From the NCBI GenBank assembly GCA_951406725.2, contig OX597816.1:130324001-130388000 (forward strand): a stretch of 64,000 bases of DNA, given 5' to 3'. Below the pieces are notes generated by a model. That model saw only the letters and a list, made by a program, of their open reading frames with translations, was not told where the DNA came from and did not search any database. How positions within the stretch are numbered: position 1 is the first letter of the stretch; every line of letters starts with the position of its first letter. This stretch comes from Octopus vulgaris. Its lineage: Eukaryota. Shown one piece after another: positions 1 through 64,000 of the stretch. The position numbers and the translations under genes were made by a program.

Positions 1-143
1 CTTGGAGTGATTGATGTTAGGAAGGGCATCCATGTAGATATCATACCAAATCAGATTGAAACCTGGTGCAGCTTACCAGTTTTCAGTCAAACTGTCCAAC
101 CCATGCCAGCATGGAAAACGGACGTTAAATGAAGATGATGATG
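1..143 (+). mobile_element. RTE-type 3' tail (similar tails at about 2140-2400, 6340-6610, 8090-8325 and 9565-9700)
   Basis: ttaggaagggcatcc...ccaacccatgccagcatggaaaacggacgttaaat(gat)n, shared with the RTE 3' end. Confidence 0.85.
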
Positions 144-1762
144 TACACAGAAAAAAATGTTGCAAATTGATTATAAGGATGATGACGAACAATTCTTTTA
201 TGCATTTCTTTTAAATATCAAAATATTTTGCTAATTACAAATGTAAGTGTATTAATTTAACTTTAAAAAAAAACAGTAAAAACATTGTGATTACAACTAA
301 AAAGGAAATGTATTTAATTCCAAAATTTAACAACAACTGAACTAAATTTATTGATGAGAAATGGAAACAAAAACTATGAACAGCTCCTAAGAATGCTGCT
401 AAAGACAAAATGCCTTACATCATTAGTAAAACAATGATTTGATAAGTTAATCTGACAGACTACTTTTCAATTATAAATGAACATTTTCTTTGAGCAATTG
501 TCTCTTTTCTTCAATAGTATAAGAATACTTTTGTGTAAACAATAATTTAAGCTTTAAACATTAAAGACATTTTAAAAAGACAGTAATTACCAATCATTGT
601 CTCTATCAATCTTAGACTAACACAAACTCCTATTAGAACTGAATTATTTGTGCTGTTCTCATTTTGCGTTCAATATTGTCAATGAAGTTCTCAAAATATT
701 TATTGATGGAAGTAATCTGATAGAATGCTTCTTTGATTTTATTGCAGTTAATCTTTAATGCAGTTAAAAATCGAAGACAATTTTCCACCAACTGCACAGA
801 CATATGCAATGGCATATTTCTCAATAATAGTCATTGAAACAATGACTATTGCAAAAGAAAATTTGAAAAATGCAAAATGATTTAAGGAAATGTTGATCAT
901 AATAAATAAATACATCTACAATCATAATAGAAATGCAAAACATCTGTAATACTGATTTTTGACACAAGAACAAATACAAGATCAACATTAGCAGGAGAGG
1001 AGAGAGAGAGAGAGAAATTAAATTGTTGTCAGTATATAAATCTTATCATTTAATGTCACTATTCCATGCTTGTATGAGTCAGACAGAATTTGTTGAGGCA
1101 GATTTTCTATGGCCAGATGCTCTTCGTGCTGCCAGTCCTTAGCTGTTTCAAAGTAAGGTAATATTTTCTGATAGCTAGACATGTTTTTTGAACAACCTCA
1201 TTGGTATGACAATGATGACACTCATTTACAGCCACCAGGTGATGTCAAGAGAAGGGTCCACACAAACACAAATTACATACATATTCATATATAGAAAAGG
1301 TTTCTTTCAGTTTCCATCTACCAAATCCACACACAAGGCTTTATAAGTCAAGGTTATAGTAGAAGACCCTTACTCAAGATGCTGTGTAGTGAGATAGAAC
1401 CCAAGCTGGGAAGCAAGCTTCTCAACCATACAGTCATGCCCACACATTATCATCATCATCATCATCTGTTATCCATACTGGCATGGATTGCACATCTCTA
1501 GTACATATTACTACTATTTATTTTTTATTGCAAATATAAAAGACTCCCAGCAAGAACTAACATTTAATATGGAATTCTACTATTTCTGCCAAATTTCAAC
1601 ACCCAATGTACAAAATAAATACAAATTAAAACTAAGTGAATTAAGCATATTAAAGCAATAAGGTTTTATTGTGAAAATATCATTTTTCATTCTTTCATAT
1701 CTTTTACTTGTGCTAGAATACATAAAATGGTTCTTGAAAGTAGCTCTTTATATATGCTTTTC

Positions 1763-1871
1763 TATTCCAATAAGAACAACTAAGATAGTTTAAATAAAGC
1801 ATATTACTCTACCCCTGGTATTTGAGTACTCTTTTTTTCCACCTTGTTTCACATTTATGTGTTTACTCTAG

Positions 1872-1907
<36 letters not shown>

Positions 1908-2011
1908 CTAGAGTAAACACATAAATGTGAAACAAGGTGGAAAAAAAGAGTACTCAAATACCAGGGGTAGAGTAATATGCTTTATTTAAACTATCTTAGT
2001 TGTTCTTATTG

Positions 2012-2016
<5 letters not shown>
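1763..2016. repeat. Long near-perfect inverted repeat with (TA)n spacer
   Basis: Arms of about 116 bp (1763-1878 / 1901-2016), with no mismatches seen by eye. Followed by (TA)n. Confidence 0.95.
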
Positions 2017-2053
<37 letters not shown>

Positions 2054-2544
2054 TTGCCCAAGGTCAAGCAGTGGGACCGAACTCGGAACCATGTAGTTGG
2101 GAAGCAAGCTTCTTATCACACAGCCACTCCTGCACCTATGTAGTGGGAACTTTTTCCTTTTCCTTTATCCATGTTTTTTTTTCTGTCTTGGAAGTTACAC
2201 AGCAACCTTACTAGTGCTGGTGACATGGAAAAGCACCCAGTACACTCTGTAAAGTGGATGGCATTAGGAAGGGCGTCCAGCAGTAGAAACCATGCCAAAC
2301 CTGACACTTGAGTTCGATATAGTCTTGTGAATAGCTGGATCTTGTCAAGCTGTCAAATCCATGTCAGCACGGAAAGCAGGTAGACATTAAATGAAGATAA
2401 CAAGTAACTCAAAAAGTTATATTTATTTGTTAATTGGACTAAATAGTTTGCAAATAAAAAAACAAATACAAGTTATTGAACTTTTAAGAAAGTTAAAAAA
2501 AAAGAATATCATTGTAAAAAACAAAGTGAACACATTTTACATAC

Positions 2545-2698
2545 CCTCATTAGTTCATTGATACAAGAATGGTATATTTTAAAAATTGCTCGAGGTGAAG
2601 GCAAACCTATGTACTGCTTGATATCAGCTCTGTCTACAAATGCCAAATCAATGGCATCTGTGATATTTGATGTTGTAAGAATCAAGACATTTGAATAA
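2545..2698 (-). CDS. TRIP13: TRIP13/PCH2 coding exon 8 (last exon found; the gene presumably continues left of the window)
   Basis: AG/GT-bounded 154-nt exon encoding [51 protein letters not shown] (sensor-1 TTSN and Arg-finger DRAD region). Phase is compatible with exon 7. Confidence 0.95.
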
Positions 2699-2951
2699 CT
2701 GCAAAGAAATTTTAGATAGATTAAGCAAAAGAGGAAAAGAGAATTATGAAAAAAAAGAATCAAATTCAATCCTGCTAATAACATATTTCTGAACAGAAAA
2801 TAAATTCTGCTTCAGCTTAATTAAATGTTTTTTTTTTTGGTACAAATCATTTGAAGCAATGAATGGGATGTATTTGCTCAAAGGTGTGTGTACAATATAG
2901 TGGGGGGAGGGGGAGATTAGTAGAAAACCATAAGAAGCCAAAAGAACATAC

Positions 2952-3058
2952 TTTTTGATTTGGTCGATCTTCGTCAGAAGAGCATTGACCACTCTAATAG
3001 CATCAGACGGTTCATTGCCATTCAGACTGTTTTTTCTTGCAGCAGTAAGACTTTCAAC
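2952..3058 (-). CDS. TRIP13: TRIP13 coding exon 7
   Basis: 107-nt exon, tag|GTT...AA|gtatgt, encoding [35 protein letters not shown] (PCH2 signature [14 protein letters not shown]). Confidence 0.95.
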
Positions 3059-4294
3059 CTAATCAATTACAAGCATCAAGACTTTGTTTCACTTTAAATA
3101 GAAATTAATCAATCAAAATATATAATGGTCATGCACAAACAAAACTGAACTCAGCATTTCATTTAAAAAGATGAAAACATGCAACTTTGCAGTTTGAGAA
3201 ACAATATATTTCAAAATCTTTCAATCAAGAAACTATGATAGTTTGTATAAGTTTAGCGAGAGAAACTTCCATTACTAACTTCAAGGTATGCTTATCATCA
3301 TTAATAACAAGGTCTGAACATGTTCTTATCTTAATAGCTACAATAGATTTATTTGTTCTAGATTTCTATCAACTTGAAATTCTAAACACTTATAACAGAT
3401 GCTGATTAAGGAAACATTAAAGTTAATTTTTTTTTACTATAACACTAAGAATAAAGTTCATATCTATAATCTGTGGCTAAATATTATGTCAGTGATTTAA
3501 AAAGATGAAAAAAATTGGTTTTGCAATCTATTTTTTAGCATAGTCTTCCAAACTTAGATATTAATTTATTACGTGCATGTGAATGTATTTTGTCTGCTGT
3601 GATGATTGCTTTTGGTTAAAATCCAATTTAACAAAAAAGGTCAGGAATTTGACGAAACCATTTTTTTTTACCTCATTTCTATTCTCAGGTAAAAGATATA
3701 ACCATGTCAATTTCCAATCACATGACCTACCTAACATTGAGTGCCCAGCTTTGAAATAAGTAGTACCTACAATAAGTTAGGAGGTACAGTGAGACAAGTA
3801 GAGAAATAATCTTTATCAGCAATACCTGCTACAGTATTATATCTGACACAAGATTTGGATACCTGATCTTTGGGTCAGTAATCCAGTACTTTAAGCACAT
3901 AGGCATTCCTATGTTAAATATCAGTACAGTTCACACATCTTATTATTGCATAAATGGTTGCTGGAAGATTTGTTTTCAACAAATGGTATGACCAATTGTC
4001 ACTGTATGAAAGAAGTTTATTTTAACTTTGATGGGAGAGCTTATTTCAAGTTTTGTTTATCAGAGTTTCTACACAAATACAATATTGTATTGGTGACAGG
4101 CTATGAACTACCAACCTTTCACCTGGTCAGTGGACCACCATTAACAACTCAACAACTATTATTGAAGATGAGTACACACACACATACATACACACTTTAA
4201 GCACCATAAATATGATGTCAAGAAGCTTTAATTTAACTTTTTGATTAAGTTTCAAAGCATTTATTGAATGTACATCAAATAAAAAAGTACTTAC

Positions 4295-4381
4295 TTCATC
4301 TATTAATACAAATACCAAAGCTTCATTGTCAATAATTATCTCTTCAATTTTCTCAAACAACTTTACAACAAGTTTACCACT
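4295..4381 (-). CDS. TRIP13: TRIP13 coding exon 6
   Basis: 87-nt phase-0 exon encoding SGKLVVKLFEKIEEIIIDNEALVFVLIDE (Walker B). Donor gtaagt. Confidence 0.95.
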
Positions 4382-4796
4382 CTATAAGTGAAAGAAACAA
4401 TGTCAGTTTGAATAACAGATATATTAGGTTCTCAAGATTTAATCAGCAAATGACTTTATACTTTTTGATGGGAAGAAGAGGATAAAAAAAAACAGATACA
4501 AAAATATCTCAATGAATCAACATTAGGGAAGTCCCACACATCTGCTCAACTTGCTAGGAATAGCAACCGAATTACCCTCATCAGGCCATTGCCACTACTT
4601 TTGTACTCAATCTCCTCATCACTAACCAAAATATAACTGTCTAATGGTTTCTCTTTCATTCATTACTCTTTCCTCTAATAGCCTCATGCTCTTATCACAA
4701 TGTTTCCCCCATCATAATATCTCTATCACCCTCTTTTATATGCACACCACCACCACTAAAACAACAACAACATAAGCAAGAGAGGACTGACTCTTT

Positions 4797-5500
4797 TGTC
4801 TTGGTATGTGTTATGCGTACGTATGGGTTTTTGTGACTATGTATTGTGTCTGTATGTATATCACTATGTGTGCGGATGTGTGTCTCCATATGTATCCTTG
4901 TGTGAAGTGTGTGTGTGTATGGTCATGTGTTTCAGTCATTTGTGTATGTGTGTGTATGTATGCTTGTCTGTTCATATAACCTCTTTACCTGTCCATCTAT
5001 ATGTCTCTCTGTTTACTTTCATATCCATATACTTACATACATGTGCATATACATTTACACATACACACACATCTATCTACATATCAACCCACTAACTATT
5101 CTAGTTGTATATAAATACAAATATAAATGAAACATCCCCAGTACTAAATAGGAAATATACATAGTAGATAATCACACTCCCATACCCACATTTTACATTT
5201 ATATACAGGTAGAATAGTTAGTGGGCTGTTATGTAGATGATTTTGTGTGTGTATATGTGTATGCACATGTATGTATGCATATGGATATGAAAGTAAACAG
5301 ACATATACACGGATAGGTACATAGGTTATATGAACAGACTCATACATACACACACAAAGACTAAAACACACGACCATATACACACACACTTCATACAAGG
5401 ACACATATGCAGACACACATCCACACATATGGAGATGCACATCCATACATACAGACACAGTACATAGTCACAAAAACCCATACACACACACTCAGACAGA
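4797..5500. repeat. Diverged inverted repeat with ~320-bp GT/CA-rich arms
   Basis: For example, gggtttttgtgactatgta / tacatagtcacaaaaaccc and cccactaactattcta / tagaatagttagtggg. Confidence 0.85.
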
Positions 5501-7324
5501 AGTATACACACACACACATGAACACACAAACACGAATACACAAACATATGAATATGCAGAATACCTACAAGCGTACACACATATATACATAAGCATACAC
5601 ACACTTGCATGAATGCATACATACATGTGTATGTGCTCACAGACAAAAATAATGGACAGAGTTAACTACTATTGAAAAGGTTGCAAGACGTAACGAAAAT
5701 TTTAGAAAAATAAATAAGTAAATGAGTGGAAATTTTACTAGTGAGTGTATCAAATTATAGGGCACTAAAAGAGAATGACTCTCCCCAGACACCACAAAAT
5801 AATTTATATAGTTACGGTGATATGAAAGTGGAAGTCATGCGTAACTGAAATCATATGTGTAACGAAAAATTCATCTTTGTTCTAATGAACAAATGGTACC
5901 AAAATTAATGAATATAGCTAGGAACGGCTGTACCCCCCCAGTATTAATGCATACAATGTAATGGAAATATTTTATGATAAAGATGTACTTTAATTTATAA
6001 AGGTGTTATACTTCAGTTCATAGGTTAGTATGAACTTGAGTACCTTCTTGATTTTTCATCAGATGATTAAGATTTTAATTGTAGACTGATTAACATAGCC
6101 TACTAACATAGTTTCATCATCCTCATTTAACATTCACCCTCAATGTCACCTCACCTATTCTCACCATCCCCACAGTCCCTTGATGACATGTCCCAATACA
6201 TTTTTGCCATCATCTCTCTCTCTCTCTCTCTCTCACTATTGCTCTCTTCATCTTCCTAACTTACTCCCCTTTATTTTTTCCAAATGGGAAATCAATGTAT
6301 CTACTCTACAGCTAGACACCTATACTTTCAATCTCTCAACTAGCACAAAGCCACATCCCCTCACTACTACTGCCCCCTTCCAGTTGAGGGTTTTTTGTCT
6401 TGTAAGGTACTTGGTAACCCTGTTGGTGTTGGTGCTATGTAAAAAGTACACCCTGTAAAATTGTTGGCATTAGGAATGGCATCCAGCTGTAGAAACCATG
6501 CCAAAACAGACAATAGAACCTTGTGCAGCTCCTGGCCTTGCCAGCTCCTATCAAACAATCCAACGTATGCCAGCATGGAAAACAGATGTATGATAATGAT
6601 GATGATTACAGCTGGATGGCCCTTCCTGCCAACAAATCTCACCTGTCTCCAAGCAAAGTAATATTTTTCCATAGATAGATATGTTTTACATGAAAGATTG
6701 GAAATGAACAACCACATTCATATGATGATGCTCATTTATAACAATCACACAACACACACACACACACACACAAAAAAACACACATATATGATGGGCTTCT
6801 TTCATTTTCCATTTACAAATCCACTCACAAGATTTTGATTAGCTTGGGGGCTATAGTAGAAGATACTATCCTAAGGTACTGGGCAATGGTACTGAACCCA
6901 ACATAACATGGCTAGGAAACAAGCTTCTTAACCACACAGCCATGCATGTGCCTCTATTTCATATTAAAGAAACTCAAAGATAAACTCACATCCAAACATA
7001 CACAAATAACTGAATGAACTCAAATAGATTAAAAAAGAACATAAAAAATGACATTGGAATACAATTTCTAAAACAAGGTGATACAATCAGAATAAGTAAA
7101 GATAATTAAATTATATAATTATTAACAGTTAGAAGGAAATGCAATGTGAATTACTTTAGATAATTAAATGATATAGCGGCAATTTATTTGTTGTCAACAA
7201 ATTAAAATTTTGTCATCGAGGAAAAAAATATAAAGCTAAGGATAAAAAGGAGTAAATATATTAAATTGTTTTATCAAATTTATAACAATATAAAGAATGA
7301 AATTAAGATGAGAAATAATCTTAC

Positions 7325-7461
7325 TTCTGAAAACCACTTAGAAAACAATCCATGACTGTTAAGTTCTATTAATGTGCCGTAACTATAGCGGTCGGATAGT
7401 TGAATAGATATTTTCTGTGCCAGAGCTTTACACAGAGAAGTTTTCCCAGTTCCTGGTGGTC
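7325..7461 (-). CDS. TRIP13: TRIP13 coding exon 5
   Basis: 137-nt exon encoding (G)[45 protein letters not shown] (Walker A and pore loop SKWFSE). Donor gtaaga. Confidence 0.96.
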
Positions 7462-8324
7462 CTAGAACATATAATATCAATGAAAATTAACAATAAACTT
7501 TATTCTTTAACAAAGAATCATGATGGTCAAGTAGATAAAAGGACAGTCTCTTGGGTTTAAAAGTAGTGTGATTGCATCTCATCATTACTGCAATTTTATG
7601 CTGAGGGCAAAAGAATAAACTTCACTTGTCTGTTGACAGAGAAATAAAAAGCAGAAAGAAAAGAACTGGTAGTAGATCACGAAACAATTTGAGTGGTTTG
7701 GTGATGTATGATGAAGAAAACCAAATCTCCTCAAAAAGATAAAATATTCTTTAAAATCCATATGGTCGATGAAAGATAAATCGAAACAGTACATTTGTTT
7801 CAATTTATAATGGGCAGAACAAAACAGGTTTCCTAATGTAAGAAACCTGTTCTGGCCTCTTCTTTCATACTTTAACCCTTTAGCATTCAAACTGGCCATA
7901 TCAGGTTCAAATATTCTACCTGTTTTATGTTTAAACTAGCTGGATTTGGGCTCTTACACCTACCCTACAATGTCAGTCTAAAAACAAACAATCACATCAC
8001 TGAAATCTCAGAACTACAAGATAATGCATAATTAAAACAAAATGATTTCAGTAAATAAGCATTACATTTGACTGAATAATCTGAATGCTACCTCACATCT
8101 CTCAGTATAAAGCTGCTCCTCCTTCTAGAGTAACCTCACTCAGTCAATGGGAGTTTTAATCTTATAAGTCACATGACAATCCCACTAGTGGTGGTGTCAC
8201 AAAAAAAAGCACCCCATATACTCTGTAAAGTGTTAGGCATTAAAAAAATATCCAGCTGCAGAACTCATGCTAAAGTAGACACTGGATCATACTGCGGTCT
8301 TTGGAAGATGGACATTAACAGATG

Positions 8325-9095
8325 ATCTTTTATCTTTTACTTGTTTATGCCATTAAACTGCAGCCATGCTGGGGCACCATCATCATCATCATCGTTTAGC
8401 GTCCGTTTTCCATGCTAGCATGGGTTGGACGGTTCTACTGGGGTCTGTGAAGCCAGAAAGTTTCATCAGGCCCAGTCAAATCTGGCAGTGTTTCTACGGC
8501 TGGATGCCCTTCCTAACGCCAACCACTCCGTGAGTGTAGTGGGTACTTTTTACGTGCCACCCGCACAGGTGCCAGACAGAGCTGGCAAACGGCCACGAAC
8601 GGATGGTGCTTTTTATGTGCCACCGGCACGAGGGTCAGGTGAGGCTGGCAACGGACACGAACGGATGGTGCTTTTTACGTGCCACCGGCACGAGGCCAGT
8701 CGGGGTGGCGCTGGCAACGGTCGTGAAACGGAAGGTTCTCTTACATGCCACCGGCACTGGTAACACCACCTTAAAGAATTCTTAGTCAAATGAATTGACC
8801 CCAGTACTTATTTAATTATACCTGGAACTTATTCTATTGGTCTCTTTTGCCAGACTGCTAATTTACAGGAACATAAACACACCAACACTAGTTGTCAAGC
8901 AGCGGCAGGAACAAACACAAAGACACACACACAAAGATATATGTGACAAGCTTCTTCCAGATTCTGTCTGTCAAGGCTTTGGTTGGCCTCAGCATACAGT
9001 AGAAGACACTTGTCCAAGGTGCCATGCAGTGGGACTGAATCCAAGACCATGTAGTTAGGAAGCAAGCTTCTTACCACACACCCATGCCTGCATCT
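8325..9095 (-). mobile_element. SINE family A copy interrupted by an RTE fragment
   Basis: Tail at 8325-8379 and body/head at 8764-9095 match the 39248-39632 element. Confidence 0.8.
8380..8763 (-). mobile_element. RTE 3'-end fragment nested in a SINE
   Basis: Near-identical to 56240-56480, with a (CAT)n tail, about 4 array cores, and candidate TSD cacca (8375-8379 / 8764-8768). Confidence 0.9.
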
Positions 9096-10197
9096 ACGAT
9101 GATGATTCTTAAGCTTTCTTTTCAATGTTTCACTGACATTTTCCATGATAGCAAAAGCGAAATGGTCTTTATTGGGGCACTTGTTTAATCCTAGAGTATA
9201 TCTAAGACTACATTATTCAATATGTTCTTCACTTTTTATAAGATGGTGTGTGATTTGAGGAAAATTAGGTTACTATTTCAAGGAGGTCAAGCAACTACAG
9301 TTCTTTATCAAGGCAACTGTTTTACTATTACTCAATAGATTAGATATGAATAAAACCTATTAGTCAGATGTCAAACAAGTGCACAAACAGAAGCAACTAT
9401 GGTTTGTCCATAATCCAAGAGTATGGCTGTGAGTATGGTTTCAAGTCATGATTATGCTGTTTACACTGTTGCATTTTAATCTCATAATTGTTGTTGTTCA
9501 ACCTTAGATGATCCCTGGCCAAAGAGACCTATGATAAAAGGCAGTCAAGTTGTGACTAGCTCAGTATTAGAAAGGGCATCCAACCATAGAAACCATACCA
9601 AACAGACAATGTAGTCTGGCATGGCCCCCGGTGTTACCAGCTCCAGTCAAACTGTCCAACCCATGCCAGCATGGAAAATGGATGTTAAATGATGATGATA
9701 ATGAACTGCATTATCCAATGTATGCTTTTTTTACTAAGAAAGAAGGGTACAAGCTGAAGGTACTTGGCTGATATTTTTAGCATATTGGGGTTTCATAGGA
9801 ATCCCTATTTTGTTTGATATCAATCTAACAAATCCATTACTTTATATTTTATTTATTTAGAATTGTTTTCCTTAATCTGTTTTACCAAAGAACTTTTTCT
9901 AGAGGAAACATTACTTAGTGGAATTGTCATACAAAGATGCAGTAACAACAACAAATTAGCTAGAAATAGCAACCAAATCTCTCCTGAATCACACCGTAAC
10001 ATATTAAAAAAATAATAGAACAGGATGGTCGCAACTGGAACACTTTTGATTACAAGTCTGCTTGATCACTGGGATCGCTTGAGGCTAAAGAACAACTGAC
10101 AAGACATTTGTTCAAACAGCATTCAAATCTCTCAGCATCTTACAATGAGAGAGAAAAAGAGAATTATATAATAGTAAATTTCAGAAACTGAGCTTAC

Positions 10198-10288
10198 CAT
10201 GCAGAAGAATTACTCGATTCCAGGAGATTATATTACTGTTGACTTTATTATCAGAGAAGAGAAGTGTAGTCATAGCATAATTCAAAAG
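10198..10288 (-). CDS. TRIP13: TRIP13 coding exon 4 (not in ORF track)
   Basis: 91-nt exon, cag|CTT...G|gtaagc, encoding LLNYAMTTLLFSDNKVNSNIISWNRVILLH(G). Joins Walker A in frame. Confidence 0.95.
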
Positions 10289-10389
10289 CTGGTTGAAAGA
10301 AAGAAAAACAAGGTAATGGTAACCAGATAGTAAATAATTACTAGTACCAAATTAAAGTTTTGTTTTGGGTTCACTAAATAATCACCACC

Positions 10390-13380
10390 ATAAAATTTAT
10401 GTTGGTTTTTCCATGTTTGCATGGGTTAGGTGGACCTTCTACAACAAAGAGTTTTGCCACACATTAAGATCTTTTGTCATCACCTTCATGAGGCTTAGCC
10501 TCTTGAGATAATCCTTTAACACTTTTCATGTTTTCTCATTTTGCAGGTTCCTTCCAATGGTGGATCACTTGGCATTTCTTTACCCAACTGTCTTCCTCCA
10601 TATGCATCACATGTCCATACCAATATTGTTTCCTCTCTTGCTTACCACTAATACTTAGTTTTTCTCTCAGTTCATTTGTACTCTATCGTTCATGCACCCT
10701 AACAGTACACATCCAGTGAAACATGCTGGTCTTCTTTCTTTCCAACCTTTGCACATCCTCTGCATTTAATGTTTACTTTGCATTACTATGAAAGATTGTA
10801 CACAAGAATCCTTATTGCTATGGAGACTTAATCCTAGATTGACACTGAGTAGATATAAGATCAAAGGTATTCTGCCCATGACCATCCCATCTTTTACTTA
10901 TGTGTGGGAAATCCAGAGCTACATTATCCAAAGTGTTCTTGTCTAACACAGTAGAAGGGATTAGAGGAAATATGGCTGTATCTAACAGGTCAGTCAACCA
11001 TGTACACATTTTCTTATTGGTTTGAGAATCTTCTTGTTGCTCCTTGAAAATTTTCCACCCAACTCTTATTGTCTACTATGCTTTTGGAACACTCAGCTTC
11101 ACTGTTAATTAAGTCACTTAGACAGCAGAAACAATCAACTACTTCTTAGAATTATTCCAAAGATTTGAAAAAATTTATTTCAAGAGTCATCATACTACTA
11201 TATTCTCCTGTGCATACGCAACAATTAAAGTCTTCCTCATCTGTCACCCTGCTTTTGAGCCCACTACACCTCTTATGTACCCATAGTTGACATTGAGTAC
11301 AATGTATGAAATTCTTACCAACTCTTTTTCTTTATATTGAATATGACTGCTTCCCAAATGGCACTGGAGTCCAGTCTTCTTGCCTGCTAAATAAAACTTT
11401 TGTCTTTGCTAAGTTTATGTTGCAACCTCTCAATTCTAGGTTTTACTTCTATATTTGGAATTTCTTTCAATCTTTCACAGCTTCAGCTATGAAAATTGGG
11501 TCATTAGTATACAGCAGTTCCCATGGACAACTGGTTTAAATGTTTTTATAGCCTGAAGAACTATAACAACAGGAGTGGGCTGAGAATTGAACATTGATGG
11601 ACATACGCCTGCACACTAAATTCCTCAATGAACTCATTGCAAAAACTCACTTTTCTAATGGCACCTCTGTACATAGCTTGCACAGTTCTCACCAGCCATT
11701 CATTTATATATAGTTTACTTAGTAATCACCTGATTATAGTGTGTGAAACTCTGTCAAAAGACTCCAGATCAAAAATAATGGTATGCCCTTACCCAAAAAT
11801 AATGGCGTGTCTGTACTCATCTCACTCTTAAGAGGTTATCTCATTTAAACTAATTATCTTCCTAATCAGTTATGCTGTACCTTTTGTTACTTTCATGATT
11901 TGGTACATCATTTAATTTTGCTGCAGTTGCATCTTTCTAGAGCTTCTCCTTTGCCTTTGTAACAGTTTATTATAATACTAGACCAGTCACAGGCTATGAT
12001 GCTACTTTATATGACTCGATTGAGTGACTAGCTGTTGGTCCAATTGCTTTCTCTGCCTTCAAATCTTTAATTGTAGTTCTGCACACATGGTTATCAACTT
12101 CAATAGCTGGTCCCTCATTCTGTTAAACATTATCCTCATTCAATATGTTCAAGTCCTTTCTTCTCAATAAGTGTGCAGCTGTCATTCTGTACATACTTTT
12201 TCTTAATGATATCTTCATTTGCACTGATACATTCCTTAGCTATCTAAAATATTCCATACTTCTGAACATCTCCTTGCAGAGCATAGGCAAACTTCTTACT
12301 TTCAGCTCTCTTCATGCTACGTAAATCTGATGTCCAACTTCTAGCTACTTGACATTGTTCTTTGCTTTCTCACCTTCTAATCTTTCCAGGACTGTCTTTG
12401 TCTTTAGCCTTTATAGCTCTATCAACTGTATCATTCCACCACCATGTCACCTTCAATCTGGCTGGAACCTTGTTCCATTTACAGATCTTGCGCACTGACT
12501 TGCATTAAAATCTTTCAATTGTCCTTTATTGTATACATAGTATGTTATATCTCCTTTGCCTCCTTATTGTCATATGCATCAAAAATACTTCCTTGAATTC
12601 AAATCTTATCAAGAAGCCTTTCAAATTCCATACTTTCTTTTTCCATGTTGTCTTATGCCTCTGAGTTCATCTAGGTCTTATTCTGATATCATTTATTTCT
12701 AGCCTATGTTGAGTAGAAATTCTTTACTGGAGGACTTGATATTCACAAATTGCCTACACCCTTTCCTGGAGAATATGAAGTGTATCTAGTTTTCATGTTC
12801 ACTTGATTGGTAGATTTAAAAGAGGGCCTCAGAAAAGCAGTCTATTTCCTCATCTGTCAGTCCTTATTAGTGGGTAGGTGGGTGGTGAGACAGATTACTG
12901 TTACCGTCATGTTTCTCTATGTCTGTTGGATCCACACGAGTAGACTCACTTTCATACATTCTCCACATTCAGCAGCTTCTCATAGTAACACTTCCATGTC
13001 TGTTCTACAGCTTTATTGAGAGCAAGTGTGCTCTTATTGCCTTGAAAACATTTTGATTCTCTCTAGTACACTGCCTTGTTAGTCTGAATGCCTTGCCCCT
13101 CTGATTCTCATGACACAGAATATGTGCAAACTTCTTTCTTTCTGTTGTTCCCCTTTCTAAGTATACTTGATGTCTGGCAATTTGATATATTTTTGTTTTT
13201 GCAATCCACTTTCTTTGTCTGATCAAGCTTGTCTCTTATCTTTTATAGCCCTATGTACAATACTATAGCATAACCCTATCACTTACCTTTTGGTTGAGAC
13301 CTTACCCCTACCACAAATCTAATCTATAGCTTTCAGCAGGTTGTCCTGGAGAAATGACCAATTTTTCTCTGTGTTATAAG
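10390..13380 (-). mobile_element. Old, fragmented RTE LINE in TRIP13 intron 3 (interrupted by other repeats)
   Basis: Residual similarity to the 57-60 kb copy: 3' tail near 10400, Zn-finger region 11170-11370, and KKFAHILCHENQR / TRQCTREN at 13005-13226. Confidence 0.75.
10810..11010. repeat. Unclassified dispersed repeat family (copies at ~9180-9300, 9495-9800, 9960-10090, 16320-16440, 17225-17400, 36410-36510, 55330-55510, 60510-60600)
   Basis: Recurring approximate consensus ggtgtgatttgagggagatttggctgctatttctagcaggtc and gatcaaagg..ttccag...tgaccatcc. Confidence 0.65.
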
Positions 13381-14292
13381 TCTCTTGCATAAAATATAAA
13401 ATCAAATTAAACTAAAATTTTGTAATACTAGTCTTTTTATGCTGTTATTTAAATAACCTATTCTTAAAATATGCAATTTTGCAATAAAGGATTATCAAAT
13501 ACAGTTTTTTAATATCTTTCTATGGAAGCATGAAATCTTATGGAACATTTTATTCAAGAAGTTATATGTAATGGACACTTAACCAAAGTGTTGCACAGTG
13601 GACTGAACTCAAAATTATGTGAACTTATTAATCACACAGTCATGCCAGTATGTATATCACTTTGTGATCTTAAGCATTTGTACATTTGCAGCAGAATGTG
13701 AATTCTTAAAACTATAAACTTAACTAAAACACAGGATTTCTTTTTGAAGGCTTGACAATGTAGATGCAGTGGTCAGAAGAGAACAAGTTAAGAATGGTAC
13801 ACTGAATGTGTCATGTTAACTTATGAAGAAGGTTGAATTGAAGTATGTTGGAAAAGACATTAAACATCAAAGGAACTGGTAAATGTATGCAGTTGAGACA
13901 ACAGATTGGATTGAACAGGTAATACAAATAGATGCTCATTGTTACATTTAAAGGAATGTGTAGTAAAAGATTTCTTGGAAAGAACAAGTCAGATTTGGAA
14001 ATATTGAGCTTTGCCAAAAAGATGATGTAGAATCAAGATGGATGAAGATCTTGTGAATCCACTCATCCAGTCCTTGGAAAAAAATAGACATAAATCCAAC
14101 AATGATGAAATACAAAAATTTATGAATTAGAATGTTAGATAATTTAATCTACAAATTATATGGAATCCTTCTTTTATCATATTTAAAAGCAATACAAAGT
14201 TAAGGAAAGGAAAATAACTAACAGGGTTAAAATGAAAGGAAATATTTTGTAGTGAATGAGTAATTTTCTTGAATAATCAATAAATTTCTTAC

Positions 14293-14475
14293 ATGAGCCT
14301 TTATATCTTCATCAAATACTAGAAAATCCCACATGTTATAGAAGGTTAAACTAGGCAAGTTCCAAATCTGTGCAACACTACAATTACTATCATCTCCAAG
14401 ATCTTCATCTGAGGGACCATCTTCATGTAAATGGAAAACATGCACTTTCAAATTGTTGCTCTGTAAGTCAATACT
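14293..14475 (-). CDS. TRIP13: TRIP13 coding exon 3
   Basis: 183-nt phase-0 exon encoding SIDLQSNNLKVHVFHLHEDGPSDEDLGDDSNCSVAQIWNLPSLTFYNMWDFLVFDEDIKAH (W-x-LP...W..L.F motif of PCH2). Confidence 0.93.
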
Positions 14476-15447
14476 CTGAAATATATAAGAGTACAAAATA
14501 CAAGATCTATATTATTTAAGAGAGAAAACAAATGAATCAAGCTAATACTTTTTTGTAATTTTCATTTAATATCTCATTTTGATAAAGTGAGGTTTGATAT
14601 TAAGGTGAATTTTAAAAAGTAGGAGTTAATTGAATATCAGAGATGGTGCATCCACTACACATGTGCACAAAACCTATTCAAAACTAAGTGCAGGAAAAGC
14701 AAACCCATAGTGACTACACTTCCTATATTTTCTTTGTGTCTCTTGCACTGATAAAACATCCTCTACTCTTCAGAACTTAACTAATTCTGTTTCTTCAGTA
14801 TTCAATATAATCAACTACTACTCTTATCATTGTCACTGATTCTCTTCTGAAAAGTCTCCCAGAACTGTCTCCCATTGGCTTCACTTGCTTTTACTCATAT
14901 CTTTTCTTGTTATCACTCTAACTACAATTTTTTAGCAGTATATCAAATGAAAATGGTTATAGGACCTGATCTTTAACTTTCAAACAGAAAATATATTAAA
15001 GATGAATAAACATTTAATTTGGTGTGAAGGCATTTTGGAAGACTAATTGAGTTAGTTCCCCCCCCCACACACACACTTCAGTGAATACAGCACAAAAGTA
15101 TTAATCAGGCTTAGAACTTTAAATAATGAGAGATTTTTGAAAAATCTGTACTACCAATGGATAATATTACTATATCTCAAAACAAAAACAGGTTCAATCT
15201 TTGTTTACAATTAATCTCACATGATTTTTAAAAAAAAGTTTTAAATATTTATTTATTTACAGCTAGGTAGACTGACCCTTTTGAACAATGAAAACCCAAA
15301 CCCAACTCATAAATATAAGTAGAATCAACTACCTTCTGAATGCAGTCAACATAAAACTAGAAAAATATATAAAAGACTTCTATATTTAATTACTACATTA
15401 ATTACATATTTTAAAAAAATATGAAAATAAGAAATATAAATATATAC

Positions 15448-15613
15448 CTGTCTTTCTCTGATGTTTAAATCTGTATCACATAAAGCTAAACTTTTTACAT
15501 GAGTTTTTAAGTCGTCATCATCAAACTCTGTGGTAATAAAATCACCGTAAGCCACCTTCTGATTATATAAGAAGATTTTGACACGCTCTTTGATAAAATT
15601 TTTCCGAGCAATG
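15448..15613 (-). CDS. TRIP13: TRIP13 coding exon 2
   Basis: 166-nt exon, ttttacag|C...CAG|gtatat, encoding IARKNFIKERVKIFLYNQKVAYGDFITTEFDDDDLKTHVKSLALCDTDLNIRERQ. Phases are consistent with neighbouring exons. Confidence 0.9.
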
Positions 15614-18600
15614 CTGTAAAAATAGAAAACATTTTTTATACTTTAGTTTGTCCAAAGCACATTCAATTATAACAAAGTGTCAACACTGATTGAACTGTAT
15701 TATGCGGATATAAGAGTTAGAGCAGAGCTTGGGAATTTGTTTTCCTTTTTTTTTTCATTGGAAGGCCATACTGAAGTTAACTGCCATTGGACAAGACCAA
15801 ATAATACTCCACTCCATCCAGCTAAATCTATAATTTTATAAAATGTAATTATTTATATGATATAAACCTTAATAAAATGAAAGCACATTCTGTTAGAATA
15901 AGCACCCCAGTAGATGTTTCTCAAATAGGTAATTAGCCGAAAAGATATGCTTTGAGATTAAATTAAATCAACAAAAATGTATTCCAGTATAATGATTCTC
16001 CTTCAAACATTGCACATTTTTCAAAAAGTGTTGTAGGTTCCTTACTTCTGAGAGTTTTACTTTCTGACAACTGCACTGTACTATACATATGGTCTTAACC
16101 CTTAACATTAAAAAGGGATCAATCCACCTCACTGTTAACATGTAGTGTAGGGGCAGAAAAAACCCTAACTCACTGCATAAGAACTGTAAGACTGACAAAG
16201 CTCTACAAAAATGAGTTGTTTTGGCTATACTAAATGAAGATAAAGTCTTTAATGCTGTTCTTACAACACTTAAAATTAACAGCATCAGGTCCTTTGTCCT
16301 CATCAAGAAGACCTCAGATTAAAGGCATTTCACTGTAACTATCCCAGCATGATTCTCTTTTTTAAGACAGTAGGGTGTAATTTGAAGAAGATCTGACAGC
16401 AATTTCTTGCAGGTCAAGCGATCATATAGAGGATCCCTTGTTGGTGGTACTTTATGATCAAAGGAGTTCAAGCCATAATTGTCCCAACTTTGTTTCATGT
16501 GTAATATATCCACGTCTACATTATCCTGGACAAATATATCGGTGGAAATCGAATTTCTCTCCCTAGTCAAGATCTGAAACCACATTTTGAAATTCTCCCT
16601 AGCCATACGGTCTATTGTTTGTCAAAAGGGAACACTGATTAATGTGTTTTCTGTTTGACTCCTGACCTTGCTATACCATTGAAAGTTTATACAAAGTGTG
16701 TTCTATATTAATTTAGTTATAATTACAATGATATATCCATTTTCCTAGCTAGTCTGCACAATAATAAATACAAGCATTCTGTAAGGAAAAGGCAGTGAGT
16801 GAGACTGACCAACAGAGGCCGACCAGTGTGAACGAAATACTGTCTTAACAGAATTAACGTCACAGAGGGGCAGCTATGACATTCACCAGCAATACAGTTG
16901 TCTTGTCCACCACTCCTTTTCTCACTCGCTCACTTTTCATTTCAACAACATCACTTGACCTTTTTCGTTACTGCTGCTAGAACAACAGGGAATAAGTAAG
17001 TCTAATGCTATCTATCCTTTTACAAGAAAATATAACTCTCATTACCTCATATGCTTTCTGACAGTTTTTATACACGCCTGCCCATCGTGGTTTAGATTTA
17101 ATTATATGTAATAGTGAAATAAATATGTTATCTACAACTTTAGCCACTGTCTTTCTTTCTTGGAGTCAGTATCAACATCATCAGCACCTTCAACATAAAC
17201 AACAACTATTACAAATCTTCGCTGTTTAAGGGTGTGATTTAAGGGAGATTTGGTTACTATCTATAGTAAATAGAGCCATCCTATAATGATTATTTCAATG
17301 GTTGAATGCCTAGGCAGCACTGATTGAACAAAAGTGTTTGAGCCATGATTATACTAGCTTACTTAAAGTAAAATGTATCCAAGATTATGAATCTGTTCTG
17401 TATGGCTGCCAAGATTTCAAAAATCAAAGTTTATTTAAAAGTTTAACATTTGGTACATTAATGTAGTTTTCCAAGCTGAATTGCTGGAGATATTTAACTT
17501 TTTCCAGAAAAATTTGGGGGAATGGGTCAGACGATTATGTCGAATCCAGTAATCAATTGGTACTTATTTTATCAGCCCAAAAGGATGAAAAGCAAAGTCG
17601 ACCTTGGTGGAATTTGAACTCAGAATGTAAAGACGCTCTGCCAACTTGCCGCCTTGTCTCACAATCCATTTCTCAGCACAGCATTAGAGTTCCCTCATAT
17701 GCCTAATATAATCTAAACTCCCTTTCGAGAAAGACAGAAATCAATCACTTTTCGCCAAGCACCATTTCTCTAACGTCTTTCATATCCTTAGCACCCTAGC
17801 CATTATATTAAGAAAATTATCTGGGTTAAAGAAACATGAAACCACAGGCTCTTGGAGCTATTACAGAAAGAACAAGTAAATGAAAAATAAATCTCTCCCT
17901 AAATTGGATACTAGCTTCATAGGTTAAATTTTTTTAAGTGAACCAGTTTTTATTTACTCGATAAGTAATATGAAATAAATAGAATTATCGGCAATGTTTC
18001 GTTATTGGTACCAATGAACGAAGCATTGTCGAATTATCTTGCACAGAGCTGGAGTAACCATATGCAAAATTCGAACTCAAAAGCTAAATAGTTTAATGTA
18101 TCATTTTATTTATCTTTCTACATTTTGGTGGGGAAATGCTGATAACTTTTCCTTTTCCAAACTCATTTCAGTCATTAAATATTTCTTTTGAACATGAGAA
18201 TCAGACACCTGTCCAAATAAAGATATCACTTCAATTGAAGAATCCTTTTAGGATTTCCTACTGTTTACAATAATTCATATTTTCAGCAAGCTTACTAAAA
18301 GTTAAACAATTCCAGTTTTACACTTTTCTCTTTCTTTATAATGGTTTGGTATATTAAAAAAAAATCTTAATTGAAAATCAATTTATTATTTACTTTAGAT
18401 ATATATATATATAAAAAGTAAACTTAGACGTCTTTGAAACGAAGAATTTTTTCCAATTTTTAAATTTTAAAATACAAGATCCAATTGGTTCGATAAATTT
18501 ACATTTCAGTGAGCTGAAAAATAAACTATTCCAACTAATATATTTCAAAGGTGCAAAGCCTCACATGTATAAAGAGTTATGGAAACATTCAAATAAAAGA

Positions 18601-18898
18601 GAAAATCTATATAAAGTCAAATTTATGTAGACGTTTACTTGCGTAGGTGGAAGTGTTAAATAAAGTATATTTTAATGGTGTGATAAGCTTAAGAAAAATA
18701 AACATTTCGATCGATCTATGTCACTGTTATGAAATGGATCATGTTTGCTAAAACAGTGTGGTTAAAAAAAAACAAAATGATTAAATTCAATGTACCTTCT
18801 GTTCGGAAATTGTTTTTTCCTGATAAACGTAATGATAAACAGGAATCGTTTTCAGTAATAAAAAAGCAACATCAGGTGATAATCCAAATTATACATAC

Positions 18899-18984
18899 CT
18901 TTCTGGTTTCAGTGCTACTTCGACGTGGAGAAACGATTGAAAATCTTGAGGAAGAGCATTTTCTAATTCAGCAACTCGATCCAT
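18899..18984 (-). CDS. TRIP13: TRIP13 coding exon 1 (start codon; not in ORF track)
   Basis: ATG at 18984 gives MDRVAELENALPQDFQSFLHVEVALKPE(S), with the conserved HVEV motif. Phase-2 donor AG|gtatgt matches exon 2. Confidence 0.9.
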
Positions 18985-19304
18985 TAATTACAGTTTATTG
19001 ACTGAATTAGTTTCAACAGAAAAACGTATAATGAGATCAATTTGTCAAAATTCGTTTGAAAAATTATAATATAAAGTGTATTAAATTTCTTTTTCGTTTT
19101 CTTTCTCCTTTCAATTATATGAAATTTAAAACTATGTTGCTAAATAATTAATTGTAAAAAAAAAACATTTATTTGTGTTCTGATGAATAATATTTTCGTA
19201 AAAAGATAATTAATTAATCACGTAGACTTGAATGCGGATTGTGAAATGAATGAAAAAACTAAGCTTAAATAAGTCATTAAATTGCAGAAGACATACTGAA
19301 ACTT

Positions 19305-19319
19305 TTCAAAATTTCCGCC
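19305..19319 (-). promoter_or_regulatory. CDE/CHR tandem element (candidate DREAM/MuvB site) upstream of TRIP13
   Basis: Minus strand reads GGCGG-AAAT-TTTGAA, i.e. CDE + 4-nt spacer + CHR, about 320 bp upstream of the ATG and in the sense orientation. Confidence 0.6.
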
Positions 19320-20149
19320 CAAATCATAAACCGACTCATTTGAATGTCGCTAAATGTCGTATATATCTATCTATAGCTATATAAATATATATTTTAACGT
19401 TTAGAGTTAAAAAGCCAAAAATTAATAAATATTTTAATATAACATTCAGTACTTAATTTTTGATAATGAATAATTTGAAATAATAAAAATATGAAAATAA
19501 CGACTTTCCGTAAACAAAATTGCTATTACGTGAACAGTCAACATTTGCTGTAAAATTGCACTTTAGAATTGTAAGGAAAGAAAAAAAAACTTTCGTATCT
19601 TCGTTTATATTTTAGTAATCATGCAATGAAAAATTAAATATATTTTAATTTATGAACTATCATTATCATACAGGAAAATTTGGTAAATGTTATTAATAAA
19701 ACATCTTTTATGAAGAACGATGCCCGAATCACCATACCATTTTCTTAAACTATACTTATAAAATTCAAATTGAAAAGTTATGGAGACGAAACTTTGTAGA
19801 TTACAAATAAGCGATAAAAATATGTATTTTGTGACTGACATTGAATAGATCAACCAACTGGATGTTTTTAGCATTACGAATTAAACGCTTAAACTATTTT
19901 ATTTACTTTCAGCGAATTTCACGACAAGCACTTACACAACAATAACGCAATAGATTAATCATTGATTCGTCACTACATTTCTGACGGTAAGAGTGACAAG
20001 GGAATGCCCCTGTAACTCGACGCAGAAAAGATATCTTGAGGGATTTCGTAAAGCACTTATTTTCGTTTTTTTTTTCACTGTTTATTTACCGACATACAAC
20101 GATGAAGAAAGACAGATATTCACACACTTCCGCACAATACATACCTACA

Positions 20150-21601
20150 CACGACCTGGTTGAACTTTTTCTTCGCTCTCAAATAAACCAGCACTTCCCT
20201 AGCCTATCTGGAGGTCTATACAGGGACAATGCTCTTCTTACAGTCACCAATATTTCCCGATCATCCATTGAAAGTGCTTGGAAGACCCCTCATAAGTTTT
20301 TAAGAATTATACCTTTCTATCTCATTTGAAAATAGCATTAAAGCAGCTAACTTCTTAGAAGTGACCTGAAAGAGTAATTACAATATATCGATGTTCTTTC
20401 TAATTACCCTAGATTTACCCGTAATAGCATTATCACTAGTATTTCAATCAGAATTTGTCACCTATCAGCTAATGAGGATATCTTTAATAATTATGTCCCA
20501 TACTAATTATACCAGGCTTTCAAGAATGGTGGCTTCTACAAGAGAATTTCTTACATTCCCAATACTAGGCTAAAGACAAAACTTGCACTTCTCTTTCCTA
20601 ATGTGGAATCTAAGTCTGCCAAGCTTGCCACTACCCACCCACATCTAATCACCCTGCAATGGATTTTCTTGTGGTCAGCACTTGCCCAGTATTACAGCCA
20701 CCCCAGGAGTTGTAAGCTCACCATTCTCTCTCCAAGTTAAATCTTTACCTAAGCTATTTTTCCAAATCCTAAGCTCTAATTTCCCATTACACCACAAACA
20801 CTACCCCATCTCTAATAAATCTTCAATTGAAAGCTCATACTTCAAAACACCAAACTTAGGATCTATAATTTGCCTCTTCTAATGGGTGCAAATTTAGATG
20901 CCTTACTGTGGGCCCTTTAAACTATTCATTTGGACCCCACCTTAATCCACTAGATACTAATACCATGAACTTTGGGAATCCTACCCACTTCAATGATAGT
21001 CACCCTAGTACCATCAGCCCTAGTTCTAGTAACCTTAACACATGTGACAGTGGTGACACCCTCTTCAGTTCCCATACTACTAACGATAACACCTCTGGTC
21101 CTCTCTTGAGGGTAACTGATCATATGAATCAGCATAGAATAGAGATTAATCCTAAGTCCACTGCAAGAGGGAAAACCTGTAATTGTCAGGTCTCCCAACT
21201 ATGTTAGATGGCTTTTGCTTACGTTATAATGTTATATATAAATGTCAAGTAATAACCCCATGGTCTCACCAAACTGGGGTCTATAGTTGTGGCACTGTTG
21301 ATTTCACATGGCACTACTGGGCTCACCTGAATTCATTCTCAAATGGAGCCTCTAAACTCTCTACCTCCCTGGCTACATATATACACCACCTCAAGTCCTA
21401 GGATATTCCCCATTCTTATCTTGGTCAGTAGTTTGTGGGGCTTCACCATACAACATTAGCTACCATGTTTGTAAGTTATGTTGCATGGAATTACTTATTG
21501 TTCATCATTATAATACCTCATTACTCAATAGGTTCTCTCGTGTAATCTTGTGTAAGCACAAATTTTATTCCACACTTGCCAATTACATGAAGTCTTTATG
21601 A
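20150..21601 (+). mobile_element. Degenerate Penelope-like element (RT C-terminal half + GIY-YIG endonuclease)
   Basis: DLVELFL...GGLYRDNALL (YRDD motif), NFLEVT, CNC...LDGFCLRYNVIYKCQV, H..SF....TSLATYIHHLK and CKLCCME, with many frameshifts. Confidence 0.85.
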
Positions 21602-22320
21602 TTTCTCTTGATTGTGGTTAAGCTCTTTACTTATCTAACTATACTAGCAACACTTTCTCCTTCTCTTCTTATCTCAGCATACCTTCCTCCACTGCTCCTT
21701 TCCTTCATTGCTTATCTCTTCATCTGTTTACCTGTCAGATATATATATATAGTGTTTTTTCTTTCTGAATATATGTAGCTATATGTGTGTGTGTGTGCGC
21801 ACATATATATGTATATGTATATATACAAACACATCTACATATATTCAGAAAGAAAAAATACATTATATATGTACATAACAATATATATATATATATAATA
21901 ATATAATATATACATATATATACATAGATAAATAAAGAAATGGAGTTAAATACGACATGTTCCCTTCATCATATATGCAGTAATCACATTCGGTTAAAAT
22001 GGCTTATTGATATGTTTTGTTTCTCTTTTTTTCACTAATGAGAAGATCGCATTATTTTATATCATTTTATTCCCTCTGGAATAATACCAATGTTTTCTTC
22101 AAAACATATGTCAGAAGTATAAAGATTATAGTAACACATGTGTTTAACTCCATTTCTTTACCTATGTTATTTAAAATCATTTCACTAAACCCTGAAATTT
22201 CTACCTTTATAAGTAGGTTGTTATATCTTTGGTACTTATGTGAATTTTTGCTACCGTGCTAACTATTTATTTATATTTTCTGTGTTATTTGTACACATTG
22301 AAAAAATACACATTCATATA

Positions 22321-22560
22321 TCTCTTATATAAAATCCGTTCAGTCTCTGAATGTGTGTGTGTTCTCAGATCTCAGGCATCCTCCATCCGATTGCGCTCAA
22401 ATTTTATATGTAGATACCGACGGTATCAGGGCGTGTATAAGTCTTGAAAAAATTACAAAAATCGATTTCAGGTGAGAATGTGATCGATAAAGCCGTAGGA
22501 AATCGTTTTTCTTTGGTTGCATAATCGACTATGGCGCTGATAGGAGTTGCCTCCCTTAAC
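22321..22560 (+). mobile_element. Possible non-autonomous Helitron-like 5' fragment
   Basis: Starts A|TCtcttatataaaa, then a gtct/gtgt microsatellite and ccgatt..ctcaaattt. No confident 3' hairpin-CTAG end was found. Confidence 0.35.
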
Positions 22561-23129
22561 ACCAAGTTTGCATATTTCATACACAATCATTTTTCTTTCT
22601 TAGCTCAAAATTAGTTACTTAGTTCCCTAGGTTGTTGCTTTTCATCAAAAATAGCCCCAAGTTGATTTCCTGCATGTTTTATTGGATAAACTTATTATTG
22701 TCCCAGGTACGTTCTCATAAATTCATCATGCTTTTCCATCTAACCCATTTGCATGCATCGTTTTTGTCCTGCTTTTCTTCCGTCAACTTGTACATAACTG
22801 TACCTTCCATTTTTTGTTGTTTTTGTACTGCTTAAAGCTACGTTTCTTTCCTGCCAAGCTTACTGTTTAAACCATGTTTGTGTTCTCCCAGTCAACAGCC
22901 TTATCATCACTGGTACTTTGAACTCTTCAGTTGCATATTTGTGTGAATAAAATCGTTTTCCTTTGGAATAAAAAAAAAGTCTATCTTTATTTCTTCTTTT
23001 GTTGGTGTCTCAAATTTAGGTTAAATCAGTGTTTCTCAAAGGGGAGGCCTATGGGGCAGTCGGACAAGTTGTTTTGAGAAAATTTGGTGTAAATGTTTGG
23101 AAATTGTTCAACAATTTCCATTTGATTTT

Positions 23130-23595
23130 GATGTTCATGACTTAATAGGTCTCCTCATGCATGGCATGTTGCCCTATGATCCAAGGTACTTTTTGAGTGG
23201 GCTGATTATGTGACACTGGCGTACGTTACATGTTGTTATATATATGTATGTATACATATATACGAGCAAAATGTCCCCTGTCCAATGGACGGTGCTGGTG
23301 GCACATAAAAACACCATCTGAACGTGGCTGATACCAGTGTTGCATTGACTGGCTCCCATGCCGGTGGCACATAAAAAGCACCATCCAATCATGGTCGATG
23401 ACAGCCTCCTCTGGCCCCTGTGCCGGTGGCATGTAAAAAAAGCACCCACTACAGTCTCAGAGTGGTTGGTGTTAGGAAGGGCATCCAGCTGTAGAAAGAC
23501 TGCCAGATCAGACTGGAGTAGCCTCCTGGCTTCTCAGACCTCAGTTGAACTGTCCAACCCATGCCAGCATAGAAAATAGACATTAAACGATGATA
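23130..23595 (+). mobile_element. RTE 3' UTR fragment
   Basis: Three ggtggca(c/t)rtaaaa cores followed by the conserved ttaggaagggcatccagctgtagaaa...cccatgccagcat tail. Confidence 0.85.
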
Positions 23596-23720
23596 TATAA
23601 AACAATATATATACATATAAAAGGGGGGTGGACATCCATTATGCTAGAAGTAGATCCGCTATGGTCTTACTACTAAGAAAGGAATGTTCTCAAGAAAATT
23701 TAGCAAATGCCAGAATGTTA

Positions 23721-23793
23721 ATTATAAACTAGTTTCGCTATTAACACTTACGCGAAATTACTTACATAATTGTCCATAGCTCATCAGTATAAT
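23721..23793 (-). ncRNA. Minimal type I hammerhead ribozyme (Penelope-type)
   Basis: AUUAUA-CUGAUGA-GCUAU...AUAGC-GAAA-CUAG-UU-UAUAAU. Stems I and II pair perfectly, core is intact, loop 3 is palindromic. Confidence 0.75.
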
Positions 23794-25404
23794 CGTCATT
23801 GCAAATATAATTTGCAGAACTATACATGAGATTGAACATGTATAGTTCTACCAAGAGTTATCTTTCACAAGTCTTCGTCTTGGTACACTAAAATACCGGA
23901 AATAATTCTCTGCAGTATGTGTATTTTAAAATTTACTTACAACTTGAAAAATGTCTCATCTAGAAAGCTGCTACTAGATCCATCAGAGCTTGGCTGTGAC
24001 TGAGAGATGAGATTGAAATATATTCACTGGTGGGATCGGGTTGTGCAAGTTTTTGTAACACACACACTTGCACCCTGTCCATCTCTGTCATACTGAAAAT
24101 TCTGCTGATTCTTGAAGCAGTTTTGCTTCTAAAATCATAAGAACATTCCTAAGTCAAATATTTTGCAAGTGATAAGTAAACTATGAAAGAGCTATCCTTA
24201 AATATGTTGAGTACTTTGATCTGCAGACACCTTAGCATTATTACCAAGAATATCTGTATTTCTTCTTTGTATTTATATGAGACAGACAGATATACAGCCA
24301 TTCATAGGATTTGTCCCCATCACATGACAACCAGTGTTGGTTTATGTTTGCCTAACTTAACAGCTTGGCAAAAAGAGACTGACAAAGTATCAGGCTTAAA
24401 AGAAAATAAGTACTGGGTCAATTCATTTGATTAAAATTTCTTCAAAGCAGTGCCCCAGTATGACTGAAAGAGATAAAGGATATACTGGGTGAAAACAGAG
24501 TTCATTTTGTTACTATGTGGTCTTGGTTTCTATTTCATTATATCTTGTGGGAAGTATCTCCTACTGTAGCTTTTGACTGACTAATGCCTTTTGAGTGAAA
24601 TTAATACATAGAAACCCATCGGGTGCATGCATGAATGCTTACCTTCCTTTCTTTGTATGAAAAGCATTAAACGAAAACAATGTTTTTTGGGTGCTTGTTT
24701 GTATGCAAGTGCGTGTGAACATATAAAAAAAAAATATATATATATATACACACACACACATATCTATACATGTGTGTATCACTGTATATAAAAGAAATAC
24801 TTTCTTAAAACAAAAATACTGACTTAACAATGATGAATTTAAACAAAAAATAAACTTTACTTTTATTGTATGATGGTTAGCAACACATAGATACTGACTG
24901 AAATCAAGAAATCAGTCAAGAGATGAATGTTAACCTCTTAGAAGTTTAAATTTAACTGAATTAAAAGATTGCTTTGGTTTTTTTGTCACTTTTTTTCTCT
25001 CCTTTAGTTCATTCTCAGAAGTGTTCTCATTTATTTTGGATCAGAGAAATGCAAAATGAGGTTTACTTACTATGTATTCAATATTTTGATTATTAACTGA
25101 CAGATCAAAATCGAGATGGAACAACCATCTGATAAACTTATTTGATGGCATACAAGACACGCAGGCATATTAGGTGCACTCCAATTTCAGCAGCACGTAT
25201 TCAGGGGAAAAGTTTTTAGTGCATTGAAACATGTAATATAGGCTCAATTTCACATACAAGGCCTGAGCTGAATTTTTTGAGACAGTTTTTGGAAAATTTT
25301 GAGACAGTTGTTTTGGAAAAAAGTGCATCATATATGCCATCAAATACGGTAGTCTTGTAGATGTGCCATACCAAAAATATATGAAAAGAAGTTTAGAATA
25401 CAAA

Positions 25405-25456
<52 letters not shown>

Positions 25457-26875
25457 TGTAAAATACTTTGCATTATATAAGGAAAAATAATAAGAAAACA
25501 AAATGAAATCAGAAGATATTGGAATAATAACAATCCATGTAAATCTGTAAATGTATGTGCTTCAACCTTGTCCAAGAGTTTTTAAAACATTCAAAAAATT
25601 TATGTATATTTATTACTTTATAGAACACTAAACTTCGTGCACAGTCACAAAGATTTTGGAAATGCATGAAACTGATTAAATCGACTGTCAGTATTTGAAA
25701 GGTAGGTAATTTACCAACTGCAGAAAGATGAAATGCAAAGCGATCCTTTTTTTCTATTTATTTTCAGGGGGAAAATGTTAAATTTTCAAATTAGATAAAC
25801 TGTCCAATATTATAACTAGAACAATAACACCGTTTTTTTTCTTTTTAGAAAGAATTCATAATAAGATTCTTTTAACCTAAAATAAACATTTTCATCAATC
25901 AAATTGCTTATTTGGTTTAGCACATTGTCGTTATCATGGTAATGTATTTCTTTGGAAAGGATTTGATTCATTGTCATTCCCCCAAACAAATGCTTATTGA
26001 TTTCTTACCATGAGACATGATGTCACAAATACAGTGAAATGGTTTTAACTGAGTATGAATATTTGTGTACATACTCAATTTGTCACATATCTTGAATAAA
26101 TGCTTAAATAGCTGAGGTACATTTTTGTTAATAAGATTACAATTTTTCAAAGTATTAAACTCAGCTGTATACGTAAAATATATTGACACGTTTTTTTGAT
26201 CTGATTATATTATTAGATGTCTTATTGTGGTGTGTGTATGTACATACCTACAAATACAATATAAATATATGTATTTCCAGACAGGATTTGAACTAGGAAA
26301 TATTATCCAAGAATAAGATGTGACAAATATAAATAATGATAATTCACACTCTAAAGATAGGGTTAATATACTTAGGAAAATTATCATCTCATTAACTTAC
26401 ATTTTATTTGGTAGTGCTCACCTTCAAATTAATACTAATTTAGAAGTTCACTAAGAAATGTAATTAAGCTTAAAAAACAAACAAGAAAAAAGACTTTTTT
26501 CATTTTAATAAATTTGTAAAAGCTAAGAGGGCATGGAATTGTTATATTCTAACATCACAGAAAATAGAAAATATATCTTAATGGATATTTTATATAGTTA
26601 ATTAATTCCAGTGTGTGTGTGTGTGTGTGTGCAAATGCTTTCATGACTGTTTAGGTAGATGTTGTTAACTAAAGTTTCAATAACTAGTAACAAACTATCC
26701 CCCGTGATTTCATGTATTTTAGTTTTAAATCTGTTGTATTTCAAACCAATTTAAACTCATTCTAACTTGTAATTACAGCTAAAGGAATATCAAGCAAAAC
26801 ATTCTCATCAACATGTATTTCCGGTAGTGAAATAACTATATTTGTGAAGTGGGATCTTGGTCATAACTAAAGAGT

Positions 26876-27066
26876 TCAAGGTGACATTCGTAGTGCTCCA
26901 TCAATACGTATCACCTCTCCGTTCAACATTGGATTTTCAATAATAGACTGTACGAGGTGAGCATATTCTGCAGGATCACCAAGTCTGTTGGGAAATGGGA
27001 CTGTAGATGCTAAGTATTTCCTCACTTTCTCAGGCAGGTCTGCCAACAATGGAGTATCATAGAGAC
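26876..27066 (-). CDS. HSD17B10: HSD17B10 (3-hydroxyacyl-CoA dehydrogenase type 2 / MRPP2 / scully) coding exon 5, with stop
   Basis: 191-nt exon encoding (G)[62 protein letters not shown]. Confidence 0.96.
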
Positions 27067-27535
27067 CTATAAATAAAAAAAAAGCAATCATTTACATTTA
27101 AAAGCAAAAAAGAAAACAAGCTGGTTCAATGTAACACCTGTCTTTCCAGTCACAAACCTTATAGAATGCATAACATATAATCTAATTCATCTAATACTAT
27201 TCATCTTGTCACAAACTCATTGTTGACATTTAAAACATTTTTTAAAAACTGCAGCCTGGAATTCTCCTGCAAGTCAACTCCACTTCCTTAAAAACTAAAC
27301 TGTGACAATACTAGATATAGTTATCCATACATATATATATATCCATATATAGAAAGTCTGAGAAGACTTACAATGATGATGGGCACTTTCTCTTTTCAAG
27401 CTTTCAACAAAAGAAAAACGAATGGAATATGTTTTAAATCAAATCTCTTAGTGCCAATTCTGACTATTAACTCACTCGGTCTTGAAATGAGAAGACATTT
27501 TCCAGGCAAATTTCAACAACTTGCTAACTTTAAAC

Positions 27536-27762
27536 CGGTGATTCTCAACCATTTTTTTCCATCTAGAGATCTCCTTTGATTATTTTACTTTGGTGGACCC
27601 TCACTCAATGTTTAAAAAGTCCTATTGTATTATAATTATTAAACATTAGGAATTATATTTAAAAAATTGTTAAAATATTTGGTGTATTGTAAAATTATAA
27701 GCAACTTAATGTTCATAAATTTAAACAAAATATCTTATATGGACCCTGGTTGAGAACCACTG
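27536..27762. mobile_element. hAT (Charlie/Buster-like) MITE
   Basis: TIRs cggtgattctcaacc / ggttgagaaccactg and a perfect 8-bp TSD ctttaaac (27528-27535, 27763-27770). Confidence 0.9.
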
Positions 27763-27957
27763 CTTTAAACTCAAACTAATTCAGCCATATATATATATAT
27801 ATATATGTAAAAGTAAAAAAAAAAAATACAAACTGGGACAAGAACGTGAAACAACTAGAAGACGACACAAGAAACACAGGACGGGACATTCGAAGCCCTC
27901 AATCATCAGTCAAGAACTGGATCATCTTCGCAATTTCGGCTGATTACACACACGTGT

Positions 27958-28041
<84 letters not shown>

Positions 28042-28069
28042 ATATATATATATATATAACACATATATA

Positions 28070-28379
28070 TCATGTGATCACGTGACTGACCAGGCTATCA
28101 GATGTTGCTACATATCGCTGGTCACAATGCGCTTCATATTGTTTTAGCCTTCAAATGATGCCACCCCGCTGGCTAAGCGAGCAGGCCAACAGAAGAGTGA
28201 GAGAAAGTTGTGGTGAAAGAGCACAGCAGGGAAGCCCCCTCCCTCCCCACTGCCGGAACCTCATGGAGCTTTAGATGTTTCGGCTCAATAAACACTCACA
28301 ATGCCCGGTCTGGGAATTGAAACCGCGATCCTACGACCGCAAGTCCGCTGCCCTAACTACTGGGTCATTGCGCCTCCAC
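28070..28379 (-). mobile_element. tRNA-derived SINE (third family)
   Basis: Minus-strand head gtggaggcgcaatgacccagtagttagggcagcggacttgcggtcgtaggatcgcggtttcaattccc, followed by a non-tRNA body. Confidence 0.75.
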
Positions 28380-29651
28380 ACACATATATATCTTCTCCAA
28401 GTCTTATTTTAAATAATTTATTTTTATGGGAGGATGCAAGGATTAATAATATTGGTTTCTGATATAAGCAACCCAAAGTATGATGGAGAAGAAGAGTTAC
28501 ATCAACCATTTTTTGACAGGTTCTTATCTTTTTCTCAGTCTTGAAAAGATGAAAGGTAAACTTTCATTTTTTGATAACAGTGGTTTTTGAACTGAGAACA
28601 TATCTAAATTTCACAAAGCATTTAGTTTGGAACTCTAGAGATTTTTCTATCAAGTGTCCTTAATACATATTGATATTGCTTTCATTATTTAAGTTTTCAG
28701 ATGACCATATTTACCATGTAAAAATGAAATAAATGAAACATTCCACCATGTAAAACTCTAAAATTTATTTTACCACACATAAAAAATTAAAGTCTCTAAA
28801 ACTAAACAAAGAGTGTGAGTGTATGTGTATAAATATATATAAATATGATAGAGAAGCAGTTGCATGGCTTTGTGGGTGCAAAGCTTGCTTTGTTGCCATG
28901 TGGTTTTGGGATCAATCTCCTAGCATGGCACTTTGAGGAAGTGTCTTTTCCAGTAGCATTGGGTTGAACAATGCCTTGTGGGTGAAATTGCTAGAAGGAA
29001 ATTGTATGGAAGCCTGTAATATGTGTGTGCCAACATTCCTCACATTGCATGAAAAGCACTGAGTTAAAGATAATATTTGATGACTTTCCTTGCAAACAAA
29101 ATCATTCTCTAGCTATGCACTTCTGAAGGTGTATGGAATAAAACATCCCTTATTTGAAAATCAGATAAGGGTTAATGACATGAAAGACATCTGGTTGTAA
29201 AACAGTGCCTCAATAATATGTATTCATCCAACCAATGTTATATGGATGTATTATATCTTGTGCATACAGTTAGAGATACAACTACTGTTGATTTTAGAGC
29301 TTCGTGTAGATTTTTATCATCCAGTCTGCTTCCAGTACAGTGCTTAGGTTTCTCCTGATTATAAAACCCAGAGCAAATGTAGGAGAAATTATGATGAAGA
29401 CAAATTTATATCATTTGTTTCCTACATGTATTTTACTGTTGTGGTAGATTGAAATGACAGCCCTGGATATTCCAAGTGCAACTGGATGCTTAAAAACAAC
29501 AGATCATCAGGGGAACACTTGCCACATGGAATACTGCTGTTCCAAACAATCAAAACAGTGAAACATAAAGAAGGAAATGAAATTTTTTTATCAATTTCTC
29601 GCATGCATGTAGAGCCTGAATATTCAAGGGAGATAATAATAAATGACTTAC

Positions 29652-29889
29652 CTGGAGCAACAGTCATACAACGAATTCCTTGAGATGCAAGGTCTCTAGC
29701 AAGGGGCAAAGTCATACCAACAATTGCTCCTTTGCTAGCTGAATAAGCAACTTGACCCATTTGTCCATCAAAGGCTGCAACACTAGCTGTATTAACAACA
29801 ACACCTCTATGCCCACCAGCATTTGGCTCATTTTTGCCCATCAAACCAACAGCAAGCCTGATTACATTAAAAGATCCACAAGTGTTCAC
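29652..29889 (-). CDS. HSD17B10: HSD17B10 coding exon 4
   Basis: 238-nt exon with SDR catalytic residues NTASVAA and YSASK. Donor gtaagt. Confidence 0.96.
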
Positions 29890-30169
29890 CTTTAAAACAA
29901 AGTAGATGCAACTTAAGTTCGCATAAATAACACATTCAAGTCTTTATTCTATGAGCCAAGTTAAAAAAAAAAATCCAATTTATGCAACCAAACTTCTCTT
30001 ACATGAGATACTGATTTATTATTATTTGCAATGAATTTTTGCCATTGGATAAAACTAGTCTCAAAACTACATTTATGTTTAGATTACTGCTATTTAGGAC
30101 CTTATTAATGTGGGAATCATATTTCAGATATTAAAACTGTAAATAACACTATAGCTATTCTAGTAATAC

Positions 30170-31860
30170 CTCATCACCATCATTTAACGTCTGTTTTCCA
30201 TGCTAGCATGGGTTGGACGGTTTGACCGAGGTCTGGAGAGCCAGCAGCTGCACCAGGCTCCAATCTGATCTGGCAATGTTTCTACAGATGGATGCCCTTC
30301 CTAACACCAAACACTTTGAGAGTGTAGTGGGTGCTTTTTATGAGCGGCTAGCTCAGGAGCCAGTCAAGTGGGCTGGCAATGATCACATTTGGATGGTGCT
30401 TTTTACGTACCACCGGCACAGAAGCCACACTCTTCACTACACTCGTTACCAACCCTCACTTTACTGACAGCATCCCTGTACAGAGCTTGTACAGCTCTTA
30501 CCAGCCACTTATCTATTCCCAGTTTCCGCATTGACCACCAGATAAGGGATTGGGGGATCATGTCAAAGGCTTTCTCCAAATCAACAAAAGCCAAGTACAA
30601 AGGTTTATCTTTGGCTAGATATCTCTCCTGCAGTTGCCTTATCAGAAATATAGCATCAGTGGTGCTTCTGCCTGGCACAAAACCGAACTGCATCTCATCT
30701 AGGCTAACTCTCTCCGTAATTAGTTGGGCTATGACCCTTTCTGTAACTTAAATCACCTGATCCAATAATTTGATACGCCTGTAGTTATTTCTATCTAAAG
30801 CATCACCTTTACCCTTGTAGCAGTAGACTATGGTGCTGCTGCACTAGTCATTAGATATGACTCCTTCATGAACTACCTGATTTACAATGCAGGTGACAAG
30901 ATCATAACCCACACTGCTCGATACTTTAAGCATCCCAGTGGTGATTCCTGATGGACCAGGTGCTTTCCCTGTCTTCATATCCTTAATTGCTTTATCTACC
31001 TGGGTACTGTCAATTCAGATAGCTGGTCTCTCAATTGGGTCAATCTTTGGCAGACTCTCCTCCCCACATTCATTCTCCACAGCAGTCTTTCATAATGGCT
31101 TCTCCAAGCCTCTTTCTTTGCAGAATCATTAAATGGAAGGGTACAATCATCCATGTGGACACATTTCTCTCCTATGACATCATGGTTTTCTCACACACAG
31201 TCTTGCAATCTATTGGACCTCACATAGCTGAACATTGGGTAACTACTACTTTTCTGCTACTCCCTTGGCTATATATACTTGTCTCTTAGCTTCCCTTTTG
31301 GCTATCTGATACATTCTCTTGCTACCCCAACTCTTCCAGGCATTCCAAGCCCGTTTCTTTGCTCTATTGGCCCTGTCTACAGTATTGTTCCACCATCATG
31401 TTAACCTAGGTCTGGAAAGGATTTTGCATCAGCCACAGATTTGGTCTGTGGCACTCAGCAAGCTGTCTTGCAGGAATTACCAGCTGCCTTCTATGTCACA
31501 GGACTAGCTCCTCCTCCCTATCATCAAATTTCTCAGTATGGATATCTCTAAATCTCTGACCATGTGAAGGGTTCCTAAGCTTCCAAGTCCTTCTTTTCCA
31601 GATTGGTCTGGTTTTTGGCATCCTTCTGGCCTCGAGTCTAAAGTCACTAATAACTTGTCTATGTTGGGGTGGGGGGTACATTCTTCACCAGGGAAGGTTT
31701 TTGTATTTAAGAACAACCATGCATCCTGTTGTCTGATGAGAATGAAATCAATCTGGCTAGTAGTCACCTGATCAATAGGTTATCAGGTGGATAGCTGGCT
31801 TCCTGAAGTTGGTGTTGCAGATCAATAGGTTATATGCATCGTAGAACTCCAGGAGCCTAC
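30170..31860 (-). mobile_element. Degenerate RTE LINE, 5'-truncated and internally deleted
   Basis: Fragments LLEFYDAYNLLICNTNFRKP, SQIDFIL, FPGEECTP, MQFGFVPGRSTTDAIF and DLEKAFD with frameshifts. RT is joined directly to the 3' UTR near 30425. Confidence 0.92.
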
Positions 31861-32233
31861 CAACATCATTTGAGATATACAGAGATAGATTATGGTTTAC
31901 AAATAAATAGAAAGACTTTGCTCTTTTTGTTTTGATAATTGAAAATCCTTGTAAGAAAATATTAATTGAAAGATTATTTATACCTTCACATATTTTGTCA
32001 CACAATTTCATTATTGACCAAACAATAGTTAAGAGAGTTGATCAGAAAAAGCAATTTCCAGAAGAATTTAAATAAAATATATTCTCTACCAGCCCACAAA
32101 TTATAGTCTGATCAGTGTTCTTCTAACCCATTCTTCATGAATTAATGTTTTATAATACTCACATAAACGTTTTTTTTTAACTACAGTAGCAGTTATATTT
32201 AGTGACTTCTGACTTACAAATTGAAATATTTAA

Positions 32234-32444
32234 CCCTTTAGCAATCAGATTATTCTGTCAAATGTAATGCTTTTTAATTCACATTGTCTTAATTATGCAT
32301 TATCTCATAGCATTGAAATCTTTATGATGTGATTGTATATTTTAAAAATAACATTGAAGGGTAGGTGTGATAGGCTGGATCTGGCAGTTTGAACATAAAA
32401 CATAGCATATTTGGACTGTTAGAGCTGGTTTAAATGCTGGAGGG
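32234..32444. mobile_element. piggyBac-type MITE (second, truncated copy in opposite orientation at ~7876-8090)
   Basis: TTAA|ccctttagca ... tgctggaggg|TTAA. The internal sequence is the reverse complement of 7876-8090. Confidence 0.8.
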
Positions 32445-32765
32445 TTAAATCTCTCTTTTCAAACACTTCCCAGCATTGTAGAAGTTCTAAATTTTTCAGA
32501 TTTAATTGTTCATAATGAAAATTACAGATTTGCTACATGTTATATTAACTGCACAATTAGCAACTTCTGATACATAGTTTTTTTTTTTTTTTTTTTTAAA
32601 TACTTATTGATCTGAGAAACAAGTACTTTGTTAAAACAGACCATTATAATTATTTAAGAAAAAATTCACTGAGTATATATGCATTTCTATATATATCTCA
32701 TCATCATTTAACGTCCATTTTCCATGCTGGTTGGACAGTTTGACAGGAACAGGGAAGTCAGAATA

Positions 32766-32876
32766 CTACAAGCTCTTAAAATTGTAGACTTTGAAAGCTA
32801 CAATACCAGCACAATTTACCATTGCATCAAGCCGACCAAAGTGGTTTTTGGCAATTGCTTGTGCTTTACTCATCAT
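32766..32876 (-). pseudogene. Partial duplicate of HSD17B10 exon 3 within intron 3
   Basis: Reads [36 protein letters not shown]. It is colinear with exon 3 ([31 protein letters not shown]) apart from one codon deletion. Confidence 0.9.
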
Positions 32877-32909
32877 CTATTTAATTTCTCTAATACATAC
32901 ATACACGTG

Positions 32910-32959
<50 letters not shown>

Positions 32960-33807
32960 TACACATGTATATAGAGAGATTTATAAGTTGTTTGTATATG
33001 ACAAACTTTAGATGAATTTAAAAGTTAAATAAAAATTTATAACAATGTACAATCAAAAGCAGAATACATATGATCATGAAGCTTAATCCCATCATCTTTA
33101 AATGATGTGGAGTGATTTGTACATATATGAAACTCTTAATAGAAAAATCTATACAACCTTTTGGACAGTGTTAACTGTCTGAACAATATTTAATTCTGAT
33201 GGAGTTACTGTTTTGGCAATACCCTAAAACCTAAACTATATGTCTAGTCCAAGATGTACTCAGAAGTTTCTATAACTTGTGATATTTCAGTTCATGACTA
33301 TTTTTCAACAATCTCAACTGAATTTAGTCAATTATAAGCATCTATAATGTTAAATATACAGGTTTCAACATCCCAGGAATTGATCACCATCCCAAATTCT
33401 ATAATTTCTGCTGTCAAAATTATATTTTCCACGTAATTTACTGGCTTTCTTTTTGGGTATTTTGAAGGAATGACAAGAAATGACATTGCAAGGCACTGCG
33501 TGTCATTTCATATACAAGCATTGAAGCCCAGGGGCTTCTACGTATGCTATAGTTGTGCATATGCAGAGGCCTCAGTGCATTTTACCTAGGAGCATCTAAT
33601 ACTATTAAAATATCCCTGATGAACAAGAAAAAATTATTCACTCACTTTTCTAGTAGTGTTTCAATGGTTTTTTTTTTTTTTAATCTTCTTAGTACAAATA
33701 TTTACATCTTACAGCTGCTATCTCGACAACTGCACAAATACAGAGAAAGAGTTTAATTTTAATGGCCCTTTCCGATGAGTAAAGTAAAAACAACACATTC
33801 AACTTAC

Positions 33808-33972
33808 TGAAAGAACTTTTTTGAAATCTTCATAGCTATGTGGCAATTCCTTTTTAAAATTGTAGACTTTGAAAGCTACACCAATTCCAGCACAATTCAC
33901 CACTGCATCAAGCCGACCAAAGCTGTTTTTGGCTATTGCTAGCGCATTATCAACATCAGCTTCAGATGTTAC
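33808..33972 (-). CDS. HSD17B10: HSD17B10 coding exon 3
   Basis: 165-nt exon encoding [55 protein letters not shown] (NCAG motif). Confidence 0.95.
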
Positions 33973-34719
33973 CTTATAATGAGAAAGCATAGAAAGGATA
34001 AATAAGGAACAGAAAAGTAGTTAATAAATTGTCAATAGTGGTTTACTGTTAATATTAAATTTCAAAATCTGCAATAGGAATCAGCAACAAATGAGCCACT
34101 GAGGTGTTCTTGGTGAGTCCTGGACATTTTCTAAAAGGTTTTCAGATGTAATGCATTTGTGGTTATTGAGCAGTTGATACCTTTAAGATGGTCTTTTGTG
34201 TCATGAATTGTTTAATTTGTGCATACATGAGCACCAAAAGTAATGGAAATGGGAAAGTACATGGGGATGTCTTAATATGTATGATATGATATAATTGTAG
34301 GCCATATAATATTTATGGCCAAATGTAAGAGAATCAAAAGTTGGCTGTTACAATAAGTTGATAACCTTTCAAGCATTTTAATATGAGCACACAAGGAAGA
34401 AAATGAGTATAATTGCCACCCTTAAAAACATATACAAGAAGTTTAGGAAATACATTAATACTCATAAATTTTTATTTACTTTTTCATTTTTCAGTGATAA
34501 TATAGAAGCAGAAGACCAAGGTGAACATAGGCAGAAGTGGTGAAATCTTATTTCAGAACCCTGAACATCATGAAGAAAATGATAGACAGAACAAGCTGTC
34601 AAGTGATGTACTGCGTAAGTTCTGTCCATCTCTTGCATGCACAAAAATACACATATAAAAAGAAGAATGCTGATGTTAGAATGATTGGGATGGCTTTTAC
34701 AAATTTGATCATATGCATA

Positions 34720-35794
34720 TTGAAATAATTATTTTAAGAGCAGGATGTTCTTCCTACAACTAATCCTCCAACAATCAAGTACCAATTATCCATTCCATGA
34801 GTATGCCTCTCACTGAGGAAATGACCAGCGACCGAGACCTTTGGAAATATGCAGTGCGTGAGAAGACCAGGCAGGACAAGTGAGTCCAGCCCACTTATGC
34901 ATGTCTTTCCTCCCTTGGACATACAAAGACTTGTTGAGGCAAGCGAAGTCGAAATCGAACCTCATCCGACGACAGGCATCCATGCCAACCCCGCTTCTCT
35001 GCTTGTGAAGACCTGTTGGGGCAAGTGAAATCGGAATCGAACCAATCCTATGACTGGCACCCGGCAGTTGCCAGGACCCCTGGACTGGTGGTACGTAAAA
35101 AGCACTATCCGAATCGTGGCTGATGCCAGCGCCGCCTCGACTGGTTTCTGTGCCGGTGGCACGTAAAAAGCACCATCTGAATCGTGGCCGATGCCAGTGC
35201 CGCCTTGACTGGCTTCCATGCCGGTGGCACGTAAAATGCACCAATCCGACTGTGGCCGTTGCCAGCCTCGCATGGCACCTGTGCAGGTGGCACGTAAAAA
35301 GTACCCACTACACTCACGGAGTGGTTGGCGTTAGGAAGGGCATCCAGCTGTAGAAACACTGCCAGATAAGACTGGAGCCTGGTGCAGCCTTCTGGCTTCC
35401 CAGATCCCCGGTCGAACCATCCAACCCATGCTAGCATGGAGAATGGACTTTAAACGATGATGATGATGATGAGTTTAGTCAGAACAGAGTGGTGGGAGAG
35501 GCTGCACTCAAGACATTTTGTCATGTATTTAGGAGCTCATTAATCCATCATTTCGAATTTTTGTGGTGTAATTAAAAGCTAAATAAACTAAAAAAAATAT
35601 TGCACCAACAAAATAATGGATTAATGAGCTCCGAAATACATGACAAAATGTCGAGTGTAGCCACTCCCACCACTCTGTTCTGACTAAACTATTTAAAAAA
35701 ATATAGCCATACTCATGGAATGGATAACTGGTACTTGATTGTTGGAGGATTAGTTGTAGGAAGAACATTCTGCCCTTAAAATAATTATTTTCAA
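34720..35794. repeat. Hairpin (foldback/MITE-like) element with ~180-bp arms; left arm split by an RTE insertion
   Basis: 34720-34805 is the reverse complement of 35708-35794, and 35472-35553 is the reverse complement of 35611-35690. Confidence 0.88.
34806..35472 (+). mobile_element. RTE 3'-end fragment (ORF C-terminus + 3' UTR)
   Basis: Encodes LTEEMTSDRDLWKYAVREKTRQDK* (the full copy ends ...KTRQDQ*). About 4 array cores and a (GAT)n tail. Confidence 0.92.
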
Positions 35795-35886
35795 ATTAAA
35801 AAGATCCTAACAATACAAATCTGAAAAAAAAAAAATTATCATTACATTAGTATTTATTACTAATTTTGCTTTAATGTGTAACTTAC

Positions 35887-36051
35887 ATCGGTTGGTGCAA
35901 AGATACAGTTTCCTCCAAGCTTGCTTGCAACTTCAGCTCCTTTGGAGTTTGGCAAATCACACAGGATAACTCGAGATCCTTGTTGCACCAGTCTTTCTGC
36001 AACTGCACGACCTAAACCGGATGCCCCACCAGTCACCAATCCAACCAGGCC
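35887..36051 (-). CDS. HSD17B10: HSD17B10 coding exon 2 (not in ORF track)
   Basis: 165-nt exon encoding [55 protein letters not shown] (TGxxxGxG Rossmann motif). Confidence 0.96.
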
Positions 36052-38189
36052 CTAGTGAAATAAACGAGGAATGTACAAATAATTTAGTAAATAAGAAATT
36101 AGAAAAAAAGTCAAAATGATTCATGATAATAGGGTTAGTACATCACTGAGAGGCTTTTCTGGTTAGTATTGCATCGTCTGTTTTGGAGATCATTTTAAAG
36201 TCAAGTTTCCTATAAATATACCAATTGATAAGAAACAAATTGTCACATTGGACATGTGAGTATTAAGCACAATTTTTGTCTTTTAGGAAATGCCTAACTC
36301 CAGTCCTCTGGATAAGTCCTACAATGTAAATTATCTCCTTACACTTAGACATTGAAGTTTTATACTCTCTCTCTATGAATTTCATCTTGGACCTGCTATA
36401 TATATAGTTGGCAAATCTGCCTCAAATTTCTGAAAAGATTGAACACAGATGGGACAGTTTTGATCATAAGTCTGCTCAATCAATGCTGACATAGATCTGA
36501 ACAATGGATCTTGTTCATATGAACAAGCAAACTGTACCATCTGATTCATCAGCCACTCTTACCTTTGATTTAATTACTAAAGTCTGCATTAAACATATCA
36601 TCCAAATCTTTAACTCCAGAAATGCGAATGCTTTGATCTCCCTCCTTGTCCACAGCCTTTCTACAAGGTACAACCTAGAAAACATCAACTACACTGGTCT
36701 CACCAGCCTGGCATGGCTTGCAATAATTATAGGTAAGGTTTCATTTCCCCTTAACTAAAAGGTATTCAACCTTTTTGATATCAACATTCCTGTTGATAAA
36801 GTTGTATGATAAAATAGATCGTATTGAAATTAAAGCTGCCTATCATAATTTTATCTCAGAATATTGTATATCCCAAACTACTGTGTAAGGTGTCTATTTT
36901 ACTAAATCCCTCCAAATTCTCGATCACTTTCAAAATTAATTTTAAAACAGAAATAAATCAAAACAGTATATTTCAGAATGATTAAATGTATTTTATAGAG
37001 AATTTAAAAGCAACAGAGCAAAATATCTTCTTGAAGTCTGGAACATAACCTCAGTTTACTTTCAGCAAAATTTTAACTTAAGGTCAAAGCCTGCATCATA
37101 TTTCTCAGTGTTCTTTTTATATAATGCATTATCCACAAAGTAATTTACCCCTTCCGTTTTTTGCACGTAGACATGCATTACAGAAATTTATCCTTAGATT
37201 GACCAAAATATGAAATATAACGCCTATAAAATTATTTTATTTTAGAAAATTAAGATAAAAATATCAATATAATTATAAAATAGATAACTTTCGAAACATA
37301 ATTCTTCATTGTTCGCATACTGGGTCCTTTATTAACACTAAAGAATCGATTTTCGCTATGGCTTGAGATATAAGGTCACATAGACATAGCAAAAGAAATG
37401 AGCATATTTCTTTCAGAAACTGTCAAAAGTAAACGTTTATAAAAGTTGGTTATTATTAACAAGAGGGCGTGTGTATTAGTAATTGCGTCTTAAAGGTCAA
37501 TAATTACATCGGGGACATTATTTTTTAGTTGTTTGGATTAAGAGGAACCCCCACCCTAACATGTTGATGTTTTTCTCGAATCTCCTATTTGTTAACAATT
37601 TATGAGAATAAATTCTGATATTTTCTGTTTTAATTTTCTTACATTTTCAATGACGATATCCACAAGACAACTGCTGTCTACAACACCGGTAACTATATTT
37701 GTAAGAGTTTTCTTAGAACTATTTTATCAATACTCAGTCCAAATTTATAGAGCCGAGTTGAATACTATACAATTTACATCAAGGCAATTCGTGGCTCTCG
37801 AGGTTGTGTTGAACCTTTCTTAAAAAAGACGTCTCCGTTTAGAACAAAAGATATTTTGAAAACAGGAGGAAACAAAAATTAAACATCGCCAAATTGAGCA
37901 CTATCAGAAACAAGTATTAAACAAGCAATACGGAACTGACATTAAATTTATTTACAGTAAAAAAAAATGTAAATATTACAGAGATAATATCTTTTGTCGA
38001 GGAAGAAAAAAACCCATTAAAGTTACGCCACGTGTTCGAAGATAATAAAAGAAATGTTCGAATATAAAGATGGAATGCTATATAAAAGGCGTAAATATAC
38101 AAAGACTGACTACTATGAAATAACATTCAGCTGGTAAGAACAAAAAGAAATATGAAATGCAATAACAAAAGCTAGCAGCTCAAGTTTAC

Positions 38190-38210
38190 CTTCAAAGCAA
38201 TTATAGACAT
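38190..38210 (-). CDS. HSD17B10: HSD17B10 coding exon 1 (MSIIALK)
   Basis: agcATG TCT ATA ATT GCT TTG AAG|gtaaac. The phase-0 donor joins exon 2 and gives a 780-nt CDS (259 aa + stop). Confidence 0.8.
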
Positions 38211-38417
38211 GCTTCGACCTTCGTTGATAATAAAACACCTGTCAGGAACGATAACTCTTTGTTACTTCTGCTCAGATGTTAGGTGCTGTGAAGAAATAAA
38301 AAAAATTAGCATGCGTAAATAAATGAAAATGGAAAAATAAAACTTCTGACAATATGCAGATCCACTCTACACCTCGAATATATTACTTTTTTTTTCTTTT
38401 CTTTTTTATTTTTTAAA

Positions 38418-38925
38418 GCTGGTGAGCTGGCAAAATCATTAGCACGCCGGGCAAAATACTTTGCAGCATTTCGTCCATCTATACCAGTGGTTCTTGGAGG
38501 CGGTGCAAAGTTCTAAGAGGACGTTGAAGAAACGTGGGGCGATGATGGGGTAGCGATTCATGTAAAAATTGGGGCAATAATGGGGTGGCGATTCCTGTAA
38601 AAAGCAACAAAATAATGGGTTCATTAGGTTAAGTTTTATTTGTGAAATACAGTTGCTTTGAATTTGCTTTAGAAAGAGGTCTATATTTGTGATGGTTAGA
38701 CGGGATGGAGGCGGTAGGAATGTGGCCTGGGTCTCAAGGGGCGGCAGCTAGAAAAAGTTTGGGAACCACTGGTCTATACGGTCTGTGTTCAAATTCTGCC
38801 GAGGTCGTCTGCCTTTCATCTCCTTTCGGAGATCGATAGAATAAATACCAGTTGATTACTGGGTGAACGATGTAATCAACATATACTTTCTCCTGAACTT
38901 GCTGGCCTTGTGCCAAAATTTGTGC
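38418..38925 (+). mobile_element. SINE family B, interrupted by a hAT MITE (other copies at ~17520-17655, 45185-45360, 46410-46560, 60625-60830)
   Basis: gagctggca.aatc.ttagca head, gttcaaattctgccgaggtcg B-box region, and ataaataccagttg..tactggg tail. Confidence 0.8.
38485..38771. mobile_element. hAT (Charlie/Buster-like) MITE
   Basis: Termini cagtggttc / gaaccactg and an 8-bp TSD atctatac / gtctatac (one mismatch). Confidence 0.88.
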
Positions 38926-39247
38926 ATCCTTAATTTATATTCAATACTGTCATTGAATTACTGGTCCAAAGAAGCGGTGTAAAATGTTATAGCATTTTCA
39001 AGAATCTTCCAAACTGGTGAAGTTTGTTGTATTTGATTTTTTACTTCCGTAGATTGGTATTTGTAGAGGAAGCAAGGATAACTTAGAAGTGTTTTTACAA
39101 AGCAGTTGTTTTTCTTTTGGAAATCTTAGCAAAACAAGGTTTTGAGTAATGTGGGACATTATAGATGAGAAGACAAACATGATTTAGGAGAGGGTATATT
39201 CACAGTTTTTTTTTTTTTTTTATTCAGACGATCATAAACCTCATAGG

Positions 39248-39632
39248 CATTGGAGTGGCTGTGTGGTAAGTAGCTTGCTTACCAACCACATGGTTCCGGA
39301 TTCATCCCGCTGCGTGGCACCTTGGGCAAGTATCTTCTACTATAGCCTCGGGCCGACCAAAGCCTTGTGAGTGGATTTGGTAAACGAAAACAGAAAGAAG
39401 CCTGTCGTATATATATGTATATATATATATGTATGCGTGTGTATATGTTTCTGTGCCTGTGTTTGACAACCGATGCTGGTGTGTGTACGTCCCCGTAACT
39501 AAGTGGTTTGGCAAAAGTGACCAATATAATAAGTACTAGGCTTACAAAGAATAAGTCCTGGGGTCGATTTGCTCGACTAAAGGCGGTGCTCCAGCATGGC
39601 CACAGTCAAATGACTGAAACAAGTAAAAAGAG
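39248..39632 (+). mobile_element. tRNA-derived SINE, near full length (family A, tail ending gactgaaacaagtaaaa)
   Basis: A-box tggctgtgtgg, B-box-like ggttcc..attc..ccc, central caccttgggcaagt domain, internal (TA/TG)n. Multiple copies in the window. Confidence 0.85.
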
Positions 39633-41886
39633 AGTAAACCAAACAATACTGGGTACAATGTACTGGTGAGTCAAAATTTGCCTCAGTCGGTTTACTTTTT
39701 CCTTTCTTTTTTCTTTTAGAGGTAGTCTCAGTTTTTGTGTGTGTCGCAGCAGTCCTATATATGTGAATAATGATCTAACGAAGGTGCATTTCTGTCTTGC
39801 TAACGAATAGGAACTGATTAGAACTGAAATATGTGTGGTCCTGAAGTGCAAGTGTAGCCTTTGGAATACACTTTTGGTTATGCTATTTTGGTTAAGTCAT
39901 CATACTAGATTGAAAGCGGGGTTCATCAAACTTTTTGGTATGCGGCCCAGAACTGGAAATGTTTTAATGTCTTGCGGACCAAAGCAAATACGAAATAAAG
40001 CCATGATCAAACAAAGTTGTGGAGTTAACTTTTGGTGAGATATAGAATTATCTCCGAATGTGCATCTGACAAAAAAGCTGTTGGAAGTCCAGGAGGTGTA
40101 GAAGTAGGTTGGTTATACATTTCTGGTTATGTAATGCCATTCAGAGACCCAAACTCTACAGGTTAATAGTTGCACATCGTATGTGTTACAACACTCAATT
40201 TCATATTGGCGGGTGTTTAAGGAAATTCATGAACATTTTTTTTGTTGACCAATGGTGGGGCTCTAATTTTGTGTCATGCTTTCAGTACGCTGGCAATCCT
40301 AGAGTAAGTATTTGTTCATGGTATGCATTGACTCTCATATTTTACTTCCGCACTTGATAACATAAAACCAATGGATTTCCACAACAGTTTATCTAAGAAG
40401 ATCATTGCTTAAGAATCTCTTGTCGCCTAGTAATGCTCCCGCGATGAAGTCATTCTGCTACATACCATTATGTTTTGGCTTATTGGAGTAGCTGTTCTTT
40501 GAAATTTCGAAAATCTGCAGGGTTTGACCCCAAACACATATTTCCGCTGATAAAACTATCTCACTTAGTGATAGAGCTTAATGGCAGTGCTTTCATACAT
40601 GAAGTCAATCCCACAATATTTTGGTGAGGACTTTTAACAATAAGAGAACCAAATACAGAATTGGCTTTCCACATCGTATTGTACTGCTCAATACTATCAC
40701 GTTTATCACCACTAAGATTGCATTCAAGGTATAAGCACTGTCATCATTTTCATCGTATATGCTTCGAAATTGCTCTCCTGTCGAGATAAATGCAAGAATA
40801 GGCTCAAATTATCAGACAGAAAATATATTGGGTATTCAAGATGGAGGAAGATTATACGGCAATGATAAAAATTACTTAAATTCAGTAGAAACGGTACAGC
40901 TCAGTGTTTTCGATTCCTTTTCAACTACTTCATTGCAATCAAACGTCACATGGATACTCATCATCCTTTAATAGTCACATTGAGCATCAGTTCAAAGATG
41001 TTCCACATAATTTGCATCCATTGGATGCAAATATTGCTTCTAGACTGGCTGCCTTCTTTTATTACGGAGACAGAATTATTGTGGCAATTTTATGGGTGGT
41101 AGAAAAGACTGTGTAGCGGTATTTAGCATTTGAAAGCCTGATATTTCGGTAACGAGAAAACCCCCACGACATGATATCAGGTGATTTTGGCCTGTATTTC
41201 GGCCAATCGTATTTCAGGTGCATTCATATGATTGCATGATTTTAATAGAAACTTCCGTGTAGTTTCCCATCCAAATATAGACATAAATGTTGACTAGCAG
41301 GACAAGCAGAGCAGAAGTACATTCAGTTGTAGAGATTTACTTCTAACATAGTTATCATATATAGCTCGATCATAAGTTATTATAAAACTGTTTTTGGGGT
41401 TACAATTTTAGATGATAATATTCCGACGGCCGTTTCTGGGGTTCATTCTTCCGGGTAAAAAATGAATCTTGAAATTCATTTTCGGAGAATGCCTCCTTCG
41501 CCAGGAAAAAAAAGGGATATTCACATTAGGTATGCATTCAGCGTATATGGCAATAGTGATGATGGATCTCTTGTATTATTCTAAATTTGAGTGGCCTGAC
41601 TGTGGAGAAGAGCCAGGGACTGTGTTGTTTAACAAGTCATCAGTTGTTCTAGTAGAACACTCTAGATGAGTAACTGCCAATGCTGATCTTGTTGCTATTG
41701 TTTTGTTGTGGTAAGTGTAGTAGCAGCAAAACATGATGACAATGATAATGGTGGGTCACTTGTGGCATTTTGAGGAAATGAGGAAGTGGGTAACTACAGA
41801 GTGAAGGGCTTTTGATTGTAGAGTTTAATATCTCATCAATTGTGCTAGTATTGAAGAGTGTCCATGGTTGTTGTTGTTGTTGTTGT

Positions 41887-41925
<39 letters not shown>

Positions 41926-42054
41926 AATTAGAGAAAAACCTCTATTATGCAATTCAAATATTTATATTGTGAAATTTGAAATTTGAAATTTAATTCTAGA
42001 AATTTGATTTAATACTAAATTGAATTTTTCCCTATAAGTTTGGAGTTATACCCC

Positions 42055-42115
<61 letters not shown>

Positions 42116-42722
42116 GTTGATGAGGATACTTTAGTTCAGTAATATATCTTTCTAGAGATTTTAGCTCTTTGTTCTTATTTTCTAAGCCTGGGAAAGGTAA
42201 GCAGAGGGTGCAATATTGAATTTTGCACCAACACAAAATTTCAGGGGGTGCAATTGCACCTCCTGTTCCCGGGCCTTTGATAAAAAAAAAAAAAAAAAAC
42301 AAGACAAAAAACTGTATAATAATAAACTTAACTGACCCAAATAAATCATTTTCTTAAACTGTAATCTTTGCTGGTGTATCGAAAAGTCGTATGGGAAAAG
42401 GTATAATTCGAGTTCAGTGAGTACATTGTACGCTTAATGGAGCCAATTAATTATAGGTACAACCTTAGAGAAAGGAAATAAGAAGGAACTTCTAGATTTA
42501 AGAGGTACTAATTCTACCTACAAGTTTTAATCAAGTCAGAATTTTGTTATGTCTATTTCTGTTTGTTTAGCCTCCTCCTATTTTTGCATGCAAATGTTTG
42601 AGTATGAGTTTCTATAAACGCTTACAGAGTGTAAGGTGGAATTTATACGTGCATCTATGTACATATTTTAGGGCCACAATAAGCATGTCCCCCCTCTCTC
42701 TGTCTGTATATATATATATATA

Positions 42723-43520
42723 TTAGGGTGCGGTGAATAAACTGTCGTCTAAAAATACTAAAGAGTAAATTTGTTCAGTAAAATCTCCATTGGCTTCAAC
42801 CACGACCTCCAGATGACTTCGGAATCTCCTGCGACTCTTCTGCACGGTCTCCTTATTTAAGTTGGTGAATGCTGCCATAATCCTTGCCTTCAGTTCATCT
42901 TTGGTGTTACAAGGAGTTTTGTTGGTTTCTCACTCAACTGCATCCCATACATAATAATCACAGGGGTTGTAGTCTAGGGAGTTAGGTGGCCAGATGTTAG
43001 AGGCGATGTGCTCGCAGATATTTTCTGATAGCCACGACAGGGTTTTCCTGCTTGTGTGGCACGGTGCAGAGTCCTGTTGCTAGGCATAGGGTCTTCCAGC
43101 AGTCACCCTCTTGACTCAGGGCTGCACTACCTCCTCCAGGCACTTGATGTAGGCTTCCGTATTGAGTCTAAAACCGCGTGGGAAGATGAATAGAGGTATA
43201 ACGTCGCCATCAATAGTAATCATTCCAAACACCATGATGTTGGCTGGATGTTTAATTTGTATCACTCTCGGTACGTGTCCTCAGATTGACACCCAAACAC
43301 TCTGAAATGTTCGTATTGGAGGTTCCTGTGCAAATGCCAAGCAGTACATCATGTCGTTTCCAAATTTCTGGTAGAATGAATTGTGTCATGCTGGTTTTCT
43401 TACAAAAGTGCCCAACTGACCCTACTATTCTATGTATAGCAGGGTCAAAATCAAAAACAAACAATGCGCATGCACGGAATTGAAAACATATAATGGCGAC
43501 AATTTACCCATCGCCCCCAA
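42723..43520 (-). mobile_element. Internally deleted Tc1/mariner superfamily element, DD37D (maT) type
   Basis: Imperfect ~27-bp TIRs flanked by TA. Transposase relic QQDSAPCH...WPPNSLDYNPCDYYVW has 37 residues between the 2nd and 3rd catalytic Asp and contains in-frame stops. Confidence 0.9.
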
Positions 43521-43965
43521 TATATATGACATTAAATGAATGTCAAGGGAAGAGGAAATTATGCAATGAACTTCAGTGACCTATAGCTGTTTCTGCAACA
43601 AAATATCATACACTCAGAGCTGAGTGCTTGTGCATCACCGCCTAGCTTACTCGGAGTTTCAAAAATGAAGTGCACGACATGTTATAGCAGAAACAGTTGT
43701 AAACTAACGAAGTTTATTGCACGATTTCCTATTCTTTTGTCATTTATCTAATTTCGCATAAGGCTCTGTACTTAACTAATACTTTATTCTGAAGCATACG
43801 TATAAAGAACTCTAACACCAGATTATTAGTATCGTTATACCTAAGCGAAACATTAATATATATTTTAGAAATGAAGGGAATCTCGAACGAAGGAAAGTAG
43901 CTGTGAAAACAACTTAGAGGATCGGGTACATACATACATGTATGCATGCATACACACACATACAC

Positions 43966-44085
43966 AGTCTTTCTATATATAGTAAGACTTTATATAGTCT
44001 TACTATAATAAGACTATATACAGTCTTACTATAGTAAGACTATATACAGTCTTACTATAGTAAGACTATATACAGTCTTACTATA
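43966..44085. repeat. Minisatellite of ~26-bp units, each containing a 20-bp palindrome
   Basis: (agtcttactatagtaagact atatac) x about 4.5. Confidence 0.9.
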
Positions 44086-44094
44086 TGTAGTCTC

Positions 44095-44403
44095 ACGAAT
44101 GACCATGGGATTGCATCTAGAAAGTTCCTCTCCGAGGCACAAGTCCGGGCAAGGTTGTTTGTGGAAGACCATCAGTCACCTATGCATATCAGCCTCCCCT
44201 CTCCATATCACCGATGTTATCCTAGGGAAAATCAAAGGCCAATACAGTTTGGCATCAGTGACGTCGCAACTCATTTCTACAGTTCAGTAAACTGGAGCAA
44301 TGTAAAATAAACACAAGAACACAACACACAGCCCTGTCCGGGATTCGAACTCACAACCTTACGATTGTAAGCCCGAAACTCCAACCACTCAGCCATGTGC
44401 CTA
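44095..44403 (-). mobile_element. tRNA-derived SINE (fourth family)
   Basis: Minus-strand head tggctgagtggtt...gagttcgaatccc (A and B boxes), followed by a non-tRNA body. Confidence 0.75.
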
Positions 44404-44609
44404 CACACTCGCGCGCGCGCGCACACACATAGGTAAGGGGTGAAGTGTCTACGAACTTGGTAACTCTTCAATTAACTTTATACAGTACTTCCTCCCACCT
44501 CACTCTATCACCCTTTCACCTTCTCATTGCTATTCTTACATCCATAGGAAGAAAAGAAGCTTTTTGCTCTGTTCTGGTGCTATTTTTTTTACTATATATT
44601 TGTTGTTGA

Positions 44610-45003
44610 CTATTGTTGATCGCCGAACTGAAGGTAGTCGTGCGAAAAAGAACCGTAAAAGGATTACACAGAATATTAAACTTAATATTTTAAAATGGCT
44701 TGATGCAAGAATGAAAATTAGCCATATTGTGAAAACATTAAGAATTTCAATGTTTATAGCGGAAATAATACGTAAAACAATACAGAAAATTAAGTCAAGT
44801 GCTCAAGAAATTACTCCGATAATTGCTTGGGCCATAGATCTAATGTGATGCTTAAAATAGAACCACTCCTGGGTGTATGAATCGAAGATCACACTCGACC
44901 CTTGTACCGATAACTAAAAAAGAAAATGTCAAAAGTTTTTATGAAGATTTCCAGAAAAAGGAAGGTGAAACTTCTAACGAGAAACCTTTTCAGGCTAATA
45001 AGC
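44610..45003 (+). mobile_element. Tigger/pogo transposase N-terminal relic
   Basis: KKNRKRITQNIKLNILKWLD...IRKTIQKIKSS (psq-type HTH), then IEPLLGV*IED...PFQA (CENP-B-type HTH), degenerate. Confidence 0.75.
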
Positions 45004-46570
45004 TACTAGTCGTCTGTGGGTGCTGGTGTGCGCGTGCGCCATAACGTTGTGCAAGTGCCAGTAACGTTCGTTTGACTGTTTCACACACACACTTTTACCA
45101 TTCTTTTTCCACAACGTGACGGAATTTTTACACCACAGGAATCTATCGTTAGCACTTTAATATCATAGATACTTTGGTTTAAGGTGGTGTATTAGCGGTA
45201 TCGTTTGAGCGCGTGACGAAATGCTCTTTATGTTCTGGGCTCAAATCTCACTGGTCAACTTTATCTTTCATCCTTCCGAAGCCGATAAAATAAAGTACCA
45301 GTCAAATACTGGAGACGATATAATCGACTATACTTCTCTCTCAAATTTGATACCTGTATCAATAATGTTTAATATTATTTTAGTTTGTGTGTATAAACAA
45401 TTTTTTTTTAATGTAAACGTTAATACGAATATAAAGAGAAATACGTTAATACAAATATAAAATGGAATAATGTTGTTCATATAATTTACGATCAGATCCT
45501 GGAAAATAGTTATTGATACAAAGTGCCCAAATAATCGCTGCGAATAAATTTGAAACCAGCTTTTTTATGATTAGAGTCCTGTCTGGGTCGAGTTAATCTT
45601 TCAGCTGTCCAAAATCGATAGAATAGATTAAACTGAAGGATGTCAAATGTAAAATTGATTGAATGTTTATAGGATCATAGAGCTGAATTATATCCAAGTT
45701 TTTCATTGCGACAAACGGACGAAAAACAGGCATAGTGTGGAATGCACAAACCGCATAGAGCGACCACTTTCTATGTGCGTGCTTGCTGTAGTAAGAAATG
45801 TTTCATTCTAGAAAAGAACAGAATTTGTAAGCAGTAACTTTTAATTTATGTAAGACTACTGCAAGAGACCACCAAAGAGAAACATATATTAAGAAAGTCA
45901 GACTTTTTTTTTTTACATAATCGAAATAATGTTCTATAAGATATTTCATGAAAATCACAGGACAGATAAGTTAGCCTTAACTTATCAACATTACATTCAG
46001 TGGTCCACAGCTGTATATATTTAGCCCTCTCTTATAAGACAGTTACTATAGAAGTCTCTTCTCTTTTGTATTATGCAAGCTCTAAATCTATCCCATTTAA
46101 ACCGACTCGATGAATTTGCCTTTCTTTTCCCAATACCGCAATTGTCACACACGCAGGTCTTGTATTAGATATTTATCAAAATTTCATCCCACCCAAATTG
46201 CATATTATGAAATTCCTTCTCTGTCCTTGGCTTATCGTCAAACATAGGACATTGACCATATTGACTTTGCCCACTGACTAGTATCTTCCTAATCTTAAAG
46301 GATCCAAGTAAATAATGGAAAATTTCTCTTTTTGTCATACCCAGCAATAAAAGCAATCGAAAAGAAGATATGACTTAAATTAATCAATAACTTACAAATA
46401 GATGCAATCCATTAACGTTCTGAGTTCAAATTCTGCCGAGGTCGACTTTGCCTTTTATCCTTTCGGGGCCGATAAGATAAGTAGCAGTTAAGCACTAGGA
46501 TCAGTGTAATTGACTACGCCCTTCCTCCAAAATTGTAGGCCTCGTACCTATAGTACAAAGGATATGATAA

Positions 46571-46663
<93 letters not shown>
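46571..46663. repeat. Compound (TG)n(AG)n microsatellite (other SSRs: (TA)n 25408-25453 and 27960-28058, (ATT)n 42054-42110)
   Basis: Directly visible simple repeats. Confidence 0.97.
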
Positions 46664-46666
<3 letters not shown>

Positions 46667-47079
46667 ATATACACACATATCCATAACAGATGGCAAGTTT
46701 TCAATTATCAAAATAGATCCGCCATCAAATAAGCGAAAAACAAACTTTTAATGATGATGCTTAGGATGATGATGTAGGGCGCTACGAAGAGGGTGTGTTG
46801 ATCGACTCTATCGATCCTACATATCTATGCAAGTGTATTAGACGCATATGTAAACACAAGCGGAAATAAATCCATATCTATATATAAAATCGCAAAACAA
46901 ACAAGATACGCAAATGTATTTTCTATACACACGTGTATTTTCCTTACTCATTATCATATATGCAGATGTATACATGAATACAAACATTATTGTGATCATC
47001 GAAGAGATTCAGTCTGATTACCCTACAATTGTCTTTCGTCGTTCACTTCACCATTAGTTGAACTAACTACCAGTCGTAT

Positions 47080-48620
47080 GTCTAGAATATATCGAGAAAC
47101 TTCGTCCTCTGACACATTTGCCGGCTATCGCATACTGGAGATTATCCTCCCCAACTTGCAATGTAGGGCGGGGTGGGTAGGGGGTAGCTTAATCCACAAT
47201 CACTTAATTTATACAAATGCACTTCTTCAGGAAATACCGGCACAGCTTGGGAATGCCTCCATTCAATTAAACACGGCTCTTGGTAGTACTGACTATCATC
47301 ACTGACCAGATCTGGGTGACATGTTATGCCAGAAGATAGCTTCGAGTGCGAGATGTTCTCATTTTCGGCCGAGGCCTTAATTGTTTTGTACTGAAATAAC
47401 TCTTCACATGTTACGTATACAGTATTTCCTTTAGTTCTGTCTAGATACATTGTCATTATCCAACAATATAGGAACTCGTGGTTTCTCTTATACCTATTCA
47501 ACTTTTCTATGATTGTCTTTACAAATCTCAACCACAAACCACTCCGATTAAAGAATACAATTCAATTCCCCAAAGTCCAACCCCGGTCTGACCTTGTTCA
47601 TTATTAACTCAGCTACCGCCATCAAAGCAACGACCGAATTTTCACATTTTCTACTCATGGCTCGTGAGTACTGCTCTCTATTCATCTTTCCATCTCTTTT
47701 TCGAACTCAGCTTTCTCGCCACCGTTCTTGTAGTAACTCCCTGCATTATTCAATGCTAGGGTTCTCTTTATTCTCTGGTTGCGATTCACTGCACTTTGAC
47801 CTATTCCAAATTTCACTCCTTCCACGTCGATCGTGACGCCCTTTCCTCCCAGCATGCCAATTATATCCAATGTGATCACTATGTCAACACCTTCGGCAAT
47901 GGGACTCATTGTGATCACTTAGTGTTTCAGTCGCGCCTGCGTTACTTGTACTTCTGCATATGATCTTCCTTCCGTGTATTTCCTTTATCTTGCTTTTGTC
48001 TCTCCACTTGTCAACCAGTCTCAGAGAGACAAGCGTTGTGGTACAATTAGTTTCAAGATGGGCTGCCGATCCCCTCACATATTTCACCATCACTCTTGAG
48101 CGTCGTTACTGAATAGAAAGGAAAGCAACTGGCGCAGTAACTCCCTCTCTGGTGCAGTATTTTGCAAGATGGCCCACATGATTGCACCTATATCGGATCT
48201 AGTTTTTTCTTCATTCGCAAAGTATTAAGTGGGGCTCATTTTGCGAATGAGAAAGACTAGATCCCCTGTATCAAATAATTGCACTCTTGAACCATGCCTG
48301 ACTTCCAATGTTGGAAACACTGCCCATCAAATGTTCGCCTGCATTTTGTCACCTCGTCGCGAACGGCAGCATCTTAACACTAGCTATTAGTTCAGTCATG
48401 GCCATGGCATCTAAGCTAGGCAACTACCGAAGAGCTATTTAAATCGGTTACAAATACTAGCTCTGCAATTCTCCAGAACCCTTCTGTAGCAGTCCTGTTA
48501 AGCCTGCTATCCTCCTAATTTCATTATCATAAACATCTACCTTCTCTCCGTTCTACCTCGTCCTCTCTAACTTTCCATAAGTTGCAAGTCCTCCTTCTGA
48601 GAACGCCTCCTTTAATTTTA
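47080..48620 (-). mobile_element. Degenerate Ty3/Gypsy LTR retrotransposon internal region (gag-protease-RT start)
   Basis: Fragments LKEAF..GEKVDVYDNEIRRIAGL (gag), RCNHVGHLAKYC (Zn knuckle), AHLETNCTTTLVS and GVDIVITLDIIGMLGG (protease), LMAV...KVRPGLDFGELN (RT). No LTRs identified. Confidence 0.8.
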
Positions 48621-50115
48621 CTTAGATTTTTCAGCATTTTTGCCGATTAATGTACTTTTCTGAGTAATAGATGAATACACTGCACGATTTTAATGGTTTT
48701 TATATTATCATTGCATGTATTTAATTAATAAGATAACATACCAATATTTGCTATGTGAAGCATAATAACAGTCGTGCAATCCCTTTAAGTCTCACATTTG
48801 AAAATTATCTAGATCTTCTGCATCCACAACCTCATTTTTGAATATTGAAGAATCATTTTTTAACATAAACATAAATAATTCTAATGATGAGCAACAAATA
48901 CAGTTTTTTTCAAGATTGTTGTTGAAAGCTCTCGTCTCATTAGATTTTTCAGTACCAATTGCATAAACACCACTTCAAATCAATTTCAGTATTCTCAAAT
49001 AATCTTCGATGTGTCGATAGAAGGCTCCAGAGATAGTGCTTGTGACAAACTCGTCTCCACAAACTGAAATGAAATTCTATTGAGTCTTGTATTGTATATG
49101 CGATATTAGTTATACTCATCTATTCATAAAAGAGAATGACAACTTTTCCGAAACAATCAATTCGTTCAATAAACATGGTTGGTGGGATAATTTTCTAGAT
49201 GAGAGAACTCTGCATCGTTCTTTGATCTCACATTAAAGGGGCTCGCGCATAAAGGTGACTGTTCTGTTTTCTAAAATTCAAAGTAGTGACCAAAGGACTG
49301 AACAGAAGAATGGCATATTAACATTTCAAATATTTTTACGCTCATCTTACATCTTACATCAACAGGCTTCATTCTTGACTGTTGAATTATTTTCGAAATA
49401 TTTTGTTTGTTGTTTTAATCATGAGTTTTTTTATTGTAAAGAAACTTCGTTATATCTTATTTTCTTTTTCTCTCACTTTAGCCACCATTTTTAAATATCA
49501 TTTTAAATGTTTTTAAGGATTTAGACCACTACATTTTCATTTATTTATGACTTAAAAGGTTTCTCCAAAGATGCTTCACTTTGTCACGGCATTTGGTGTT
49601 TTTACTTTTCTTTTTTCAAAAGAGTTTGGTGTTATTTTTCTGCACTCATATTTTCTGTAACTTTCAAAAAAAAAAAAAAAAAAAAAAGAAAACACAACAC
49701 GAACACTAATTTCGCATCCTATTACTGCGGGAAATTACTCCGAAAGAAATCTTTGCAGAAAGGTGAGTAGATAAATTTTCATGTTATCGCAGTTTTGTGA
49801 GATTTGGCTGTTATTTCTAGCATGTCGATAGCCTTCTTGAAGGCCAAGGCCGTAGAATTGGGAGGGGAGGGGTTGGGGGCATTTTTTTTTTTTTTTTGAA
49901 AAATTGAAATTTTACAAACAATTTTTGTTTTCAGAATCGGAATTTCCATAGCCGAAAACGTGAGATTCCGCAAAAAAAAAAAAAAAAAATCAATATATAT
50001 CCATTTTTCTAAAAGTTATAAGGGAAAAAGCGGATCTTGTGAATTTTCCGAAAGTCTTCTCCCCCTACCTCGGTTCGTTTGCGCAATTTTTTTTCCTTTT
50101 TCGTTTTCTATACAG

Positions 50116-50265
50116 GTGTTAACACCCAGCAAGCTGTTTGTTTTTGTTTTTGTTAACGGCTAAGGACCTTTATATTGACCGATGCTTCCGTATGGAAAAC
50201 TTCAGGCGAACTAATCTAAAGTTCACAGTAACACTGCTACCATAGCACAAGGAGAAGCGCACCAC
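50116..50265 (+). other. Putative non-coding 5' leader exon of the plus-strand gene
   Basis: Strong acceptor ttttccttttcgttttctatacag| and donor cac|gtaaga. An upstream consensus donor aaag|gtgagt lies at 49763. Confidence 0.45.
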
Positions 50266-51686
50266 GTAAGAATCTATGTTACAGTTTGAACTAAATATTA
50301 AACCTGAGATGTGCGGGAAAAATGTTTTTAAAGGATTATATTACAAATACTTATTTTAATGTTTCGTCAAAGAACTATTTATATTACAATGTAAAAGCAT
50401 AAATAATCAATTCCCTTTCTTATCATTAGTAGTCTAAATCCAGTTTGATTTTAAAATAGTCACTCAAATCGCAAGGGAGCGAAAGGCAAATCAATCGTCC
50501 AGTTTTACACTACATGTAACAGTTGTAGTTTTGGAACGCTTCGCTTTTCACAAAAACATTTTATTTTTTACATTTTCTGCCAACCACATTCAGCCACTGA
50601 TCCTGTGTTGTTGCTTATAGCAGCCAAAGCTCCCCCATAAATATTATACATGGACTTACCGAGACGAAAAATTATTTTTAGTTGATCACGCGACTTTTCA
50701 TTTGTTGGAACCGATATTAAACGGTGGAAAATATATTTTGGTAAAATGTTTTCACTATAAGTTTCACTCCGTAATTTGTTTCTGTCATTTTAAAATTAAG
50801 AAAATGTTGAGGGATGGATCGCTGCTATTTCTACCAGGCAAGTGACATATGGAGGCTATGTGGCTTATTGAGAGCCTCAAGTGTTAAAAAAAAAAACAAG
50901 AATAAAAAGGAGAAATATTTTAAATGAAAAGCGAATTAATTCAGTGTAATGCGAAACAGGACTAGCGTCAAAACTGATCCGCGACAATTTACTAACATCA
51001 AAAAGCTGATCCAGTCTAGCAGTTGATAGCAAAACTCAGATAACAGATGTACATAAACAATTTCTCAACATTTTAGAGAATTGTCATCTGTTTTTAGTTT
51101 GAAGTAAAAATAAAATTGAAAACAGACACACATACATATACAAGAAATTTAACAAGATACGTTTTGTTTATAGTTTTATGGTTTTGTCAACGGAACAAGT
51201 TGACAAAGCCATAAAGTTATAAAAAGTACGCACTGTCATGTTTGTGTGCATGCACACACGTTTGTATGTATGTACACATATTTGTATGTATACACAAACA
51301 CAGGAACTTTTAAAACGAAATTAAGTGTGCAAGAGTGAATATATGAAGTTATGTTTTTACAGATTAGCACACTAAACTGTTATAAATTATGTATATATTG
51401 TGTATAGATTAAAAACAGTTTTAGCATTGAATTAACGTTCAATAATGATAAAACAGAGGCAATTAACTTTTTGACGTCTCATTTCACGCTAAATATAACT
51501 TTAATATCTTGCAGTGTGGAGAGCTCTACCATGCTTACAAGTAGTACCCCGGGTAACAACACCATAAACTGATCAGTGTTTTACTAATAACAACACTAAT
51601 CAAAATTGCACTGATTTCTGCTGCTGTAGATATTCATATTTAAGCCGATATCTTCTTCACATATGTAAACCAACAACGAGTTTACC

Positions 51687-51829
51687 ATGGACCCAGACAC
51701 GGCGGCTGCCAACATTCGTTCCTTATCATGTAAGTTGGACACCGAATTAAAAAAAAATACCGATTGGAACAAGGTTGTCGAAATATTAAAAGAAATCAGC
51801 GAAATATTCAAGACAGAGAGCAGCCGTAG
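51687..51829 (+). CDS. First coding exon of an unidentified plus-strand gene (weak resemblance to the ataxin-10 N-terminus)
   Basis: Strong Kozak tttaccATGG, then 47 open codons MDPDTAAANIRSLSCKLDTELKKNTDWNKVVEILKEISEIFKTESSR, then AG|gtaaga donor. Upstream acceptor tcttgcag| at 51514. Confidence 0.65.
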
Positions 51830-53491
51830 GTAAGACACCTTCCATCTCTTCTCACTAATATACAACCGTTATTTAATTTCCGAGAAGTAAGAACACGATA
51901 ATGTTTAATCTTAATTGCCACTAAATATTTTTGTCTCTCCTCTTTCATCCGCACTTGTTTGCTGGGCCGTAGTTAAATTTATTTATTTTCTTTAAAAAAA
52001 CTAATTCACTTTTCATACTCGTGTTCTTTGTTCTTATGTTCAATGTGTACTTACAATTTTCAGTCTCTCCTTTAACGTTCTAATTATGTGTCATTTCCGA
52101 TATAAACGATAATAACACTACTTATTTAGTCTGTGCTTTAAATTATTCTAACACATACACAGAGGCAGGGGACTTAGTTGCTCGTATTTTGATTTTTAAT
52201 ATTCATCATTGCTATGATTATTACATAACAAGCATTACTTGATAACAGTTTGTTTTCTTCAGTCACACCCATGTTATTACTTATAATCGACCGCTGGATT
52301 AAATACACATGTAAACAAATGTCCTGAAAAACTAAATGAATGAAACAATATGAAGGGCATAGTTACTTTAACTATATTGTTTGATTTATCAATGCTATTG
52401 AATTGTTTCAGGGAGCTAGTTATGTGAATTTCGATCATTGTTGTTTCTTTTCCTAGTTATTTCAATTAAAAAAAAAATTATTTAAAATATTTTTTAAACG
52501 TTGAGTGACGCAGTAATTTTTTTTTGACGTTGTTTTACTTTCACTTCAATTTTGGTCGATTAATTCACTTTTAATCACCTATACATGCCCTATCATACCT
52601 TTTGAAACTACTATTTAATTTTTTTTATTACTTATTTTAAACAGCCGCTCGCAATATACATTGTGTGTGTACATACATTTCAACTTCTGTTAAAATGTTC
52701 AATTTTATTGCTCAGTACGTTTTCTTTAACGTTAGCACGGCAGGTGAATGCCGTATGAGTCATTAATGATATGTGGTCACCTATCTTATCTAAACTATTT
52801 TATTTTATTTGTTTTTTCCATTTTTCCACACCTTAGTTCTTCAGATCGTTAACAGTTCAAGAATCTTTTAGTACATATCGTTTTTTTTTTCTATTTTTTC
52901 TCTAAAACACGTTTCTTTTGTATTGTAGCAATAAACACATGCGTTAAAGCGAGTTTAATAAATCAAGTGTTCGCTTTATCTCTCTATTTATATATATATA
53001 TATATATAATGAATTACTCAAACTAGTAATTCAGTAAATTATAAATACTTGTTTTTGCTGGAAAGTTTATAGTAATTTGAATTGTCTTTAATACTATAAT
53101 ACCAGTAAAAATACTGATGCTTCTTTAATCGTGGGAAAAGTAAAATCATGCCGGGCAGGAGTTGAATTCAAACAAACTCCAGACTAAAAATGCCTTTACA
53201 GTTTGAGCAAAATAAGGACTATTAGTATTTTGAGCAAGAGTTTTAATTTATATTCATCAGGTTAATATTGTTTTCATTATAGTATGGTAGAAGGTAAATT
53301 TTTTTACATCTACTACGTTGTCCCTTATGCTTTATTGTACTTGCTCAATTGAAAGTCATTAAAGAAAATGACTGTCACCACTTAGTCTTATCACTTATTG
53401 TCTAGACAAGAAAAGGACCAATAACAGTTGACTTGCGTAGCTAACACATTCACTTATTTGTGTGTGTGTGTGTGTATATATATATACCTCC

Positions 53492-53553
53492 ACAAAAATA
53501 TTAATTATACAAGCTAGGCATACAAATTATGATTTCATCATACAAAGAAAGTA

Positions 53554-53596
<43 letters not shown>

Positions 53597-53666
53597 GCCT
53601 ACTTTCTTTGTATGATGAAATCATAATTTGTATGCCTAGCTTGTATAATATAATTAATATTTTTGT
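53492..53666. repeat. Inverted repeat with (TA)n spacer
   Basis: ttatacaagctaggcatacaaattatgatttcatcatacaaagaaagta and its exact reverse complement across (TA)n. Confidence 0.92.
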
Positions 53667-53999
53667 TGCTTAAAGTCTGTGGCATTTGGGAGAAAGATGT
53701 TATCTTGTATTAATTAGTATTTCATATTACGTTGGCTACTGTTCGGTTATAGTCAGTTAAAATTACGAGTATTATAATTATTTGCCTTGGTAAATCAGCC
53801 TGCGTCACACCACAATATGCTACTATGTAAAAGTGTTGGACCTAGTGACTTTGACAAGTACTTTACATGGAATGCACATATGATTAAACTGCTACTATTA
53901 AGCTTGTGTTTATTCTACAATAGGTGCTACTAGAAATAAACCTTTTGAATTTATTGTTTGGAAGGATACTCTTAGCTGTTTAAAGTAGTATGTAAGCAT

Positions 54000-55330
54000 T
54001 TAAAGATATTTAATGACTAGTGTGGTGGAAGTGAAAGTCTTGCTAAGAGTAAAAAGAAATGGGATGAATTTGATCTGCATATGTCTGAGAGATTATATGT
54101 CAGCAAGCTAAACTGGCTGTTGATAATCAAAAATGGGAGCTGTTTAATAGAGTGATAATGTATGGAAAGCAATACTAGTTGTCTAAAAAGAGAGAAACGA
54201 ATGAAATAAACCATCATCCCATTACAACTGTTTTTTCCTCAGAATTGAAGAGTATAACTACAAATTTACAAAGAAAAAATACGTTTTATAAACTTACATT
54301 AATTTTCTTTATTTGTTAGTTTGAAGAAGAATGTTCCTTGGAATTCTCCTGCATTATATAGTATCTATAGGATGATTGAATGAGTTTAATATGTTGAGAG
54401 AAAGAGATTTAAAGAACATATTTGAAGTAGGAATAGTATTCAGCAAGATTTATAAAGTAGAGGTTTGTAGCAGGAATTGATAAGGTAGAGGTACAATTCT
54501 GCTTGATGGTTTGTGCAATCTAATACCCTAGTTACTGAAGCAGGTGCAGCAATTAAAATAGGGAGACAGTTCTTAATGGTGAGATAAATCTGGACCTTGT
54601 ACCATGGAAACTAACAGGTATGAATTACTGAAAAGAAGTCAGTCTCTCTGAAATAGTTTTTAAAATCCTGAGAATGTTGACCCCCAGATGAACATACAGA
54701 TATTTTTGTCTTTGAGAGTGTAATGTTGTTTAGTTATGACTTGGTCTTTCAAACATAATTAGTTACACATTGGTGAAATAATATTTGTTTTGGTGATGTT
54801 AACTGTTATTAATCTGCTCATCTCAAAATGAACTGGATGAAGATCCTTCTTGATCCTTCTGATGTAGAGTGTTTAAGGCTAGTGGAATATAGTAAAGATT
54901 TTGAGAAGATGGTGTTTCTTGGGTGTATCATAACTAGGAATGTGTGGCTTGAAATGATGAAAAGATAGTCATTACTATAGAAGAGAAAAGAGGTTCTGAA
55001 TAAACAGCACATTCTTGAAGAATGTCAAAATTGATAGGGTGTGAAATGGTTTCACTGATGCCTGCTTTAAAAGAAGTAACTAATTGTCAATCTAGTTATT
55101 AAGCTGTGGATCTAGTTTGTAACTAAGAATTTAAAATCTTTGTGTCAATTTTATATGCAAGATCAGGAGTTTGAATGGCAATTTTGTTTAGATCCAAACA
55201 GTCTAGGCCAGATGTTAGGTATGTATATTAAAAAAAATGTCACTTGTGAATTTGACTTTTCAGAATCCTTACTGATGTTTGCTGAAGAAGGATTAGGATT
55301 TAAGGTGGAACTGTTAGCCCTTGAGTCATC
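54000..55330 (-). mobile_element. Highly degenerate non-LTR retrotransposon (CR1/Jockey-group-like RT C-terminus)
   Basis: Faint motifs SFLFYSND, YKVQIYLTIKNC..I..AAP and YRYY in the expected order. Confidence 0.45.
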
Positions 55331-55869
55331 TGTGATCAAGAAAAACCATGTTCAAAGATGTACCAGCTATGATTACTCCACTTTTTATTTAAACAGAGTG
55401 TATCCAGGTTTACATTATTCAATGTGGGCTTCATTTTCAAAATGATAGGATGTGATTTAAGGAATAGTTGTTCTTTCAAGTGAGTTGGTCAACTGTATAG
55501 AGACTTCTCTAGTTGATTAAAGGGGTTGTAGTTGGTGGTTTTTATCTTTTATTTGTTTCAGTCATTTGATCGTGGCCATGCTGGAGCATGCCTTGAAAGG
55601 TTTTAGTTGAATCCCAGAACTTTATTTTTGTACTCTTTTGCTGAACCGCTAAGTTATGAGGACATAAACACACCAACACTGGTTGTAAAGAGGTGGTGGG
55701 AGACAAACACAGACACAAAAATACACACACACACAGCCACACCTGTGCCTATCTCCATAAACTTGGACATGTTTCAAGTGTGAATAATTAAATATTTTCA
55801 GTGTGGTTATCTTTTTTCTTGTAGATAACACACTCATACTTCTATATTTCATAACTGCAGGTGTGGCAG

Positions 55870-56238
55870 GTGCAGGCATTGCTGTGTAGTTGAGAGGCTT
55901 GCTTCCCAACCATATAGTCTTGGGTTCAGTCTGGACAAGTGTCTTCTATAGCGCTGGCTGATCAAAGCCTTGTGAATGGATTTGGTAGCTGGGAATTGTA
56001 AGGAACTAATTTGTATGTCCTCTTGTCTTGACATTGTGTAACTGACTGTCATTGTCATACAGTGTCATTCATTTTCAATATTCTGCAAGAACATGTCTGA
56101 TCATGTGGAAATATTACCTTACTTGGAAACAAGTGAAGGTTGGCAACAAGGAGGACATCCGACTGTAGAAAGTCTACCTCAATAAACTCCATCTGACATG
56201 TGCAGGCATGGAAGAGAGTTCATTACAACAACAATGAT
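55870..56238 (+). mobile_element. SINE with family-A head and RTE-type tail (similar copies at ~1040-1445 -, ~6606-6950 -, ~28850-29250 +)
   Basis: Same tRNA-like head and aaagccttgtga.tggatttggtag domain, followed by a different body ending ggacatcc..ctgtagaaa...gcatggaa...(gat)n. Confidence 0.75.
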
Positions 56239-56399
56239 CATCATCATCATCATCATCGTTTAGCGTCCGTTTTCCATGCTAGCATGGGTTGGACGGGTCA
56301 ACTGGGGTCTGTGAAGCTGGAAGGCTTCGTCAGGCCCAGTCAGATCTGGCAGTGTTTCTACGGCTGGATGCCCTTCCTAACGCCAACCACTCCGCGAGT

Positions 56400-57180
56400 G
56401 TAGTGGGTGTTTTTTACGTGCCACCTGCACAGGTGCCAGACAGAGCTGGTGAATGGCCACGAACGGATGGTGCTTTTACGTGTCACCGGCTCGGGGCCAG
56501 GCGATGCTGGCAACGGACACGAACGGATGGTGCTTTTACGTGCCACCGACACGGTTGCCAGACAGAGCTGGCAAACGGCCACGAACGGACGGTGCTTTTA
56601 CGTGTCACCGGCACGGGGGCCAGCCGAGGCTGGCAACGGATGCGAACGGATGGTGCTTTTACGTGCCACCGACACGGTTGCCAGACAGAGCTGGCAAACG
56701 GCCACGAGCAGACGGTGCTTTTACGTGTCACCGGCACGGGGGCCAGCTGAGGCTGGCAACGGACGCGAACAGATGGTGCTTTTACGTGCCACCGACACGG
56801 TTGCCAGACAGAGCTGGCAAACGGCCACGAGCGGACGGTGCTTTTACGTGGCAACGGACACGGACGGATGGTGCTTTTACGTGCCACCGACACAGGGCCA
56901 GACAGAGCTGGCAAATGGCCACGAACGGATGGTGCTTTTACGTGCCACCGACACGGGGCCAGACAGAGCTGGCCAACGGCCACGAACGGACGGTGCTTTT
57001 ACGTGTCACCGGCACGGGGCCAGGCGAGGCTGGCAACGAACACGAACGGATGGTGCTTTTACGTGCCACCGACACGGGGCCAGGCAGAGCTGGCAAACGG
57101 CCATGAGCGAATGGTGCTTATACGTATCACCGGCACGGGTGCCAGACGAGGCTGACAGCGGACACGAACAGATGGGTCAC
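56400..57180 (-). repeat. Tandem array of about 13 units of ~61 bp in the RTE 3' UTR, with a ~123-bp dimeric higher-order period
   Basis: Recurring ggtgcttttacgtg(c/t)cacc core, with alternating gccagacagagctggc and gccag..gaggctggc units. Confidence 0.95.
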
Positions 57181-57222
57181 TTAACCCCTGCTTTCTGATA
57201 TATGATTTGATTTTGATTGTTC

Positions 57223-60012
57223 TCACTGGTCTTGCCGGGTCTTCTCACGCACAGCATACTTCCATAGGTCTCGGTCTCTGGTCATTTCCTTGGTGAGACC
57301 TAGAGTTCGAAGGTCGTGCTTCACCACCTCGACCCAGGTTTTCCTGGGTCTACCTCTTCCACAGGTCCCCTCAACTGTCAGGGTGTGGCACTTTTTCACA
57401 CACCTATCTTCATCCATTCTCACCACATGACCATACCAGCGCAATCGTCTCTCTTGCACACAACATCTGATTCCTCTTAGGTCCAACTTTTCTCTCAAGG
57501 TACTTACACTCTGTCGACTATGAACACTGACATTACACATCCAACGGAGCATACTAGCTTCATTTCTCGCGAGCTTACGCATGTCCTCAGCAGTCACGGC
57601 CCATGTTTCACTGCCATGTAGCATGGCTGTTCGTACACATGCATCATACAGTCTGCCTTTTACTCTGAGCGAGAGGCCTTTAGTCACCAACAGAGGTAAG
57701 AGCTCCCTAAACTTTGCCCAGGCTATTCTTACTCTAGCCGTTACACTTTCAGCACACCCACCCCCACTACTGACTTGGTCACCAAGATAACGGAAGCTAT
57801 CAACTACTTCTAGTTTTTCCCCCTGGAAAGTGACGGAAGTTGTTTTCTGCAGATTTTCAGAGGTTAATGCTCCCGAGCATCTGCCACATACAAAAACCAT
57901 CTTCCTAGTTAGCCTTCCTATGACATTGCTGCACCTCTTATGTGTCCATAGCTTACACTTGGTGCATCTTATAGAGTTTCTACCTACACCTTTTCTACAG
58001 ATCGAGCAGGGCCATCTACCTGAAGGCGTTTGTGATTTGTCTACCTTCCTACTTATTACGACTTTGGTTTTAGCTAGGTTGACTCTAAGGCCCTTCGATT
58101 CTAAACCATGCTTCCACACCTGAAACTTCTTCTCCAGTTCTGATAATGACTCAGCAATTAGAGCAAGGTCATCAGCATAGAGGAGCTCCCAGGGGCATCC
58201 TGTCTTGAATTCCTCCGTTATTGCCTGGAGGACTATGATAAATAGGAGGGGGCTGAGGACTGAGCCTTGGTGGACCCCTACCTCTACCCGGAATTCTTCA
58301 CTGTACTCATTTCCAACCCTCACCTTACTAGCAGCGTCCCTGTACATGGCTTGCACAGCTCTCACTAACCATTCTTCTATTCCTAGTTTCCTCATTGACC
58401 ACCATATGAGGGATCGGGGGACCCTGTCGAAGGCTTTCTCCATGTCAACAAAAGCCAGGTACATGGCCTTATCTTTGGCTAGGTATTTCTCCTGCAGCTG
58501 CCTTACCAGGAATATAGCATCAGTGGTACTTTTCCCTGGCATGAAACCAAACTGCATCTCATCTAAACTAACTCTCTCTCTAATTAGTTGGCTTATGACC
58601 CTCTCTGTAACCTTCATCACCTGATCCAACAGCTTGATACCTCTGTAATTATTTGTATCTAGGGCATCACCTTTACCTTTGTAGCAGTTGACTATTATGC
58701 TGCTACACCAGTCATTGGGTATGACTCCTTCATGTATCACCTGATTAACTATACAGGTGACTAGGCTATAGCCGACACTACCAGATATTTTGAGCATCTC
58801 TGCAGTGATACCTGATGGGTCTGGGGCTTTCCCTGTCTTCATGCTTCTAATTGCCTTAGCTACTAAGGAACTATCAACCCTGATAGCTGGTCCCTCTGTT
58901 GGGTCAACGTTCGGCAGACTCTCTTTATCCCATTCATTTTCTTTATTCAGCAACCTCTCATAGTGGCATCTCCAAGCCTCTCTCTTTGCATCCTCGTTTA
59001 GCGCAAGTGAACCATCTTCCATGCGAACACACTTCTCTCCCACCACATCACAATTCTCTCTCACACACTGTCTTGCAACGCGAAACACCTCCAGTCTTTG
59101 GTCCTCACGGCGCAGAACATTGGCAAATTTTTTCTTATCTGCTTCCCCTCTGGCTAGATAGACCTGTCTCCTAGCTTCCCTTTTAGCAGTCTGATACAAT
59201 TCCCTGCTACCACCATTCTTCCAGTGCTTCCAAGTCTGTCTCTTTTCTGTAATAGCCCTGTCTACGACACTGTTCCACCACCACGTTACCTTGGGACGAG
59301 AGGGGACTTTGCACCAGCCACAGATCTGGTCAGTGGCTCTCAGCAGGTTGTCCCTTAGAAACGTCCAGTTGTCCTCTACCGCATGTGATACACTATCCCC
59401 TTCTATTTCGTCAAAGGCTTCAAGTAACATGTCTCTAAATCTCTGTCCATTCACAGGATCCTTAAGCTTCCAGATCCTTCTTCTCCATGTTGGTCGTCTT
59501 CTGGTTGTCCTCCTACTCCTGATCCTAAAGTCACTAACTACCAGTCTATGTTGTGGGGTGCATTCTTCGCCTGGGAAGGTTTTGGCATTTATAAGTAGCC
59601 ATCTCTCCCTTTGCCTGGCAAGGATGTAGTCAATTTGGCTGGTATGTTGGCCCGATCGGTAGGTGACTAGGTGGTTGGTAGGTTTCCTGAAGTTAGTGTT
59701 GCAAATCATAAGATTATTTGCATCGCAGAACTCCAGCAGCCTGGTTCCCTCCTCGTTGCGGGAACCAGAGCCATAGCCTCCATGTACGCCGTGGAAGCCC
59801 CCAGCATGTCGTCCAACGTGACCATTGAAGTCACCAGCCACAAAGAGAAGGTCTCTGTCGTTCGTCAACGAGGTAGTCTGCAGTAGAGTGTCATAGAATC
59901 GGTCTTTCTGTCCATCAGGTAGCCCCGACTGAGGAGCATAGGCTGATATAATGGTTGCTAAACTATGATGAAGCGCTAATCTAATCTTAAGTATTCTGTC
60001 GCATACTCTGAT
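57223..60012 (-). CDS. RTE ORF: partial APE endonuclease + reverse transcriptase + PHD-type zinc finger (no native start)
   Basis: Motifs SAYAPQ, GDFNGHVG, QIDYIL, NYRGIKLL, QFGF, DMEKAFD, GVHQGSVLSPLLF, YADD, FRYLG, RRLRWYGHV, RGRPRKTW. The frame stays open for 48 codons upstream of the tracked 881-aa ORF, up to the truncation point. Confidence 0.93.
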   Translation of the reverse strand: MRVCDRILKIRLALHHSLATIISAYAPQSGLPDGQKDRFYDTLLQTTSLTNDRDLLFVAGDFNGHVGRHAGGFHGVHGGYGSGSRNEEGTRLLEFCDANNLMICNTNFRKPTNHLVTYRSGQHTSQIDYILARQRERWLLINAKTFPGEECTPQHRLVVSDFRIRSRRTTRRRPTWRRRIWKLKDPVNGQRFRDMLLEAFDEIEGDSVSHAVEDNWTFLRDNLLRATDQICGWCKVPSRPKVTWWWNSVVDRAITEKRQTWKHWKNGGSRELYQTAKREARRQVYLARGEADKKKFANVLRREDQRLEVFRVARQCVRENCDVVGEKCVRMEDGSLALNEDAKREAWRCHYERLLNKENEWDKESLPNVDPTEGPAIRVDSSLVAKAIRSMKTGKAPDPSGITAEMLKISGSVGYSLVTCIVNQVIHEGVIPNDWCSSIIVNCYKGKGDALDTNNYRGIKLLDQVMKVTERVISQLIRERVSLDEMQFGFMPGKSTTDAIFLVRQLQEKYLAKDKAMYLAFVDMEKAFDRVPRSLIWWSMRKLGIEEWLVRAVQAMYRDAASKVRVGNEYSEEFRVEVGVHQGSVLSPLLFIIVLQAITEEFKTGCPWELLYADDLALIAESLSELEKKFQVWKHGLESKGLRVNLAKTKVVISRKVDKSQTPSGRWPCSICRKGVGRNSIRCTKCKLWTHKRCSNVIGRLTRKMVFVCGRCSGALTSENLQKTTSVTFQGEKLEVVDSFRYLGDQVSSGGGCAESVTARVRIAWAKFRELLPLLVTKGLSLRVKGRLYDACVRTAMLHGSETWAVTAEDMRKLARNEASMLRWMCNVSVHSRQSVSTLREKLDLRGIRCCVQERRLRWYGHVVRMDEDRCVKKCHTLTVEGTCGRGRPRKTWVEVVKHDLRTLGLTKEMTRDRDLWKYAVREKTRQDQ

Positions 60013-60097
60013 TAATGATGATGATGCTATTTAATTAACTCCCAGTTAACCTTGATTGAGGAAACCTCTGTGATAACTGAGCATACTATTATTTCAT

Positions 60098-60485
60098 TCT
60101 TTTACTTGTTTCAGTCATTTGAGTGTGGCCATGCTGGAGCACCAACTTTAGTTGAGCAAATTGGCTCCAGGACTTATTCTTTATAAGCCTAGTACTTATT
60201 CTATCAGTCTGTTTTGCTAAACTGCTAAGTTACAGGGAACGTAAACACACCAGCAATGGTTGTCAAGCGATAGTGGGTGGGCAAACACAGACACACAAAT
60301 ATATATATACACACACACACATGACAGGCTTCTTTCAGTTTCCGTCTACCAAATCTACTCACAAGGCTTTGGTTGGCCCAAGGCTATAGTAGGAGACACT
60401 TACCTAAGGTACCATGCAGTGGGACTGAACCTGGAACCATGTGGTTGGGAAGCAAGCTTTTTATCACACAGTTACTCCTGCGCCT
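60098..60485 (-). mobile_element. SINE family A copy
   Basis: Reverse complement of the 39248-39632 element along its length. Confidence 0.85.
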
Positions 60486-62659
60486 ATGTTTTTTTTTCTA
60501 TTTAGGTCCAATATATTTAAAATCACATGATACCATGTTCTTCATTTTTAAGGTAGTAGGGTGTGATTTGAAGGAAATATTTTTACCCCCTGCCAACCAC
60601 ATTGACTCGATATTTCATAATGGCAGAATCATTAGCATACCAAACAAAATGCTTAGTGGTTTTTTTTTTTTGTCTGCCTTTATGTTCTGGGTTCAAATTC
60701 CACTGAAGTTGACTTTGTCTTTCATCCTTTTGGAGTTGATAAAAAAAAGTACCAGTTGAGCACTGGGGTCAACGTAATCAGTTAGCCAATTCCCTCCAAT
60801 TTCTGGCTTTGTGTCAAAATTTGAAACCAATGTTTATATCAATTGCCTCCCTAATATAATGCAGATAAGTTTAGGTAAGATAGAATTGAAAGAAATTTGC
60901 TATCTAAATGTGGAGGTCAAGTACAATAGATATGTGTTGGCTTTTGCAGTAAAGTACCCATGTGTTATGAGTTTAGGAATGTGAGATAAGATGGTGACGA
61001 GGAAGAGAACAGAAGAAAGACTAAGTTGTTATGAATCATTGAGGATGTCAAAAGATTCGACTTCTAGTGCAGATTTGTCAGCTGATTGAGTGAGAAAGGT
61101 TAAAGCTTGAGTTGTTGAAGTTTTCAAGAATGCTACTTGAAATATGATGCAACTGTTTTTATTATGAGAATTTAAACTTTTTGTGATTAAGCAGAAACAA
61201 TGTGAGAATATTTTTTATCTTTTACTTATTTCAGTCATTAGACTACAGCCATGGGCATTGCCTTCAGGAATTTTAGTCGAATGAATCAACTCTAGTACAT
61301 ATTTTCTAAGTAATATGAAATAGATACTTGTGCCCAATGGCGAGCTTTGAGTGGGAATTGAATACAATCAGCAAGTCTGTTGAAAAAGCAGTAAACATTA
61401 AAATTCAGCATGGTGATGTGTCAACGTCAAGAGAAACTTGGTGAAGTTGGATTTATCAATTAGAGAGTTTCTTTCTTTTTTTTTTTACTATTCATGAATT
61501 TGGTGATTGTGAGATTAGCCGACTTAGGATATGCCAAAAATAAAGGTAGTGCATGAAATACTGTTGGACTACCAACATATGGATCATAAATTGAAAGCTT
61601 ATGCAAGTGGTTTGTTATGTTTCTGAGTAGCGCACTTAGTTTTGCATCTTTCTTGCCTCCCCTCTGTTGAGGATGGGTGTGTTATTTGTTAGATTGGGGA
61701 GGGTGCTATATAAAGAAAAGTTTATTATGCCTGTGTTTATGACTTGTTGCAACCCCAAATATAACATCAATGCTTCATAAGTTATTGACTAACATAGGGT
61801 TACAGTGATGGTAAGTGGTGGGTGTAGGGTAGAGAGAGTGCAAAGAGAAAAGTAGAGGGAAGAGTGGGTGTTTGCAATACCACTGTGTGTGCGTGTGTAA
61901 GCTGAAGTGTAGTTAAATTTGAAATTCTTTCAATTGTTTAGAGGTTAACAAGCATCTATTGTGTGGTAAAGAATATAAAATATGTGTAGCTAGGTGTGCA
62001 ACAGTCATTCTTGCAATATATTACATCCAGGTAATGAATATGTCTCTCTCTCTCTCTCTCCACCCATCCATCCATCCATGTGATAGAGAGAGAGAGCATG
62101 TATGTATACATGATAGGCTTCTTTGCAGTTTCCATCTGTCAGATTTCACTCGAAAGACGGTCAACTTGATGCTATTAGTAGAAACAAGTACATCATATCC
62201 AAAACTATCTGGTTGCAAAATGAACTAAATGACACAGCCATGCTTGTGCCTGACAATGCTTAGAATATAAAGTTTTCCAGAAATTGTTGGTATATCAATC
62301 TTAATATATACAGTTGGTGGAATTATTCAAATTGATGATGCTTAAGTGGACAGAGTAGTGACTTCTGTCATGAAATAGACAGTGTTTATGTTTGCATTTC
62401 TTAAATTATTTATTTATTCTTTACGATTTTGACTTATAAATTTGGATATTTTTTGCCTATTATTGGAGCAGAAAATAAAAGAACTAATTTTCAGGGGCAA
62501 AATACAATACTTGCAATAGGTTTAGTTTCATGTTATTCAGAGCTTTTGATTCTTACTGTCATTGTGCTTCACACTTTTGCAACAAAATATTATTTGATTC
62601 TCCCTGGAAAATACATTGATAGAATGGAGCTACTTATGTTATAGGTGGACTACATATTA

Positions 62660-63370
62660 TATTCTTTTCTGTTCTAGGCACAAGGCCCGACATTTTTGGG
62701 GAGGGGACCAGTTGATCAGATCGACCTCAGTAAACAACTGATACTTAATTTATCGACCCCAGTATACAACTGGTATTTAATTTATCAACACCGGAAAGGA
62801 TGAAAGGCAAAGTCAACCTTGACGGAATTTGAACTCAGAATGTAAAGACAGACGAAATATGGCTAAGCATTTTGCCCAGCGTGCTAACGTTTCTGCCAGC
62901 TCTCCGCCTTTACACTGCATATTATATTGGAAAGATTAAGACAGCAAGCTGGCAAAATTGTTACATGTTGGGTAAAATGCTTAGCAGCATTTCATCCATC
63001 TTTATGTTCTGAGTTAAAATTCTGCCAAGGTCGACTTTACCTTTCATCCTTTCAGGGTCAATAAAATAAGTACCAGTTAAGCACTGGGATCAACGTAATT
63101 AACTACTCCCACCTTCGAACATGCTGGCCTTGTGCCAAAATTTGAAATTATTATGTTCTTTCCTACTCTAGGCACAAGGCCTGAAATTTTTAGGGAGGGG
63201 ATCTGTCAATTAGATTGACCCAGTATGCAACTGGTACTTAATTTATCGACCTCCGAAAGGATGAAAGGCAAAGTCGACCTTGGTGGAATTTGAACTCAGA
63301 ACGCAAAGACAGTCGAAATACGGCTAAGCATTTTGCTCAGCATGCTAACGTTTCTGCCAACTCGCCGTCC
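62660..63370. mobile_element. Cluster of three family-B SINEs in alternating orientation (-,+,-)
   Basis: About 62665-62910 minus, 62940-63148 plus and 63160-63370 minus. They share aggatgaaaggcaaagtc.acctt..cggaatttgaactcagaa. Confidence 0.85.
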
Positions 63371-63668
63371 TTTGAAACTATTAAAAAAAAAATTTTTTAC
63401 CCCCCCCCCCCCATCCTCTTTCGGCTACGGAGAATACGAATCTGCAAAAAAATTGGCAAAAATCGGCATTCTGAAATTATCCCCCTCCCTACTTCTTCAT
63501 TTTAAACTTTTTCAGAATTTTTTTTTCAAAATATGTGGAAAAATACAGAGATTATTATGATTCTGAGAAAATTTCTGTAAAATTTATTTTCGAAATTTTT
63601 TTTCTTTTCAAAATATGCAGAAAAATACGGAGATTATGATTCTGAAAAAAAATTTCCAAGCATTTTTC

Positions 63669-63729
63669 TGGTTAGGGTTAGGATTTTAGGGTTACGGTTA
63701 GGGTTTTAAGGTGTTGGGGTTTAGGGTTA
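63669..63729 (+). repeat. Degenerate interstitial (TTAGGG)-like tract
   Basis: ggttagggttaggattttagggttacggttagggttttaaggtgttggggtttagggtta. Confidence 0.65.
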
Positions 63730-64000
63730 CAGAAAAAAGTGAAAAATGAAGAAATTGGGGAGAAGGTGGGGCCAAGAAATTCCACAGTGCCGCTTTTTGA
63801 CAATTTTCCGGTATCTCCGTATCCGAAAACTGGGGTTTTTCGCAACCTCCACCAAATATTTGCGAGGAAATGGTGGTGGTGGTGGTGGGGACGGGAGGTA
63901 GTCTTTCCGAATTAATGCTTGGGATCAATTCCCACTTTTAGTACTATGAATGCGTAAACGTTGGTGTAGATTCAAATTTTATAAATTTACAATTTCTTTT

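What the first reader, a model, noticed from the sequence alone, without database searches (positions are those of the whole stretch)
56400..57180. Expandable array of predicted H-type pseudoknot + hairpin modules in an RTE LINE 3' UTR
Seen: in the LINE RNA sense, each ~61-nt unit has a conserved core YGUGC-N-GGUG-GCACG-UAAAA(A)G-CACC plus a GCCAG-(variable loop)-CUGGC hairpin. The core fits a compact H-type pseudoknot: S1 YGUGC/GCACG, 1-nt L1, S2 GGUG/CACC, A-rich L3. A clean example is 35150-35174 on the + strand. The L1 base varies freely between copies (C at 35154, A in the terminal unit, U near 23296), and several stem changes are G-U wobbles (GUGU/GCAC, GGUG/UACC). Counter-evidence: one alternating unit type has a C-A mismatch in S1. 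Core number differs between copies in this window, about 13 here versus about 2-4 at 8380, 23130, 30170 and 34806, and here the units alternate as a ~123-bp dimer. Established: LINE 3' ends carry structures recognised by their RT, and compact pseudoknots with A-rich loops are known from viral RNAs. Inference: this may be a modular RNA element (RNP recruitment, nuclease resistance, or translation control) that is amplified within the retrotransposon. I am not aware of a description of it.
Basis: partly seen in the sequence, partly recalled or inferred. Interest (0 to 1): 0.75.

Follow-up and report, generated by a model that had tools for sequence, protein, structure and literature searches.

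The report
Palindromic minisatellite in octopus LINE tail
A jumping gene in a likely octopus genome carries 13 tandem copies of a 61-base repeat near its end; the repeat count differs from copy to copy, neighbouring repeats are predicted to pair with each other rather than fold as separate pseudoknots, and the array is likely a by-product of duplication, because a large sister family spreads with only one intact repeat.

Summary
The array is real: 13 cores in the 3' UTR of a young, 5'-truncated RTE-type LINE. It is family-wide: complete young arrays hold 5-15 cores (19 copies), one holds 25, and older families hold 1-4 or a bare 26-nt version. The serial-pseudoknot reading is weakly supported: no significant covariation, no wobble bias (158 G-U vs 183 A-C), and much of the variation is CpG decay. 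The 15-nt core is a near-palindrome. The two alternating types, imperfect on their own, are Watson-Crick complements of each other, so neighbours are predicted to form a 14-of-15-bp duplex; this explains the C-A mismatch. The array is not needed for mobility: 45 of 100 sampled young 3' ends belong to a sister family with one intact core and no upstream ORF in the DNA examined, which carries other, unrelated tandem arrays. The LINE's own 5' UTR is also full of duplications. Best reading: a structured minisatellite born from repeated duplication next to a conserved 3' block that resembles an RTE 5'-UTR domain. A pseudoknot in the single terminal core is not excluded.

The parts
57223..60013 (-). 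5'-truncated single ORF of an RTE-type LINE (endonuclease remnant, reverse transcriptase, Cys/His finger); open for 935 codons from 60030, element 5' end about 60013
   Evidence: RVT_1 E 6.7e-32; Exo_endo_phos_2 E 1.5e-6; 5' end; sister copies 98-99.6% identical
57138..57222 (-). A-rich spacer and a half unit (linker plus GCCAG-type hairpin) between the stop codon and the first core
56406..57137 (-). Minisatellite of 13 cores, 60-62 nt per unit, mostly alternating G-type (Y=U, R=G) and A-type (Y=C, R=A); each unit = 15-nt near-palindrome, UAAAAG-CACC, linker, GCCAG/CUGGC hairpin
56837..56870 (-). Fused, shortened unit: deletion between two similar half-unit motifs
   Evidence: (period 33)
56406..56431 (-). 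Terminal core, the only core kept intact in the sister family
56345..56405 (-). Conserved terminal block; its 25-nt centre (56366-56390) also occurs just 5' of an RTE-type ORF in metagenome locus L104
56237..56344 (-). 3' end of the element with (GAT)7 tail at 56237-56257
56233..56238 (-). Probable 6-bp target-site duplication (second copy 60014-60019); overlaps the tail, so the length is uncertain
35087..35305 (+). Older subfamily copy with four cores, 68-nt period
8542..8753 (-). Older copy with four cores, the 5'-most degenerate
23291..23446 (+). Older copy with three decayed cores
30395..30420 (-). Older copy with one recognisable core

Best explanation
The feature is a copy-number-variable minisatellite in the 3' UTR of an active RTE-type LINE, likely produced by repeated tandem duplication of the segment next to the element's conserved 3' block and likely not required for mobility. 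Shown: the same core was amplified in different families with different unit lengths (26, 61-68, about 101 nt; a 129-nt dimer at one dead locus); young arrays keep their end units and gain or lose middle units; unrelated non-coding DNA carried by the same 3' end is duplicated too. Predicted: in RNA, neighbouring near-palindromic cores pair as 14-of-15-bp duplexes with the small hairpins as side arms, not as a string of pseudoknots. Inferred: rare jump-back by the reverse transcriptase, or slippage at flanking microhomology, seeds a duplication; these are tolerated in UTRs and purged from the ORF; slippage or unequal exchange then changes the count. One terminal core plus the 3' block would be the working signal.
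For: Copy number: 5-15 cores in 19 of 19 complete arrays from a sample of 100; 415-956 nt from stop to terminal block among copies 97-99.6% identical in the ORF; 25 cores in L083. Other unit lengths: 26-nt arrays of about 2-54 copies in 17 of 17 loci examined; about 100-nt duplication of core plus block. Expansion without an intact fold: at least 22 copies of a 129-nt block with broken S1 at one locus, L164; upstream units with broken S2 shared by several copies of older subfamilies. Dispensable: 45 of 100 young 3' ends belong to a family with one intact core and no same-strand ORF in the 1.5-2.1 kb examined; 1,043 exact genome hits. General tendency: 30 of these 45 carry other tandem arrays, periods 67-674; the LINE's 5' UTR holds variable duplications of about 70, 174 and 560-850 nt; one 68-nt tandem duplication in 66 kb of ORF. 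Inter-unit pairing: G/A duplex -24.1 kcal/mol, A/A only -11.9; 225 of 310 adjacent young pairs are imperfect in cis and Watson-Crick in trans; the duplex is in the minimum-energy fold of the whole UTR and of a four-unit piece.
Against: The inner pairs of S1 and S2 and the A-run are kept across families whose ORF remnants are only 35-49% identical to this one, while positions predicted unpaired vary; that fits a pseudoknot or a bound motif. With a low pseudoknot penalty (4 kcal/mol, a recalled bracket value) two pseudoknots score -36 to -51, about equal to the nested folds (-41 to -48), in the clean dimers. The trans complementarity is one evolutionary event copied by descent, and one older subfamily shows the opposite, cis-compensated state (6 of 170 old pairs). 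The sister family may borrow protein from array-bearing LINEs, so the array could still help translation or stability in cis. No experiment was run.
Confidence: 0.6

Rival explanations
1. Serial pseudoknots: each core folds as a compact H-type pseudoknot, and the array works like the consecutive pseudoknots in the 3' UTR of tobacco mosaic virus, aiding translation or stability of an RNA that ends in (GAU)n.
For: The bare 26-nt unit equals the span of the drawn pseudoknot. Nine pairs can be drawn in old (4+5), G-type (5+4) and most A-type (4+5) units. The distal S1 pair occurs as C-G, U-G, U-A and A-U. TMV has three consecutive pseudoknots with roles in replication and translation (PMC4683447, passages).
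Against: No significant covariation, no wobble bias; C-A, C-C and G-G states fixed in subfamilies; neighbour duplex preferred with the higher penalty; 5' truncation points are not enriched at the S2 3' strand (2 of 33, expected 3.2); Rfam gives nothing (best E 0.61).
Confidence: 0.15
2. A selected inter-unit duplex: the alternating dimer was favoured because a chain of 15-bp helices binds a host or element protein, or pauses the reverse transcriptase usefully.
For: The only two differences between G and A cores are complementary in trans; A-A neighbours are rare (6 of 310 pairs). 17 of 33 truncation points fall on the 3' half of the palindrome or the hairpin 3' strand, expected 9.3 (post hoc P 0.005).
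Against: One event only; templated repair between inverted copies gives the same pattern without selection (inference). Alternation follows from amplification of a dimer. Truncation mapping is blurred by microhomology with (AT)n targets, and the shortest copies cannot be assigned to a family. No inherited A-to-G excess (ORF 18 A>G vs 24 T>C; array 10 vs 19).
Confidence: 0.13
3. A DNA-level element: the cores are tandem protein-binding sites acting with the relocated RTE 5'-UTR block as a promoter or enhancer at the 3' end.
For: Sequence is conserved rather than covarying. The adjacent block lies 5' of an RTE-type ORF in L104, and Kojima 2018 speculates that conserved RTE 5'-UTR domains bind transcription regulators (PMC5786205, part 4).
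Against: No expression or binding data; copies decay by CpG loss; one locus of four supports the 5'-UTR origin.
Confidence: 0.1
4. Assembly artefact.
For: Tandem arrays can be mis-assembled; no read spanning this locus was seen.
Against: Units are heterogeneous with ordered types shared across chromosomes; thousands of copies; contigs of independent runs of three coded organisms hold array sequence.
Confidence: 0.02

Closest known systems
RTE-clade LINEs as sources of simple repeats (Tay et al. 2010, PMC2887409; abstract and outline read)
   Same: Single endonuclease-RT ORF, short-repeat tail, frequent 3' fragments, repeats spread by the element.
   Different: There the 3' UTR is extremely short and the repeats are microsatellites; here it is about 990 nt with a structured 61-nt minisatellite.
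RTE-2_OV of Octopus vulgaris (Petrosino et al. 2022, PMC9115989; passages read)
   Same: Transcribed RTE LINE whose roughly 600-nt 3' UTR is described as mostly a 'microsatellite' starting at the ORF end; this could be a first sighting of such an array.
Bipartite non-autonomous RTEs and the conserved RTE 5'-UTR domain (Kojima 2018, PMC5786205; parts 2-4 of 5 read)
   Same: 5'-UTR-derived block joined to an RTE 3' tail; the sister family looks like such a bipartite element.
   Different: Here the block sits at the 3' end of the coding LINE itself and was not found at a fixed place in its 5' UTR. A text search of the one supplementary file found no match to the block, so identity with Kojima's domain is not shown.
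Upstream pseudoknot domain of tobacco mosaic virus (PMC4683447; passages read)
   Different: Those are probed and functionally tested; here the fold is unproven and competes with inter-unit pairing.
VNTR of SVA elements and 5' monomer arrays of rodent L1 (recalled, no call)
   Same: Variable tandem repeats carried inside a retrotransposon.
   Different: Different clade, position and sequence.

Membership tests
RTE-clade non-LTR retrotransposon | Single ORF with apurinic endonuclease and reverse transcriptase | tested here: met
   the frame continues 5' in longer copies
RTE-clade non-LTR retrotransposon | Tail of short tandem repeats, variable 5' truncation, target-site duplication | tested here: met
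   (GAT)n tail in 26 of the 29 rows; truncations; probable 6-bp duplication
RTE-clade non-LTR retrotransposon | Very short 3' UTR | tested here: not met
   about 990 nt here
RTE-clade non-LTR retrotransposon | Placement in the RTE clade by RT phylogeny | not tested
   no tree built; homologues at 41-54% identity were almost all unnamed; the clade label rests on architecture and recall
H-type pseudoknot | Two crossing stems can be drawn with feasible loops | tested here: met
   S1 4-5 bp, S2 4-5 bp, L1 1-2 nt, L3 5-7 nt
H-type pseudoknot | Covariation in both stems | tested here: not met
   one genome only, so power is low
H-type pseudoknot | Favoured over competing folds in context | tested here: inconclusive
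   loses by about 9-18 kcal/mol with the high penalty, ties with the low one; the terminal core has a competing 5' hairpin at -9.0
H-type pseudoknot | Experimental structure (probing, NMR) | not testable with these tools
   needs bench work
Known ribozyme or Rfam family | Match to a covariance model | tested here: not met
   best E 0.61 over 56100-57400; ten sister-family loci gave only low-complexity miRNA-type hits among the 150 of 153 rows shown
Minisatellite / VNTR | Head-to-tail units of 10-100 nt with variable number and stable ends | tested here: met
   (variation between paralogous copies)
Minisatellite / VNTR | Length polymorphism at one locus between individuals | tested here: inconclusive
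   short reads and contigs could not be assigned to this locus

The most novel reading that the evidence does not exclude
The core is a real RNA switch, a pseudoknot when alone and a neighbour-to-neighbour duplex when arrayed, kept beside a relocated RTE 5'-UTR domain in every family this reverse transcriptase moves; and the same enzyme copies templates repeatedly into concatemers, which makes this LINE a genome-wide factory of minisatellites, as the uniform arrays of the sister family suggest.
Probability: 0.22. Interest if true: 0.72.

Novelty: new variant of a known kind. Interest (0 to 1): 0.42.

Why it matters
As a by-product, it explains one very abundant repeat of this genome (457 cores in 800 kb chosen for their density; 39,169 exact hits of one variant) and shows how a LINE seeds minisatellites. 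It also warns that self-complementary repeats can look like pseudoknot arrays. If the novel reading holds, natural variants with 1 to 25 units give a ready test of what a LINE 3' UTR does, and the sister family gives a test of repeated template copying by a non-LTR reverse transcriptase in animals.

Tried and rejected
Rfam on the array: nothing. Self-cleaving ribozyme idea (pistol, twister, HDV, hammerhead, compared by eye from recall): no catalytic core seen; a hammerhead motif scan of the 45 sister loci gave six scattered hits, not in register with the arrays. ADAR imprint: no A-to-G excess. Relatives outside this genome: none in genome contigs by protein (17 stretches, 0 confirmed), none in viral contigs by pattern; four metagenome loci hold the terminal 25-mer but not the core. 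Search of 121 proteins for a translated trace of the block: 2 weak hits. Raw reads of run X23: only 12 laid, uninformative. Run X15 holds array contigs but is only guessed to be RNA, so transcription is not shown. A 'constant nine pairs' rule fails: 91 of 200 A-type cores lack the distal S2 pair. ARAGORN found no tRNA in the window. Rows dropped: L164; cores with 3 mismatches (785 of 898 kept); L137, L145, L141 from the array part (L137 and L145 from its ORF part); three duplicated-segment copies. Literature searches that found no description of this array or of pseudoknot arrays in LINE 3' UTRs: (listings only; open-licence library; two returned nothing). Repbase and Dfam entries and the original octopus SINE papers could not be seen, and figures or images in supplements may hold the sequence.

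Full report
What is there. On the minus strand the window holds a LINE cut short at its 5' end (about 60013), with an open frame of 935 codons carrying endonuclease and reverse-transcriptase domains. After the stop come a short spacer, 13 repeat cores 60-62 nt apart (57137-56406), a conserved block and a (GAT)7 tail, inside a probable 6-bp target duplication. The RTE label rests on this architecture; I built no tree. The genome is probably an octopus (earlier scan notes; size). The family is young: twenty copies picked by a 411-nt ORF probe are 99-100% identical there, and most are 98-99.6% identical over the ORF.

The array is a family trait and varies. One five-A form of the core has 39,169 exact matches and the young four-A form 8,133, with none for reversed controls. 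Of 100 young 3' ends taken in order along one contig, 19 reach the spacer or ORF and hold 5-15 cores, 36 are truncated inside the array, and 45 belong to another family. L083 holds 25. End units are constant and middle units come and go. Units within one copy differ as much as units between copies (3.9 vs 3.6 and 2.85 vs 2.79 mismatches), so the mixed array is inherited from source elements and then changes in number.

The same core was amplified several times with different borders. Older subfamilies have 1-4 units of 61-68 nt, and their upstream units are often degenerate, some with S2 broken in several copies. A distant family has bare 26-nt units, about 2 to 54 in a row, before the same block. 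Another duplicated core plus block as about 100 nt. At L164 a decayed two-unit block with broken S1 expanded at least 22 times at one locus, so growth does not need the fold.

The pseudoknot test. Both stems can be drawn, and their inner seven pairs are nearly fixed. But on 30 terminal units from across subfamilies the covariation measures do not beat shuffles (55/500 and 115/500; only the share of paired cells does, 4/500, which relatedness can give). Among 785 cores, changes at the inner pairs give 158 G-U and 183 A-C, plus 10 two-sided changes, mostly at a CpG-affected pair. The S1 junction pair is C-G, U-G, U-A, C-A or C-C depending on subfamily. The L1 'U' and the S2-breaking 'A' are the two products of decay of one CpG. 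These data come from one genome, so power is limited.

A better fold for arrays. The 15-nt core is a near-palindrome. The young G type (U...G) and A type (C...A) are a wobble and a mismatch within a unit but Watson-Crick with each other: 225 of 310 adjacent young pairs are of this kind, against an ancestral C...G state in 108 of 170 older pairs. The G/A duplex has 14 of 15 pairs at -24.1 kcal/mol; A/A reaches only -11.9. It appears in the minimum-energy folds of the whole UTR and of four units, where S1 and S2 have probabilities near zero except at the last two cores; these programs cannot draw pseudoknots. Hand estimates put two pseudoknots about 9-18 kcal/mol behind with a penalty near 10, and level with a penalty of 4 (both values recalled). 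Truncation points fall on the palindrome's 3' half or the hairpin's 3' strand in 17 of 33 cases (expected 9.3, post hoc) and at the S2 3' strand in 2 of 33 (expected 3.2); this is suggestive only.

The array is not needed to move. The 45 sister copies share the last core, the block and the tail, but upstream they have a half core, a C-rich trunk of about 300 nt, and no same-strand ORF in the 1.5-2.1 kb examined; the two ORF hits were opposite-strand neighbours. The family has at least 1,043 exact hits. Thirty of the 45 carry other tandem arrays, periods 67-674 nt, in nine groups, up to about 18 units of 372 nt. In six copies of the 237-nt type, units differ by 0.56 mismatches within a copy and 5.25 between copies, and five of five arrays checked end mid-unit at host DNA. 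That is what repeated copying of one template would leave; end-to-end template jumping is reported for the R2 enzyme (title in the reference list of PMC3774820). The trunk begins with a 35-nt stretch about 80% like the LINE's 5' UTR (E 0.0008-0.01), and that 5' UTR is itself full of variable duplications, while 66 kb of ORF show one, of 68 nt.

The terminal block. Its 25-nt centre occurs in four metagenome contigs; in L104 it lies just before an ORF 40-47% identical to this protein family. It was not found at a fixed place upstream of the ORF in 20 young copies. Kojima 2018 describes a conserved RTE 5'-UTR domain in LINEs and bipartite SINEs (PMC5786205), but I could not match sequences. RNAalifold gives the block a helix kept by one-sided changes.

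Mechanism, committed. Shown: variable array, several independent amplifications, a one-core family that spreads, duplications in other non-coding parts. Predicted: neighbour duplexes in the arrayed RNA. Inferred: duplications seeded during reverse transcription or by slippage, tolerated in UTRs, then changed in number as a minisatellite; one core plus block is the working 3' signal. I put this at 0.6. Serial pseudoknots 0.15, a selected duplex 0.13, a DNA-level element 0.1.

Novelty. Nine literature searches showed no description of the array; Petrosino 2022 mentions a 'microsatellite' filling the 3' UTR of RTE-2_OV, which may be related. Repeat databases were not available. Repeats carried by retrotransposons are a known kind; this structured, repeatedly re-amplified unit and the array-bearing sister family are a new variant. 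Interest 0.42.

Noticed in passing
L250, L279, L285, L293, L344 and 40 more; G000:C2:85114311-85121205: Young family without a detected ORF that shares the LINE's 3' end (at least 1,043 exact hits) and carries unrelated tandem arrays that are near-uniform within each insertion and end mid-unit at host DNA; looks like concatemer copying and may deserve its own study.
   Followed up: partly
L093, L098, L135, L137, L144, L146, L153 (upstream of the ORF): The LINE's pyrimidine-rich 5' UTR has copy-specific tandem duplications of about 70, 174 and 560-850 nt; shared sequence reaches at least 1.7 kb upstream.
   Followed up: partly
window 56345-56405; L104:146-170: A block found 5' of an RTE-type ORF in another organism sits at the 3' end of these LINEs and was not found at a fixed place in their 5' UTR.
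   Followed up: partly
L215, L219, L226, L235 and others: Distant family with bare 26-nt core arrays of about 2-54 units before the same terminal block.
   Followed up: partly
L164:5985 onward (G000:C1:590001-600000): Single-locus expansion of a decayed 129-nt two-unit block, at least 22 copies.
   Followed up: partly
L245-L344, 3' flanks: 52 of 98 young 3' ends are followed by (AT)n-like sequence, suggesting a preference for TA microsatellites as targets (no background rate computed).
   Followed up: partly
window about 57945-58015 (-), residues 675-702 of P0001: Cys/His finger (PHD- or C1-like) inserted after the RT domain, shared with many unnamed homologues.
   Followed up: no
window 60100-60490 (-), similar at 39242-39628, 8793-9080, 55545-55745: Abundant short repeat next to the LINE's 5' end, likely a SINE; ARAGORN finds no tRNA.
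   Followed up: no
young copies, ORF and array: CpG sites mutate several-fold faster than other C and G sites, pointing to methylation of these repeats.
   Followed up: partly
window 43960-44086: Unrelated 26-bp tandem repeat, 4.2 copies, 95% matches.
   Followed up: no
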